Positions 1 to 64,000 of a stretch of DNA of 64,000 nucleotides are shown piece after piece (position 1 is the stretch's first letter; every line of letters begins with the position of its first letter). This DNA comes from Ylistrum balloti (Eukaryota). The notes under the pieces were generated by a model. The model ran no database searches and was not told the origin of the DNA. It worked only from the letters and a program-made list of their open reading frames with translations. The DNA lies in assembly GCF_031769215.1 (NCBI RefSeq), contig NW_026781979.1, positions 62,001 through 126,000 of the forward strand, in the 5' to 3' direction. The position numbers and the translations under genes were made by a program.

Positions 1-1539
1 AATTTTACAAATTTCATAGCTAGAACAGATGATGGTATCGCAACCCCAATCTTTCCAGGTAAGATAGGTATCAAGATGTCTGTACAAATACAAGTCAAGC
101 ATACAAGGTGGCTTTGTCTCGGGATACTAGTGCTAAGGACATCCGCAAAACATAGCAAAATCAACATAGACTTTAGTTATATTTATGGTAAAATGTTTAA
201 AAACAAGGGGGCTGGACTGGGGTGAGAGGCCTGGTTGCAAAAGTATAGGGATGATATGGAAACGGTCAGGTTCAAATAAACCTGTAACAAATTAGCAGAC
301 CCATACTGCATCAGGTCAGACACCCCTCCATTACATTCATGGTTGTTTTCATAATAAAGCAGCTGAAACATCACAAAACCAGACAACATTCATGGAACTT
401 GCTTTGCTGGATTTTCTTTGGAAGTGTTGCATACTGGGTCTTTCCCATTTAACAAGCAGAGATGGCAAACATTTGCCGTCTCCACTAAGCTAGAGCACAA
501 TGTGCATTTTGGTTTTCTCAAAATCCAAGATACAAATACCCTTTTCCTTTATAAATGAAGACAGGTCACGAAAATGCTAACAGAAAATGGGCTTCAATTT
601 TATTTCTGTTCCCTCTTTTTTGCAAAAAGTGTAATTGTTTGTGCTTCAGAATTTCCAAGAATTTTGGTATGACAAAAATTTCTCCTTGGACATTTTCAAT
701 GCAAAGAAATCAAGATGATACTATTGGAATAGCCATAATCATCATATGATCAAAGATTTTTCTTTTTCCGTTTTTCATGTGGAAATATCAATAGTTTTCT
801 TTCTTTAATAGATTAGTTATCAAAAAAATGAAATTACTAAAGATTGATTTAGTCTTTTTCTCAATTTTTTGGGAAATAAAATTCTGGAGTCAAGAAGAAA
901 CAGCTAACAGGATCTGCCACCCGAGCATGACCAGCAACATTCCGGACTGCAGAGCAAATACAGCAACTGCTACGGCAGGATTTCGAACCCCTGGCAGTAC
1001 ACTCTGCAAGCCCCTCTTTCTCAGCTGTATTCAGCACACAGCATAACTAACACCTTACTGCTCCTACAGCACATGTGAAATAGAAGAAATCATGTGTTAA
1101 TGGAAATGATTGAAGGATTTATTTACAATAAAAATGTGGATGAAGAGTTGCACAATTCTAAAACAGTTCAAAGCATTCAGCATTTTTCTTCTCAAATATC
1201 TTTTCACATTACTTAGAATACATGCATTTTATTCAGTCATTTGATTTCTCAACTTGGAGATACTCCAAGCACAAACTTCTGAAATCGCCAAATCGTAATG
1301 GAACACTACTCTCCTCAATTTTATTCCATTTTTTTAGCAATGAACTTTATTAAAAACAAATGACTTAACGATGTGTGTGGATGAATGTATCTATAAAACT
1401 GGTGATAGTAACCTTTCACTGTCACAAGATCAGCTTGAATGATAGTATGTGCTCAGCCAGTCAATATGGACAGGATAAGCTATGTAGAATGTTGGTCATC
1501 ATTCTTTGACTTGTTATTGATGGTATCAAGATGAATATT

Positions 1540-2388
1540 TCAGTCGTCACCACAATCATCATCATGATTTCTGTGACTTGGTGACCTTGAAGGCGACTTA
1601 GAGATGTCCCTTGATCTGCTTCTGCTGCGACTAACACTCTTGCTCCTGCTATGACTACGGCTGTAACTCCTTGACCTAGAACGACTACGAGATCGTGACC
1701 TACTACGCCTCCTCCTTGATCGTGACCGTGATCTTCTTCCTCTTGACCGAGACCTAGATCTTGATCTTGACCTTCTGAAAAATAAAATAGTAAAATGAAA
1801 AAAATATTACGGTCTATTCTGATCTCACTTCTTTAACAATGATTTTCTACATACAGTTCCATTGTATAAACGAAATCATCCTTGTAATGTTTTTCGTTCT
1901 TTTTATTTTAAAATTAATGACAAATCTCTTCTATATCGTAAGGTAAAAAATCTATTATTGTAACTGTACTCATCTCAAATACGATTGTTCTATTGATAGA
2001 ATAAAGTTATTGATCAGTAAACGGTGCTGTTGTTGAACCCTTACCGTGACCGTCCATACCCATAGCTCCGGCGTTGGGGTGCCCTACTCCGGTGCGATTC
2101 GTTAGGACGTCCGTATCTCGCCATCTGTACTCTCAGTTCCCTTCCATCCATGATAGCGCCATCCATACTATCCAGTGCGTCTTCTGCGTCGCGTTTGTCA
2201 TAGTAACGTACGAAGGCGAATCCTCTACTTTCTCGAGTGAATCGGTCGCGGGGAATGTACACATCTCCAACGTCGCCATATTTTTCAAAAGCACGCCGCA
2301 GATCTTCCGGCGTCGTTCTGTAGGTCAAATTGTCCACTTTAAGGGATGCCATTCCCTCAATGTCGGGCGGTCCTCGACCATAACTCAT
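1540..2388 (-). CDS. SRSF2: Serine/arginine-rich splicing factor 2 (SC35), 2 coding exons, 192 aa
   Basis: Exon 1 is 2388-2045 ([25 protein letters not shown]... RRM with RNP1 RGFAFVRY), donor GTAAGG. Exon 2 is 1774-1540 after a tttcag acceptor and encodes an RS domain ending ...[11 protein letters not shown]. Total 579 nt, frame continuous. The N-terminus matches the characteristic SRSF2 [21 protein letters not shown]. Confidence 0.97.
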
Positions 2389-2782
2389 TGTAGAATATTA
2401 TCAATACAAACCGATGAAAATTTATCGAGTAAATGCCTAAAACTTCCCAATATTGTTCCGCCTTTGTCACGCAACGTGGGTACAACGCTTCCCCTTCGCG
2501 CTCATGCGACAATGACGTCATATATCGGAAATCTGCCTCAGTTGTACGTTTGTATTGGAAGCATTTGGATATCGAGCGTATTTTCTACTTAGATTAATGG
2601 CCAAAGCAAAAGTATTTACTTTGTCGTTCAAATAGAAAATTATTGTTAAAAATGTTAAAATAGATCAATTAAATAAGTATTAGAATGACAATAAATATTT
2701 CTGATCATATTATTAGAAAAACAAATATTCGTTTTTATTCGGCCTATAGTAAAAATCATGTGACACTTTTATTTTGAACAAG
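2389..2782. promoter_or_regulatory. Bidirectional promoter region, SRSF2 / MFSD11
   Basis: 394 nt between divergent ATGs, locally CpG-rich. Palindromic CRE TGACGTCA at 2513-2520 and a CGGAAA (ETS-like) motif just downstream. Confidence 0.75.
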
Positions 2783-5700
2783 ATGGCGGAAGAAGGTGTA
2801 TACGATGTTAGGCTGGTTAATATAATACTTGTAGGATTTGCATTCATGTTTCTATTTACAGCGTTTCAGACAGCTGGAATGTCAGAAGTAAGTGTGACTT
2901 TGATGCGTCTGCAGTTATTATATTCATAACCAATTGAGATAAACGAACACCTTAAAATGCACCAATGTTTACATGAGATAGTCAAATCGCCCCTTTTTCG
3001 ACGTGTAAAACTTGTTTCACAATTTGTGAAGATACAAGTTACATTAGCAAAATAAGATCCCAGTCATCTATAATGGGTATCTGGGTTATAAACCCCACAA
3101 TCATGTCACGCAATACGTTAAAAATATTGAGTACCCCATCTGAGAAATTTTGACTCGAATGTGCAACTTTGTACAAATTGGCTTGACTTCGCTTAAAGTC
3201 AGGTCACTTTAAAGGATTGAAATTCTGACAAAACATAATGTCCTATTGAAACTATCCAGTTTCCTCTTGTTCTACGTGACGTTTGACATTTTGACAGACT
3301 ACATATGTAAGGATGTTCATTTAGGCTGATGAACTTTAATTTTGACGTGTGTACATAGAAATAGTAAAAGCAGATTTAGGTTAGCTGGACAGGTCAAAGG
3401 TCTCTAAATATTGTTTCGAGACTTGCCTGGTGTTAAAAGGACTGAAGTCAAAATTCCTCCTATGTCAAATACAAAGTGACCACTGCTCTTAATTTTATTT
3501 TGTTATATAGCATCTTTAAATGCTATTCCATCAGTTATTTTATTAACAACTTCAGTATCATAGTGTGTAGTGTTTGGGAAAATGAAGTCCACATCTCTGA
3601 ATGTTGTTATATCAATTACTTTTTCAGACTGCTGTTTTGAAGAGTGCTCGAGAGGATTCCAATGGAACATTTACTGGAGATGGTTCTATCAGGTTTAAAC
3701 CTACTATTAATATTGTCCTTGAATATTTTGCTAAAGTTACTACCATTGTCCGGATGCTTTTGGTCTCTGCCATGAAGATTTTTAGCCATATAGATTTCCA
3801 TTTTCTTATCTATTTATTGTGACAAATTAAACTGAAACAAACAATGCTAAACTGTGTTTTTGGAAACTCTGGAGTGGCAGATAAGATATATTAATGACTT
3901 GCAACTGAATATTGTGAAGAAATAGATTTACTACTCTTAAATTGTCCTTAGAGTTATTGCTGATATTCAAATGCATTGTTCATACTTTTGTTAGTTCATT
4001 TCACACTTATTAGTATTATCTGCTAAGCTAATATTATGTTATGATAATGAAATGAATCTGTCTCAAATGATGTACATTGTGTTATTGTATTTCACAGCCT
4101 TGGTGTGATATATGCAGTTTTTGCAGCTGCAAACTGGATTGCTCCTCCCATAGTCAGTGTTGTAGGTCCAAAGTACACCATGTTTTTGGGTGCTATTCTT
4201 TACTTGTAAGTACCACTTCCTACATTTATTCCTTACACAATAGATAAGGATGGTAATGTTAATTGTAATGTTGTATGTTATGAATTAAACTTGTGTGTGG
4301 ATGGTAACTGAAAAAGATATTAGCCTGGAGCTGATGGACATCAGAACTCTGTCCCTTTAAAATTGAGAGAAACTGTTTCCTATCATGTTTTGTTGACAGT
4401 TTGTTTATCCTGTCCTTCTTGAAGCCGATGACATGGGCATTGTATACAGGGTCTGTTTTGGTGGGCCTTGGAGCAGCAAGTAAGTATTAGTTAGTATAGA
4501 CTAATTTGAAGACAACTATTCCTGCTATAGAATGAGAATAACTCATTTAGTGAATTGGTGTGATTAAGATGAAATGTTTAGGTTATCACAAGTCACAGAT
4601 TCAATGTGTTAAGATCTATAGATCAGACCACAGGTACAATATATAAGGTATCAAATCCTTACTAGTTCCAATCACATATTTTGTACAATGTACATATACA
4701 ATGTCCAATATTACAAATGTACTATCATTGATCTTTTTTAAAGATTTCATTTGATTTGTGTAATAATAAATATATTTTGTGTAAAGCACATGTTATGTAA
4801 TATAAAGAATTACACTTATGTTAAAATGGACAGAATTCTCGAAGTGCTGACTTGAAGATGTGTTCATTACCTGTGCCATATTTTTTCTTTGAAAAAATTC
4901 TTATCTTTCTCATTCAGAAATACTGTCAGATTGCATTTAAACTTTCCTAAGATTAAGAAACCCAATTCAGACTTTCATATTTTATTTTAAAACCTAAATG
5001 TATTCTATTTTTTGCACATATTGACCAGTTTCATTGACAGTTTCCCAAGGGTAAATGTTATGGATTTTATTGCAATTACAATCGTACATTAAAGTTGAGT
5101 TTTCAGAAATTAATTTTGCTGTAATTTTGCATTTTAGTTTTATGGACAGCCCAGGGAAATTTTCTCACGATTAATTCAGATTCCAATACAGTTTCCCGAA
5201 ATAGTGGAATATTTTGGGCACTACTTCAATGCAGGTTAGTACATATACTACTACAGGGATGCTTTGACTACGTTCACGAACTACACAACAAAAATAGACA
5301 ATATTCCTTGTTTTTGATGAAATCAACAGTTCTGTAAGTTTATTGATTTGGATGGAAACTACTGAGTATATTTTCACAGATGCTCAGTTGTTTAAATTGC
5401 TTTCATCCATTGATCATCTATATAACCCTCCAAAGACCCTTAAGTAATTCTTGTTATTGTTGTTTCTTGAGAAGTACTTTACAGATCTTTACCATTTTCA
5501 CTTATGTATTCTCCTTGGTCCCTACTATTGCCTTTTCAATATTTGGAGACTGATCAGAACAATTAAAATGGCCAAGAGGTGTCCAACTTTGATCTTGGCA
5601 GTTTAAGTTTATTACCACTCTATTTCTGTAGAAAAAAATTGGATTTTTTCTTTCATATATGTAGGGTTTTCTTGACTTCTTAACCTACCAATGAAAGACT

Positions 5701-8700
5701 TGCATGTAATTACATTGTGATTTATATTGTAAAGCCTTATAGGGGGTAATTATTCTTTATTACAGCTTGCTGATAGGAAATATTTACAGTTACTATGTGC
5801 TGAAAGGAAGAGAAAACATTGACAGTAGCGAGAGGTTTCAACTGTTTGCTGGTTTAAGTGGGGCTGCTCTTGTTGGCGTACTTCTGTTTCTTACCCTACG
5901 TAATAGGCGCAACACAGACGCAGAAAACCTCATCAATCTGAACTCCAGGTATGCATGATAAAACATACAATAGTAAAAACTTAAATGTGGTCGTGATCCT
6001 ACCTCTATCATGTAGTATGTGCTTACTGGGTATGAAAAGTGTGACATAATCATGCTTTTAACCTTTGATAGTTTATTTGGAATATTACATTGAATGAAAA
6101 CATTTGCCATTATTGGACAAATATCCAGGCTTTTGCATTGAAATTGATGTAGATATTTAATGGTATTTGCTTAAACATCCAGGTTTTTAGGATGACCTAT
6201 AGCCATTGTGTTTTGTGAGTTGCTGTGTACTGTCCGTCATGCATAAACTTTCCATTCAAATGACATCTTTGTTAAATTGAATGACCTTGACTGACTTTCT
6301 AGGTCACATGTCATATATGTCAGAATCTTTGAATGACTTTTTCTCAACATCCAAAATGTCAATGGTGCTGACATTGGACTTGTTATATGCTTGGATGAAG
6401 GGCTACCAAGTTTTGTTAAAAATGAAGGACTTTGACCCACTTTCAAAGTTACAGATGTCAAATGTGTTAAAATGTTTATATGATGTCTTCGCAATAAACA
6501 AAAGATCCATGGTGATGATATTGAGCCTGTGATTGGCAGGGAGGAAGAGCTACCAATTTTGTAAAAATGAATGACGATCCATTTTCAAGGTGACAGGGGA
6601 CAAATGTGTAAAGGAATTTATAAAAAGACTTCTTGTCAACAACCAAAAGGCCAAAAGTGCTCATATTGAAGGCTACCAATTTGGTTCATATTATTGACCT
6701 TCACCATTTTTCAAGGTCACAGGTGTCAAAATCTTTTAAACGATTTCTTCTCAATAACCAAAAGGCTTAGGATACTGATATTGGGCCTGTGGCATGCTGG
6801 AATGAATGGTTACCAATTTTGTTCATGTTATCAACCTTTTCATTTATTAAAGGTCACAAGGGTCAAATGTGTTAAAATCTTCAAACAACTTCTTCTCGAT
6901 ATTGAAAAGGTCCAGGTTGTTGATATTAGTTCTTTAACATGAGTGGATGAAGGGCTACCAATTTACTCAAATAATTGACCTTGACCTGTGTTTAAGGTTC
7001 CTAGGGTCAAATGAGTTGACATCTTAAAATTTCTTTTTCAAAGCAATATGTTCACAGTAATGGCATTTGTGTAGTTGCTTGTATGAATATGATTTCAAGT
7101 TTGAAAAAATGTTTTCATGAACCAAAAATGTCTTCTTTGTAAGCTGTAGAATAGTTGACCAGTTTATTTTAGACGTATTTGGCCTCTTTCATATATAGGT
7201 ATTTATACTGTTAAGGTCTATGGGTCTCTTGTTTGAGAGACACAGACCCTCCTGCTGTTTTCTATGAGACATAGCATGTAAGATGCAAGTATGTGCATCT
7301 CTTAAAATAACACAATCAAGATTATATATCGACGATTCTCACAGATCCAGCCCTAAATATATGCATACTTCTACTTAGAATTGTCAAGGAGGTGTGGTTT
7401 CAGTTTGTCACAGTTGTAAGAAAATGCACCACAAATTTTCATAAGGATTTTTTTAGTGTTATATAAATATATAAAAAGTGATATTTAAAACTGTTGTCAT
7501 TTTCACTCTATTTGTGTTTCAGTGGTACACAATCAGAAGGTCCATTGTCTGCTGTTAGTAAGTATTGCGCAAAAGGGAAAGTAACAAAACAGTATTCAAA
7601 GTTTTGATACTTCAACACAAAGTAAACATCAAATGCATTAAACCATATCTGGTGATGACCAGTACCTACTAGATCAGGTGTAGATGAGTTGAAATAGTGA
7701 TATCATTTAGAAAATGTTTATTCATAGTGTGTATGTTATGGTATAGTATAATGACATTTAAAGTGGTTCAAATTAGAATCCAACAAAAACAACAAACTGC
7801 ATATGTAATCAACTTTTGACATAGCAATAGGTTAAAAAACCAGAATGCCAAAAACATCTTCAAGAAAGTAGATTTTAACCACACAGGATAAAAGCGTATT
7901 TGATTTCTTATTGATGTTTTGACGTATGTCTCTAGTTTGACAAAATACAAAAGTACATCTCAAAACAGTTTTTAATGATTTAAGGATATAAAAACAACTG
8001 ATTTGCATCTCCTAGTATTGACCACATTTTACTCGTTCTTAGGCAGGGCTGATTTCATATTGTCTGGTTATGACATCGTAATGCATCTATTTTCAGAAAG
8101 GTCTTTTCATCTTATGAAATCCCGTGAAATGCGTTTGCTGAGCGTTGCCATAGCCTATACAGGTAATGTATCCCTGATATTTATTGATAAAGAGTGTTTT
8201 TCATTCACAGCAAATGGCACTATTGAGATGGCTGTGTCATTTATTGGCCTATTACTTATAGTTATACCTCTAGATGGAAGTCTTCATCAGGCCAGTTCAA
8301 ATGGTGCCACTGAGCTAAAAATTGGTGGGAATGTTAAGGAAAGGTAGCCAACAAAGTGTTGTTATTTTATTACCTTGTCAGAACTTCGATACGGCAGTCA
8401 GGGAGGCCATTTTGTAAAATGATTGTGCAATCATGGTTTTCCTATGCAACACCTATTTCAAACTTCTCAAGTTCACCAGTCGGATTGAGCTCCAACTTTA
8501 CTGTCGAAAAATAAGTAACACTTGTCACAGTTTCCTACTCCTCACTAAAACTACCAGCTGCATTACGGAAAACAGCTAAGTAAGATTTCATTCAAAGTAG
8601 AAAAAAAAAACTTCTCCCTGTTGAAGGCATTATCAGGTCACAGATAATTGATAAACATAAACAACAGGGACAAATAAGTCAATGCCTACAAATATTACGT

Positions 8701-11700
8701 TACATGGCTGCTGTCATCAATCAGATTGCATAAAATCTTCAATGATAAGTTTATAAAGCTTACCTTCTAAGAGCATTTTTCATCCATGACTCAGCACTTG
8801 GATCTTTATTAATGTATTTGCCACTGTTTTATGTAAATTAAGAAATTGGATGTTATGCTAAAATTCAAGCTCCATCGTCATGTAACCTTTGCTTTAATGA
8901 ACAAATGAAATCCTCATCAGGGGACCAGCTTGTTTTAATTGCAGTATCATAATAAATTAAGCAGTCACTTTGTTATATTACCACACAGGTGTAGAACTGA
9001 CATTCTTCAGCGGAGTATATGGTTTTTGTATCTCCAACAATACACATTTTGGTGATGACTCCAAAGGGCTGATTGGAATATCAGGGATCTTTATTGGTGT
9101 AGGAGAAATTTTAGGTAAGTTGTTTTAAATTGGAAGTATTGGAGCAGTGACAGTTTATACTGATGACTTTTAACTACACTTGTGAAAAATGTATTCAGGG
9201 ATTGAAAAATTAGATAATAAAGCTTGAATTTGAAGTACTGTTTGAAATATCAATTTTGAACATGGATGATCCAATAGGTGGCGCCATGTTTGGACTGTTT
9301 GGGAAGAGGACCAACAAGTATGGACGAGACCCTATAGTGGTGCTGGGATATGTCTTACATATGGTGTGCTTTTTCCTCATCTTCATCAACATGCCAAGTG
9401 ATTCAACATTCAATCATACCTCATCTGAATCTGCAGCAACATATCTTAGTCCATCAAGGTAAGGTATACCATTTTACCAAGTCTTTCCAGGTAAACTGTA
9501 CCATTCTATCCAGTCTTTCCAGGTAAACTGTACCATTCTACCCAGTCTTTCCAGGTAAACTGTACCATTCTATCCAGTCTTTCCAGGTAAACTGTACCAT
9601 TCTACCCAGTCTTTCCAGGTAAACTGTACCATTCTACCCAGTCTTTCCAGGTAAACTGTACCATTCTATCCTGTCTTTCCAGGTAAACTGTACAATTCTA
9701 TCCAGTCTTTCCAGGTAAACTGTACCATTCTACCCAGTCTTTCCAGGTAAACTGTACTATTCTACCTGGTCCTTCCAGGTAAACTGTACCATTCTACTCA
9801 GTCCTTCCAGGTAAACTACACCATTCTACTCAGTCCTTCCAGGTAAACTACACCATTCTACTCATTCCTTCCAGGTAAACTACACCATTCTACTCAGTCC
9901 TTCCAGGTAAACTACACCATTCTACCCAGTCTTTCTAGGTAAACTGTACCATTCTACCTGGTCCTTCTAGGTAAACTACACCATTCTACTCAGTCCTTCC
10001 AGGTAAACTACACCAGTCTACCCAGTCTTTCCAGGTAAACTGTACCATTCTACCTGGTCCTTCCAGGTAAACTGTACCATTCTACCCAGTCCTTTCAGGT
10101 AAATTACACCATTCTACTCATTCCTTCCAGGTAAACTACACCATTCTACCTGGTCCTTCAAGGTAAACTGTACCATTCTACCCAGTCTTTCCAGGTAAAA
10201 TACACCATTCTACCCAGTCTTTCTAGGTAAACTACACCATTCTACCTGGTCCTTCTAGGTAAACTACACCATTCTACTCAGTCCTTCCAGGTAAACTACA
10301 CCATTCTACCCAGTCTTTCCAGGTAAACTGTACCATTATACTTGGTCCTTCCAGGTAAACTATACCATTCTACCCAGTCTTTCCAGGTAAACTGTACCAT
10401 TCTACCTGGTCCTTCCAGGTAAACTATACCATTTTACCCAGTCTTTCCAGGTAAACTGTACCATTATACCTGGTTCCTCCAGGTAAACTATACCATTTTA
10501 CCCAGTCCTTCCAGGTAAACTGTACCATTATACCTGGTCCCTCCAGGTAAACTATACCATTTTACCCAGTCCTTCCAGGTAAACTGTACCATTCTACCTG
10601 GTTCTTCCAGGTAAGCTGTACCATTATACCTCTGTCTGGTATCAGCCTACATAAATCCCTTTATGTACAGGTAAGCTACACCAGCATACCTAAGTCATTC
10701 TATGTAAGCTATTCCAAATTATTTCATTCAGGTAAATTATACCAAGTATAGATACAAAGTTATTGGTATTTTTTGTGGTCAATTGATGTTTGTTCAACAT
10801 TTTATCAATAGTTATTGAATGTGTACAAATGAGTTAATGAAGAAAAATGATATAAGCACACAGACGGATATTAACGAGCAGGTCTATACAATTTCCTTCT
10901 GTCTGCTGGTGCATCATTTTCTGAAGTGTATATCATGATCAGTTTTTTCTGCTATTGCCAAAAATCAAAATTTACATGCGGGTACATTTTGGCATAGCCA
11001 TTTGTTTAGTATGTACCGGGTATATATACCCTACACAACTACATTCATTAATTTTTCCTGTATTAGTCTGTCATTTAAATAAAATTGTAAACATATAGGA
11101 CAGATAGTAATTAAGATTTAAAAAGTTATTGTGATTTGTTGTTCTAATTATTCTTTTGAAATCTGTTTTTCAGTAAAGATGTTGCCATTCTGTGTTCCTT
11201 TTTACTTGGCTTTGGAGACAGTAGTTTTAATACGCAGGTAAGGTTTTCACATTTAATTGTATGTTATAGGTTACAAAAGTAAATATTTGGACTCCAACCT
11301 ACGTGCTTAAACTTTATCGAACATTCTTGGTGTAGTGCTGATACTTATTTCGAACTGGCATGTAATCTAATGAATAGAGTGGATACTGATATATATCGTA
11401 GGTAATATTTGGGGTCGGGTGGGACAGTGGTAATGCATTTGCCTTTCACCTAGCCATCTGGGGTTTGATTCCCAGAATGGATGTGATAAGGTAAGGGGTC
11501 ACCTGCCCGACCACGTGAGTTTTCCCTGGGTACTCTGGTTTCCTCCCACAATAAGACGCCTCTCATACTTACATCCGGGCTACTCAGAGTGATTAATATA
11601 AGTTGGAAAAACTTGCTTTGCAATTGTTGTAAGATAAATAATGTTTATTATTACATATTATCATTATTGTAGATAATGAAGCCTATTGTTGTCTAATATT

Positions 11701-12699
11701 AACAATAAATGGTACATGTCTATCGTAATAATTTGTCCAGACTAAGAAATAGAAACACTAGTATTTGATATTTGTTTGTTTACAAGTTTGTAACTACCAG
11801 TAGTTACTAGTGAAAGGAGATATTTATGTGACTTTTTAATAGACACATGCTCTAGCAGTTTTTAATGCCTTGTAGTGAGTTTATATTTATACAGTAATAA
11901 ACCCATCAGTATCCATTGCTGGTCTGTAGAATACCAATATAGGTTTTTCTTTGTCGTGTGATACCCACTTTCTTGACATATTTCAGGAAAATGGTGATGA
12001 TATTTCTTTACTGATTTCAATAAAACTACATCTATGATTGTCCTATTGGATCGAGAATGTCCTCAAATCAAAGAGTAAAATGTCATTAGTTTAGAAGAAT
12101 CCTGGTTTTAGAATATAAACGACAGAATTTGACATTTCTCTTTTTTTAAATTTGTCAGTAAAATGTTCAGATTTTTCCTGCTCTTAAAATAATGTGTAAC
12201 AAACTAGATGAATCTATCTTTCTGTGAGTAAACCAGTGTAATCTCTTATCTATATTTTCCCTTAGATTGGAAGAAAAAATTATGTGATAATTATATTTCA
12301 ATGTTTTGCTGTATTGCTTTCAGATATATTCCATCTTAGGGTTCATGTTTCCAGAAGACAGTTCCCCGGCATTTGCACTGTTCAAGTTTGTCCAGGTATG
12401 TTAACCTGTCATAAACATTTGATAGCACTTTAACAGTAGGCAATGATATACAGTATACAGTGTAAGTATTTTTGAAACTCCACTGACAGAACTAAATATT
12501 TCCTTCCTCTGTTGAAATTCTTTTGTTTTTGTTACAGTCTGTAACAGCGGCCGTGTCATTCTACTACAGTACTCACCTGTTGTTACACTGGCAGCTCCTT
12601 ATCCTGGTTATCCTCGGGACACTAGGCACATGGTGTTTCTGTCTGATTGAATGGAGTGCCACTAAGGCCTTCAGGGCTGGCTACCAGTCCATCGGATGA
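2783..12699 (+). CDS. MFSD11: UNC93-like MFS transporter MFSD11, 13 coding exons, 447 aa
   Basis: Exons 2783-2887, 3628-3692, 4098-4205, 4400-4479, 5138-5234, 5766-5948, 7523-7557, 8097-8162, 8989-9114, 9278-9458, 11174-11237, 12324-12395, 12538-12699. All introns GT-AG, phases consistent, 1344 nt. Motifs FMFLFTAFQT, LWTAQGNFLTINS, RNSGIFWALLQ, YTGVELTFFSGVYG, LLGFGDSSFNTQ, PAFALFKFVQS and C-terminal GYQSI match MFSD11. Confidence 0.96.
6184..7233 (+). mobile_element. Non-autonomous Helentron-like element (HINE) with internal ~120-150 bp subrepeats, MFSD11 intron 6
   Basis: Begins ttttaggatgacctat and ends ctgttaaggtctatgggtctcttgtt (hairpin-type 3' terminus). The internal motif gaagggctaccaa...caaggtcacaggg recurs about 5 times. 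Confidence 0.55.
9459..10630 (+). repeat. 32-bp minisatellite, about 36 copies (ccaggtaaactgtaccattctacccagtcttt)
   Basis: Direct inspection. Starts at the MFSD11 exon 10 donor. Confidence 0.95.
11411..11650 (+). mobile_element. tRNA-derived SINE with V-domain-like core
   Basis: Degenerate A box (cagtggtaatg) and B box (gggtttgattccc), followed by gttttccctgggtactctggtttcctcccaca (V-SINE-like core) and an AT-rich tail. Related copies at 16745-16930 (-) and about 62190-62375 (-). Confidence 0.7.
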
Positions 12700-13158
12700 C
12701 AATCAAAGGTTGGTCATCTTTCATCTGATTTACAATCAGTAAACAGCAACTGCTAATATCAACTGTGCTTTCAGATTTGCAAAATAAAAAGTGAAGTTAG
12801 CTTGCATGGATTTGGAAGGACGAAAAAATATAGAGGTAAAACAAAAATTCTAAGGAGGATGGTTATGATATTTATTATTTAGCTGCTGTAATGATGTACA
12901 TAATTGAATAAGATAATGAAAGAACAGGGTAGGTATTTGATATTTAAAAAAAACATTTAATACAATGACAGTATTTTCAGTTTCCAAACATAATATGAAT
13001 GCATTTTGAGGATATCATGGGTATTATGCTTGGAAAATGAACTATAGGACTGATCACTCTAATATGTCTGTCAGTGTATGTAAGTTATTTAATTACAACA
13101 TCTAATGCATTTGATTTTGAATTTTAATTGAACTAAATCTGATGACTATCTCTTGCAG

Positions 13159-13266
13159 GTTGACAGCCAGGATATCACCTGTGCTGTTGACAAGGACCTT
13201 GCAGTTGAAGATAATGTGATATTACCGACAGATTCTGCTAGAGATGAGGATAATGTGATGACTTGA
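13159..13266 (+). other. MFSD11: MFSD11 downstream (3'UTR) exon carrying a 35-codon in-frame readthrough extension VDSQDITCAVDKDLAVEDNVILPTDSARDEDNVMT*
   Basis: Donor AAG|GTTGGT at 12708/12709, 9 nt after the TGA. Acceptor tctcttgcag| at 13158/13159. The spliced product is in frame with the stop and open to TGA at 13264-13266. Confidence 0.65.
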
Positions 13267-13962
13267 CCACAAAGATAGATATATTGACATAAGAAGTTGA
13301 TGTTTTACTGTGATATATAAGTATTAAAAAACAAGCGGTGGTATTGTATGTAATTATCTTTATGTGGGTTTTTATGATTTAAAATTAAAACCAGAATTCC
13401 AGGTCCAAGGATGTACCTGCATTGGTTCAGCACTACTAATTTATATGTCAGTGGTTACCAAATCAAATCATGTAGTCATTTAGATAGTATTGTATTCTCA
13501 CTGCCATTGTACTACCAGGATTAATGGTTTCTCAAGGACATTGCACCGATTGGAGGAAGTTTGGTCACATGACCAGGATATTTTGTTTAAGGCCTAGCAG
13601 CGTTAGATACATTTTTTATTAAAATTTGTTTGTGTGGTATGTTATTTCATTCATACAGGACTACCAGATGTTGACAGTTTACTGTAGCTTGATATGTTAG
13701 TTTTATGATTGACAGGGAGATATATTTTATTGTGCTTCTTTCCCAGTTTTGTTTTTTTGGGTTCAGCTACACAATTTTTTATTTTAGATACAGTACTTGT
13801 ATATGGTTATTACAAATGTCTGTATTTCTCATGTTTGTATAAGTTCTTCATTCAGTACAGGTGCTTTGAATTATGTAGCCATTGGTGTCAGAAAGCAATA
13901 AAAGCTAATATCTGTCACACTCACCTTCATTATCACACAGGAAAGGTAATATCCATCCACAC

Positions 13963-14076
13963 GGGTTACATAGGTAGACGGGGCACTCTCTATACCCTAT
14001 ACACTCACCAGCAGGATTCAGTTACATAGGTAGACGGGGCACACTCTATACCCTATACACTCACCAACAGGATTCA
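13963..14076. repeat. Two-copy tandem duplication (about 57 bp)
   Basis: gttacataggtagacggggcac..tctataccctatacactcacca.caggattca occurs twice in tandem. Confidence 0.85.
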
Positions 14077-16357
14077 TAGATCACATTACTGTGTCATTTT
14101 TATTGTACATGAATGTAGTTTCTGATAAACGACATACCAATAATATACCTCAAGTTAAAAAGTTGATAATATGGGACAGGTACATTGTTTTTGACTGGCT
14201 TGAAGATGAAGCAGTGTTTTGTATATTTCTTGCCAAATATACTTTTGTTGGTTTATGTTTCATGTACTCAAACCTGACATACTGAACATGTGTTGTTAGT
14301 TCACTTTTTCTCTTACTGATAAAGTGCTCATGGGCACATTTAAACACTTTAACAACACAAATTTCACCTAGTGATTAGCTGTGTTCATGTGGGATTTTAA
14401 TGGGAGATAAATTTAAGAAATGGTAATTTTTAATATGCTTGATGTTTTTATATTTCATAGGTTGATATGAAAATTGTTGTGTAATTGGTGATAAAGAAAC
14501 AAAGTGATACGATGCCTCTGTCTCTGAAAGGTTTTTGTTCCATGTTTGGTCAGTGCATCATTAATTCATATTATGATGATGGAAAAATATAATCCAAAAG
14601 TTATGATTGATGGAGAAATCTGAACCAGTTTGAGGAGTGTGAACTTTTAGTTATTGGTAGCAGTAAGTTTTGTGATAAGTAGTCCTTTTATTCATTATTT
14701 CATGCTGGCATGCTTACCTGTTATATTTTTTATGTGGAAATTGAGAAAATGGAGAGAGAAAAATGAAAGTAGAAGAAATAAATGATGAGAAAACAGGATG
14801 TGTAAATTAGCATGATAAATTGGATGAAGATTGTCATTCCTCACCATAGAAGTGTTATGTTTTACAGGTATTGATATGAAAGAGAGTATTAGATATCTGG
14901 GCAATTTCTCTGGTTTTTGTACTTTATTTGCTGGATTTATCGCTGTGTGAACAGCCAGGGCCATTTAGAGGCATGATCTCCTTTTAATAGAGGATAGCTA
15001 CCTCACTGAAGGACATATGGGAGGCCCATCACATGCAATCCAGAGGATCTCTTTACCTAAGGTTACATGGGCCAACACTCTCATGAACTGAGCCCCATTT
15101 TGTGTCTGGAAGGAAAAGCATTGTGATAGGTAGCAGAAGAGGACATCTGTCATCTTGTGTGGGTTAGAAAAGAGGTAGACCTTAAGTATTTATTCAGTAT
15201 TAAAAGTACTTGATGTATATGAGATGCTATTTTCCCCATGACTAGTCAGTAAACATATCTTGATTAATCTTTATTCCAAAAGACTTACTATTGACTGCAG
15301 ATATAATGTAGCACATGATAAAGTTTTTGTTTAGTTATTCAGCTATTCCAGGTTGATAATATACAAAAACCAACAATATTGGAGAATTGTAAGCCAGATT
15401 CTGAAATATTTGTTAAATGAATTTGCAATGGTTTTATTATGAGCACTCTAAATTCTGTTATATTTTTCCTGCAGTCTGCCTCTTCCATTTAATTTCATTA
15501 TTTGAATACACCAGAACAAACATTGTTTTTATTTTGGATTCTTTGATGAAATCATTTAATCTAGATCATACAAAGTTATATATCATAGCAGCTAGTACTT
15601 CTTTCACTGCAATACCACAGCTTGTGTTGTGATATTTTTATATGGATCATAAGGAAGGGATGACAATATTTTGTTTTGAATTGTAATTGTATAAAAACCT
15701 CATGTTCTCCACAAATTCTTTTAAGTCTGACAGCATCAGAGAGGTTCATAATTAGGTGATGCTAAGTTGTTTGTCAGCTTTTATTATATCTTAGGATGTG
15801 CTGATTTCATGTGATAGCTTTTAGTTGTGGTATGATGTACCTCTTTGTACATGAATGATGAGCAAATATGAAACCCTAGTTGGTTGTGTAGACTTATGTA
15901 TTAGGTACTTAGTAAAACTTTTTGAGTTACTGGTCATGTACTGTAAAATTTTAGAATGTCCTACTTTCATGGGTGGGACATGTCTGTTTCAAATTTGTTA
16001 TATCAGATCAAATCAACATAACAGATATATAAGTACCATTTTGCACTATGGTGACACTTTCGGTTTTTTTCAGTTTTGATTGGTTCTAATGGCAGCAAAT
16101 GTAATGTAAATGCTTGTTAAGAGTTCATATTTGACAGGTAGTATTACATACTGTATGTATAAGAGAACAAATATGTATGTATATTGCTGGGAATATGTAT
16201 ATTACTGTGTGTATATGAAATGAAGTTGTGTATTATTGTGTATGTATGACTCTTTGAGGGGTACATATTTGGAAATTAATCTATTGGGTGAAATGGTCAA
16301 GGAATTTAAGGTTTTAAATCTTAGCTATTTCATGGTTTAAGATTTACAAGTACATTG

Positions 16358-16660
16358 TACTGTGAAGTAATTGTCTACAGTTTTACTGTGAAGTAATTGT
16401 CTACAGTTTTACTGTGAAATAATTGTCTACAGTTTTACTGTGAAGTAATTGTCTACAGTTTTACTGTGAAATAATTGTCTACAGTTGCACTGTGAAGTCA
16501 TTGTCTACAGTTTTACTGTTAAGTAATTGTCTACAGTTTTACTGTGAAATAATTGTCTACAGTTGTACTGTGAAGTAACTGTCTACAATTTTACTGTGAA
16601 GTTATTGTCTACAGTTTTACTGTGAAGTAATTGTCTACAGTTTTACTGTGAAATAATTGT
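16358..16660. repeat. 26-bp minisatellite, about 11-12 copies (ttttactgtgaagtaattgtctacag)
   Basis: Direct inspection. Confidence 0.93.
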
Positions 16661-16744
16661 TTCCATTTTTCAAAACTATTGTCTTTGTATCTGTATCTTA
16701 AAATAACCTGTAAACTTTTTAATTTCATGACATTTACATAATAA

Positions 16745-16930
16745 TCTAATAATTATATTGATCACTCTTGTCGGCCCGATGGAAGTACAAGAGGTTTTAC
16801 TGTGGGAGGGGTACTTGGGGGAAAATCAAGGTGGTTTAGCAGGTGGCCCCATGCCTTTCCATGTCCCATCTGAGAATCGAACCCAGGTTGCCTAAGTGAA
16901 AGGCCAATGTGTAAACACTGCATAACTTGA
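16745..16930 (-). mobile_element. tRNA-derived SINE, same family as 11411-11650, antisense copy
   Basis: The reverse complement reads cagtgtttacacattggcctttcacttaggcaacctgggttcgattctc...ctcccacagtaaaacctc...gagtgatcaatataa, colinear with the 11411 copy. Confidence 0.7.
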
Positions 16931-17625
16931 CCATCCTAAATCTATATATGCTAGGCTGTAGTATGATGTGGCAACAGGTGTCTCCATACTCCAATATCAA
17001 TAGATTTTTGGCCATTAAATCTTTCTGTAGAATGTACTGGTCAGTAGATTTCAATGATCATAACCTCTGATATGACACTTTTCGTGACATTCACAATGTG
17101 AATTGTGATCTCTACAGAGGTGATTTTGTAGTGCTAGTTAGTTTCAGTACTGTTCTGTACTTTTTTTTGTGAGATTTAACTTTCCTGATGATTTATTTGG
17201 AAACTTGTTCACAAAATTCAATTCTTTATGAATATTAATTTCATAGACATCTTGCTTTCACTGTTGAAATGGGTGGTGTATGTCCTATTGATCACAGTCC
17301 TGATATATGTAAAAGCAATATTGGTGACCTTTAAGTGCACAAGGAAATTAAGTGATCTACATTCAGGTCAAGTTCCTTATCACACACTTTACATATTGTT
17401 ATGTGATAGTAATTTTTCCAAAAAAAATCAAATTTCAAATATAGATATTATATATAGATTTTTTGATACAAGATTCATGACATATTTGATAAATGTCTGT
17501 ATAAACATGATATATGTACTTTAGCAATATATCTTTAGGGCTACATATAAATCCTCAGATTTGTTTTTTTATTTCTCTCAAATACTTTACAATCACATGA
17601 CATGTAGTTCTGCATTGCTTTATAT

Positions 17626-18506
17626 TTTTAGCTCACCTAGTCCAAAGAAGCGGCGAGCTAATTGCTATGGCATGGCTTCTGTCAGCTTTTTACTGAAGAT
17701 TGCTACTAGTCATAAATGACTAAATAGATTTTGACCAAATTTGGTCAGAAGCATCCAAGGAGGAAGGAAAACCAAGTTCATATATGTGATTGCTTCGCCA
17801 CTACCAGGGGCCAAAAGGGGAAATTTTGCAAGTTCTTATAAATCCTAAAAGGACTGAATGGATATTGCCCAGAGTAGAGCCAATAGGGGAAATAGAATAA
17901 ATTAATCAAAATCCTACTCCTATAGGAATTTGAAATCAATATTGTATAAATGCTAGGACTTGGTCCCCTTGGGCAAGAGGAGCAGGGTCTAATAATCTTT
18001 TAAATTCTATACTCCTCCAGCAGGAAAGATTGGATTTTGCTCAAATCTGGTCTGAAGTATGCTTGGGTGAAGGGAATCAGTTGTGTATAAACAGTGAATT
18101 GCAGGGAGGTATGGCCCCATTGGGGAAATACAGCTAATTCCTTACATCCTGCTCCATCTATAGGAATGAATGAATATTGCCAAATTTGGTCTGAAGCATT
18201 CTTTGCTGAAGGTAATCAGTTTTGCATTAATGGTAAGTCTTGGCTTCTTTGCGAGAGAGGGGCAGGGCCCAATAGAGGATATAGAGCAAATTCTTTCAAA
18301 TTCTACAAGTTCTTAAAAAACCTTCAGTACAGGGATATTGTTTGGTCTTAAGCAGTTTTATGAATAGTGAATATGACTTCAGTTTGACCATAAGACTAGG
18401 ACCAAATTATATCAGAAATTATTTGTCAGTTTTGAAATATAATTTATTAATAGCTGAATGGCTAAGTTAGCCAGGTGAGCGATGCAGGTCTCTTAAGCCT
18501 CTTGTT
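17626..18506 (+). mobile_element. Non-autonomous Helentron-like element (HINE)
   Basis: 5' end tttttagctcacct and 3' end aggtgagcgatgcaggtctcttaagcctcttgtt. Subterminal inverted repeat gctcacct/aggtgagc, 3' hairpin and T-rich flanks, with internal degenerate subrepeats. Confidence 0.7.
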
Positions 18507-19510
18507 TTATGTGTATCTTTTTATCTGTAGAGACAACAATTGCAGTAGTAAAGATTTCAAATATCGGATACACCTCTTGTATGTTATTATAATCCCCCCA
18601 GATCCTTACATGTAACCGGATTGATATACACCTGTTGTTTATCATTATAACCCCCTTTAAACATATGTTTTGTTCAGTTCTATAGTAAAGCTGTTTTGAT
18701 GACTTGATGCCTCAGTAACTTGCCGATTTGTACACCAAGGTAGAGCACTGGACCATTGTTTTTATTATGTTGCTTTGTAACACCAGGAAAGGCCTTTGTG
18801 TTTTATCTTATTTTCATACATTCCATTGTTCTATAGTTACTATCATGACAACGGTTGGTTTTCAGCTAGTAGACGTATATTTGATGTAATATTTGTAAAT
18901 TATCCTGTTTTGTACATAGACAGGTGACAATATGTGATGACAGCTGTGCAATAGCTTTATTGTACTCATATTGGAAAGAATACACTACTTTCATTATGTT
19001 TTACCTTGAGATTATTTCACACTTGACCACAATAAATTGGTGAACAAACAGTATTCGTTTTGTTGTCACTCTGTATAACTGTGATATAAACAATTATTTT
19101 TCCTGATCATTCCTAGCAATGCTGTCATTGTGCAATCTAGCCAATCAGAATTTGAGTTACTTGACATCGCCTCAGGGCAATTTTGTTGTTACAGCGTAAG
19201 GAAATAAGCAATACCAATCTGACATTAGTGTAAGCGTGCGCTTGAGGACTAATCATTGATCTTTGGTGACTTGTCTCTTTTCATTTCTATTAATTATGTC
19301 AATGAGATGATGAGTGGCACATTATGTGAAAAATGTTTCAACCTAGACTCCAGTGAGGGAGAATTATTTTTAGACTCCCAAAAATTTTTAAACATATTAA
19401 ATTTAGACTTCAAATTTCATGTGATGACAGCCATGAAGAGGGAAGACTCGAATAGATTTGAAGTGAGTATTCATGGTTGCAATGTCCAATTTGAGGATTT
19501 GATATACATA

Positions 19511-19758
19511 CCAGGCCCCACTTGTATAAAACATCTCAACTTGAGATTTCCTCAAGCCCAGATTTTCCTCAGCTAATATCTCCTTGAAAATATCTTTTAT
19601 GAAAATTCCTCAAGGAATTTCAGGACATCCTAGCCGATGACTTCCTCCTGTTCCTTGAGAAAATTTTATACTAGCCGTTTTTTGAGGGGATATCAGCTGA
19701 GGGAAATCTCGACTTGAGGAAATCTCAAGTTGAGATGTTTTATACAAGTGGGGCCTGG
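19511..19758. mobile_element. Palindromic MITE, about 47-bp perfect TIRs, TA target-site duplication
   Basis: ta|ccaggccccacttgtataaaacatctcaacttgagatttcctcaag ... cttgaggaaatctcaagttgagatgttttatacaagtggggcctgg|ta. Confidence 0.88.
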
Positions 19759-20189
19759 TATTAGTAATTCAACATTACATTAACTGATTGAATTTACATT
19801 GAACCTGGTGGGTGTCCAGCTGCACTTACAGGGTGATTTGTATTAATTTGTATTTGTTCAATCTCACAATGAATGTCTTAAAATGCAATATAAAAAAGAA
19901 ATGTGTTCCCTCACTGGAATCTCTGATCATGTTATTTGAACTTTCATACACTTTAAGTGTACTATTCATATGAAAACACAAATAAGTGTTGGAGTACTCA
20001 ACAAAAGTTGTTATCAGGATGCAAGGATAGGCCACCATTACCATTTACAGAAACCTCAGCACTTTTAACAAATTCATTTGGATGAATCTTGTAGACAAAG
20101 GTCAAGTACTGGAATACACTTTTGTATTTTAAAAAATAAGTTGCCAGATTCATGGTCTTAGGTCTACAGAAATTATGCGTCAATACTTT

Positions 20190-20650
20190 CTAGCAACTTC
20201 ATTTCATTGGGGTTTTGATCATCTGCCCAAAGGGTAAGCAACTTATGCTGTGGCATCCTGGGATGAAGGACAACCAGTTTGTTCAAAGGAATGACCTTCA
20301 TCCGATTTCAAGGTCACAGGGATCAAACATTTCAAAATTTTCAAATGACATTTTTTCTCAATAACTGAAACTTTCAAGGTCAAAGGGTCATGTGTGTTCA
20401 GAATTTAAAACTTTGATTAAGCAATAGGTCCTATGTCCTTGTGTTTGCATAGTAGTAGTATACTTGTAGGCTTTCAAGTTTGTAAAACTTGACTTCACAA
20501 ACCAAAAGGTTTCTGTGGATGTTGCATGGCAAGTGAGTAATACCGCCCAATTTGGCCTCTTGTTAACAATCTTCACACAAAAACTCAGTATGGGAATACA
20601 AATTTAGAACAAGTTTCAATTTTAAGGTTGTTGGGTCCATGCCAGGGACA
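20190..20650 (+). mobile_element. Degenerate fragment of the HINE/satellite family seen at 6184-7233
   Basis: Shares gatgaagg..accagtttgttc..aatgacct..tttcaaggtcacaggg with the intron-6 element. Confidence 0.45.
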
Positions 20651-23600
20651 TAATTACAGTAATTTGTTATCATATAAATGTCTTTTTATCAGTTTTCATC
20701 AGCAAGACTGATATCATTTTGAGGTAGTTTTCTCCATAGGGCAATTCAATGTCTGCCTAGACATGCATTCCATTTTTCTGTCCGTATAGTATCAACAAGC
20801 CTCAATAAACCTAGTCTACATGGTTAATGTGTAAAAAAAATAATGAACAATTGCTGAACTGTACAATAGTGATTTAATATTTAATGAATACATATACTAG
20901 TGCATTTCAATACAACATTGGCACAAAGATAATGACAATCACACGATCAAGTGTCCAGTACATTACAGAAAATGCCATTGTACTATTTTCTGACCTCACA
21001 AACATTATACTTGTGCAACAATGCGTGTATTTGTACATTACTTTGTGACTGTAAACATTGTATACATTGTATTTTTAATGACTTGAATATAACATCACTA
21101 ACATTTCCTGAAGGGAGCTAACAAAATAAACATTTTACTGATCCAGGTATAAATGGCAGTAAATAATTAACAAAGCATGGGCAAAACTAATCAAGTTTTT
21201 TTTTTCACCAATATATGCTAAAACTTTTTAAACATTAAACAAAAAAATTATCAATGGTTTTAAAACATTTGGAAACTATTACCAAAAATCAGCAAAATAA
21301 TGCATTCAAACATTCCTCATAAATGACGAACATGAAATAAGGTAGTGTTATGATTACAGATGAACAGAATGATCACAACATGATGTAATGTTGTAAATGA
21401 AATTACATGACCGGGTAAAGCAAGACTAGAATTAGTAATGAACAGCAGTGCGATATAAACCTCCGCCACATTTATATAGAAAAACTCTCCATACAACATA
21501 TTCTCACAATGCTGATGAGGGGAAAAAGGCCAACTTTGAAGCACTTTCATTTCTATAACTACTGTATGAGACAATTTCATCATGAACATGACATGACTCC
21601 TATATGATCGCACTTACCTAAATGTTGTTATGCTGTAAGAAGCAATGGTGGATTCAAGTTTCTCTTTTTTACTGGAATGTGGAATCACACATTTTGAACA
21701 GAAAAGAAAAGAAAAAAATGAAGATAAAACAAACCTGAATTTGATCATTAGATGGCCCCAAATAATGACATTATGTCTTCCTAATTAAACAAGGTGTAAA
21801 CAGACCCGTGAATTTACCTGTGTTAGTAATTAAATGTATATAAGACCTTAACTTTTTGAATGGAAAGGAACAAGTGAAAGTAGGAGTGTAGAAAACAGAA
21901 AGATCATCATTCTATTTAATGGAATCAAGTTTCCATCAGTCCCTCTGAGACAAATTATATTTTGTTAAATACAAGATTAAAAAAAAAAAAGGAAGAAAAA
22001 AATAGAAATACTCAATCTGAAAACAATAGCCATCATGTACATGGTAAGTATATAATCTGGCAAATCTTTTAATAATACTAACCACTTAACTACACAGACC
22101 TGTTTTTCTTCAGATCCAACAATTCTAAAGAGGAATAGGCATAAAGATGTTGCTCAGTTTTACTCTACAAATGTATCAGGATCGCAAAGTGTTTACATGT
22201 AAATCATAATGAAGCTAATACATAGTTGATACTAAAAACAATGCTTCAACACAAAGACAGCTGCGTATATCCACATACAAGTAGAATAACATTATCACAA
22301 TTTCACAACAGATAATATAACAATATCAAAAATATTTCTATCGCTACAATAAAACAGTCTATTTAGCAAACCACCTAGGTTAGTTCTACAGAAAACCTGA
22401 TAATATTATGTCTAAAAGCAGCTCCAACATGTTTCCCCACACTGATTTACACAGCACATGTGATATTAAGGTTCATTGACAATACTGTCTTTTAAAATAA
22501 TTATTTGTTGGCTTAATGCACGATATGAAACCAATTTTCTTCATAACCAATTAAATATATGATATGTGATTAGCAACGAAACTTAAGTAGAGCATCAACC
22601 TTTTTCTGACGATAACTTCAAAGCCTCTGTGCATGTTATTTGCTACTGAACCAAATTTGTAATTCGCTAGCGTTTTAACCTCACAAATCTCCCTCTCCCG
22701 GTCTAACTTGAATTGATATCATTTATCATCAACACAAGTACAGATAAACTGTATTACCTTACTGCATTATAACTGAACAAAATTTTGGCATCTAGACTTG
22801 TTCAATTTCTAAGACCTTTTCAACAGAAGACAGGCAAAGCAGGAACTATAAACTGATTATATTGGGTGTAAATTCTGATAGTACATTCACAAATGATTCT
22901 CTTTAAATAAATGATATGTACAAAAAATGATTTATATATTTACAATATCAACATAATTGTGATTGTTCCGTTTACAGTCAGGAGTGATACTTTAGATACC
23001 CACATACATAATATATATTGTAATACATTGTTTACAATGAATTACCTCACACTCAATACTCTGGTCCTAACATTCACACACATCAGGAAAACCCTATCTT
23101 CTTTCCTTTTACAAAAGGACAGCAATACTTTTATAATATTTTGTATACTGACAATTCTGCACAACAGCTCTAAACAGTGAAATTTCACTTGCTTTTCAGT
23201 ATTTCCCCATTTTAATATACATGTATATATGTTTTGTTTAATCTCAATTTGTGAAGGACATTTGGTAGCCCATTATGGGTGCATACACTGATGTACACTG
23301 AATCTTAAGAAACACTAAAGTCAGACAGTACATTTACGTAATCACAACACATTCGCAATTTTCATATTATCATAACCGTACGTGGAGTAGCACAGTACAT
23401 CACTAACAAAAGCTGTGTCTGTAAATCACAAAATCATCAAAATTATTTTGATTTTTAAAAGAATATAATAATCGGGAAGAATTTCTTTAATTTTTTTTCC
23501 TGTAAAAATTGGTCCTCAGTTCAAAAAATGTTATATAAAACCAAAATTAATTACTGCAAAAGTTGTGATCAATATGATAAATATCTGTATATAAAAACAT

Positions 23601-24684
23601 TTAATAAGAATAGTTGATACCAAGGGATCACTTGTTCAATGGCAGACATTAAAATAGGCCAAATACATAATAAATTTAAACACAATCACATAATATATGT
23701 TAAAGCCTGCAGTACTGAATTCTCGTGTCATTAAAGCTAAGAATTTCCCCTCTCTCCTTAATAATGCAGTCATCCGTTTGAAGTATCACAACCAGCACTT
23801 TTTCTACTAAAATAATTGCATTTATATAACATGTCAGGGAGCAGAAGACTGAATCAAAATGACATAGACATAATGATTGAAACAGTGGAAAAAATACCTC
23901 ACAACGCATTCAATTTAATTAGCACACACAAATAGATCGTGTTTATTATGTTCCTTATGCAAATGGACAATTACATACAGCTTTTACATTAAACTTAAAT
24001 ATTAATTTTGTTAAGTTTTACCTATTTCCATAAATTGCCAAAGATGTGAAAGTAAATTTCACGTGTCATGAAATTATCTTGATATGGAAACAAACAAAGA
24101 TATTTAAAATTGTGATAATCAAAATGACATTTCTGATAGCAGTATTTTTCCTCATAAACTTTTTCTTTTAAAGCTGAGTACATAAATTCAATTAATTAAT
24201 GAAAATAAAAATATGAGATTCTAATGTACATTGTTTTTAAAGTTCATTAACACTTCTCCATTATCAACAGTAGTGTCTATTTGGACATACCAGAACAGCA
24301 AACCTTGTACACATTATGTAAGTCATATATAATTTGATGCTTGTAATTGAGATTTTAAGTCTACTTAATCTAAAGGTTACACTGGTTTTTTCTCTATTAC
24401 AATGCTTAAAGAAAAAAAAAAAAAAAACAACAAAACGAAAAACAATAAAAAACAACCCCATTAGAATATCAATGTAAAGAACATTATCATTTTCCTGCCA
24501 CAGCATATGCATGATACCCATCCATCTATCATAGGTGCACAAAGTCACCTCCAGTTGGACTAGGACTTGCATAAAATACAATTTTTTACTCTCATGTTTT
24601 AATCTTTTATATTGCGACAGATCATCAATAGTGAAACACTATTCTAAAGATGTACACGGGATATTATCATCTTAGAAGAATCCA

Positions 24685-24790
24685 TCCTACAGGGGAGATT
24701 ATTGTCTTAGTAAAACCTATCTTACAGGGGAGATTATTGTCTTAGAAAAATCCATCCTACAGGGGAGATTATTGTCTTAGTAAAACCTAT
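24685..24790. repeat. About 35-bp tandem repeat, 3 copies
   Basis: atcctacaggggagattattgtcttag(t/a)aaa occurs three times. Confidence 0.85.
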
Positions 24791-25783
24791 CATGTGCTGC
24801 TCTGAAAAAATATTACTTCTCTATATTTAGGACAACACATTGTCAGAGATATGACCACAACTAATACATCCAATAAAAGAATACCCATACACCTTAAATA
24901 CTTATCCAGTGACTGCTCTCATTCCTATTTTTCTCAAAAAATATTTTAAAGCATTGTTCTGTGATAATACCCACCACCTAATGATGATACACAGCCTCAT
25001 TATCCTGTGATTTCCGTTCGACTGTTTTCAAAGTAATGTGTCAATAATATTTATTTTCATTCAGGATTCAGGAATCATATTCCAAAAAGACTAGCTCTAC
25101 ATCTGATTTTTTCTTTTTCTAATCAAAGACAAAGTCATGACTTCCCTGTTATGTGATACACCTGCCCCACAAAGAGGGAAGACAACCAGTATGTTTCCTG
25201 TGGTATCACAACATAATTGCAAAATCAATGAAATCATCATTTTTATAATAAAAATCTTTGAAGTAAAAGAATAACAAAGGAGAAAGAAAAAGAATAATTC
25301 ATTTGCTTGGGTGGCAGGGATAAGACTGATAAATGATCAGATCCTTGGCAAGCCTTGCCTGACTTCAGTGTAATAGAAAATAAGCCTTCCATTGACACAA
25401 TCATAAGTTGGCAAGAAAATTACTAAAATAAGGATACAGCTGAAATTTATGTTTAACACATGCAAAAATCTTAACCTTCAGGTAAAGGCTTGCCCATCTT
25501 TTTCCTGAGGAAGTGAAAGAATTTTTTAATATATATTTCTATTAAGATCGGCGTGGGAGAAAATGGTATCCTATGCTAAACCAAAATTTAACAGTTTAAT
25601 CACAATGCCCCGATCTCTGATTATTTTAGTGATGTGAGAGGGTCAGTCTAACAGGTACAAGGTGTGTTATTAGACCAAACATTCTTACTCAATAGACCAG
25701 CTCTATACACACACAATACACCAACTACCTTGGTTAAAACAATTATTCTCATCTACTGAATTAAAGTTGTCTATAAGGTCTCA

Positions 25784-40981
<15,198 letters not shown>

Positions 40982-42084
40982 CTGTAATAAAGTGAAACAA
41001 TGAATCAATAATTAATCCTCAGGTATTCAAAGAATTTGCATACTTATGCATTACCATATCTTAATTCACACAAATATAGTCCTGTAGTCATGAAATGAAT
41101 GCATACATATCATAATTATCAAATAGGAGTCCCAACCTGATTGTATCATTCAATGCTCCTGTTTAATAGTGTAAATTTGCAAATACTCAGATCTTGTCAG
41201 GCGAGATTCAAATGATTTTGATGCTTAAAGAGAAGACGGTCGATGAAGATCTTTGATTTTCAATGTAGTTGTAACACTAATTTCCCAACTGCTTCCTAAA
41301 TGTGTGTCAATTTCTTTTATCTTATCAAATTTCTGCGAACTAATGATGCCAGTTTGATACTTGGCCTCTTGATTTCATCTTTAGAAGCTGTTTATAACTA
41401 TAAAAAACGTTTCCTGTTAACCTAAGTTGATGGAAAGCTATTTCTGTATCAATCAAAATGATCCACAATCTTGGCCACAAATAACACATAGCTAAAAGGA
41501 CTGAATTTACAATATTTAAATCCTAAATTTCATATTTTTTATTTATTTTTTTTTAAAATATGTATATCTTCTATTTTTCTTGGTCAATAACATTTTACAT
41601 TTTTCAATAATAAAAATGATATAATATCAAAGTATGCCACATAAACCTATTTAATTTGTACAGACACAGTTTTGGGGCCAATATTGCTGAAGGTAAGCTT
41701 CTATCCATGTAATATATGCACCAAAAACTATTGTCAAAAATTGTCCGGGAGGTATCAAAAACTGATCTGCAACTGCCATAATAACTGAAAAATATCTTCA
41801 TTCATTCTATTTCATTTATGATAGTGTTTACATATTAAATACAGGTATAATAAAATAAGTATTTTGTTTGTTGTCATTGAGTCATATCAGGTCATTTTAA
41901 GATTAGCAGATTGTAAAAATCAATGAAAAAGTGATAACAAAATGAAACATTTTTCATCCAGAGATTTGTACATTAATATCATTTAAAAAGACAAAAAAAT
42001 ATTACAAATTACATATATTTTTGTAATAATTAAATTGGTCTTGGTAAGACTTCTGCTGTATTTATTCTTTAGTAATTAACCTAG

Positions 42085-42460
42085 TGTAACCCTGGTATAT
42101 ACTAGTCACAATATACCGCTCAGCTAGAGAGAACTTCTCTTTAGCTTAGCGGGTTGAGTGTCAGACTAGTGCACCAGAGGTCTTGTGTTCAAATCCTAGT
42201 CAAGGCACTGACATAAATAATTAATGACCTGTTCTAATACATTGATGCCCATCTAGTGACTTGAGATTAATACTTAGCATTGCTATAACCCCATGAAACT
42301 TGAGGACAAGTTCTTTCCTGGAGGGGAAGTAAGTAACCCTGGTAAATACTAGTAGCTCTCTTTACCTTGATTGGTTAAGTGTTAGACATGTACATCAGAG
42401 ATCATGGGTTCAAATCCTAACAGAGGCATTGACATAAATAATGACCTCTGTTACAATAGG
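42085..42460 (+). repeat. Tandem pair (about 250-bp period) of tRNA-like SINE heads
   Basis: taaccctggta.atactagt ... tagcttagcgggttgagtgtcagact...gttcaaatcc...ggca.tgacataaataat..atgacct occurs twice. A-box and B-box (GTTCAAATCC) like motifs present. Confidence 0.6.
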
Positions 42461-43542
42461 TCAGTCATATCAGTATAACTTAAAACTCAAAATCTGGCTT
42501 GTTCCAAATCAGTGATACAGAATTTGTAAGCATTTTTACTGATGCCAAAACATACAACTAATAAGACATTTATAAACAATGGAAAACTTCTCAAAAAGCA
42601 TGACAGGGCTAATTACTGTCAGATAGCATGATACATATAAGAAACATTCAGTTCATTGTTTGTCAAGAGATATCATTATGCAAACTGTTAAAAGATCTAA
42701 TGACTGTAAATAGTCTTCTGTAACATTAACCTTGAAACCTTTGACACAAATGGAGCAACTGCTTGCAACTGTACTCAACAAATTTGGAACAACTTCACTG
42801 TTAAGAGAAACAGAACTCAAACACATCCTTTAAATTTCCATGGGTAACAATCCTCCTGACTTAAATATAATCATCATCCATGCACACAGGTCATTGATAT
42901 TTTTGTTAATAGTAATATCTAAGATTGTGCCCACATGAGGAGGAACGAAATGGAAATCATTTCCAAAGTTAACAATAAAATAGTTGGGTCAGCAGTAATT
43001 ATTACAGGTGAGTGTCTGATTTCACTGTCTTTACTAATTGTACTACTGTATGTATATGGTTTGTTCTAAATCTCAGCCAAAATTGACATATCTTGAACAA
43101 TTTTGCTCCCCTGAAGCTAAGTAAGTGTATTGGAATTTCTGAAAACCTTACTTTAGCAACTTAGCGAAATGTAACCTATCAACTCCATTTCCATACCCAG
43201 CAATGTTTACTAGTGCACTCACAGCATAGTGTCCTGGAGACATCGGTTTTACATTGACAACAAAAAGTTAAAAAAAAACAATAATAATTAAAGAATATAT
43301 CTCTTTGGTGATCATCAGCACGTGGCGATGTTCACTTAAAAATCAATCAATTAACAACAGAATTTGTTCAAAACACGATTAATAGATCTTTAAGATCATT
43401 CGAAGATATAGATATGAGTTGCTATCCTTACAGCCATGATCATGAGTTACTGTACAACTGGTGGCATATGCACGGTTTGTTTGGCGATAGATTAGCTCAA
43501 CATCTGGTTTTCTACAGTGGTAATTGTGAAGAAAAAACTCAC

Positions 43543-44011
43543 CTTGGCATGCAAATTGACAGATGATTTAAACAATTAAAGCGTCATTTCATGATAATGC
43601 TTTCTTGCACAACATTTAAATGTATAAATATTTACATTTTTAACAAGTGTCTGTCCATTTCCTGCTAGAATCTAGGAAATGACGTTTCCGCATATGATCA
43701 TGACGTCACAGCATCAATAATCGTAAAACTTTCTCTTAACTATTGAACATAAAGGAGATCACGGCAACGATTTAACACTGGCTTTGGAACGTTGATGTGT
43801 GTCTTTTCTTTTGAACTCAAACAACACTTAACGAGCAATTATGGAAATAAAGGCGGATTTTTGTATCACTTTTCGCTTGTGGAACTCTTCAATGTTGAAA
43901 ACAATTTTAGATCATGAAATCGTACTTCCTGTTTATTAATACTGGCGGGAAACTGAATTGATAATACCGGGACCAACATAACGCTTGACAGACAAAAGAC
44001 ATTTTACTGAG
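43543..44011. promoter_or_regulatory. Bidirectional promoter region TMEM184B / LIG1, with candidate non-coding first exon of TMEM184B ending at 43543
   Basis: Consensus minus-strand donor AAG|GTGAGT at 43543/43542. CRE TGACGTCA at 43701-43708, tttccg (ETS-like) at about 43685, and E2F-type GCGGGAAA at 43945-43952 upstream of the LIG1 ATG. Locally CpG-rich. Confidence 0.65.
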
Positions 44012-47000
44012 ATGCAACGATCGATTACGTAATGTCACATTTTACTGTTATGAATGTGTTACTATGTGTATACCATATGCTTTGTCTGTATTGAATTATT
44101 GCAGTTACGACTTCAGTAATGTTACCTTAAGGCTTAAGCGAATGCACACATTCTGGTCTGAAAGGAATATATTAGTAAAATTCTAAAACCAGTATTTCAT
44201 TTATTATGATGTAGACTGTGTTATGAGAAGAATTTTGAAGGGATCGTTTTTGCTTACTTAAAAACATAAATGGGGAAGCACACGTTTATTTAAAATATAT
44301 GCGATGTACATCTTGTATAACTAGACTAATGTTTTCCCTCCAAGGTGCATCACCAGGGCTCTCACACCCCATTTTGGGACTGGGGCCCGGGGCCTTTAGA
44401 ATTGGGGAAAATAACGTTGATTTCCTTAGAAGTGGGGAATTTGGGGTCTAAATTTGGAAAAAAAATACTAGTTTGCATTGGGAATATTCGGCCCCAAATC
44501 TGGCAGATCGAGAGCCCTGATCTCGGACCAGAATTGTGTTCCTTAGTTTGCTTAATCAGAACATAATTGCAGGTTCGTACATTGTGACCAGTTATCTGTT
44601 TAATCGAAAATCATATCGATTTTTATTGACCTTTGATATAATTATTGTAGTATAGATATTGAGAGTACAGGTCACCTCACTTATCCTGACTAATGGGAAT
44701 TTCTATTTAGTCCAGCGGTACATTATCTTTGAAGATACTGAAGGATTGCTGTTTCATTCCCCAGGAGAGGCAAACTTTTTTTCATTGCCAATGATTACTC
44801 CAAAGGTAAAACCCGTTGGAGATGGAGATGCCCTTTGCAGATATAGTCTTGGTTATTTTTGTCTTTGGGGTCAAAGACTTTGTGACGGAGGGGGTAGTTT
44901 CAAATTTATGAGAAAAAATTGCACTTGTAACAGTGGCTGGAGGAAACATCTTTTCAGTCAAGTGGTAGTGTCCAGAGCATATTTTATTACTCCTCCCTAT
45001 TACTGTCCAAAAGCATGTGGAGTTTTTGCATAGTGGTTAAATTTCCTTGTACCTGTAATGGATAGCACACATGCCTTTCATCAATGTATCCCAGGGTTTG
45101 ATTTTAACAATTTACTTGTTTAGACTTGGAAAGGAATAGGATCAGGTGCCCAACCCATCAGTCAATTGACAAAGGATATTCCAACATTCTCTCACATTAT
45201 TATTAAAGTTATTGTAGTTATTGCAGAAAACTGTAAGAATAAGCTCTTTCGTGTGTTGTTAAGATTGGGAAAATTTCCATAATATTTATGAAATCCACCT
45301 ATCCCCGTTTATAAGATAAAATATTTATAAAATGCTATTAAATCATTAAAGTTACTATTTTGTAAGTCATCCTCGATACTCTTAGGGTTGCAGTGACTTT
45401 CGCTCTCTGCACTCATGGAACATGTCATGGCAAATTTGAAGGCATAAGCAAAGTAATTTTATTGGTTCTAGGAACAAACAACTGACAAATCAGGGTTATA
45501 GCTCCTTTTGAGGGTATCAGTGGAGTGATATCTAACCTCAAAGCCACAACAATACACTGTAATGTGACCTCAAGTTCAATTTATGTAGGATTAAACTAGT
45601 ATTTTTTTTTTGTCCATGTGTTGCACACCTTCAGTTTTGCCATGACATGTCCAAGGGAAGCAGAGCACAAGTAACGCCTGGAGTATTGAGGATATTCGTA
45701 GGTTAAAGTGATGTTTTAAATAATAAAAAATGACTTCATTACTTCTAATTTCAGGTTGATTTTCATTTTGAAATAAAAACTTTAAAATTTATGAACAGCT
45801 GACATAGATATAGCGGTTTTTACTTGTATTATGGCTGTAGATTGATATTCTGAGAAAATGTTTTTCCTGATTGTTTTCTTGAATGTATGTTTAGTATTTT
45901 AATTACAATTTTATTATTTAGTTATTTTCTGTGTTTCTTATAATTACAGGGCATTCTTTGCTTCACCAAAGGTGAAGAACAAGGAGGAAGAAAAGACTTT
46001 AGAACAGAAGGATTCCAAAAAGTATGTCAATATTATATGAATTGAAAAGAGGTGAAGATTCAAAGTTTCAACTTAAAATTATGTATCTATTCCTGAGTCA
46101 AGATGAATTTTTATGATTGGAATATATTCACCAACTTGTAGATTCCAGACATTTTTTTTTTAAATTTCAATGAAAATTGACACTATTATTCAGTAAACAA
46201 ACACATCTGAAATGATGGTGGTTTTCAAGGTGGAGATCATGAAAATTTTCCGATGGTTTACTTTGAATTGATTTTAATGAGATACTTCCGACTCTAAACA
46301 CATGAACAATAAATATATTTTTTGGTTTTAAGGTTGAGGACTTTACAGGTGAATGGTCACAAAGGATCTTCATATTTCATTCTCACTGATATTGTCGAAT
46401 CACAATAATTAGTAGTGGAGACAGAAAAAAAATCCATTTGCTTTCAAATTTAATTTTTAATACTCAATATATATTAAAAGTTTTATCACTTAAGGTATTA
46501 GGGGTGTAATTAAGAACCACATTCTCTGACCTTAGCAATCTTCTGTTAATGTTACAATAAGGCATAGTCAACTTGTTAAACCTAGAGCAAAAAACATACA
46601 AATATGTAAGCACTGACAGAAAAAGAATGGGGCAAAAAATTGCAATTTACTTTGGTATAGAAATAAATAGGCCTAGACATACTGTAAGTATTAAGCCGAG
46701 TGAAATGGGTCTTGTGTGTTGATGACAACTTCCCAGTATCCAAAAATGGAACTTATCATCACTAGGGTTCTGTTATATGGACCAGTATACCTATCATTAA
46801 CAATTGTCATAAGGAAATGAAGGAAGATGGGGGCTCTCTGTACAATCTTTGCCACATGCCACGATGTCCAACACAATATATCACAGTGGTAAAACTAGGC
46901 CCACTCAATAACACATTTTCAAACTAAGTAAGTTTAAAGTTTTTAAAGCATTCAATTTGTGGCATGGAATCCTATTTCTTTCTGAATTTTGTGATCCCAG

Positions 47001-50000
47001 TCCAAAGTACAAACTTTCCTTGACTGTTGCTTAGGCATTAGCCATCACAATTTTCAAGGGGTGGCCTTTGCCAGATTCCAGTAAATACGATTGATCGTGC
47101 AAAGAGACTTCATATTTTCATGTGTGTGGAATGGATCACTAATGAATCTATACATGTTCATTGCTGAATTGATTTTTTTCTCTTTTTAAATAACTCAAAT
47201 TCAGTTCAAAATAAATTCAAAAGTTTGAAAATAGCGTTCTTTTGTTTTAAATTGCTGTTGATATCTCACAGTAAAAGTCACTCTGTGCCATATGTACCCC
47301 TTATGTCATTGCACCCTCATCAGTGCCCAGTATGACTAACAACTTGTCAGTTAAAAATAAAAGTGTGGATACAATTACAATGTGTCTTACTTTCCATGTG
47401 ATTTACACTTCTGACTTATAATTGTAGCTTTTTAGCTGATCTTGTTGAATACAATGTTTAAAATTCTCTGTTCTTCTGTCCATAGAAAGATTTGTCCAGA
47501 CAACTCTTCTTAACTTTGTCCACAGGAATATTGGTCATTATGTTAGATGTGCATGCAAGGTTTATTAAGCAAAAATTATGGTTGTCATGGGCAGGCAGTT
47601 ACAGGGGTACCATTTTCAAAAAAACATATGATGTTATTTGGTTGCTATGGTAACCATATAAGAGGTTGCTATGGTAACCATATAAGACCCATGATTAGAC
47701 AGATCTTTCCCAAACATCTAATGATGTGGACCAATTTCAGTGAAACTACACAGAAATGTTAGGAATTTAGTAGGTATGCAAATGTGCATGCAGGTTTTTT
47801 TTTATTTAACAGAAGTTTGGGTTGCCATGGTAACATCACTATACACAGGTTTTCATATAAAGTGCCATTACTTAGCCCTTTCATTGATTTTATTTAAATT
47901 TGATTAAATGCTATAGCTTTTATGGTCTCTAATTTGACATAAAAAGTGTTCCAACACCATTATGATGGCAATATTAAGGAGTCTTTTGATTGGTTGAAAT
48001 TAAGATATTATTTGATTTAGTTGAAAATTGGTATGAAAAGGTTATAAATGCTAGATGAATGCCTCTTGGAGGAATCTTGTTCAGACAACCTCTCCTAATC
48101 TATTGTTGATAAGGAAGCAGGAGGGGAGGGGGTATTAGTTGTATTTAGTTTAGTTAAATGTGGCAAATCGTAAAATTCTAATGTTTGTTATGTTGCTGTA
48201 ATTTATTATGTAATTTCAGAAATGTTAAAAAGAAATCTCCTCTGAAGCCTAAAAATTCTCCCCTACCAACAAAAGACTTGGATTCTCCAGTCAAAGCTAC
48301 CAGCAAAAAGAAAAGTCGAGCTCGAATAATAGAGAGTGATGATGATGAAGAGGAGGAAGAAAACACCAAGGAGCCAGAGGCCATGGAAACGGAGGAAACA
48401 GAGGAAACAGACCAGACAAAAGATGTAAATAGGAGTTTGTTTAAGTATTATATGTAGTTTTGGTAATGACTCTCAAATACTTAGATATATTTACTTCATT
48501 TGAAATTGGGGTTATATAGTATTCGACTAGTGTTTCTGTGCGTTGGTCTCTTAGTTGATGTTTTATGTATAAACATCAAACTTCGGAAATTGGTAGGACA
48601 TCTGAAGGTGGTGTATGGCATACTGAAAGTGGGTCACTGTGACCACTTTTTTAACTATGATTAACTTTGATTGTGATTATTAAAAAAGATAAGCATACTA
48701 GTAGTTGCCGGAGGATATCTAGGCCACTTTTTTCATTGAAGTATATGGCCTAAAGACTTCAGTGAGTGAAGATACTCCATTGAAAGGTAGTGTCTATGAA
48801 GGAACACATATTCTGGATATCCATGAAGCCCACACAACAAGTTCATGGATCTAATTCAAGTGCTAGTTTCAAGTTGGTCTGAAGGCATTTTTATCTTCCA
48901 TTTTAGAAAGAAATGACTGATGAAAAGGATGAAAAGGATAAAGAGAATGATGGAAAAGAAGAGGACTCTGGTATCTCATCACAGTCTTCTTCAGAAGTTA
49001 CAGCTGCCTCTCCAGTTGCTAAATCACCATTTGGAATTCCTGTTAGGAAAACTGGTTTGTAAACATTTTTAAAGATACTCCAGTTGAAACTGGGAAACAT
49101 TACAGCCTTTCATCAAAATTAGATCCATTAATGCGAGTCCTGAGTCCTGTACTCATGGAATTTGAATCGTAGAATTCCTGGATATACTTAAATTTTCATT
49201 GAGGGAACCATTGTTTTTAGCAATGAAATTGATAAAGACTTGTGTAAACTGTAGATTGCTCAATGTATTAAGATAACATCTTCCAACTCACTGATAATAA
49301 GTCATTCGAATTTTTATCTGTATTTAATCCTTGTACATACCAGATTTTTATTTGCGTTAATGTAATGATGACTTGGACAGAAAAGTGCACACTGCATATG
49401 TATAGTGTACACTTAAATAGGTTAAAATCATTCCTTGATACTTAGATGATGTTTTTTTTACTTATTTCCAGCTAGGAAATCCATGGGTAACAAAAGAAAG
49501 ACTTTGAACTATGATAATGAGAACAAGACACCATCCAAGAAAAACAAAGTCAGTACAGTGGAAGGAGAGGCTAAAGTAGTCGATAAATCACCTGACACAG
49601 AAAAATCTACAGGAGAAAAGGAAATGTTAGAACAGTCTAAATCAAAAACAGATTCTGTAAATGTTGAAGTGGATGATAATAAAAAGGAATTGGTATTGGA
49701 CGAAAAAGAAGTTGATACAGAAAAGACTGATTCACATGATATTGAAATGAAGGTATATTGTCTCAAAATTCTCTTTAGATATAATAATAATCTATTCTGG
49801 TCACTAACTATCTGTCAAGGTATCACAAATATATTTCCCTCATATAAATCAGTATGGTATACTCTCTCAGCTTTTGGTTCTATCTTAATAAACGACATCA
49901 GGTGGTGAGTATTAAAATTGTTCAAATAGACAAATTGACCCCGCTAAGTAAACTCAAATGAGTTGATTCAAAATGGAAAATATGGTTTTTGAGGTCACTC

Positions 50001-53000
50001 CAGCACTAAGAACTTGGTTTTTAGGATATGGAAAATGTTACGTATTTCAATACCCAAAAACACATTTAACATGCTGGGCATGTAGGGATAAATTTGCAAT
50101 ATGATAAAATGAGCTTCTTGGATATCAAAGTCAGTCAGCTGCTATGAAACTAAAGTATCAAGGTTTCTGTAAAAAGAAATGTAAAGATTTTGTTATTTCA
50201 GTCTGATGAAGAGCCGAGTGAAGAGAAAACAAGCAAAAAAGGCAATGCAAAAACTTCACCAAAAAACAAAAAGGATTCAGAAAAAAAGAAAAAGCAATCG
50301 CCTAAGGAGAAAAAAGAGAAAACGCCTAATGTTAAAAAAGAAAGTAAGAAAACAAATTCCAAATCTAGAAAAGGATCAGCAGAAGCAAGTCGACCTGCAT
50401 CAGACACGGAAATTGACAAAACAGGTGAGAACTGTTCTCCAAAATGTGTAATTTGCTCGAATGACGAAGAAACTAAAAACTATCTTAAAAACCTTTGTAA
50501 TGTCCAAACCTATGTATTGTATGTTGGTACGTTTTGGGGATGAAAATACTGAAATATGCTTCTACTTGCATGATGTGGGCACCCAAATTTTTAGTCAAAT
50601 AATGATCTCAGGATGTCATGAAATCAATCTCAGAATATTCAGCTAACATATATAGTGATACAAAGTCCAAAACTTGTTAGTGTTCTCTTCAGAATTTGTT
50701 TTTATCTCATTTGTTGACTTTCAATTACCTTGTTCCCTTCAGTTGGAGGTACATTACAACTGATGAATGAAGCTGCCTAATATTTGTGTACTTCTTGTTT
50801 GTTTTCATTGACATTTGACATGTTCTACTGTATCATACACTTACCTATCCAATTAACCTAGATGTATTTATCTTGTGAACAAAAACAATTCTCATACTAG
50901 ACCTGATCAACAGTGTTCAGTGTTGAAATCAATCACACAACTAATTATTACCTATTAATGGCCAAGCCAGGTAATTGTGATTTTGGTGGGTCAAGTTTTC
51001 TAGAGTCAAGATATCTCGCTGTCACATTGTGTGCACTCTAACTGACATGACTTGAGGACCCAACTTTGTGTATGCAAGTGATTGGTTTATGGAGCACAGA
51101 ATGCACTGTAGGCATGGATATGTATATCAGGGCTCTTGATTTGCCAGATTTGGGGCCGAATATGCAAAATAGTATCTTTTTTTCCCAATTTAGACCCCAA
51201 GTTCTCCCAATTCTAAGGAAAACACCATTATTTGTCCCAATTCTAAGGGCCCCAGCCCCCAGTCCCAAAATGGGGTGTGAGGGCCCTGTATATTGTCAGA
51301 TGAATAAATGATAGTTCAGTTTAAAGATATGCTTCGTAAACACCAATAAGACTGATTTTGATAAATAATAAATTGCATCCTTAATCTGATAAGTCTCATT
51401 CCACAATCCGCATACAAATACGTAAACCCTAACTTCTACCAATAAACATGAAAATGGACATGTGCTCAAAAAACAATAATTTCATAATCTACATAATTTT
51501 TAATGTTCCTAACAGGCCACTGTCTACCAATCGTTAATTTCCTGTCTTGCTAGTTACTATCACATTTTGAAACACTTGTCCTGATTTTGGTTGATATTGA
51601 CTCTCATTGTTTGCATTAATTTATACAATGATTGCCATATTTATTTTTGTAATTCATAAGGAAATCATCAAATCCTTCTTGTGTCAGTTTTGCTTATCAG
51701 ATAATCCCCAAAATCAATGACAGCACTCGCACAGAATCTTCAATTTTTCCTTAAAGAAAAAAATGAAAAATCCTGTAGTCAATTTGGTCCTTGCATTTCT
51801 CAATAAAAATATGCTCCCATTGCAAGGGTTTTTACTGTATACATTCTCTTCCCTTTAAATTGGACATGTTGTAAAATGCTATACTTACTGTAAATAAGCT
51901 GTCTGGAGTGGCAAATGTTAGTAGTTAATGCTTGACTAAACTTGTTAATGTAGATTTCCAATAGACTCAATCTTCAGTTCAGTATGATAAGAACTAGTGA
52001 ATTAAGATGTGAAAGAGAAAAAATGTGATATATTAACATATTTGATGGTTTCAAACTAAGTTTTGAAGATTTAAATACAATATATTCCTCAAGAATTGAC
52101 ATGATGCCTAGCAGTTTTAGATAACATTGCTTTGTAACATTGATGAAATGTATGCTGTTGTGACAGGCACGTAGTAAGAACTATAACACGGAAATAATTT
52201 ACCTATTTTATTGTAAAGTCAAAATGATTGTTAAAATCTACCTGTGTTTGTAGTTAGACTAGTGGAAGGATGAAATGTGGATAAGTTAATAAAATCTACT
52301 TGTATTTGCAGTAAGGTTAGTGGAAGGATGAAATGTGGATAAGTTAGATTGATTAAAATCTACCTGTATTTGCAGTAAGATTAGTGGATGAAATGTGGAT
52401 AAGTTAAAGTGATTAAAATCTACCTGTATTTGCAGTAAGATTAGTGGATGAAATGTGGATAAGTTAAAGTGATTAAAATCTACCTGTATGTGCAGTAAGA
52501 TTAGTGGAAGGATGAAATGTGGATAAGTTAAAGTGTGTATTTGCAGTAAGATTAGTTAAATGTGAATAAGTTCGAGTGATTAAAATCTACCTGTATTTGC
52601 AGTAAGATTAGTGGAAGGATGAAATGTGGATAAGTTAATAAAATCTACTTGTATTTGCAGTAAGGTTAGTGGAAGGATGAAATGTGGATAAGTTAGAGTG
52701 ATTAAAATCTACCTGTATTTGCAGTAAGATTAGTGGATGAAATGTGGATAAGTTAAAGTGATTAAAATCTACCTGTATTTGCAGTAAGATTAGTGGAAGG
52801 ATGAAATGTGGATAAGTTAAAGTGATTAAAATCTACCTGTATTTGCAGTAAGATTAGTGGAAGGATGAAATGTGAATAAGTTCGAGTGATTAAAATCTAC
52901 CTGTATTTGCAGTAAGATTAGTGGAAGGATGAAATGTGGATAAGTTAAAGTGATTAAAATCTACCTGTATGTGCAGTAAGATTAGTGGAAGGATGAAATG

Positions 53001-54410
53001 TGGATGATATGGGCCAATAAAAGTGTATCCTTGCTTTCAACATATTTATACCAAGAATAATTCGTATACATTTTATAATATTTTACAATTTTTTTCCAGG
53101 GGATGAAGAAGAAAAAGCAGAAGAACCAAAAGAAGAAAAGAGTGTTTCTGTAAAGGAAGAACCCAAAGCTTCTGTTCACAGCTTCTTTGGTGAGGATATA
53201 ATTGAAAGAGATTTTTTGGTTTGGCTTATCTCTTTAGAAACATGGTACAAGCCTTTCAGGAGGATGTATTCATTTCTGGAATTTTCCTCTCAACTCATTT
53301 CAATTCAATACATTGTAAAAGCATGTGACAAAAGTTATCTCCCTTACACTGCAATATTTTAATGTTGTATTATGGATTCTTGTTTTTCAGAAGTAGATGT
53401 TATCAATTGTTATAACATTTATATGAATAAAGCATTGGAATCTTTACAGGGAGCTCTGACAGATCATTACAAATCAAAAGATAATCTAGAATTTAAAACT
53501 CATATTTATATGTTCATGTCATATTTTCTACTTTTATAAAAAAATATTTTTGGAAAAGCAAATGATGTCTTAAAATTCTTCTTTCTTGTTAAAGAGAAAT
53601 CTGACCTCAAATTAGCTGTTCGGTTTAATTAATCCTTTGACTTATGTATATTTTACTTGCCACATTTTCTCCTTAAATCATACTTTAACCATTTAGTAGT
53701 TTTATGGTATAAAACGAAAAAAGCAATACACAAAAGACAAACTGGTGAATGTTTTCTTTTCATTGAAAATTTGAATATCAGCACAATGAAAAAACAGTAT
53801 CGTGCTGGCAATATTGGTTTTATTCATCATCACTGAAATGTTATTTACAAAGTTGAAATTGAAAAGTGTTAAAAAAAGGAATTAATTTCTCCTCAAATTT
53901 TAAGTCAGATTTACCAATTTTATGAGATTAAATAATCTCAAAGTAAGATTAAGCTATTCATTGAAAATAAATGAAAACATCTTTAGCAGTTTAACTCCCA
54001 TAAGTGAAATGAGGAAAAATCTTCCAACAATTATCTATTAGATAGAAGTTATTAAGTCTGTAATTTTAGTTTGCCATTTGTCAAGTTAGTAATTTAGCAA
54101 TAAACTTCACCTGGATCTTCTGTGAAGGTCACAGACATGAGATATGTCGGTAAATAGCATTGAATGATGTGTGATACTGTCTATTTAACCTCTTTTTGGT
54201 ATATAATTGTATTATTTTTGTTGTAAATATCTTAAATTGTTCAGCTCCAAGGAAAACCACTGTCAAGACAGAAGAAATCACAGAGGACAGCAAGTCCGAG
54301 GAGAATAAAGATAAAGCAGTGAAAGAAGATAAGAAAGAAGATGACAGTAAAAAGAAAGAGGACGTCAAGAGTGAAGAAAAAGAAAAATCAGAGAAGAAAG
54401 AACAATTAAT
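44012..54410 (+). CDS. LIG1: DNA ligase 1, N-terminal regulatory region (first 8 coding exons, about 400 aa). The gene continues past the window end.
   Basis: Exons 44012-44028, 45950-46021, 48220-48424, 48907-49054, 49472-49752, 50202-50424, 53100-53189, 54245-54410, with phases consistent. Splicing gives the PIP box MQRSITAFF (human MQRSIMSFF), DSPVK..ARIIESDDDEE, SPFGIPVRKTARKS (human SPSGIPKRRTARKQ) and SVHSFFAPRK (human TLSSFFTPRK). The catalytic domains were not seen in the window. Confidence 0.88.
44354..44519 (+). mobile_element. MITE, TIR CAGGGCTCTC/GAGAGCCCTG, LIG1 intron 1
   Basis: 10-bp perfect TIR. Colinear with the reverse complement of 51128-51288. Confidence 0.8.
47429..48081 (+). 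mobile_element. Degenerate HINE-like element, LIG1 intron 2
   Basis: Begins ttttagctgatc and ends ctagatgaatgcctcttggaggaatcttgtt. Internal repeated ggttgc(t/c)atgg(t)aac motif, including a 24-bp duplication. Confidence 0.5.
51128..51288 (-). mobile_element. MITE, same family as 44354-44519, inverted orientation, LIG1 intron 6
   Basis: cagggctcttg...tgagggccctg flanked by tat|...|tat. The reverse complement aligns by eye over the full length with the intron-1 copy. Confidence 0.8.
52236..53007. repeat. About 64-bp minisatellite (58-64 bp variants), about 12 copies
   Basis: aaaatctacctgtatttgcagtaagattagtggaaggatgaaatgtggataagttaaagtgatt repeated. Confidence 0.93.
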
Positions 54411-55133
54411 GTGAGTTTTTGATATTTTTTTTATTTATTTTTCTAAATGATTTGATCAATGATGCTATATTACTAATATCTATCTAATTCACTAACATCA
54501 CATAAATTATCTTTACACAGACAAACTGAGATCAGCTACAACAATGAAACACTTGATAGTATATAAATATGCTCACAACCTGTACATGAATTCAATAAGT
54601 CTTAAGATGGGACATCTGTCCTAAATTATGATGCACATTTTGTATGAACACATGTAGTATTGTTAAGATACCCATGACGGGACATAATGTCTCACATATT
54701 TTCCTCCTCGTTCCATGTGTAGCAGGGTTGCAAAGTCCATTTCCTTTCTTACTGTGAATTCCAGTCAAGAGAATTTGGCTATTTCAATATTTACTTACCA
54801 AGTTTTTATTGATTATATAAATACACAGATCTAACACCTTAACCAGGAAGCAAGAAGAGACTGCCATAGTCACATTCTTTAAATTTCTCTTTGGGATTGG
54901 ATCAAACAACAATATACTATAACATCAATTACATTCAGACATAGATCTACACCTTCAACTTATATCATTACAAATGGAGGACATTTAATGGTTTGTCTTT
55001 GAATACCATATGTATTTCATGGGAAATATCAAAGACGTTAGCATATTTTTTCATACAAGTGACACCTATATTTAGTCAACAAGAAACTGTTTATTACATT
55101 TTGGGAAAAAAAGTACATCATCACAGATAATGA

Positions 55134-55705
55134 TATAAGATATCTTACATTGTCAGCACATTTTTTTATCAGAATGAAAATTTCTCAAAATTCGCTGACA
55201 AAAATATAAGATATCTTACATTGTCAGCACATTTTTTTATCAGAATGAAAATTTCTCAAAATTCGCTGACAAAAATATAAGATATCTTACATTGTCAGCA
55301 CATTTTTTTATCAGAATGAAAATTTCTCAAAATTCGCTGACAAAAATATAAGATATCTTACATTGTCAGCACATTTTTTTATCAGAATGAAAATTTCTCA
55401 AAATTCGCTGACAAAAATATAAGATATCTTACATTGTCAGCACATTTTTTTATCAGAATGAAAATTTCTCAAAATTCGCTGACAAAAATATAAGATATCT
55501 TACATTGTCAGCACATTTTTTTATCAGAATGAAAATTTCTCAAAATTCGCTGACAAAAATATAAGATATACATTGTCAGCACATTTTTTTATCAGAATGA
55601 AAATTTCTCAAAATTCGCTGACAAAAATATAAGATATCTTACATTGTCAGCACATTTTTTTATCAGAATGAAAATTTCTCATAATTCGCTGACAAAAATA
55701 AATAA
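55134..55705. repeat. 71-bp tandem repeat, about 8 near-identical copies
   Basis: tataagatatcttacattgtcagcacatttttttatcagaatgaaaatttctcaaaattcgctgacaaaaa repeated. Confidence 0.95.
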
Positions 55706-55777
55706 AATGAATGCTATTTCATTTCAATACATTCTGTATTTATGAATAAGCCCATGCCTGGTATTAAACCCACCTAA

Positions 55778-55798
55778 ATATATATATATATATATATA
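55778..55798. repeat. (AT)n microsatellite
   Basis: atatatatatatatatatat. Confidence 0.9.
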
Positions 55799-57425
55799 TT
55801 GGCTTTTCAGCAAAATAAGCATCCAATGATGTTTCACTGTCTCAGCCTAGTCACTGGCTCTGAGGTAATGTGCTGGGGCCCCTGGGTTTTTCAGTGGGAT
55901 ACATACAGTATTATGATAAACCAGCTAAAAACACATTACAATCAATACTGGTAGGACATTTAACACAAACATGTCAGCAGCATAAAATATACAGACTTAG
56001 ATGATATATTTTGTTTGTTTTGTAACACATTAAAACCAAGAAAGGCATGCTAAAGATTTCTGTAAAAAAATAATAATTCGTACACTCAAATTACGGATGT
56101 CTTCACTTAGTAAACTACATGAATTGTAGGAAACCCTTCACTTTTTGTTGCCAAGTAATTTTGACAAATTGAGTTACTGAAGGTGTTAATTTTGTGAATG
56201 TATGAAATTTGATACATTTTAATCCATTATCAAACATTTCAATCTTTCATCAGAAGAAAAATCAATACAATGTACTACTTTGTCATATGTTGAAAATAAT
56301 TCAAATGTAAGTTTCTCAATTCTTGCAGATCATGTTCTGTGGTAGTACTTTTCAGATTTCCATTTTATGTCATTTGTCTTGATTTCTTTAGAGGTGAGCA
56401 ACAAACAGACCAAGTTTAGTAAATTGCAGTTATTTGTGAAATAAGTCAATATAGGATGAACATTTCACGGTTCCATTAATGAGTTAATCAGAGACACAGC
56501 AGTCCAAACGGGTTTCACTACATGTTTGGTAGATTTCAGGTAGTATATTTTTCATTGATGTTCATGGAAAAAACAAAAAGATAGAAATGATGTATATTTT
56601 CAACGAAAAAAAAACAAGACCAAAAATGTTGCAGATTGAGCCAAATTCTTTACTGTATGATGTGCATTGTGCAAAGTTTCAAAGCATCACCTTACAAATT
56701 GAGCCGGGAGATTTGTTCATATTGAGCTCCAGTTGGGAAGGGACTGGGGGAAGGGGTTGGGGGTTGGGCACTTAACTAATAAAAACAATTCCCCCTGAAT
56801 AAATAAAGAAGGACCTGTGCAAGCCTGCATCCAACCTCTGGAACTAACACTGAAGCCTGAATATAGAATAGAATTGAAATGACAAGGTTCTTTACTGGGT
56901 GTAGGGGAGATAATTATGTTATGTTGTGTACAGTTTTCATGAATTCTGGGATTAAACACCTATTTAGAAATATAAAATGACTGCAAACACTTTCAGTAAT
57001 ACTTGTCCTAAAAGCTATCCTAGTTTCTTATATACACAATTAATTTGCTATTAATAAATATTAAAAAATGCCTATGATGTAAGAAAATCTTTTGATTTTC
57101 TAACAAATCTCGCTCTTGGTTGGTACCTGGTTTGTATTGAAACAAACCATGACAGAGTTTTGATTTCAATCAAAATCAGAGCATATAGTATTAAAAGCAA
57201 TCAACTGTGATAATTAGAGAGTCCATTTTATAGGAATTTAATACCTGGAGTAGCATTTTCAATTGAAACAGTCATTTGTATATATATTCTGGCATTCATT
57301 CTGTGTGGAAAATGATGACATAGGTCTTGAAATCTGTGTCTGTAGGTATAATATTTCTGTTTAATGTTGTTTATTGAATATATTGTCAACAACAGTCTAC
57401 AATATTATAACTTGAAAATTTTGAT

Positions 57426-58845
57426 TCAGTCCTCATATATCAGGTAGCCAGAGAATGTAGAGTAGTCGTTAAGAAGCGAGGAATTTTTGGACAGTTGTAT
57501 CCAAACATGATCGCCTTGTACAAGGTGTAGGATTATGGTATTACTACCCGTCCCATATCCAGCACGCTGGTCACCATGCATAGGGATCACATAATTTCCA
57601 TTCATCATTATCCAGCCGAAGGCATCAGAGTCAATGTTACATAACACATGGGCAGCAAATAGATAGGTGCCATTGACTTTACAAACAAAAGTGGAAGTAT
57701 ATGGATCAAAGCTGTCACCCAGATTGATGAACACATTGTCATAGATAACTATGGTATTCTCCAACACTGGACCAAGCCGGGATGTCCTGCTGGCTGAAAA
57801 TGCTACCTTTTTGCGTATTGCTCCAGATTGTCCTGTGTTGGAACATAAAAAAAAACCTTTGATACTTATTTTTTTATTATTCCTTGTATCACTTATTTTT
57901 TATTTAATCAATCTTTCAATAGATTATAGCATGTAGGAGTGTACACAGCTCATTCTTGTTGAATTACTTATACTATTGCAAAATACTATATATCAGATTA
58001 TTTTTGCAAAAATCTTTACAATATGTTGTTTGAAAATTTTGTAAGTTTGATGTTATCCTATTTTGATACTTTGAAAACACAAAAAAAAATCTTTATTTTA
58101 TGAAAATATACAAGTGGCAATAAAACTTGAGTGACAAGACTCCATATTAACCTCAGTTAAGTTATGTACCTTGTATTTACACAGTGAAGTTGCTAGTCAT
58201 TATGTTATCAACATGCATTAGGATTTCTGAAAATGATCCCTCAAATTGATCTGCCCTATATTGTAACTCAAGTATTGCCTAACTTAGATACCTTTCTGTC
58301 CCTTTTGACCCATGGCGCCGTAAGGGCCCACCTCTCCTCTTATTCCTTTGGTCCCACGGTTTCCGCATTCACCTTTCTGACCTTTTCTGCCCCTTCTCCC
58401 TCGATCACCTGCTTTTCCAGGTGGTCCTTGTGGGCCTTGAAATCAATAGATATTATATATTATGTATAATTTTATTCCAGTGCTGTGTCCCATGCATATT
58501 AAAGTCATGGTTTGTCTCACTCCGAATCTACAGATTTGAAATTTGTCATTTGAAAATCAAGTTCTTTACTGTGTAGAAAAAGTAGTAGTAGTAGTTACCT
58601 GGTATCCCAGAATTTCCTATCTCCCCCTTCTGTCCCTTAAACCCAGTCACACCCCTGGGTCCTTGGAGTCCCTGGTTGCCATGGGCACCTGGGGTACCTG
58701 GAGGACCAGAACAGCACTGGCAGTGAGGGGAAGCTTTGCTGTAGGTTAGGGTGGCAAGAGAACTCTTCACACCCAGCAGGAACAGGTAGTACAGTACATA
58801 CACCTTAATGTTTATATTGGCATTGGCTAAAAATTTAGGTGCCAT
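57426..58845 (-). CDS. Secreted collagen-tailed C1q-domain protein (C1qTNF/CTRP-like architecture), about 265 aa, nested antisense in a LIG1 intron
   Basis: Exons 58845-58599, 58435-58292, 57832-57426, GT-AG and in frame (798 nt). Hydrophobic leader VYVLYYLFLLGV, then CQCC, 30 uninterrupted Gly-X-Y triplets, then gC1q (KVAFSA, IVIYDNVFINLGDSFDPYTSTFVCKVNGTYLF, SNTIILHLVQGDHVWIQL, YSTFSGYLIY). The start ATG (ACA ATG G) is inferred. An alternative acceptor at 58739/58738 would imply a different first exon. Confidence 0.9.
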
Positions 58846-60139
58846 TGTCAAATTATCAAAACATTATCTATACTTTGTTTATGGTGTACTGCTTCTTCCA
58901 TATGATCGGAACGTTTATCGTGTTTGAATTCAAAGATTATTTACACAGCTTTGAACTCACTGTCATCCTTTGTAGACTGTTGACTCGGATTCACCTGAAA
59001 ATAAATACAAAACTTGAAAATATCTGGGAAATGATGCTCAATTTACCTTCCAAGCATGTCATTATTACTGTTTGACAAATTTCTGTAAATAGTAACAGTG
59101 ACCTTGACCTTTAGAAACCTGATATAATTTACCTTTGCAGAAAGTTTGCTAGTGATGTTAGTGATGCAGTACAGGAAATAATGGGACAGACATCTGTAAC
59201 ATTTTATGCTTCCCTAAAAAAATGACGGAAGCATGTAAAAAGTAAAAAAGATGATTTTTCTGCCAATCAATGTTTGTCAGACACGAGGATTGTGTCATGT
59301 GAATGGAAACCTGATAATAATTACAGATCTATGAAGACTGTTGAGATTACACTCTCTTAATGGATTTGATTTGCCTGTCACTGTGATGTAATGAAAAACC
59401 ATTCATTTAAGCTGATTCAATAAACATCAATTAAATTTAGGAAACTGTTATTGCTGAATATTGTCATATAATGTTATTAGCAAAGACTTATAGTAGGGAG
59501 ACATCTTCTCAGTTCCAGAAACCTAGCTTATACAAAATGGTATGTAGAGGGTCTTATCTATTCAAAAATCTTGACAGACTTTGATTGCTAACAGTTAGGA
59601 ATCCTAGTTCTTAAAAGACTTACGAAGAAACATTTAGTCATTTAATTACCAGTAAATTTCACCTTCGTAAAAGTGATTGAAGTCTAGACGAGTCATAAGC
59701 AGGAACTTATAGGCAGCATTCTGAATAGTTATTTATAGAAAATGATACATCTGAGTTGTTAGATAATGAAAGGAGATATGTTTATGTCAATTGTGTTCTG
59801 TATTTTATCTCCATACTTCTAAGGTTACTAGAAAACGTTTTCCTAATTGGCTTAAATGGACAGATTTATGGGTTGAATCCACAGTCATTATCTCACCATC
59901 TTGGGAAGTCAGTTAACAGTTAATGCAAAAAACTGTCTTTAGGATGTAGAAAGAAATGTTAAAAACAGAGGGTAGGGTGAAAGCCAATTTCTCTCCATAA
60001 CATTGAGAATCAGATGTTGAATACAGGGGTAGGGGGAGGAGGGGGGGGGGGGTAGAATGAAAGCCTCTTTCTCACCATAACATTGAGAATCAGATTTTCA
60101 ACACAGTGGTTAGGGTGAAAGCCACTTTCTGTTCTTTAT

Positions 60140-60700
60140 ACGGAGAATCAGATGTTAACACAGAGGTTAGGGTGCCACTCTCTGTTCTTAACAAGGAGAA
60201 TCAGATGTTAACACAGAGGTTAGGGTGCCACTCTCTGTTCTTAACAAGGAGAATCAGATGTTAACACAGAGGTTAGGGTGCCACTCTCTGTTCTTAACAA
60301 GGAGAATCAGATGTTAACACAGAGGTTAGGGTGCCACTCTCTGTTCTTAACAAGGAGAATCAGATGTTAACACAGAGGTTAGGGTGCCACTCTCTGTTCT
60401 TAACAAGGAGAATCAGATGTTAACACAGAGGTTAGGGTGCCACTCTCTGTTCTTAACAAGGAGAATCAGATGTTAACACAGAGGTTAGGGTGCCACTCTC
60501 TGTTCTTAACAAGGAGAATCAGACGTTAACACAGAGGTTAGGGTGCCACTCTCTGTTCTTAACAAGGAGAATCAGATGTTAACACAGAGGTTAGGGTGCC
60601 ACTCTCTGTTCTTAACAAGGAGAATCAGATGTTAACACAGAGGTTAGGGTGCCACTCTCTGTTCTTAACAAGGAGAATCAGATGTTAACACAGAGGTTAA
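60140..60700. repeat. 53-bp tandem repeat, about 10 near-perfect copies, with degenerate flanks from about 59960 to 60810
   Basis: ggagaatcagatgttaacacagaggttagggtgccactctctgttcttaacaa repeated. Confidence 0.95.
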
Positions 60701-62189
60701 GGTGAAAGCCAACTTCTGTCATTGACATAGCGGATCAGGTATTTAATATAGAGGTTAGGGTGAATGCCAACTTCTGTCCTTAACATAGAATTGGATGTTG
60801 AATGAAGAGGTAAGGATACATTAAAAAGATTCATGCAGTTGACCATAGTCATGTTTTAACATTTGGTCACTAATTATATAAAAACCTTCTTGTCCTGACC
60901 AAGATTGTTTAGATCTCGGATATCGGCTTATATACATACAGTCATAAGGAGTCTTGCTGTGTGAAGAAACCAAAATACCTGCTGAAAACTTGTGTTGTCT
61001 TGAAGCAAACCAAATACCTTTTCACATCTGGTTAGGGAATCAAACTCCAATTATCTTTATACTGGATGAATGATGGGGATGGTACTACCACTATGTCTTT
61101 AAATGGGTATAGTCTTTTTGTATCGGAGATTGCTTTCAATAGCATGGATAATAAGAGGTCAACATTACTTTCTCTAGTCATTGAAATAATCTTAGATATA
61201 CTACTTAAAAGACATTACTACCGGGTAGAGTGTATAACGGTTGATTGGAATGGTGAGATATAACAACGATGCTTCTACTGGTTTTGGTCTATTTGCTGGC
61301 AAGTGTTGGGTGACTGTAGCATCTTTTGATTGAAATAATGGTTTAATAACCTGTCACCAGGAACCTAATATGCTGTACATAAGTACAAGTTGTTCTAAGT
61401 TTTATAGAGTGATTACATAGGATGTTCCCCCAGGAGTGTAACTAAATCTTCAGCAGGTGTCAGCGCTATTCTGTGTGTAATTAGTTTGTCAATAGTTTAC
61501 TACTACTATAAAGTTACTTTATACAAACACATCTTCTTGTATAATTGGACTCCACCTGAATCTAATCTACTTTGATGGGTTTCTCATAAAATGTCGCTAA
61601 GCACCATTTCTATTTCCGAAGTTAAACAAGGGCATTATGAAATTGTTTTTCTCCTTCAATTCTAGATTTTAATACATGCATAAATTTATGCGTGTATTTT
61701 CAGAATAATCATCTTACACTGACAAGGTTTTCATGTTACATTTAAGTCATTTGTACTTAACATAAAATTGCAAAAGAAGGCTTTAAATCTTTGAATCACT
61801 ATGATAAAAATGTATTGCTTTCAATATCATATCTTAAATAAGATCAGAAATTGGCAGATTATATTCCTCCAATAGAAGAACCATTGTTTTACCATGTGTA
61901 GGTATGTCTAGTAACTGTTTAATAGAAGTGGTTCATTTTCCCAAGCAGTTGTATATTGCAGACAGTAGTGATAGGGAAGAGGACTGTTGTTGGAGCTTTG
62001 CAATCTTCCTCTGTTTTGTTTCAATATGATAATGTTTTGACAGAGGGGAGTATGGGCTGGACTTATGTTGCTATAAACTGTCACAACATAAGACAAGGGA
62101 TTAGCTTAACGAGACACACTAATGGAAGATATACCTGGTTTGTCTATTTATATAAACCTTTTTATATTTAAGAACAATAGTGAAACAAA

Positions 62190-62375
62190 CTATAAGTTTA
62201 TATTAATCTCTCTTATTCGCCTTGATTGAAGTGTGTAAGGGGTCCTGTTGTGGAAGGCAACTGGACTATCCACATGGTTGAACATTGAACAGCTAGTAAC
62301 TCTATACTGTTTTGCCATTGATTTGGGGACCAAACCCCAGTTGCCAAGGTGAAATTGAAGTGAGCAACCACCCAT
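62190..62375 (-). mobile_element. Degenerate tRNA-derived SINE copy
   Basis: The reverse complement reads tttcaccttggcaactggggtttggtcccc ... ttccacaacaggacccc...gagagattaatataa, similar to the 11411 copy. Confidence 0.5.
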
Positions 62376-63289
62376 TACATTGTAATAGAACTGAATTTAT
62401 ATCTCTGCTGATTTTGTTTTGAAAACTCATATCAAGCAAAATTTTACAAATACCTCAAATCTGCATGGCTTGAAAATCCAGATGGGAAAAAACAGGAAAC
62501 TAATTTTTGTAAAAATTCTTTAAAGTAAATTAAATTTTCTTTTAGTCATACAAATGTACAAGTATTAGTGCTAGGTCATCCAAAAAATTATTAACTTCTT
62601 CAGTTACTAGGAGCACAAAATTAAATTGATTCATCGATAGAGGTTATTTTGAATCTGTCAAATTTAAATAAACCCAGGTCAAGGTTTGAATTTAGAATTT
62701 TGTAGACAGTTCCTTTGAATGGTACTTTTATCATTTACTGAATTTTCATAATCCTAGTGAGAAGTAAGAAATTGATCTCCACCATTTAGTCATGGAATGC
62801 TTTGTGATGTGTGTTAATGTTGCCATGGTTACACAAAATAACACAAATTATTCTGTTGGTGATATCATGATATTAGTTATATAGGGGATGTGTATTAAGT
62901 TATATGTCAATCACTAGTCCAATCATCTTTAGTGCTAATTAAAGCTCTCCAGATCCAGATGACATAGCACCTCCGAGATAAAAAGGTCAAATTAACAGCT
63001 GTAGAGTAATAGTGATGAAAGTCATGGTAACGGTGGTGTGATTTCCCTGTTACTGAGGTTTTGATTCCACAGAAGGCTACATAGATATGAGGGTAGGTGT
63101 TAATCAGGAATGATTAGAAAAGTTGGTGATTGAGGTGAAAAATTAATGATTACCTTCTTGTGTAGACTGTATTACTTATACACATAAAGATGTCTGCAGC
63201 TTCCAGTATGAAGTGAAAGGGATGAAGTATATTGCAATGGTTAAATCTTAATTAAATTACTTTCCCCAGACATGTGGACAAACTTTGTA

Positions 63290-64000
63290 GAGGCAGTATA
63301 AGGGAGTATGTTTTGAGGTGGCAGCAGTAGGAAGTAGCATGAATAGGCAGTATAAGAAATAATGTCTTGTGGAGTGAGTAAAGCGAGTATGTATTGTAAA
63401 GGCAGTAAAAAAAGATTATATGTATGTGGAGGCGGTATAATGGAGTATGTTTTGTGGAGGCAGTATAAGGGAGTATGTTTTGTTGAGGCAGTATATTGGA
63501 GTAGGTTTTATGGAGGCGGTATAATGGAGTAGGTTTTATGGAGGCGGTATAATGGAGTAGGTTTTGTGGAGGCAGTATAAGGGAGTATGTTTTGTTGAGG
63601 CAGTATAAGGGAGTATGTTTTGTGGAGGCAGTATAAGGGAGTATGTTTTGTTGAGGCAGTATATTGGAGTAGGTTTTATGGAGGCGGTATAATGGAGTAG
63701 GTTTTATGGAGGCGGTATAATGGAGTAGGTTTTATGGAGGCGGTATAATGGAGTAGGTTTTATGGAGGCGGTATAATGGAGTAGGTTTTATGGAGGCGGT
63801 ATAATGGAGTAGGTTTTATGGAGGCGGTATAATGGAGTATGTTTTGTGGAGGCAGTATAAGGGAGTATGTTTTGTGGAGGCAGTATATTGGAGGATGTCT
63901 TGTGGCAGTACAAGGGAGTGTTTTGTGGAGGCAGTATAATGGAGTATGTTTTGTGGAGGCGGTATGATGGAGTAGGTTTTATGGAGGCGGTATAATGGAG
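63290..64000. repeat. 28-bp G-rich minisatellite running off the window end
   Basis: Two interleaved variants, ggaggcggtataatggagtaggttttat and ggaggcagtataagggagtatgttttgt. Confidence 0.93.

What the first reader, a model, noticed from the sequence alone, without database searches (positions are those of the whole stretch)
895..1413. GC-rich, SSNG-dense island behind an acceptor in the SRSF2 3'UTR: candidate ancient autoregulatory (poison) exon
Seen: within AT-rich UTR, a minus-strand acceptor ttcttctatttcacatgtgctgtAG| (1065-1064) is followed by about 165 nt of GC-rich sequence packed with SSNG tetramers (GCAG, GCTG, CCAG, CCTG, CCGG, GGTG). A weak donor AAAG|GTTACT lies at 1413/1412, 127 nt after the stop. 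Known: the SRSF2 RRM binds SSNG, and human SC35 promotes splicing of a retained terminal 3'UTR intron through a conserved element just after its 3' splice site, causing NMD. From memory, the human acceptor context (ag|GCGCAGT...TAATGCTG...AGCTG...TGCAGAGTG) resembles this one (ag|GAGCAGT...TTATGCTG...AGCTG...TGCAGAGTG); this needs a real alignment. Inference: the feedback loop is shared between vertebrates and lophotrochozoans.
Basis: partly seen in the sequence, partly recalled or inferred. Interest (0 to 1): 0.7.

Follow-up and report, generated by a model that had tools for sequence, protein, structure and literature searches.

The report
Conserved regulated intron in SRSF2 3'UTR
After its stop codon, a scallop splicing-factor gene (SRSF2) has an optionally removed intron followed by a stretch packed with that factor's own binding motifs; this is the layout the human gene uses to limit its own level, and it also appears in amphioxus, snails, a worm and insects, so the self-control circuit is probably ancient.

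Summary
The minus strand carries a two-exon SRSF2 ortholog with its stop at 1542-1540. A weak donor (AAAG|GTTACT, 1413|1412) lies 127 nt after the stop. The acceptor is at 1065-1064. The next 170-186 nt are the densest SSNG, and above all GCWG(U), stretch in the whole 64 kb.

RNA contigs of a related scallop join 1413 to 1063 (GT..AG, 349 nt skipped) in two independent studies, alongside unspliced forms.

The block 878-1134 is 98.4-98.6% identical to Pecten maximus. The coding sequence is 88-91% identical and the flanks are unalignable.

The same layout recurs in another bivalve, Sinanodonta, Aplysia, Patella, an annelid and amphioxus: donor AAAG|GTTA, an AT-rich intron, an acceptor often followed by GAGCAGT, then a GCWG cluster. 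An eel, Tribolium and a mayfly have it in modified form.

The island interior cannot be aligned between phyla.

Best reading: this is the ortholog of the vertebrate SC35 terminal-intron autoregulatory unit. SRSF2 dependence and NMD are inferred, not shown.

It is not a repeat, a tRNA relic, a structured RNA or a cassette exon. The scan had not noted it elsewhere.

The parts
2045..2388 (-). SRSF2 exon 1 (ATG at 2388; RRM)
   Evidence: Translation. PDB 2lea SRSF2 RRM at E = 6e-54. 99% identical to Pecten maximus SRSF2-like protein P0001.
1775..2044 (-). Intron 1 (strong donor CACG|GTAAGG)
   Evidence: Sequence. Spliced out in RNA contigs of relatives (joints 1770->2044/2051).
1540..1774 (-). SRSF2 exon 2 coding part (RS domain; stop TGA 1542-1540)
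   Evidence: Translation; sequence.
1413..1539 (-). Proximal 3'UTR: 127 nt between the stop and the 3'UTR donor
   Evidence: 83.5% identical to Pecten. The same spacing is 124-126 nt in Pecten, the annelid and amphioxus, and 81-94 nt in bivalve X, Aplysia and Patella.
1407..1418 (-). Weak 5' splice site TGAAAG|GTTACT (last exon base 1413)
   Evidence: Used in the RNA joint 1062->1412 (cut +1; CT..AC on the + strand is GT..AG on the minus strand) in runs X1 and X17. AAAG|GTTA recurs at the same relative place in 8 lineages.
1064..1412 (-). Alternatively removed 3'UTR intron, 349 nt, AT-rich (GC 0.28)
   Evidence: The joint skips 349 nt. Unspliced contigs coexist in the same runs.
1064..1134 (-). 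Conserved 3' end of the intron (TTAAC branch-like site, pyrimidine tract, AG 1065-1064). It also holds UGUAAAUAAA at 1127-1118
   Evidence: 98.6% identical to Pecten. 32 nt up to and across the acceptor are identical in a distant bivalve.
878..1063 (-).
   Evidence: 98.4% identical to Pecten, against 88-91% for the CDS. 3-5 differences per 257 nt in four RNA runs. Top motif window of the 64 kb. RNA continues colinear with the genome beyond 878.

Best explanation
The island is the first 186 nt of the terminal 3'UTR exon of a scallop SRSF2 gene. It lies directly behind a 349-nt intron that sits wholly after the stop codon and is removed from only part of the transcripts.

Proposed mechanism:
1. 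The donor is weak (GTTACT, with T at +3 and C at +5), so the intron is retained by default.
2. The exon start carries a dense array of GCAGU/UGCUG-type sites, a subset of SSNG. It opens with GAGCAGUAAGG, which matches 10 of 11 positions of the SC35 SELEX motif GAGCAGUAGKS. These sites act as exonic splicing enhancers bound by SRSF2 itself.
3. When SRSF2 is abundant, it binds the array and drives removal of the intron.
4. The spliced mRNA then has an exon junction 127 nt past the stop codon. It is probably degraded by NMD or otherwise made less productive, which closes a negative feedback loop.

Shown here: the gene identity, the splice sites and their use in RNA of a related scallop, the coexistence of spliced and unspliced forms, the extreme conservation of the block, the motif content, and the recurrence of the layout across phyla.

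Inferred: SRSF2 binding, SRSF2-dependent activation, and decay of the spliced form.
For: Gene identity.

Splicing: the joint 1062->1412 (cut +1) skips 349 nt with GT..AG on the minus strand. It appears in X1 (a run on record as RNA) and in X17, which come from two studies.
- The 57-nt junction contigs have the length expected for a splice bubble in a k=31 graph (60 minus 3 ambiguous bases).
- Contig depths add up at the donor in X17: 317 unspliced + 148 spliced, against 454 for the CDS contig.
- The same runs have intron 1 spliced out, so they are RNA.

Conservation: the block 878-1134 has 3-5 differences per 257 nt in four runs, while exon 2 has 42-53 per 359. Against Pecten the block is 98.4-98.6% identical, the CDS 88-91%, and the flanks 40-70%.

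Motifs:
- SSNG is 21-22 against 14 +/- 2.9 in shuffles, with strand asymmetry of 21 against 9.
- Pooled over 8 taxa, GCAGT is seen 32 times against 1.5 expected, TGCTG 27 against 2.4 and GCTGT 25 against 2.4.
- In all 10 loci the first 170 nt after the acceptor is the top GCWGU/UGCWG window on either strand.
- The published SC35 motif list includes GAGCAGUAGKS, GGGUAUGCUG and UGCYGYY (PMC1526722).
- AGGAGCAGT occurs once per locus in the scallop, Pecten, Aplysia and amphioxus, each time exactly at the acceptor.

Donor: AAAGGTTA is unique in the Pecten, bivalve X, Sinanodonta and eel loci, and always lies 247-570 nt before the acceptor.

Geometry: the stop-to-junction distance is 81-127 nt in all seven single-intron taxa, above the 50-55 nt NMD rule.

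Vertebrate precedent: SC35 activates its terminal intron through multiple low-affinity sites in the first 60 nt of a highly conserved terminal exon (PMC2831310). The eel terminal exon is built from the same units.
Against: - No binding, minigene or NMD data exist for any invertebrate.
- The RNA evidence comes from a relative (Pecten-like), not from the window's own species, and from assembled contigs with 27-30 nt on each side of the joint.
- Two other runs show only the unspliced form.
- The spliced form makes up roughly 30-40% of steady-state contig depth. That is high for an efficiently degraded NMD target.
- Junction-dependent NMD is not established in molluscs, and it is dispensable in flies and nematodes (general knowledge).
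- GCWG is only one of the SSNG classes.
- The island interior cannot be aligned between phyla, so independent recruitment of similar motifs is not excluded.
- No unusually stable stem-loop like the human one is predicted (z from -0.4 to -0.9).
Confidence: 0.65

Rival explanations
1. The 3'UTR intron is real and regulated, but the GCWG array is read by a different factor: another SR protein, or a YGCY or UG-rich binder such as MBNL-, CELF- or TDP-43-like proteins. Alternatively the outcome is not NMD. Splicing could instead remove AU-rich, Pumilio-like and poly(A)-signal sequences from the UTR, changing stability, translation or 3'-end choice.
For: - GCWG dominates, while GGNG and CCNG are not enriched.
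- UGUGUG (1040-1035) and UAAGG (1057-1053) lie in the island. In human, TDP-43 and hnRNP H bind the homologous exon and antagonise SC35 (PMC2831310).
- The intron holds UGUAAAUAAA inside its conserved 3' end.
- The spliced form is abundant at steady state.
Against: - The array sits in the SRSF2 gene itself in every phylum sampled.
- It opens with a near-match to an SC35 SELEX motif.
- The vertebrate counterpart, built of the same units, responds to SC35 and not to ASF/SF2.
- The junction is always more than 55 nt after the stop in the single-intron taxa.
Confidence: 0.22
2. The similarity between phyla is convergent. Each lineage independently evolved a 3'UTR intron with an SRSF2-motif exon, as is thought for most SR-gene poison events. 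The scallop element would then be a lineage-specific analog rather than a homolog of the vertebrate unit.
For: - Island interiors do not align between phyla. Scallop against eel gives z = 0.5 and scallop against amphioxus gives z = -0.65.
- Vertebrates and insects have an extra cassette exon and a donor at the stop codon.
- Published work stresses independent origins of SR unproductive splicing (PMC4379411; PMC7726792).
Against: - The same rare donor, AAAG|GTTA with T at +3, recurs in molluscs, the annelid, amphioxus and the eel. It is unique in several loci.
- The same exon start, AG|GAGCAGT, is found in the scallop, Aplysia and amphioxus.
- The stop-to-donor distance is nearly the same in the scallop, annelid and amphioxus (127, 126 and 126 nt).
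- MFSD11-SRSF2 synteny confirms that the loci are orthologous.
Confidence: 0.1
3. The block is not an RNA regulatory element of SRSF2. It could be an interspersed repeat or tRNA-derived SINE, a DNA-level enhancer, a small ORF, or a structured non-coding RNA.
For: - GGTTCGAAATCC (989-978) resembles a tRNA B box.
- ORFs of 39-72 aa overlap the block.
Against: - No tRNA is found and there is no Rfam match in the block.
- There is no second copy in the 64 kb.
- The block sits at the orthologous position in Pecten, and RNA contigs run through both of its borders.
- The motifs are strongly strand-specific and start exactly at a splice acceptor that is used.
- Folding energy is not unusual.
- The island interior turns over between bivalve lineages, so no peptide is conserved.
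Confidence: 0.03

Closest known systems
Human/mouse SRSF2 (SC35) terminal retained intron with its SC35-dependent enhancer exon (Sureau et al. 2001; Dreumont et al. 2010, PMC2831310)
   Same: - Same gene.
- An intron wholly in the 3'UTR that is retained or removed.
- A block of extreme conservation straddling the 3' splice site: -43 to +89 at 100% between human and mouse, and -71 to +186 at 98.4-98.6% between two scallop genera.
- Many GCAGU/UGCUG-type sites at the start of the terminal exon. This was seen in the eel ortholog used as the vertebrate stand-in.
- The spliced form has a junction downstream of the stop.
   Different: - The scallop has one 3'UTR intron, with its donor 127 nt after the stop. 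Vertebrates have a donor about 13 nt after the stop, a cassette exon, and then the terminal intron (eel locus).
- The enhancer interior cannot be aligned with the fish sequence.
- No exceptional stem-loop is predicted.
- SRSF2 dependence, the TDP-43/hnRNP H antagonism and NMD are untested in the scallop.
Ancient poison cassette exon of SRSF5 (Lareau and Brenner 2015, PMC4379411)
   Same: It is an unproductive-splicing unit of an SR gene that is conserved across animal phyla, against the general pattern of independent origins.
   Different: The SRSF5 unit is a cassette exon with an in-frame stop inside the coding region. Here the element is a 3'UTR intron and a terminal exon. That study did not cover SRSF2.
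Ultraconserved elements of vertebrate SR genes (Bejerano 2004; Lareau 2007; Ni 2007, as cited in PMC4379411)
   Same: It is a non-coding block in an SR gene, overlapping an alternative splice site, that is much more conserved than the neighbouring coding sequence.
   Different: It is 257 nt at about 98.5% identity between scallop genera, not 200 nt or more at 100% between human and rodent. It was frozen independently within the scallop lineage, because the interior differs in other bivalves.

Membership tests
SRSF2/SC35 3'UTR terminal-intron autoregulatory unit | Lies in the 3'UTR of an SRSF2 ortholog | tested here: met
   MFSD11/UNC-93 is the head-to-head neighbour, as in Pecten, Aplysia, Patella and amphioxus.
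SRSF2/SC35 3'UTR terminal-intron autoregulatory unit | The intron lies entirely after the stop codon and is removed in some transcripts and retained in others | tested here: met
   a GT..AG joint skipping 1064-1412 in X1 and X17, with unspliced contigs in the same runs. This is RNA of a related scallop, not of the window's own species.
SRSF2/SC35 3'UTR terminal-intron autoregulatory unit | Exceptionally conserved block straddling the 3' splice site | tested here: met
   98.4-98.6% for the block, 88-91% for the CDS and about 40% for the flanks.
SRSF2/SC35 3'UTR terminal-intron autoregulatory unit | Cluster of SC35-type enhancer motifs at the start of the terminal exon | tested here: met
   Motif level only. 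GAGCAGUAAGG matches 10 of 11 positions of GAGCAGUAGKS.
SRSF2/SC35 3'UTR terminal-intron autoregulatory unit | SRSF2 protein binds the exon and activates removal of the intron | not testable with these tools
   Needs EMSA or CLIP, and a minigene with SRSF2 dosage.
SRSF2/SC35 3'UTR terminal-intron autoregulatory unit | The spliced isoform has a junction more than 50-55 nt after the stop and is degraded by NMD | tested here: inconclusive
   The geometry is met: 127 nt here and 81-126 nt in six other taxa. Decay is not testable, and the spliced form is about 30-40% of contig depth.
SRSF2/SC35 3'UTR terminal-intron autoregulatory unit | The enhancer is embedded in a long stem-loop (probed in human) | tested here: inconclusive
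   the MFE z-score is -0.4 (90 nt) and -0.9 (170 nt) in the scallop, and about 0 in the eel. Prediction gives no signal in either.
SRSF2/SC35 3'UTR terminal-intron autoregulatory unit | Sequence homology to the vertebrate element | tested here: inconclusive
   The boundary motifs are shared: AAAG|GTTA and AG|G(A/C)GCAGT. The interior does not align with the eel (z = 0.5). No human sequence was used.
Poison cassette exon | Internal exon flanked by two introns that brings a premature in-frame stop | tested here: not met
   The island lies after the normal stop. RNA contigs run on colinear with the genome past 878, and there is no donor there.
Interspersed repeat / tRNA-derived SINE | Multiple dispersed copies; tRNA-like A and B boxes | tested here: not met
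   There is no other copy in the 64 kb and no tRNA or Rfam hit. The position is orthologous in Pecten. Genome-wide copy number was not testable.

The most novel reading that the evidence does not exclude
The SRSF2 3'UTR feedback unit predates the split of protostomes and deuterostomes. The ancestral form is the simple one kept by scallops, snails, annelids and amphioxus: one intron, a donor AAAG|GTTA about 126 nt after the stop, and an exon opening with GAGCAGU followed by a GCWG array. Vertebrates and insects later added a cassette exon upstream. SRSF2 would then be the second SR gene, after SRSF5, whose unproductive splicing is conserved across phyla. The unit would be maintained by motif density with free turnover of the interior, yet frozen to near-ultraconservation within single lineages.
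Probability: 0.55. Interest if true: 0.78.

Novelty: new member of a known kind. Interest (0 to 1): 0.68.

Why it matters
Autoregulation of SR splicing factors by unproductive splicing is a textbook case in vertebrates. The current view is that most of these events arose independently and recently, with SRSF5 as the exception (PMC4379411; repeated in PMC7726792). For SRSF2, conservation had been traced only from human to Xenopus (PMC2831310), and a Drosophila study saw no SC35 poison isoform (PMC7726792).

Seven searches of the held paper library found no report of an invertebrate SRSF2 3'UTR intron.

If the layout found here in molluscs, an annelid, amphioxus, a fish and insects is homologous, the SRSF2 feedback loop is a bilaterian inheritance. 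It would give a compact natural system of a 349-nt intron and a 186-nt exon. That system could be used to ask three questions:
- How does a splicing factor read its own concentration?
- Does junction-dependent NMD operate in lophotrochozoans?
- Why do such elements freeze to near-identity within lineages while turning over between them?

Tried and rejected
- **tRNA-derived SINE or tRNA relic**, suggested by GGTTCGAAATCC at 989-978. ARAGORN finds nothing in the window, Rfam has no hit in the block, blastn finds no second copy in the 64 kb, and the block is at the orthologous place in Pecten.
- **Structured RNA.** MFE z-scores against dinucleotide shuffles are unremarkable in all ten taxa; the extreme is -2.0 in Aplysia.
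- **Small ORF.** Only mechanical ORFs of 39-72 aa overlap the block, and the interior is not conserved in other bivalves.
- **Weak C/D-box snoRNA-like Rfam hits** at 1498-1568 (E = 5.2 and 2.9, far below gathering): taken as chance.
- **Direct alignment of the island to a vertebrate.** Local and anchored global alignments to the eel are not above shuffles. Between phyla only scattered pairs exceed shuffles, and these are driven by shared GCAGT/TGCTG words.
- **Cassette-exon reading.** The loose ends of RNA contigs beyond 878 equal the Pecten genomic continuation, so no splice occurs there.
- **Logan contigs L002-L011 and L018-L021** (bivalve X) retain intron 1 and are colinear with each other, so they say nothing about splicing. 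L024 ends before any island.
- **Sureau 2001** (PMC145484) is not held in the paper library.
Full report
**What is in the window.**
The minus strand of 1-2600 carries a two-exon gene.
- Exon 1 (2388-2045) encodes an RRM that matches the solved SRSF2 RRM (PDB 2lea) at E = 6e-54, about 80% identical.
- Exon 2 (1774-1540) encodes an RS domain ending at TGA 1542-1540.
- The protein is 99% identical to Pecten maximus 'SRSF2-like', but the DNA is only about 85% identical to that species.
- The window contains no N.

**Check of the observation.**
- The donor is TGAAAG|GTTACT, with the last exon base at 1413, 127 nt after the stop.
- The acceptor AG is at 1065-1064 behind a pyrimidine tract.
- The next 170 nt have GC 0.51 against 0.28 in the intron.
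- They hold 21-22 SSNG, against 14 +/- 2.9 in shuffles (p about 0.008). The opposite strand holds 9 and the last 170 nt of the intron hold 2.
- It is the SSNG-richest stretch of the minus strand in the 64 kb.

The signal is sharper than SSNG. GCWGU/UGCWG words reach 12-14 per 170 nt against a background of 0.54. The next best window has 5 on that strand and 8 on the other.

**Is the acceptor used?**
I laid Logan contigs of four runs on 1-2600. All four come from relatives, and their differences from the window are those of another species. The contigs' loose ends beyond 878 equal the Pecten maximus genomic sequence.
- In X1 (on record as RNA) and X17, which belong to two studies, a contig joins 1413 to 1063. 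It skips 349 nt with GT..AG on the minus strand.
- The junction contigs are 57 nt long. That is the length a splice bubble gives in a 31-mer graph, so the short sides (27 and 30 nt) follow from the method.
- Contigs of the terminal exon start at 1065, the branch point of the graph.
- In X17 the depths add up at the donor: 317 unspliced plus 148 spliced, against 454 for the coding contig.
- The same runs have intron 1 removed, so they are RNA.
- X6 and X12 show only full-length mRNAs with the 3'UTR intron retained.

The intron is therefore alternative. Roughly a third of the steady-state signal is spliced in two runs; this is a rough figure, since contig depth is one number per contig. RNA continues colinear with the genome for at least 255 nt past 878. 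The island is thus the start of a terminal exon, not a cassette exon.

**Conservation within scallops.**
The four runs show 3-5 differences over 878-1134 (257 nt), against 42-53 over the 359 nt of exon 2. Identity to Pecten maximus by segment is as follows:

| Segment | Identity to Pecten maximus |
|---|---|
| Exon 1 | 90.7% |
| Exon 2 | 87.7% |
| Intron 1 | 39% |
| Stop to donor | 83.5% |
| 5' part of the 3'UTR intron | 70% |
| Last 71 nt of the 3'UTR intron | 98.6% |
| First 186 nt of the terminal exon | 98.4% |
| Downstream of the block | about 40% |

The edges of the conserved block are sharp. This mirrors the human-mouse block of 132 nt (-43 to +89) at the SC35 terminal 3' splice site (PMC2831310).

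**Conservation beyond scallops.**
I fetched SRSF2 loci of other animals through their proteins. The upstream head-to-head MFSD11/UNC-93 gene is present in Pecten, Aplysia, Patella and amphioxus, which confirms orthology. Seven taxa share one layout:

| Taxon | Stop to donor (nt) | Intron (nt) | Donor | Acceptor and exon start |
|---|---|---|---|---|
| Scallop (window) | 127 | 349 | TGAAAG\|GTTACT | tag\|GAGCAGTAAGG |
| Pecten maximus | 124 | 358 | same as the window | same as the window |
| Unidentified bivalve ('bivalve X', Logan contigs) | 83 | 247 | TAAAAG\|GTTAAT | 32 nt across the acceptor identical to the scallop |
| Aplysia | 81 | 412 | AAAAAG\|GTGCTT | tag\|GAGCAGTAAAT |
| Patella | 94 | 327 | AAACAG\|GTTACT | cag\|GAGCTGAGTAA |
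| Annelid (Paralvinella) | 126 | 499 | GAAAAG\|GTTAAT | cag\|GCGAGCAGTAG |
| Amphioxus | 126 | 480 | AAAAAG\|GTTATT | tag\|GAGCAGTTAG |

- Sinanodonta has GTGAAAG|GTTATA 1061 nt after the stop, about 380-400 nt before its island.
- The second tandem SRSF2 copy of the annelid repeats the pattern.
- The eel, Tribolium and the mayfly Cloeon have a donor at or within 13 nt of the stop, then a short cassette exon, then a terminal intron. The eel terminal intron runs from TAAAAG|GTTATT to tag|GCGCAGTTG, and the Tribolium one from TGAAAG|GTATTT to cag|CAGGCGG.
- The Tribolium junctions are those of the deposited gene model, which wrongly reads these UTR exons as coding.

**Statistics on the shared features.**
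- In all ten loci (2-64 kb), the first 170 nt after the acceptor is the best GCWGU/UGCWG window on either strand.
- Pooled over eight non-redundant taxa, GCAGT occurs 32 times (1.5 expected), TGCTG 27 (2.4), GCTGT 25 (2.4) and TGCAG 20 (1.5). Each is present in 7-8 taxa.
- AGGAGCAGT occurs exactly once in the scallop, Pecten, Aplysia and amphioxus loci, always at the acceptor.
- AAAGGTTA occurs once in the Pecten, bivalve X, Sinanodonta and eel loci (0.1-0.7 expected per locus), always 247-570 nt before the acceptor.
- A T at donor position +3 is rare among animal introns (general knowledge), so a shared GTTA donor is a telling character.

**What is not conserved.**
The interior of the island does not align between phyla.
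- Anchored global alignments of the first 75 nt give z = 0.5 for scallop against eel and -0.65 for scallop against amphioxus. Scallop against Aplysia or the annelid gives 1.7-1.8, and only scallop against Patella is clearly significant at 6.1.
- Local alignments are no better, and where they exceed shuffles they consist of runs of the shared words.
- I tested it with a fish ortholog only.

**Mechanism.**
In human, SC35 activates removal of its terminal 3'UTR intron through several low-affinity sites in the first 60 nt of the conserved terminal exon. [quoted passage not shown] The spliced 1.6/1.7-kb mRNAs are NMD-sensitive (PMC2831310; PMC7726792).

The eel exon is made of the same GCAGU/UGCUG units as the invertebrate islands. 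A published list of SC35 sites includes GAGCAGUAGKS, GGGUAUGCUG and UGCYGYY (PMC1526722). The scallop exon opens with GAGCAGUAAGG and contains UUAUGCUG.

I therefore read the scallop unit as follows:
1. A weak donor keeps the intron in.
2. SRSF2 bound to the array recruits the splicing machinery to the acceptor.
3. The spliced mRNA carries a junction 127 nt after the stop and is down-regulated.

The junction lies 81-127 nt after the stop in all seven single-intron taxa, always beyond the 50-55 nt limit. That fits NMD but does not prove it.

Points against: the spliced form is abundant, junction-dependent NMD is unproven in molluscs, and GCWG could be read by another protein. No unusual RNA structure is predicted.

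**Alternatives excluded.**
tRNA or SINE relic, Rfam family, repeat, peptide and cassette exon.

The checks available here argue against that for this block, though genome-wide copy number could not be measured.

**Novelty.**
Seven searches of the paper library and four papers read gave no report of an SRSF2 3'UTR intron outside vertebrates.
- Lareau and Brenner (2015) treated SRSF4/5/6.
- Neumann et al. (2020) saw no SC35 poison isoform in Drosophila.

The scallop unit is a new member of a known kind. The cross-phylum layout, if homologous, is the new point.

Noticed in passing
window 1118-1127 (-); L005 about 985-1000; L014 about 7510-7525; L025 about 10080-10090: UGUAAAUAAA (a Pumilio-type UGUAAAUA overlapping AAUAAA) lies in the 98.6%-conserved last 71 nt of the 3'UTR intron. 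The same 12-mer, TTGTAAATAAAT, is present in the distant bivalve. Patella and amphioxus also have AATAAA 50-60 nt before the acceptor. It may be an intronic poly(A) site competing with splicing, or chance in AT-rich sequence.
   Followed up: partly
window 1053-1057 and 1035-1040 (-): UAAGG and UGUGUG lie in the first 30 nt of the terminal exon. In human, UAAGG is the hnRNP H site and UG runs are TDP-43 sites that antagonise SC35 on the homologous exon (PMC2831310). The annelid and bivalve X islands also have UG runs.
   Followed up: no
window 978-989 (-): GGTTCGAAATCC resembles a tRNA T-arm or B box. ARAGORN and Rfam find no tRNA, and the block is single-copy in the window.
   Followed up: yes
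window 1498-1568 (-): Weak C/D-box snoRNA-like Rfam hits (snoR160 at E = 5.2; snoZ107_R87 at E = 2.9) span the stop codon. ATCAATAAC and ATGATGA in this proximal UTR also occur just after the Sinanodonta stop codon. Probably chance.
   Followed up: no
L022 6001-7649 (Tribolium P0111); L017 6001-9007 (eel P0084): The deposited gene models read the 3'UTR cassette and terminal exons as coding sequence, in a shifted frame. The result is odd C-termini. These are annotation artefacts that nonetheless record the UTR splice junctions.
   Followed up: partly
L015 1427-3150 and 6001-10100: Paralvinella palmiformis has two tandem SRSF2 copies about 4.5 kb apart. Each is followed by AAAGGTTA (2368 and 9570) and a GCWG peak (2858 and 9924).
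   Followed up: partly
   Followed up: partly
window 52430-52970 (+): Three neighbouring 170-nt windows hold 6-8 GCWGU/UGCWG words each. This is the only other local enrichment in the window and lies on the other strand. I did not examine it.
   Followed up: no

What the first reader, a model, noticed from the sequence alone, without database searches (positions are those of the whole stretch)
12691..13266. Splicing-assembled stop-codon readthrough cassette in MFSD11 (UGA-CARYYA, then a hairpin 9 nt downstream, then an in-frame acidic tail)
Seen, four coincident features. (1) The stop context is GGA TGA CAA TCA AAG. (2) An intron starts 9 nt after the stop (12709-13158). (3) The next exon begins exactly with a stem-loop GUUGACAGC-CAGG-[AUAUCA]-CCUG-U-GCUGUUGAC (13 bp, including two G-U pairs and one bulged U, 13159-13191). 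(4) The frame stays open for 35 more codons, giving the extension X-QSK-VDSQDITCAVDKDLAVEDNVILPTDSARDEDNVMT* (486 vs 447 aa). This tail is acidic, has a repeated EDNV, and contains EDNVIL, which resembles an acidic dileucine sorting signal. Known: UGA-C is the leakiest stop context, CARYYA is the TMV-type readthrough hexamer, and stem-loops starting roughly 8-12 nt after UGA stimulate readthrough in alphaviruses and Drosophila headcase. The junction is too close to the stop to trigger NMD. Inference: hexamer and hairpin are joined only after splicing, so intron retention or removal could switch a C-terminally extended, differently sorted isoform of an orphan transporter on or off. I know of no report of MFSD11 readthrough.
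Basis: partly seen in the sequence, partly recalled or inferred. Interest (0 to 1): 0.92.

Follow-up and report, generated by a model that had tools for sequence, protein, structure and literature searches.

The report
Possible stop-codon readthrough signal in scallop MFSD11
In four scallop genera the MFSD11 transporter gene keeps the same layout, a UGA stop, a splice site 9 bases later and a next exon that opens with a stable RNA hairpin and stays in frame, which fits programmed readthrough of the stop but has no RNA or protein data behind it yet.

Summary
The window encodes Ylistrum balloti MFSD11: 13 coding exons translate exactly to XP_060064212.1. The stop TGA lies at 12697-12699. A donor follows 9 nt later, a good acceptor sits at 13158/13159, and a 13-bp hairpin (-17 kcal/mol) occupies 13159-13191. 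The frame then stays open for 35 codons.

The new result is comparative. Mizuhopecten, Pecten and Argopecten keep the same layout:
- TGA-CAA, with the donor exactly 9 nt after the stop.
- An acceptor 0 or 3 nt before the same hairpin.
- An acidic open frame of 28-38 codons after the stop.

Intron length varies from 403 to 1047 nt. Alignment gaps inside the open frame are all multiples of 3. The hairpin is unique in the 648-Mb genome.

Weak points:
- CARYYA and the "EDNVIL" motif occur only in Ylistrum.
- Substitutions in the tail are not clearly codon-like.
- Covariation rests on four species.

Best reading (about 0.42): UGA-C readthrough of the alphavirus/headcase type, helped by a hairpin that reaches its 9-12 nt spacing only after splicing. 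Main rival (about 0.33): a conserved hairpin with another role and an untranslated frame. I found no SECIS and no editing duplex. The same scan flagged another readthrough candidate (Prrx) elsewhere in this genome.

The parts
12324..12395 (+). MFSD11 coding exon 12 (..IYSILGFMFPEDSSPAFALFKFVQ). It starts and ends in phase 0.
   Evidence: Exact spliced match to P0154.
12538..12696 (+). Coding part of exon 13 (last transmembrane segments, C-terminus ..GYQSIG).
   Evidence: The C-terminus GYxxI(G)-stop is conserved from corals to vertebrates.
12697..12699 (+). First stop codon, TGA, followed by C.
   Evidence: TGA-CAA is present in all four scallops.
12700..12708 (+). 9-nt linker CAATCAAAG (Q-S-K if translated). 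This is the end of exon 13.
   Evidence: The linker is exactly 9 nt and free of stops in all four scallops (CAACGAAAG in one, CAACGACAG in two).
12709..13158 (+). Predicted intron of 450 nt lying after the stop, GT..AG.
   Evidence: Donor (A/C)AG|GTnnGT and acceptor tracts are conserved in four species. Intron length varies (450, 403, 1047, 592 nt) and the interior does not align. It has not been confirmed with reads.
13159..13191 (+). 13-bp RNA hairpin with a 6-nt loop and one bulged U. These are the first bases of exon 14.
13159..13263 (+). 35 in-frame codons of the putative extension (acidic tail).
13207..13261 (+). In-frame 39-nt spaced direct repeat GA(A/G)GATAATGTGAT(A/G), the 'EDNV' repeat, found only in Ylistrum.
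   Evidence: Read directly. It is absent from the other scallops.
13264..13266 (+). Second in-frame stop, TGA.

Best explanation
The scallop MFSD11 mRNA probably carries a programmed, low-level UGA readthrough signal.

**Shown.** The canonical protein ends at GYQSIG-UGA. The stop is followed by C and, 9 nt later, by a conserved splice donor. The next exon starts, 0 or 3 nt after its acceptor, with a conserved stable hairpin. The MFSD11 frame stays open for 28-38 further codons that encode an acidic tail.

**Inferred.**
- Removing the intron places the hairpin 9-12 nt after the UGA.
- At that distance the hairpin would sit at the ribosome's mRNA entrance while the stop is in the A site. This would favour a near-cognate tRNA over the release factor.
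- A fraction of MFSD11 would then receive a cytosolic acidic C-terminal tail.
- Any sorting role for the tail is a guess.
For: - **The window is Ylistrum MFSD11.** Its 13 exons translate exactly to XP_060064212.1.
- **The layout is shared by four genera** (Ylistrum, Mizuhopecten L001, Pecten L002, Argopecten L003). All have GGA TGA CAA, a donor exactly 9 nt after the stop, and a polypyrimidine acceptor 0 nt (two species) or 3 nt (two species) before the same 33-nt hairpin. Intron lengths are 450, 403, 1047 and 592 nt.
- **The hairpin folds everywhere.** Energies are -14.5 to -19.8 kcal/mol with z from -3.5 to -5.1, and it remains in the MFE of the spliced context.
- **Pairing is maintained.** 50 of 52 cells are paired. 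One pair changes A-U to G-C, and the three one-sided changes keep pairing as G-U.
- **The hairpin is conserved and unique.** The acceptor-plus-hairpin block is the best conserved block downstream of the stop in every pairwise comparison. The hairpin is unique in the genome.
- **Frame 0 stays open.** It runs 38, 28, 37 and 31 codons after the UGA. The minimum in frame 1 is 15 codons and in frame 2 is 3. The product of the shuffle probabilities for the post-hairpin parts is about 7e-4.
- **Gaps preserve the frame.** Gaps inside the open part are 3, 15, 6 and 6 nt, the acceptor shift is 3 nt, and the Ylistrum duplication is 39 nt. After the second stop, gaps of 1, 2 and 4 nt appear.
- **Acidic tails are normal for the family.** Other molluscs carry short acidic tails directly after GYQxIG within the normal ORF: Aplysia LDDQ, an unnamed sequence DEEEK, Solemya PTEEDE. 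Two oyster mRNA contigs also show UGA-C followed by an acidic in-frame stretch of 32 or 23 codons.
- **The geometry matches published cases.** Spacers of 7-12 nt and stems of 10-14 bp with a 1-nt bulge are described for alphaviruses, plant viruses and Drosophila headcase (PMC3159437). In insects, RNA structures occur in about 10% of readthrough candidates against under 1% of other transcripts (PMC5100048).
Against: - No scallop transcript contig could be reached (cluster members are all from genome annotations).
- **Substitutions in the tail are not clearly codon-like.** Identical plus synonymous codon pairs are 31% in frame 0, against 21% and 29% in the other frames. The hairpin codons vary equally at all three positions.
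- **Frame 1 is also open** for 37 and 34 codons in two species.
- **Covariation is not significant** with four sequences; 388 of 500 shuffles do as well.
- **The context is UGA-CAA**, not the CGG, CUA or CUAG contexts known to be most efficient. CARYYA is not conserved.
- **The signal is not shared outside scallops.** Saccostrea has TAA with a donor after 5 nt, and Mytilus has a donor after 1 nt.
- **The 3'UTR holds other conserved blocks**, so a conserved element there is not exceptional.
Confidence: 0.42

Rival explanations
1. The hairpin is a conserved non-coding element at the start of the last exon. It could be a binding site for stability, localisation or translation control, or an element that helps recognise the acceptor. 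Under this reading the open frame behind the stop is not translated. It could be a slowly decaying relic of an ancestral coding tail, or a by-product of purine-rich GAN-GAN sequence acting as a splicing enhancer.
For: - Conservation is concentrated on the stem, while the loop and the tail vary.
- There is no third-position bias in the hairpin codons, and the codon signal in the tail is weak.
- Other colinear conserved blocks exist further along the 3'UTR.
- The hairpin starts exactly at, or 3 nt from, the acceptor in all four species, which would also suit a role in splicing.
- A donor right after the stop is seen in other molluscs as well, without this hairpin.
Against: - It does not explain why the frame stays open for 28-38 codons in all four genera.
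- It does not explain why all gaps, the acceptor shift and a 39-nt duplication preserve the frame.
- It does not explain why three species end the frame at an aligned position.
- It does not explain why UGA-C is kept.
- The 9-12 nt distance from the stop would be a coincidence.
Confidence: 0.33
2. Exon 14 is a coding exon of an alternative transcript that skips exon 13, joining exon 12 to exon 14, both in phase 0. The frame would then be kept by ordinary coding selection without any readthrough. The stop would lie close to the exon 13 end only to avoid nonsense-mediated decay.
For: - Exon 12 ends in phase 0 and exon 13 is 171 nt long (57 codons), so skipping it keeps the frame.
- Standard practice assigns a coding signal beyond an exon break in the second ORF to alternative splicing (PMC5100048).
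Against: - Skipping exon 13 would cut the protein at ..FKFVQ, inside the second-last membrane segment, and would remove the last one. This is an inference from MFS topology.
- NCBI lists a single protein, without an 'isoform' label, for Ylistrum, Mizuhopecten, Pecten and Argopecten.
- It does not explain the conserved UGA-C or the hairpin spacing.
Confidence: 0.1
3. The UGA is recoded by another route: selenocysteine insertion, or A-to-I editing of UGA to UGG.
For: Only the conserved UGA and a nearby structure point this way.
Against: - No SECIS or any other Rfam family was found in window 12400-20000 at E up to 10, nor in the three orthologous loci at gathering score.
- No complementary partner for the stop region was found in the flanking pre-mRNA beyond shuffled controls in any of the four species.
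- The hairpin does not include the stop codon.
Confidence: 0.03
4. It is pure coincidence: an ordinary stop, an ordinary intron after the stop, and a chance hairpin and open frame.
For: A single 35-codon open frame in AT-rich DNA is not rare; the shuffle probability for Ylistrum alone is about 0.07.
Against: Three further genera, which played no part in the selection, keep the hairpin, the splice sites, the spacing and the frame. The hairpin block is the top conserved block downstream of the stop.
Confidence: 0.04

Closest known systems
Structure-assisted UGA readthrough ('type II': alphavirus nsP3/nsP4, tobra-, peclu- and furovirus replicases, coltivirus VP9, Drosophila headcase)
   Same: A UGA stop with a 3' C. 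A stem of 10-14 bp, often with a 1-nt asymmetric bulge, starts 7-12 nt after the stop (PMC3159437). Here the stem has 13 bp with a 1-nt bulge and a spacer of 9 or 12 nt.
   Different: - It is a compact 6-nt-loop hairpin, where the known cases have a long-range stem with a loop of 100-270 nt.
- The context is CAA, not CGG or CUA.
- It is a cellular gene of a mollusc.
- The stop and the stem lie in different exons, so the spacing exists only after splicing.
- Readthrough has not been measured.
Conserved readthrough genes of insects found by comparative genomics and ribosome profiling (PMC5100048, PMC3840789)
   Same: Conserved TGA-C, an in-frame second ORF kept open across species, and enrichment of conserved RNA structure within 100 nt of the stop.
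   Different: - Only four species are available.
- No PhyloCSF-type signal could be computed, and the codon substitution pattern is weak.
[quoted passage not shown]
TMV-type (type I) readthrough, UAG-CAR-YYA
   Same: Ylistrum has CAAUCA after the stop.
   Different: The stop is UGA, not UAG. The hexamer is CAACGA in the three other scallops, so it is not the conserved element.
Mammalian UGA-CUAG readthrough genes (e.g. LDHB, MDH1, AQP4; PMC4132726, PMC4359377)
   Same: A cellular gene with UGA-C and a C-terminal extension that could carry a targeting signal.
   Different: The context is CAA, not CUAG. Those cases need no downstream hairpin.

Membership tests
UNC93-like MFSD11 (MFS transporter) | Full-length similarity to MFSD11 orthologues, with UNC-93 (PF05978) and MFS_1 (PF07690) domains. 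| tested here: met
   The window's 13 exons translate exactly to P0154, XP_060064212.1. Its precomputed Pfam domains are PF05978 and PF07690. The C-terminus aligns with vertebrate ..DYRSI-stop.
Structure-assisted UGA readthrough (type II) | A UGA stop followed by C. | tested here: met
   TGA-C is present in all four scallops.
Structure-assisted UGA readthrough (type II) | The 3' triplet is CGG or CUA. | tested here: not met
   The triplet is CAA in all four.
Structure-assisted UGA readthrough (type II) | A conserved stem of about 10 bp or more, starting 7-12 nt after the stop. | tested here: met
   In the predicted spliced mRNA the 13-bp stem has a spacer of 9 nt (Ylistrum, Mizuhopecten) or 12 nt (Pecten, Argopecten). 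This depends on the unverified splice.
Structure-assisted UGA readthrough (type II) | Compensatory changes support the stem. | tested here: inconclusive
   There is one A-U to G-C pair and three wobble-compatible changes, with 96% of cells paired. With four sequences the shuffles do as well in 388 of 500 trials.
Structure-assisted UGA readthrough (type II) | An in-frame second ORF under coding selection. | tested here: inconclusive
   The frame is open in all four species and all gaps are multiples of 3. The synonymous versus non-synonymous pattern is no better than in the other frames.
Structure-assisted UGA readthrough (type II) | Measured readthrough product that depends on the stem. | not testable with these tools
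   This needs Ribo-seq, mass spectrometry or a reporter assay.
TMV-type readthrough (UAG-CAR-YYA) | A conserved CARYYA hexamer after the stop. | tested here: not met
   Only Ylistrum has CAAUCA. The other three have CAACGA, with G at the fifth position.
Selenoprotein (UGA = Sec) | A SECIS element in the 3'UTR. | tested here: not met
   There is no Rfam SECIS match in window 12400-20000 at E up to 10, nor in L001-L003 at gathering score.
Acidic dileucine sorting signal [DE]XXXL[LI] | The motif is present and conserved in the tail. | tested here: not met
   Ylistrum EDNVIL has I-L where L-[LI] is needed. It has no counterpart in the other three tails. Only an acidic core (D/E)-E-(E)-D-x-V/I is shared.

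The most novel reading that the evidence does not exclude
Scallops make two MFSD11 proteins from one spliced mRNA by programmed UGA readthrough, and the stimulatory hairpin reaches its working distance from the stop only when the intervening intron is removed. This would be a readthrough signal assembled by splicing and kept since the pectinid genera split. Splicing or retention of that intron could then set how much of the long, acidic-tailed form is made.
Probability: 0.35. Interest if true: 0.75.

Novelty: new variant of a known kind. Interest (0 to 1): 0.62.

Why it matters
Conserved, structure-assisted readthrough of cellular genes is well documented in insects and in a handful of mammalian genes. 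My paper searches returned nothing describing it in a mollusc cellular gene, and no paper that links MFSD11 with readthrough.

If confirmed, this case would extend the phenomenon to Lophotrochozoa. It would also show a readthrough signal split by an intron, so that splicing and decoding are coupled. That matters for genome-wide screens, which routinely discard second ORFs that contain an exon break.

It would further give an orphan transporter a second, C-terminally tagged isoform that can be tested. Even if the frame is not translated, the hairpin is a strongly conserved, genome-unique RNA element at an exon start and is worth testing.

Tried and rejected
- **RNA-seq check.** The look-up of sequencing runs returned one run (X1, type unknown, Logan contigs, 556 M letters, 0.58 of the words of 12500-13700).
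  - I made no query from those places afterwards.
  - One search scanned the whole window only as a target of my hairpin model and reported no match in that stretch. Local scripts used the window file as a BLAST subject.
  - The 0.58 share is close to what exon 13 plus exon 14 without the intron would give (about 0.53-0.59). That is only a hint, because the run type and its contigs were never seen.
- **Short transcript fragments of the last exon.** None were found.
- **Selenocysteine.** No SECIS was found.
- **A-to-I editing of the UGA.** No partner duplex beyond shuffled controls was found.
- **Repeat or transposon origin of the hairpin.** It is a single copy in the genome.
- **Homologous hairpin in oyster or mussel loci or oyster mRNAs.** None was found with a covariance model. 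Oyster post-stop folds are not shared between the two species.
- **Oyster extension in Saccostrea or Mytilus genomic DNA.** It was not found.
- **Antisense coding exon.** The antisense frames are not consistently open and ignore the exon boundary.
- **In-frame alternative donor upstream of the TGA.** There is no GT at a codon boundary in the last 60 nt. The only conserved GT nearby (CCA|GTCCAT) is a poor donor and leads into frame 1, which closes after 15 codons in Pecten.
- **Enhanced synonymous-site conservation in the hairpin.** 5 of 7 conserved codons have an invariant third position, against 22 of 39 in exon 13. The difference is not distinguishable.
Full report
**1. What is in the window**

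The + strand from 2783 to 12699 carries an MFSD11 gene of 13 coding exons. A spliced match reproduces the 447-aa protein XP_060064212.1 of the scallop Ylistrum balloti (P0154) residue for residue. Exon 12 is 12324-12395. Exon 13 starts at 12538.

- ...GYQSIG, then TGA at 12697-12699.
- The linker CAA TCA AAG, then a donor AAG|GTTGGT at 12708/12709.
- A polypyrimidine acceptor ending at 13158.
- A 33-nt hairpin at 13159-13191: 13 bp, a 6-nt loop and one bulged U, at -17 kcal/mol, z = -4.45.
- An open frame of 35 codons, ending at the TGA at 13264-13266.

A hairpin this stable is rare. Only four loci in both strands of the 64-kb window reach -17 kcal/mol in a 33-nt frame. The sequence occurs once in the 648.5-Mb assembly.

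**2. The canonical stop is the ancestral one**

MFSD11 proteins from corals, hemichordates, amphioxus, many molluscs and vertebrates end within a few residues of the same GY-x-x-I motif. The TGA is therefore the normal end of the protein and not an annotation slip.

Some molluscs add a short acidic tail after that motif inside the normal reading frame: Aplysia ..GLDDQ, an unnamed sequence ..GDEEEK, and Solemya ..PTEEDE. An acidic C-terminal tail is thus not foreign to the family.

**3. Comparison with three other scallop genera**

This is the main new evidence. I fetched the orthologous genomic loci of Mizuhopecten yessoensis (L001), Pecten maximus (L002) and Argopecten irradians (L003).

All four species share the following:
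- GGA TGA CAA.
- A linker of exactly 9 nt without a stop (CAATCAAAG, CAACGAAAG, and CAACGACAG twice).
- A donor of the form (A/C)AG|GTnnGT.

The introns are 450, 403, 1047 and 592 nt long, and their interiors do not align.

Each intron ends in a good acceptor. The acceptor lies directly before the same 33-nt hairpin in Ylistrum and Mizuhopecten. In Pecten and Argopecten it lies 3 nt before the hairpin. The MFSD11 frame is therefore kept in all four.

The hairpin has these properties:
- It folds in every species, at -14.5 to -19.8 kcal/mol and z from -3.5 to -5.1.
- It stays in the minimum-energy fold of the spliced context.
- 50 of 52 pair cells are standard pairs.
- One position changes from A-U (Ylistrum) to G-C (Pecten), with A·C in the other two species.
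- The three one-sided changes all keep pairing through G-U.
- The loop is the most variable part.

With four sequences this covariation is not statistically significant; 388 of 500 shuffles do as well.

In every pairwise comparison, the block of acceptor plus hairpin plus start of exon 14 is the best conserved block downstream of the stop. Weaker colinear blocks exist 2-3 kb further on, so the 3'UTR is probably long and holds other conserved elements.

**4. Is the frame behind the stop coding?**

Evidence for:
- After the UGA, frame 0 is open for 38, 28, 37 and 31 codons.
- Frame 1 closes after 22, 37, 15 and 34 codons. Frame 2 closes after 3, 12, 13 and 13.
- Dinucleotide shuffles of the part behind the hairpin give probabilities of 0.07, 0.39, 0.10 and 0.24. 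Their product is about 7e-4, although the species are not fully independent.
- In the MAFFT alignment, every gap within the open part is a multiple of three (3, 15, 6 and 6 nt). The acceptor shift is 3 nt and the Ylistrum-specific EDNV duplication is 39 nt. After the second stop, gaps of 1, 2 and 4 nt appear.
- Pecten and Argopecten end at an aligned TAG, and Ylistrum ends close to it.
- The tails share an acidic core, (D/E)-E-(E)-D-x-(V/I), with several third-position differences.

Evidence against:
- The tails are only 40-44% identical.
- Codon-wise substitution counts in frame 0 are hardly better than in the other frames.
- The 11 hairpin codons vary equally at all three codon positions, whereas exon 13 shows 9, 5 and 26 variable sites by position.

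The hairpin is therefore constrained as RNA. The tail, if translated, is constrained mainly in frame, length class and charge.

**5.

- The CARYYA hexamer is specific to Ylistrum. The other three scallops have CAACGA.
- EDNVIL is not a canonical acidic dileucine and is not conserved.
- What is conserved is UGA-C plus a stem that starts 9-12 nt downstream in the spliced mRNA.
- That geometry matches structure-assisted UGA readthrough. Firth et al. report spacers of 7-12 nt and stems of 10-14 bp, often with a 1-nt bulge, in alphaviruses, several plant viruses, coltiviruses and Drosophila headcase (PMC3159437).
- The differences are a compact loop, CAA in place of CGG or CUA, and the intron between stop and stem.
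- In insects, conserved structures occur in about 10% of readthrough candidates and under 1% of other transcripts (PMC5100048).

**6. Rival explanations**

(a) A non-coding hairpin with another role.
- Conservation peaks on the stem, and the hairpin sits at the acceptor.
- Other molluscs also have a donor right after the stop without this hairpin: Mytilus after 1 nt, Saccostrea TAA after 5 nt, and Aplysia directly after its TAG.
- This rival does not explain why the frame is preserved.

(b) Exon 13 skipping.
- Exons 12 and 13 are both phase 0, so joining exon 12 to exon 14 is in frame.
- Jungreis et al. would by default read an exon break in the second ORF as alternative splicing.
- Skipping would cut the protein inside its second-last membrane segment.
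- NCBI lists a single protein per species, without an isoform label.

(c) Selenocysteine or editing.
- No SECIS was found.
- No duplex partner for the stop region was found.

(d) Chance is hard to maintain after the four-species test.

**7. Outside scallops**

- Two oyster-like mRNA contigs from Logan (L004-L007 and L011) show ..GYQSI TGA C.., followed by an acidic in-frame stretch of 32 and 23 codons that differ by a 3-nt indel.
- The whole 3'UTR of these two is similarly conserved. No shared hairpin is seen, and Saccostrea uses TAA. This is suggestive only.
- My covariance model of the scallop hairpin finds nothing in the oyster or mussel loci. Among the loci sampled here, the hairpin was found only in scallops.

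**8. What could not be done**

I built no query from those letters afterwards. and my local scripts used the whole window only as a search target.
- X1 holds 0.58 of the words of 12500-13700. That is near the share expected for exon 13 plus exon 14 without the intron. The run type is unknown and nothing was seen directly.
- No scallop transcript contig was reachable.

**9. Verdict**

I rate programmed UGA readthrough, helped by a hairpin brought into range by splicing, as the best single explanation at about 0.42. A non-translated conserved hairpin comes next at about 0.33.

It would be a new variant of a known mechanism. My paper searches returned nothing describing readthrough of a mollusc cellular gene, and no paper linking MFSD11, or its fly homologue CG18549, with readthrough. 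The same scan holds one other readthrough candidate in this genome (Prrx, UGA-CUAG), which I did not test.

Noticed in passing
window 1464-2397 (- strand) and 2783 (+); L001, L002, L003, L009, L013, L014 upstream of MFSD11: An SRSF2-like RRM gene lies head to head with MFSD11. The loci where the tool reported Pfam hits (Mizuhopecten, Pecten, Saccostrea, Aplysia, Tegillarca) show an RRM_1 gene on the opposite strand just upstream. In Argopecten the upstream gene of matching size and position has no recorded Pfam hit. To my knowledge the human arrangement is the same.
   Followed up: partly
window about 9460-10650: Intron 10 holds a long tandem array. Open stretches of 31 codons recur every 96 nt in all three frames, which implies a unit of about 32 nt containing AG|GT-like sites. 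Another first-stage note flags the same array.
   Followed up: no
L010 26381-26700 (Mytilus californianus): Directly after the MFSD11 stop (TGA G|gtaagg) there are several tandem near-copies of the last approximately 45 nt of the coding exon plus its donor. In some copies the stop is changed to a sense codon (AGA). This looks like duplicated alternative exon ends or pseudo-exons.
   Followed up: no
L009 11738-11800 (Saccostrea cucullata): The stop is TAA, followed by three or four tandem repeats of a unit of about 19 nt that contains CAG|GTACTC donor-like sites.
   Followed up: no
L004 1438-1540 and L011 1069-1140 (oyster-like Logan mRNA contigs): UGA-C is followed by an in-frame acidic stretch (QQEEIEEIGLAVYD.. 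and PQEEKNEEIGLAVYD..) with a 3-nt indel between the two species. This is a possible second readthrough candidate in the same gene family.
   Followed up: partly
window 15422-15895; L001 stop+2527 to +2985; L002 stop+2652 to +3440: Colinear conserved non-coding blocks lie 2-3 kb downstream of the stop in several scallops. They suggest a long 3'UTR with further conserved elements.
   Followed up: no
It lies in intron 11 and plays no part in the finding. No query was made from it.
   Followed up: no

What the first reader, a model, noticed from the sequence alone, without database searches (positions are those of the whole stretch)
49036..49500. LIG1 carries an unusually complete histone H3 tail mimic (RKTARKSMGNK), split across an intron
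Seen: exons 4 and 5 splice to P-V-R-K-T-A|R-K-S-M-G-N-K (junction within the Ala codon). Against H3 K4-Q-T-A-R-K9-S10-T-G12-G-K14, it matches T6, A7, R8, K9, S10, G12 and K14, with Arg at the K4 position. Known: human LIG1 K126 (RRTARKQ) is methylated by G9a/GLP and binds the UHRF1 tandem Tudor domain, linking replication to maintenance DNA methylation. The human motif lacks the S10 equivalent. Inference: the LIG1-UHRF1 link exists in this invertebrate, and the retained Ser could add an H3S10-like phospho-methyl switch or cross-react with HP1 and with H3K9me antibodies.
Basis: partly seen in the sequence, partly recalled or inferred. Interest (0 to 1): 0.72.

Follow-up and report, generated by a model that had tools for sequence, protein, structure and literature searches.

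The report
Scallop DNA ligase 1 histone-H3-like motif
The scallop DNA ligase 1 gene encodes, across an intron, the same short histone-H3-like docking motif known from human LIG1; the motif is conserved across most bilaterian animals sampled and its extra serine is typical of molluscs, so it is real and probably functional but not unusual.

Summary
**Observation: confirmed.**
- Exon 4 ends at 49054 and exon 5 starts at 49472, with GT/AG splice sites and the Ala codon split. The joined reading is SPFGIPVRKTARKSMGNKRK.
- The genome is the scallop Ylistrum balloti. No RNA run was available.
- Full-length LIG1 of Mizuhopecten (RefSeq) and a transcript-derived LIG1 of another scallop both read straight across this junction.
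- The window holds exons 1-8 of a 24-exon LIG1 gene. The catalytic exons lie 15-29 kb past the window end. The species' own database protein model is cut short at the N-terminus and lacks the motif.

**"Unusually complete": not supported.**
- In 25 aligned bilaterian LIG1 proteins, R(-5), T, A, R and K are invariant.
- Ser at +1 occurs in every mollusc seen with the motif, and also in nemerteans and Priapulus.
- Chiton, abalone, Solemya and veneroid clams match H3 equally well (7 of 11).

**LIG1-UHRF1 link: plausible but untested.**
- The genome has a G9a-type enzyme (EHMT), DNMT1, HP1 and UHRF1.
- The UHRF1 tandem Tudor methyl-lysine cage and arginine cavity are conserved.
- The invariant Arg at the "K4" position matches human R121, the Tudor anchor.

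**Caveats.**
- About 115 insect LIG1 proteins lack the motif, although many insects keep UHRF1 and DNMT1.
- The human equivalent of this motif was also mapped as the nuclear localisation signal.
- The phospho-switch and HP1 ideas remain speculation.

The parts
44012..44028 (+). LIG1 coding exon 1: start codon and first part of the PCNA-binding PIP box (MQRSIT, then AC of a split codon); donor gtaatg
   Evidence: matches the MQRSITAFF start of Mizuhopecten LIG1 P0165
45950..46021 (+). LIG1 exon 2: completes the PIP box (..AFFASPKVKNKEEEK..)
   Evidence: tblastn of P0165, 79% identity; splice model
48220..48424 (+). LIG1 exon 3: DSPVKATSKKKSRARIIESDDDEEEE block, which I recall as colinear with human [24 protein letters not shown]
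   Evidence: tblastn 75% identity, E 4e-22; the human string is from memory
48907..49054 (+). LIG1 exon 4: ends ..SPFGIPVRKT plus the first base (g) of the Ala codon. Upstream half of the H3-like motif, including the invariant Arg at -5 and Thr at -3
   Evidence: (73% identity, E 2e-14)
49055..49471 (+). Intron 4 (417 nt, phase 1, GT..AG, long pyrimidine tract before the acceptor), which bisects the motif inside the Ala codon
   Evidence: the same break point is seen in predicted isoforms of Ptychodera, Dendrobates and Biomphalaria
49472..49752 (+). LIG1 exon 5: starts ct-AGG-AAA-TCC.. = (A)RKSMGNKRKTLNY... Downstream half of the motif: Arg -1, target Lys (K150 of the model), Ser +1, Met +2, then the KRK basic cluster
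   Evidence: (E 9e-20)
49036..49054 (+).
49472..49500 (+). Motif, downstream half as flagged (/A-R-K-S-M-G-N-K-R-K)
50202..50424 (+). LIG1 exon 6 (Lys/Ser/Glu-rich disordered linker)
   Evidence: tblastn 65% identity, E 6e-23
53112..53189 (+). LIG1 exon 7 (..EEPKEEKSVSVKEEPKASVHSFF). The acceptor could instead lie 12 nt upstream. The species' own RefSeq model P0163 starts just upstream of here
54245..54410 (+). LIG1 exon 8 (APRKTTVKTEE..), the last LIG1 exon in the window. It is followed by a 24.9-kb intron that runs out of the window to the exon at C122:141297

Best explanation
The stretch is the exon 4/exon 5 junction of the DNA ligase 1 gene of the scallop Ylistrum balloti.

**Shown.**
- The spliced product carries the ortholog of the human LIG1 K126 motif, in the disordered N-terminal region between the PIP box and the catalytic core.
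- The consensus is [ST]-P-x-G-I-P-x-R-[KR]-T-A-R-K-x-hydrophobic, followed by a K/R cluster.

**Inferred mechanism.**
- The EHMT (G9a/GLP-type) methyltransferase of this genome methylates the Lys of T-A-R-K. This is K150 in my gene model.
- The methylated motif docks into the tandem Tudor domain of UHRF1. The methyl-lysine sits in the aromatic cage and the invariant Arg five residues upstream (R145) sits in the arginine-binding cavity.
- This brings UHRF1, and through it DNMT1, to sites of Okazaki-fragment ligation, as described for mammals.
- The same basic stretch (RK...KRK) probably doubles as the nuclear localisation signal.

**The Ser after the Lys.** It is the normal molluscan residue at a position that varies by lineage (S, H, Q or M). 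It fits the preference of G9a for a hydrophilic residue there. Any extra regulatory role for it is unproven.
For: **Gene identity.**
- DNA_ligase_A_N, _M and _C domain hits lie on the same strand of the same contig, 15-29 kb beyond the window end.
- The catalytic exons read like animal LIG1 and contain the KYDGERAQ active-site motif.
- A 24-exon model whose reading frame stays open through exon 23 is 84% identical to Mizuhopecten LIG1.

**Junction.** Two other pectinid LIG1 sequences, one RefSeq and one transcript-derived, read through it.

**Conservation.**
- Alignment A1 holds 25 LIG1 proteins: molluscs, nemerteans, a brachiopod, an annelid, a priapulid, decapods, a crinoid, a hemichordate, amphioxus, a lamprey, fish, an amphibian and a mammal.
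- R(-5), T(-3), A(-2), R(-1) and K are invariant, and the two Pro are at least 90% conserved.
- Nearly all of the roughly 100 full-length non-insect LIG1 proteins carry the motif.

**Fit to the writer.** The minimal G9a site is TARKSTG. R before K is essential, a hydrophilic then a hydrophobic residue is preferred after K (PMC8541646). The scallop has TARKSMG.

- Human LIG1 R121 hydrogen-bonds Asp142 of the Tudor Arg cavity (Asp142, Ala208, Met224, Trp238, Phe278).
- K126me3 sits in the cage Phe152, Tyr188, Tyr191 (+Phe237) (PMC7806715).
- The scallop UHRF1 exons keep D142, F152, A208, M224, F237, W238, F278 and Y191. Y188 is replaced conservatively by F.

**Machinery in this genome.**
- EHMT: cysteine-rich region at 64.5 bits, plus a SET domain 9 kb away on the same strand.
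- DNMT1 replication-focus domain.
- UHRF1 Tudor, PHD-like and SRA exons in one locus.
Against: - There are no transcript data from this species. Its own RefSeq protein (P0163, 762 aa) omits exons 1-6.
- Neither methylation nor binding can be tested with these tools.
- The motif does not simply track UHRF1/DNMT1. About 115 insect LIG1 proteins lack R-x-T-A-R-K, although bees and ants keep DNMT1 and UHRF1 (PMC9915587).
- Even in human cancer cells, disrupting the LIG1-UHRF1 contact left DNA methylation unchanged (PMC7585203).
- One Tudor residue next to the cage differs: human D190 is Gly in the scallop.
- The Arg cavity also binds UHRF1's own linker and polybasic region, so its conservation is not specific to LIG1.
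- The human equivalent of the motif (aa 119-131) was mapped as the nuclear localisation signal (PMC2141708). That function alone could explain the conservation of the basic residues.
Confidence: 0.6

Rival explanations
1. Nuclear import signal only. The conserved stretch is a classical, bipartite-looking nuclear localisation signal (RK, about 8-10 residues, then KRK), and its resemblance to H3 is a by-product of basic composition. UHRF1 and EHMT play no part in invertebrates.
For: - The human LIG1 NLS was mapped to aa 119-131, the same motif, and aa 111-179 form half of the replication-focus targeting sequence (PMC2141708).
- Every ortholog has a K/R cluster 3-12 residues after the Lys.
- Insects that keep UHRF1/DNMT1 do without the motif.
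Against: - Importin-type signals tolerate wide variation between their basic clusters. Here the non-basic Thr and Ala are invariant in 25 sequences from nine phyla, as is the exact R-x-T-A-R-K spacing.
- That pattern matches the G9a recognition site and the Tudor Arg anchor.
- Deleting the region in human LIG1 reduced nuclear localisation but did not abolish it.
- The two functions can coexist.
Confidence: 0.2
2. In molluscs the Ser after the Lys turns the motif into a full H3K9/S10-type module. A mitotic, Aurora-type kinase phosphorylates it to release readers, and the ARKS form also recruits HP1-type chromodomains.
For: - R-K-S-M fits a basophilic kinase site with Arg at -2, as at H3S10 (my own knowledge of that consensus).
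- ARKS is the core shared with H3K9 and H3K27.
- The human ARKQ form binds other H3K9me readers only weakly, in the low-micromolar range or unmeasurably, so selectivity could depend on residues after the Lys (PMC7585203).
- Ser is kept in every mollusc seen with the motif, in two nemerteans and in Priapulus.
- An HP1 gene is present.
Against: - There are no phosphorylation or binding data.
- The +1 position is the least constrained of the core: S, H, Q, M. G9a simply prefers a hydrophilic residue there, which may be all the Ser reflects.
- A review states that S10 phosphorylation strongly lowers Tudor-PHD affinity for H3K9me3 (PMC4103482). I recall other work reporting that UHRF1 is insensitive to it, so the effect on UHRF1 is uncertain.
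- LIG1 binding is Tudor-only, independent of the PHD.
Confidence: 0.18
3. Artefact. The junction is not used, or the H3 resemblance is a chance match in a Lys/Arg/Ser-rich disordered region.
For: - The donor is weak (ctg|gtttgt).
- There is no RNA from this species.
- The species' RefSeq model lacks these exons.
Against: - The same junction is read in a RefSeq protein and in a cDNA-derived protein of two other scallops.
- The reading frame stays open from exon 1 through exon 23.
- The motif is invariant across phyla.
- The shuffle probability is 0.0014.
Confidence: 0.02

Closest known systems
Human/mouse LIG1 K126 H3K9-like motif (G9a/GLP substrate, UHRF1 tandem Tudor ligand; Ferry et al. 2017 and Kori et al. 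2019, as cited in PMC7585203 and PMC7806715)
   Same: - Same gene, and the same position between the PIP box/acidic block and the catalytic core.
- The same flanking S-P-x-G-I-P.
- Identical R(-5), T(-3), A, R, K.
- A hydrophobic residue at +2 and a K/R cluster downstream.
- EHMT and a UHRF1 with a conserved Tudor pocket are present in the genome.
   Different: - +1 is Ser instead of Gln.
- -4 is Lys instead of Arg, and -6 is Val instead of Lys.
- Small residues (G, N) follow, instead of L-P-K-R.
- No biochemical evidence exists in any invertebrate that I could find.
Histone H3 tail, residues 4-14 (K9 methylation / S10 phosphorylation module)
   Same: T-A-R-K-S, G12 and K14 match (7 of 11). 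TARKSMG differs from the minimal G9a site TARKSTG at one position.
   Different: - The motif is internal rather than N-terminal, so the UHRF1 PHD contact with the free H3 N-terminus is impossible.
- Arg replaces K4. This Arg is the LIG1-specific Tudor anchor that makes human LIG1 bind about 8-fold tighter than H3K9me2 (PMC7585203).
Other G9a/GLP 'histone mimic' substrates with ARK[ST] cores (G9a automethylation site, ATF7IP, H1.4 K26; PMC6172828, PMC9768651)
   Same: An A-R-K core followed by Ser/Thr. Methylation there creates a chromodomain (HP1 or MPP8) binding site.
   Different: Those are read by chromodomains, not by UHRF1 Tudor. Whether the molluscan LIG1 ARKS form gains such readers is unknown.
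Classical nuclear localisation signal of human LIG1 (aa 119-131; Montecucco et al. 1995, as cited in PMC2141708)
   Same: It overlaps the same residues, and the basic clusters are conserved in the scallop (RK...KRK).
   Different: A localisation signal does not explain the invariant Thr-Ala or the fixed spacing of the Arg at -5.

Membership tests
DNA ligase 1 (LIG1) ortholog | N-terminal PCNA-interacting PIP box (Q-x-x-I-x-x-F-F) | tested here: met
   MQRSIT|AFF across exons 1 and 2 (44012-44028, 45950-)
DNA ligase 1 (LIG1) ortholog | DNA_ligase_A_N, _M and _C domains with the KYDGERAQ adenylation motif, on the same strand and colinear with a known LIG1 | tested here: met
   Pfam hits above cut-off at C122:145.5-153.1 kb. 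[10 protein letters not shown] seen. A 24-exon model is 84% identical to Mizuhopecten LIG1. Two other ligase loci (C342, C177) are separate genes.
DNA ligase 1 (LIG1) ortholog | The N-terminal exons in the window are transcribed together with the catalytic exons in this species | tested here: inconclusive
   No RNA run is available and the own RefSeq model lacks exons 1-6. Supported indirectly by the open frame and by orthologous full-length mRNAs/proteins.
LIG1 K126-type H3K9 mimic (EHMT substrate / UHRF1 Tudor ligand) | A-R-K core with Arg directly before the Lys, then a hydrophilic and a hydrophobic residue (G9a specificity) | tested here: met
   T-A-R-K-S-M; rule taken from PMC8541646
LIG1 K126-type H3K9 mimic (EHMT substrate / UHRF1 Tudor ligand) | Arg five residues before the Lys (human R121), the anchor for the Tudor Arg-binding cavity | tested here: met
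   R145 of the model; invariant in 25 of 25 aligned LIG1 proteins; role taken from PMC7806715
LIG1 K126-type H3K9 mimic (EHMT substrate / UHRF1 Tudor ligand) | Writer and reader present, with reader pocket residues intact | tested here: met
   EHMT cysteine-rich region and SET domain on C1017. UHRF1 Tudor on C383 keeps D142, F152, Y191, A208, M224, F237, W238 and F278, with Y188 to F. D190 to G is the one change.
LIG1 K126-type H3K9 mimic (EHMT substrate / UHRF1 Tudor ligand) | The Lys is di- or trimethylated in vivo, and the methylated motif binds UHRF1 Tudor | not testable with these tools
   Needs peptide methylation assays, binding assays or mass spectrometry. A complex prediction was not run because no full-length scallop UHRF1 protein could be retrieved as one sequence.
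H3K9/S10-type phospho-methyl switch | Ser or Thr directly after the methylated Lys, in a basophilic kinase context | tested here: met
   R-K-S-M. Ser is present in every mollusc seen with the motif, in nemerteans and in Priapulus.
H3K9/S10-type phospho-methyl switch | The Ser is phosphorylated, and phosphorylation changes reader binding | not testable with these tools
   No data. The literature on the S10ph effect on UHRF1 is mixed (plus my own recollection).
Classical nuclear localisation signal | Basic clusters at the position mapped as the NLS in human LIG1 | tested here: met
   RK at -5/-4 and KRK at +5 to +7. The human NLS lies at aa 119-131 (PMC2141708). Import itself was not tested.

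The most novel reading that the evidence does not exclude
In molluscs, and in nemerteans and priapulids, LIG1 carries an ARKS-type rather than an ARKQ-type mimic. Methyl-LIG1 could then be read by HP1-type chromodomains as well as by UHRF1 Tudor, and could be switched off in mitosis by phosphorylation of the Ser, as at H3K9me/S10ph. This would be a lineage-specific regulatory layer on the replication-to-methylation link. A related possibility is that the conserved phase-1 intron bisecting the motif lets alternative splicing make LIG1 isoforms with or without the mimic, as predicted isoforms of Ptychodera, Dendrobates and Biomphalaria suggest.
Probability: 0.15. Interest if true: 0.65.

Novelty: new member of a known kind. 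Interest (0 to 1): 0.42.

Why it matters
**What is new here.**
- The LIG1-UHRF1 contact has, as far as I could find, been studied only in mammalian cells, where its importance is disputed.
- I found no open-access paper that treats it in invertebrates.
- The motif core R-x-T-A-R-K, including the Tudor-specific Arg anchor, is invariant in the nine bilaterian phyla aligned. This argues that the contact is ancient and under selection. It also gives a natural series for dissecting reader selectivity: S, H, Q or M at +1.
- Insects lost the motif while many kept UHRF1 and DNMT1.

**Practical points.**
- The Y. balloti and Pecten maximus database models of LIG1 are cut short at the N-terminus, so proteome-level screens for histone mimics would miss this motif.
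- In molluscs, antibodies against H3K9me2/3 or H3S10ph could in principle recognise LIG1, because TARKS is identical.

**Scale.** For this locus alone the result is modest: an expected ortholog of a known motif.

Tried and rejected
1. **RNA evidence.** The look-up of sequencing runs returned one run, X1. Read laying showed it to be genomic DNA, with a 4.2-kb contig running through the introns. There is therefore no direct splice evidence.
2. **Own annotated protein.** The look-up of encoding contigs for P0163 gave no record.
3. **Primary papers.** Ferry 2017 and Kori 2019 are not in the library. Their content is cited only through papers that quote them. What I recall beyond that is marked as memory.
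4. **PIP box.** A search for the box as one open stretch failed because an intron splits it. It was found after mapping Mizuhopecten LIG1.
5. **Complex prediction (UHRF1 Tudor with the LIG1 motif).** Not run. The scallop Tudor is spread over three or more exons, and the length filter of the word search prevents fetching a full-length UHRF1 from exon-sized queries. Splitting one domain into chains would not be a fair test.
6. **Non-bilaterian LIG1 (cnidarians, sponges).** Not sampled. No seed was available, and the top-120 lists are filled by bilaterians. The age of the motif before Bilateria is therefore open, and the third protein search was left unused.
7. **Strict co-occurrence with UHRF1/DNMT1.** Rejected as a simple rule, because insects break it.
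8. **Gene model details.** The greedy splice model picked a wrong acceptor for the last exon, and perhaps one 12 nt off for exon 7. This does not affect the motif.
Full report
**1. What is in the sequence**

- One search shows an exon ending ...SPFGIPVRKT plus one base (g) at 49054, followed by gtttgt.
- After a long pyrimidine tract and an AG at 49470-71, an exon starts at 49472 with ct AGG AAA TCC ATG GGT AAC AAA AGA AAG.
- Joined, the reading is SPFGIPVRKTARKSMGNKRK, with the Ala codon split in phase 1.
- In 20,000 shuffles of the 420-residue N-terminal region, a 7-of-11 match arose in 0.14% and TARKS in 0.075%.

**2. Which gene and which organism**

- The window is C122:62001-126000 of a 648-Mb assembly.
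- A database protein named 'DNA ligase 1-like [Ylistrum balloti]' (P0163) sits on a contig of 2,077,977 bases, which is exactly the length of C122. The genome is therefore this scallop.
- Pfam ligase domains N, M and C hit the + strand of C122 at 145.5-153.1 kb. The exons there read like animal LIG1, for example [39 protein letters not shown].
- Mapping full-length Mizuhopecten yessoensis LIG1 (P0165, 1082 aa) onto the window plus 30 kb of downstream sequence gives 24 colinear exons.
- A splice model whose frame stays open through exon 23 runs from the ATG at 44012. With the terminal exon placed by the Mizuhopecten mapping, the stop lies near C122:154671.
- The model is about 1076 aa and 84% identical to the Mizuhopecten protein.
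- Intron 8 is 24.9 kb. It contains the antisense C1q/collagen gene that another note of this scan (s1-240793) describes.

**3. Is the junction used?**

- No RNA run holds this stretch. The single holder, X1, is genomic DNA. X1 shows no variant within the motif.
- The species' own RefSeq model (762 aa) starts just upstream of exon 7. The Pecten maximus model starts at the Met inside the motif (KS-M-GSKRK). Both look like 5'-truncated predictions.
- Positive evidence comes from relatives:
  - The Mizuhopecten RefSeq protein reads across the junction.
  - So does P0161, a 1061-aa protein called on a 3416-nt Logan contig. That contig can only be cDNA. It comes from another pectinid (85% identity).
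- I take the junction as established by orthology. It has not been directly observed in this species.

**4. How special is the motif?**

- I collected about 120 LIG1 proteins around a Priapulus seed and about 115 around a damselfly seed.
- Among non-insect bilaterians with an intact N-terminus, nearly all carry [ST]P-x-G-I-P-x-R-[KR]-T-A-R-K.
- In a 25-sequence alignment spanning nine phyla, R(-5), T(-3), A(-2), R(-1) and K are invariant, and the two prolines are at least 90% conserved.
- The residue after the Lys varies by lineage:

| Residue at +1 | Lineages |
|---|---|
| Ser | every mollusc seen with the motif (scallops, oysters, mussels, clams, Solemya, chiton, abalone, other snails), two nemerteans, Priapulus |
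| His | Lingula, Owenia, a crinoid, a hemichordate |
| Gln | amphioxus, lamprey, most vertebrates, decapods |
| Met | spiny-rayed fish |

- Chiton, Solemya and abalone (TARKSMGGG or TARKSMGGS) and veneroid clams (TARKSIGGS) equal the scallop at 7 of 11.
- The motif is therefore real and far more than chance, but it is the ordinary molluscan form. 'Unusually complete' holds only against vertebrates.

**5. What the invariant positions say**

- The minimal G9a site is H3 6-12 (TARKSTG). Arg before the Lys is essential, Ala before that is preferred, and a hydrophilic then a hydrophobic residue is preferred after (PMC8541646). The scallop TARKSMG fits.
- The invariant Arg at -5 is needed neither by G9a nor by H3 mimicry, since H3 has K4 there.
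- In the human complex, LIG1 R121 hydrogen-bonds Asp142 in the Tudor arginine-binding cavity, and K126me3 occupies the Phe152/Tyr188/Tyr191 cage (PMC7806715).
- This explains why LIG1K126me2 binds Tudor at 30-80 nM, against 390-520 nM for H3K9me2 (PMC7585203).
- Its invariance across phyla is the best single argument that Tudor docking, and not just basic charge, is under selection.

**6. Is the machinery there?**

- One locus (C383) carries UHRF1 Tudor, PHD-like and SRA exons. The best solved-structure matches are human UHRF1 Tudor chains, including the LIG1-bound entries.
- Mapped onto human numbering, D142, D145, W151, F152, E153, Y191, A208, M224, F237, W238 and F278 are kept. Y188 is Phe. 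D190 is Gly.
- An EHMT gene is indicated by the family-specific cysteine-rich region (64.5 bits against a cut-off of 27.5) and a SET domain 9 kb away on the same strand.
- The DNMT1 replication-focus domain and an HP1 chromoshadow domain are also present.

**7. What argues for caution**

- No insect LIG1 in the sample has R-x-T-A-R-K. The sample covers bees, ants, wasps, beetles, bugs, cockroach, termites, locust, stick insects and dragonflies. One damselfly has an unanchored ETARKRKR.
- Many Hymenoptera nevertheless keep DNMT1 and UHRF1 (PMC9915587). Liver flukes and an amphipod also lack the motif. The motif is therefore dispensable for UHRF1/DNMT1 function in at least one large clade.
- In human cancer cells, blocking the contact did not change methylation (PMC7585203).
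- The human equivalent, aa 119-131, was mapped as the nuclear localisation signal (PMC2141708). The scallop keeps RK...KRK. Import is a likely overlapping function and explains part of the conservation, but not the invariant Thr-Ala.

**8. The serine**

- However, +1 is the most variable core position, and a hydrophilic residue there is simply what G9a prefers.
- Reports differ on whether S10 phosphorylation affects UHRF1. A review says it strongly reduces Tudor-PHD binding (PMC4103482). I recall other work finding insensitivity. LIG1 binding is Tudor-only.
- I rate an added Ser-dependent layer at about 0.15-0.2.

**9. Verdict**

- The thing is the scallop ortholog of the known LIG1 H3K9-like motif. 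Its likely roles are EHMT methylation site, UHRF1 Tudor dock and import signal.
- It is a new member of a known kind. The wider pattern is more interesting than this one locus: pan-bilaterian invariance including the Tudor anchor, a lineage-specific +1 residue, and loss in insects.

Noticed in passing
window 53090-53189, compared with protein P0163: The database protein for this species' LIG1 (762 aa) begins MAKPGDEEEK.., just upstream of the exon 7 acceptor, and omits exons 1-6 (PIP box, acidic block, H3-like motif). The Pecten maximus model (916 aa, flagged low quality) starts at the Met inside the motif. Both look like 5'-truncated gene predictions.
   Followed up: partly
proteins P0168, P0198/P0199, P0263: Predicted LIG1 isoforms in other animals break exactly at the intron that splits the motif here. 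Ptychodera X2 reads KSP|ARKHM and loses GIPLRKT. Dendrobates X4/X5 read KRKT|G.. followed by an unrelated exon. Biomphalaria X2 reads KRKTA|ELPAH. The phase-1 intron in the Ala codon therefore seems ancient, and alternative splicing could remove the mimic.
   Followed up: partly
proteins P0286-P0402: About 115 insect LIG1 proteins from at least nine orders lack the R-x-T-A-R-K motif, whereas decapod crustaceans keep it (PPLRKTARKQMKRK). This points to a loss at or near the base of hexapods, although many insects retain DNMT1 and UHRF1.
   Followed up: partly
window 57426-58851, minus strand: A C1q-domain gene with a collagen-like Gly-X-Y stretch lies antisense inside the 24.9-kb intron 8 of LIG1.
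   Followed up: partly
window 53165-53189 and 54245-54260: A second 'SFF' element (..KASVHSFF|APRK..) spans the exon 7/8 junction. It recurs in Mizuhopecten (TPVHSFFAPKK), Ptychodera (SPIHSFFAPRK) and lamprey (VMSSFFAPRK), and I recall TLSSFFTPRK in human LIG1. It is a conserved short motif in the linker, and I do not know its function.
   Followed up: no
window 44350-44525 (+) and 51080-51270 (-): Two inverted copies, well conserved over about 170 bp (roughly 85-90% identical by eye), of a short interspersed repeat lie in LIG1 introns 1 and 6. In the DNA run X1 the 51084-51351 bins reach a word depth of about 22,000 against about 11 nearby, so the element is extremely abundant in the genome.
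   Followed up: partly
window 52231-53005, 55133-55700, 60078-60704, 63284-64000: Four intronic tandem arrays: a 60/64-bp unit just upstream of exon 7, a 71-bp unit with 8 copies at 98% identity, a 53-bp unit with 11.7 copies, and a 28-bp unit with about 26 copies that runs off the window end. A further 18-bp satellite of about 3 kb lies in the same intron outside the window (C122:133.1-136.1 kb, seen as DGLVRQ repeats).
   Followed up: no
L005/L006 (C122:149.5-150.9 kb), outside the window: The intron between the two adenylation-domain exons of LIG1 holds a long imperfect repeat. It reads in frame as ..QYPRQYDNPVPGTLEQLSTQESMT.. many times over. It is not part of the ligase coding sequence according to the Mizuhopecten alignment.
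   Followed up: no
G000:C383:540.7-542.0 kb (L018/L019): The first Tudor lobe of scallop UHRF1 carries an insertion of about 60 residues of acidic, Asn-rich sequence between the WFEA strand and the YHV strand, relative to human UHRF1. Human D190, next to the cage, is Gly here.
   Followed up: partly
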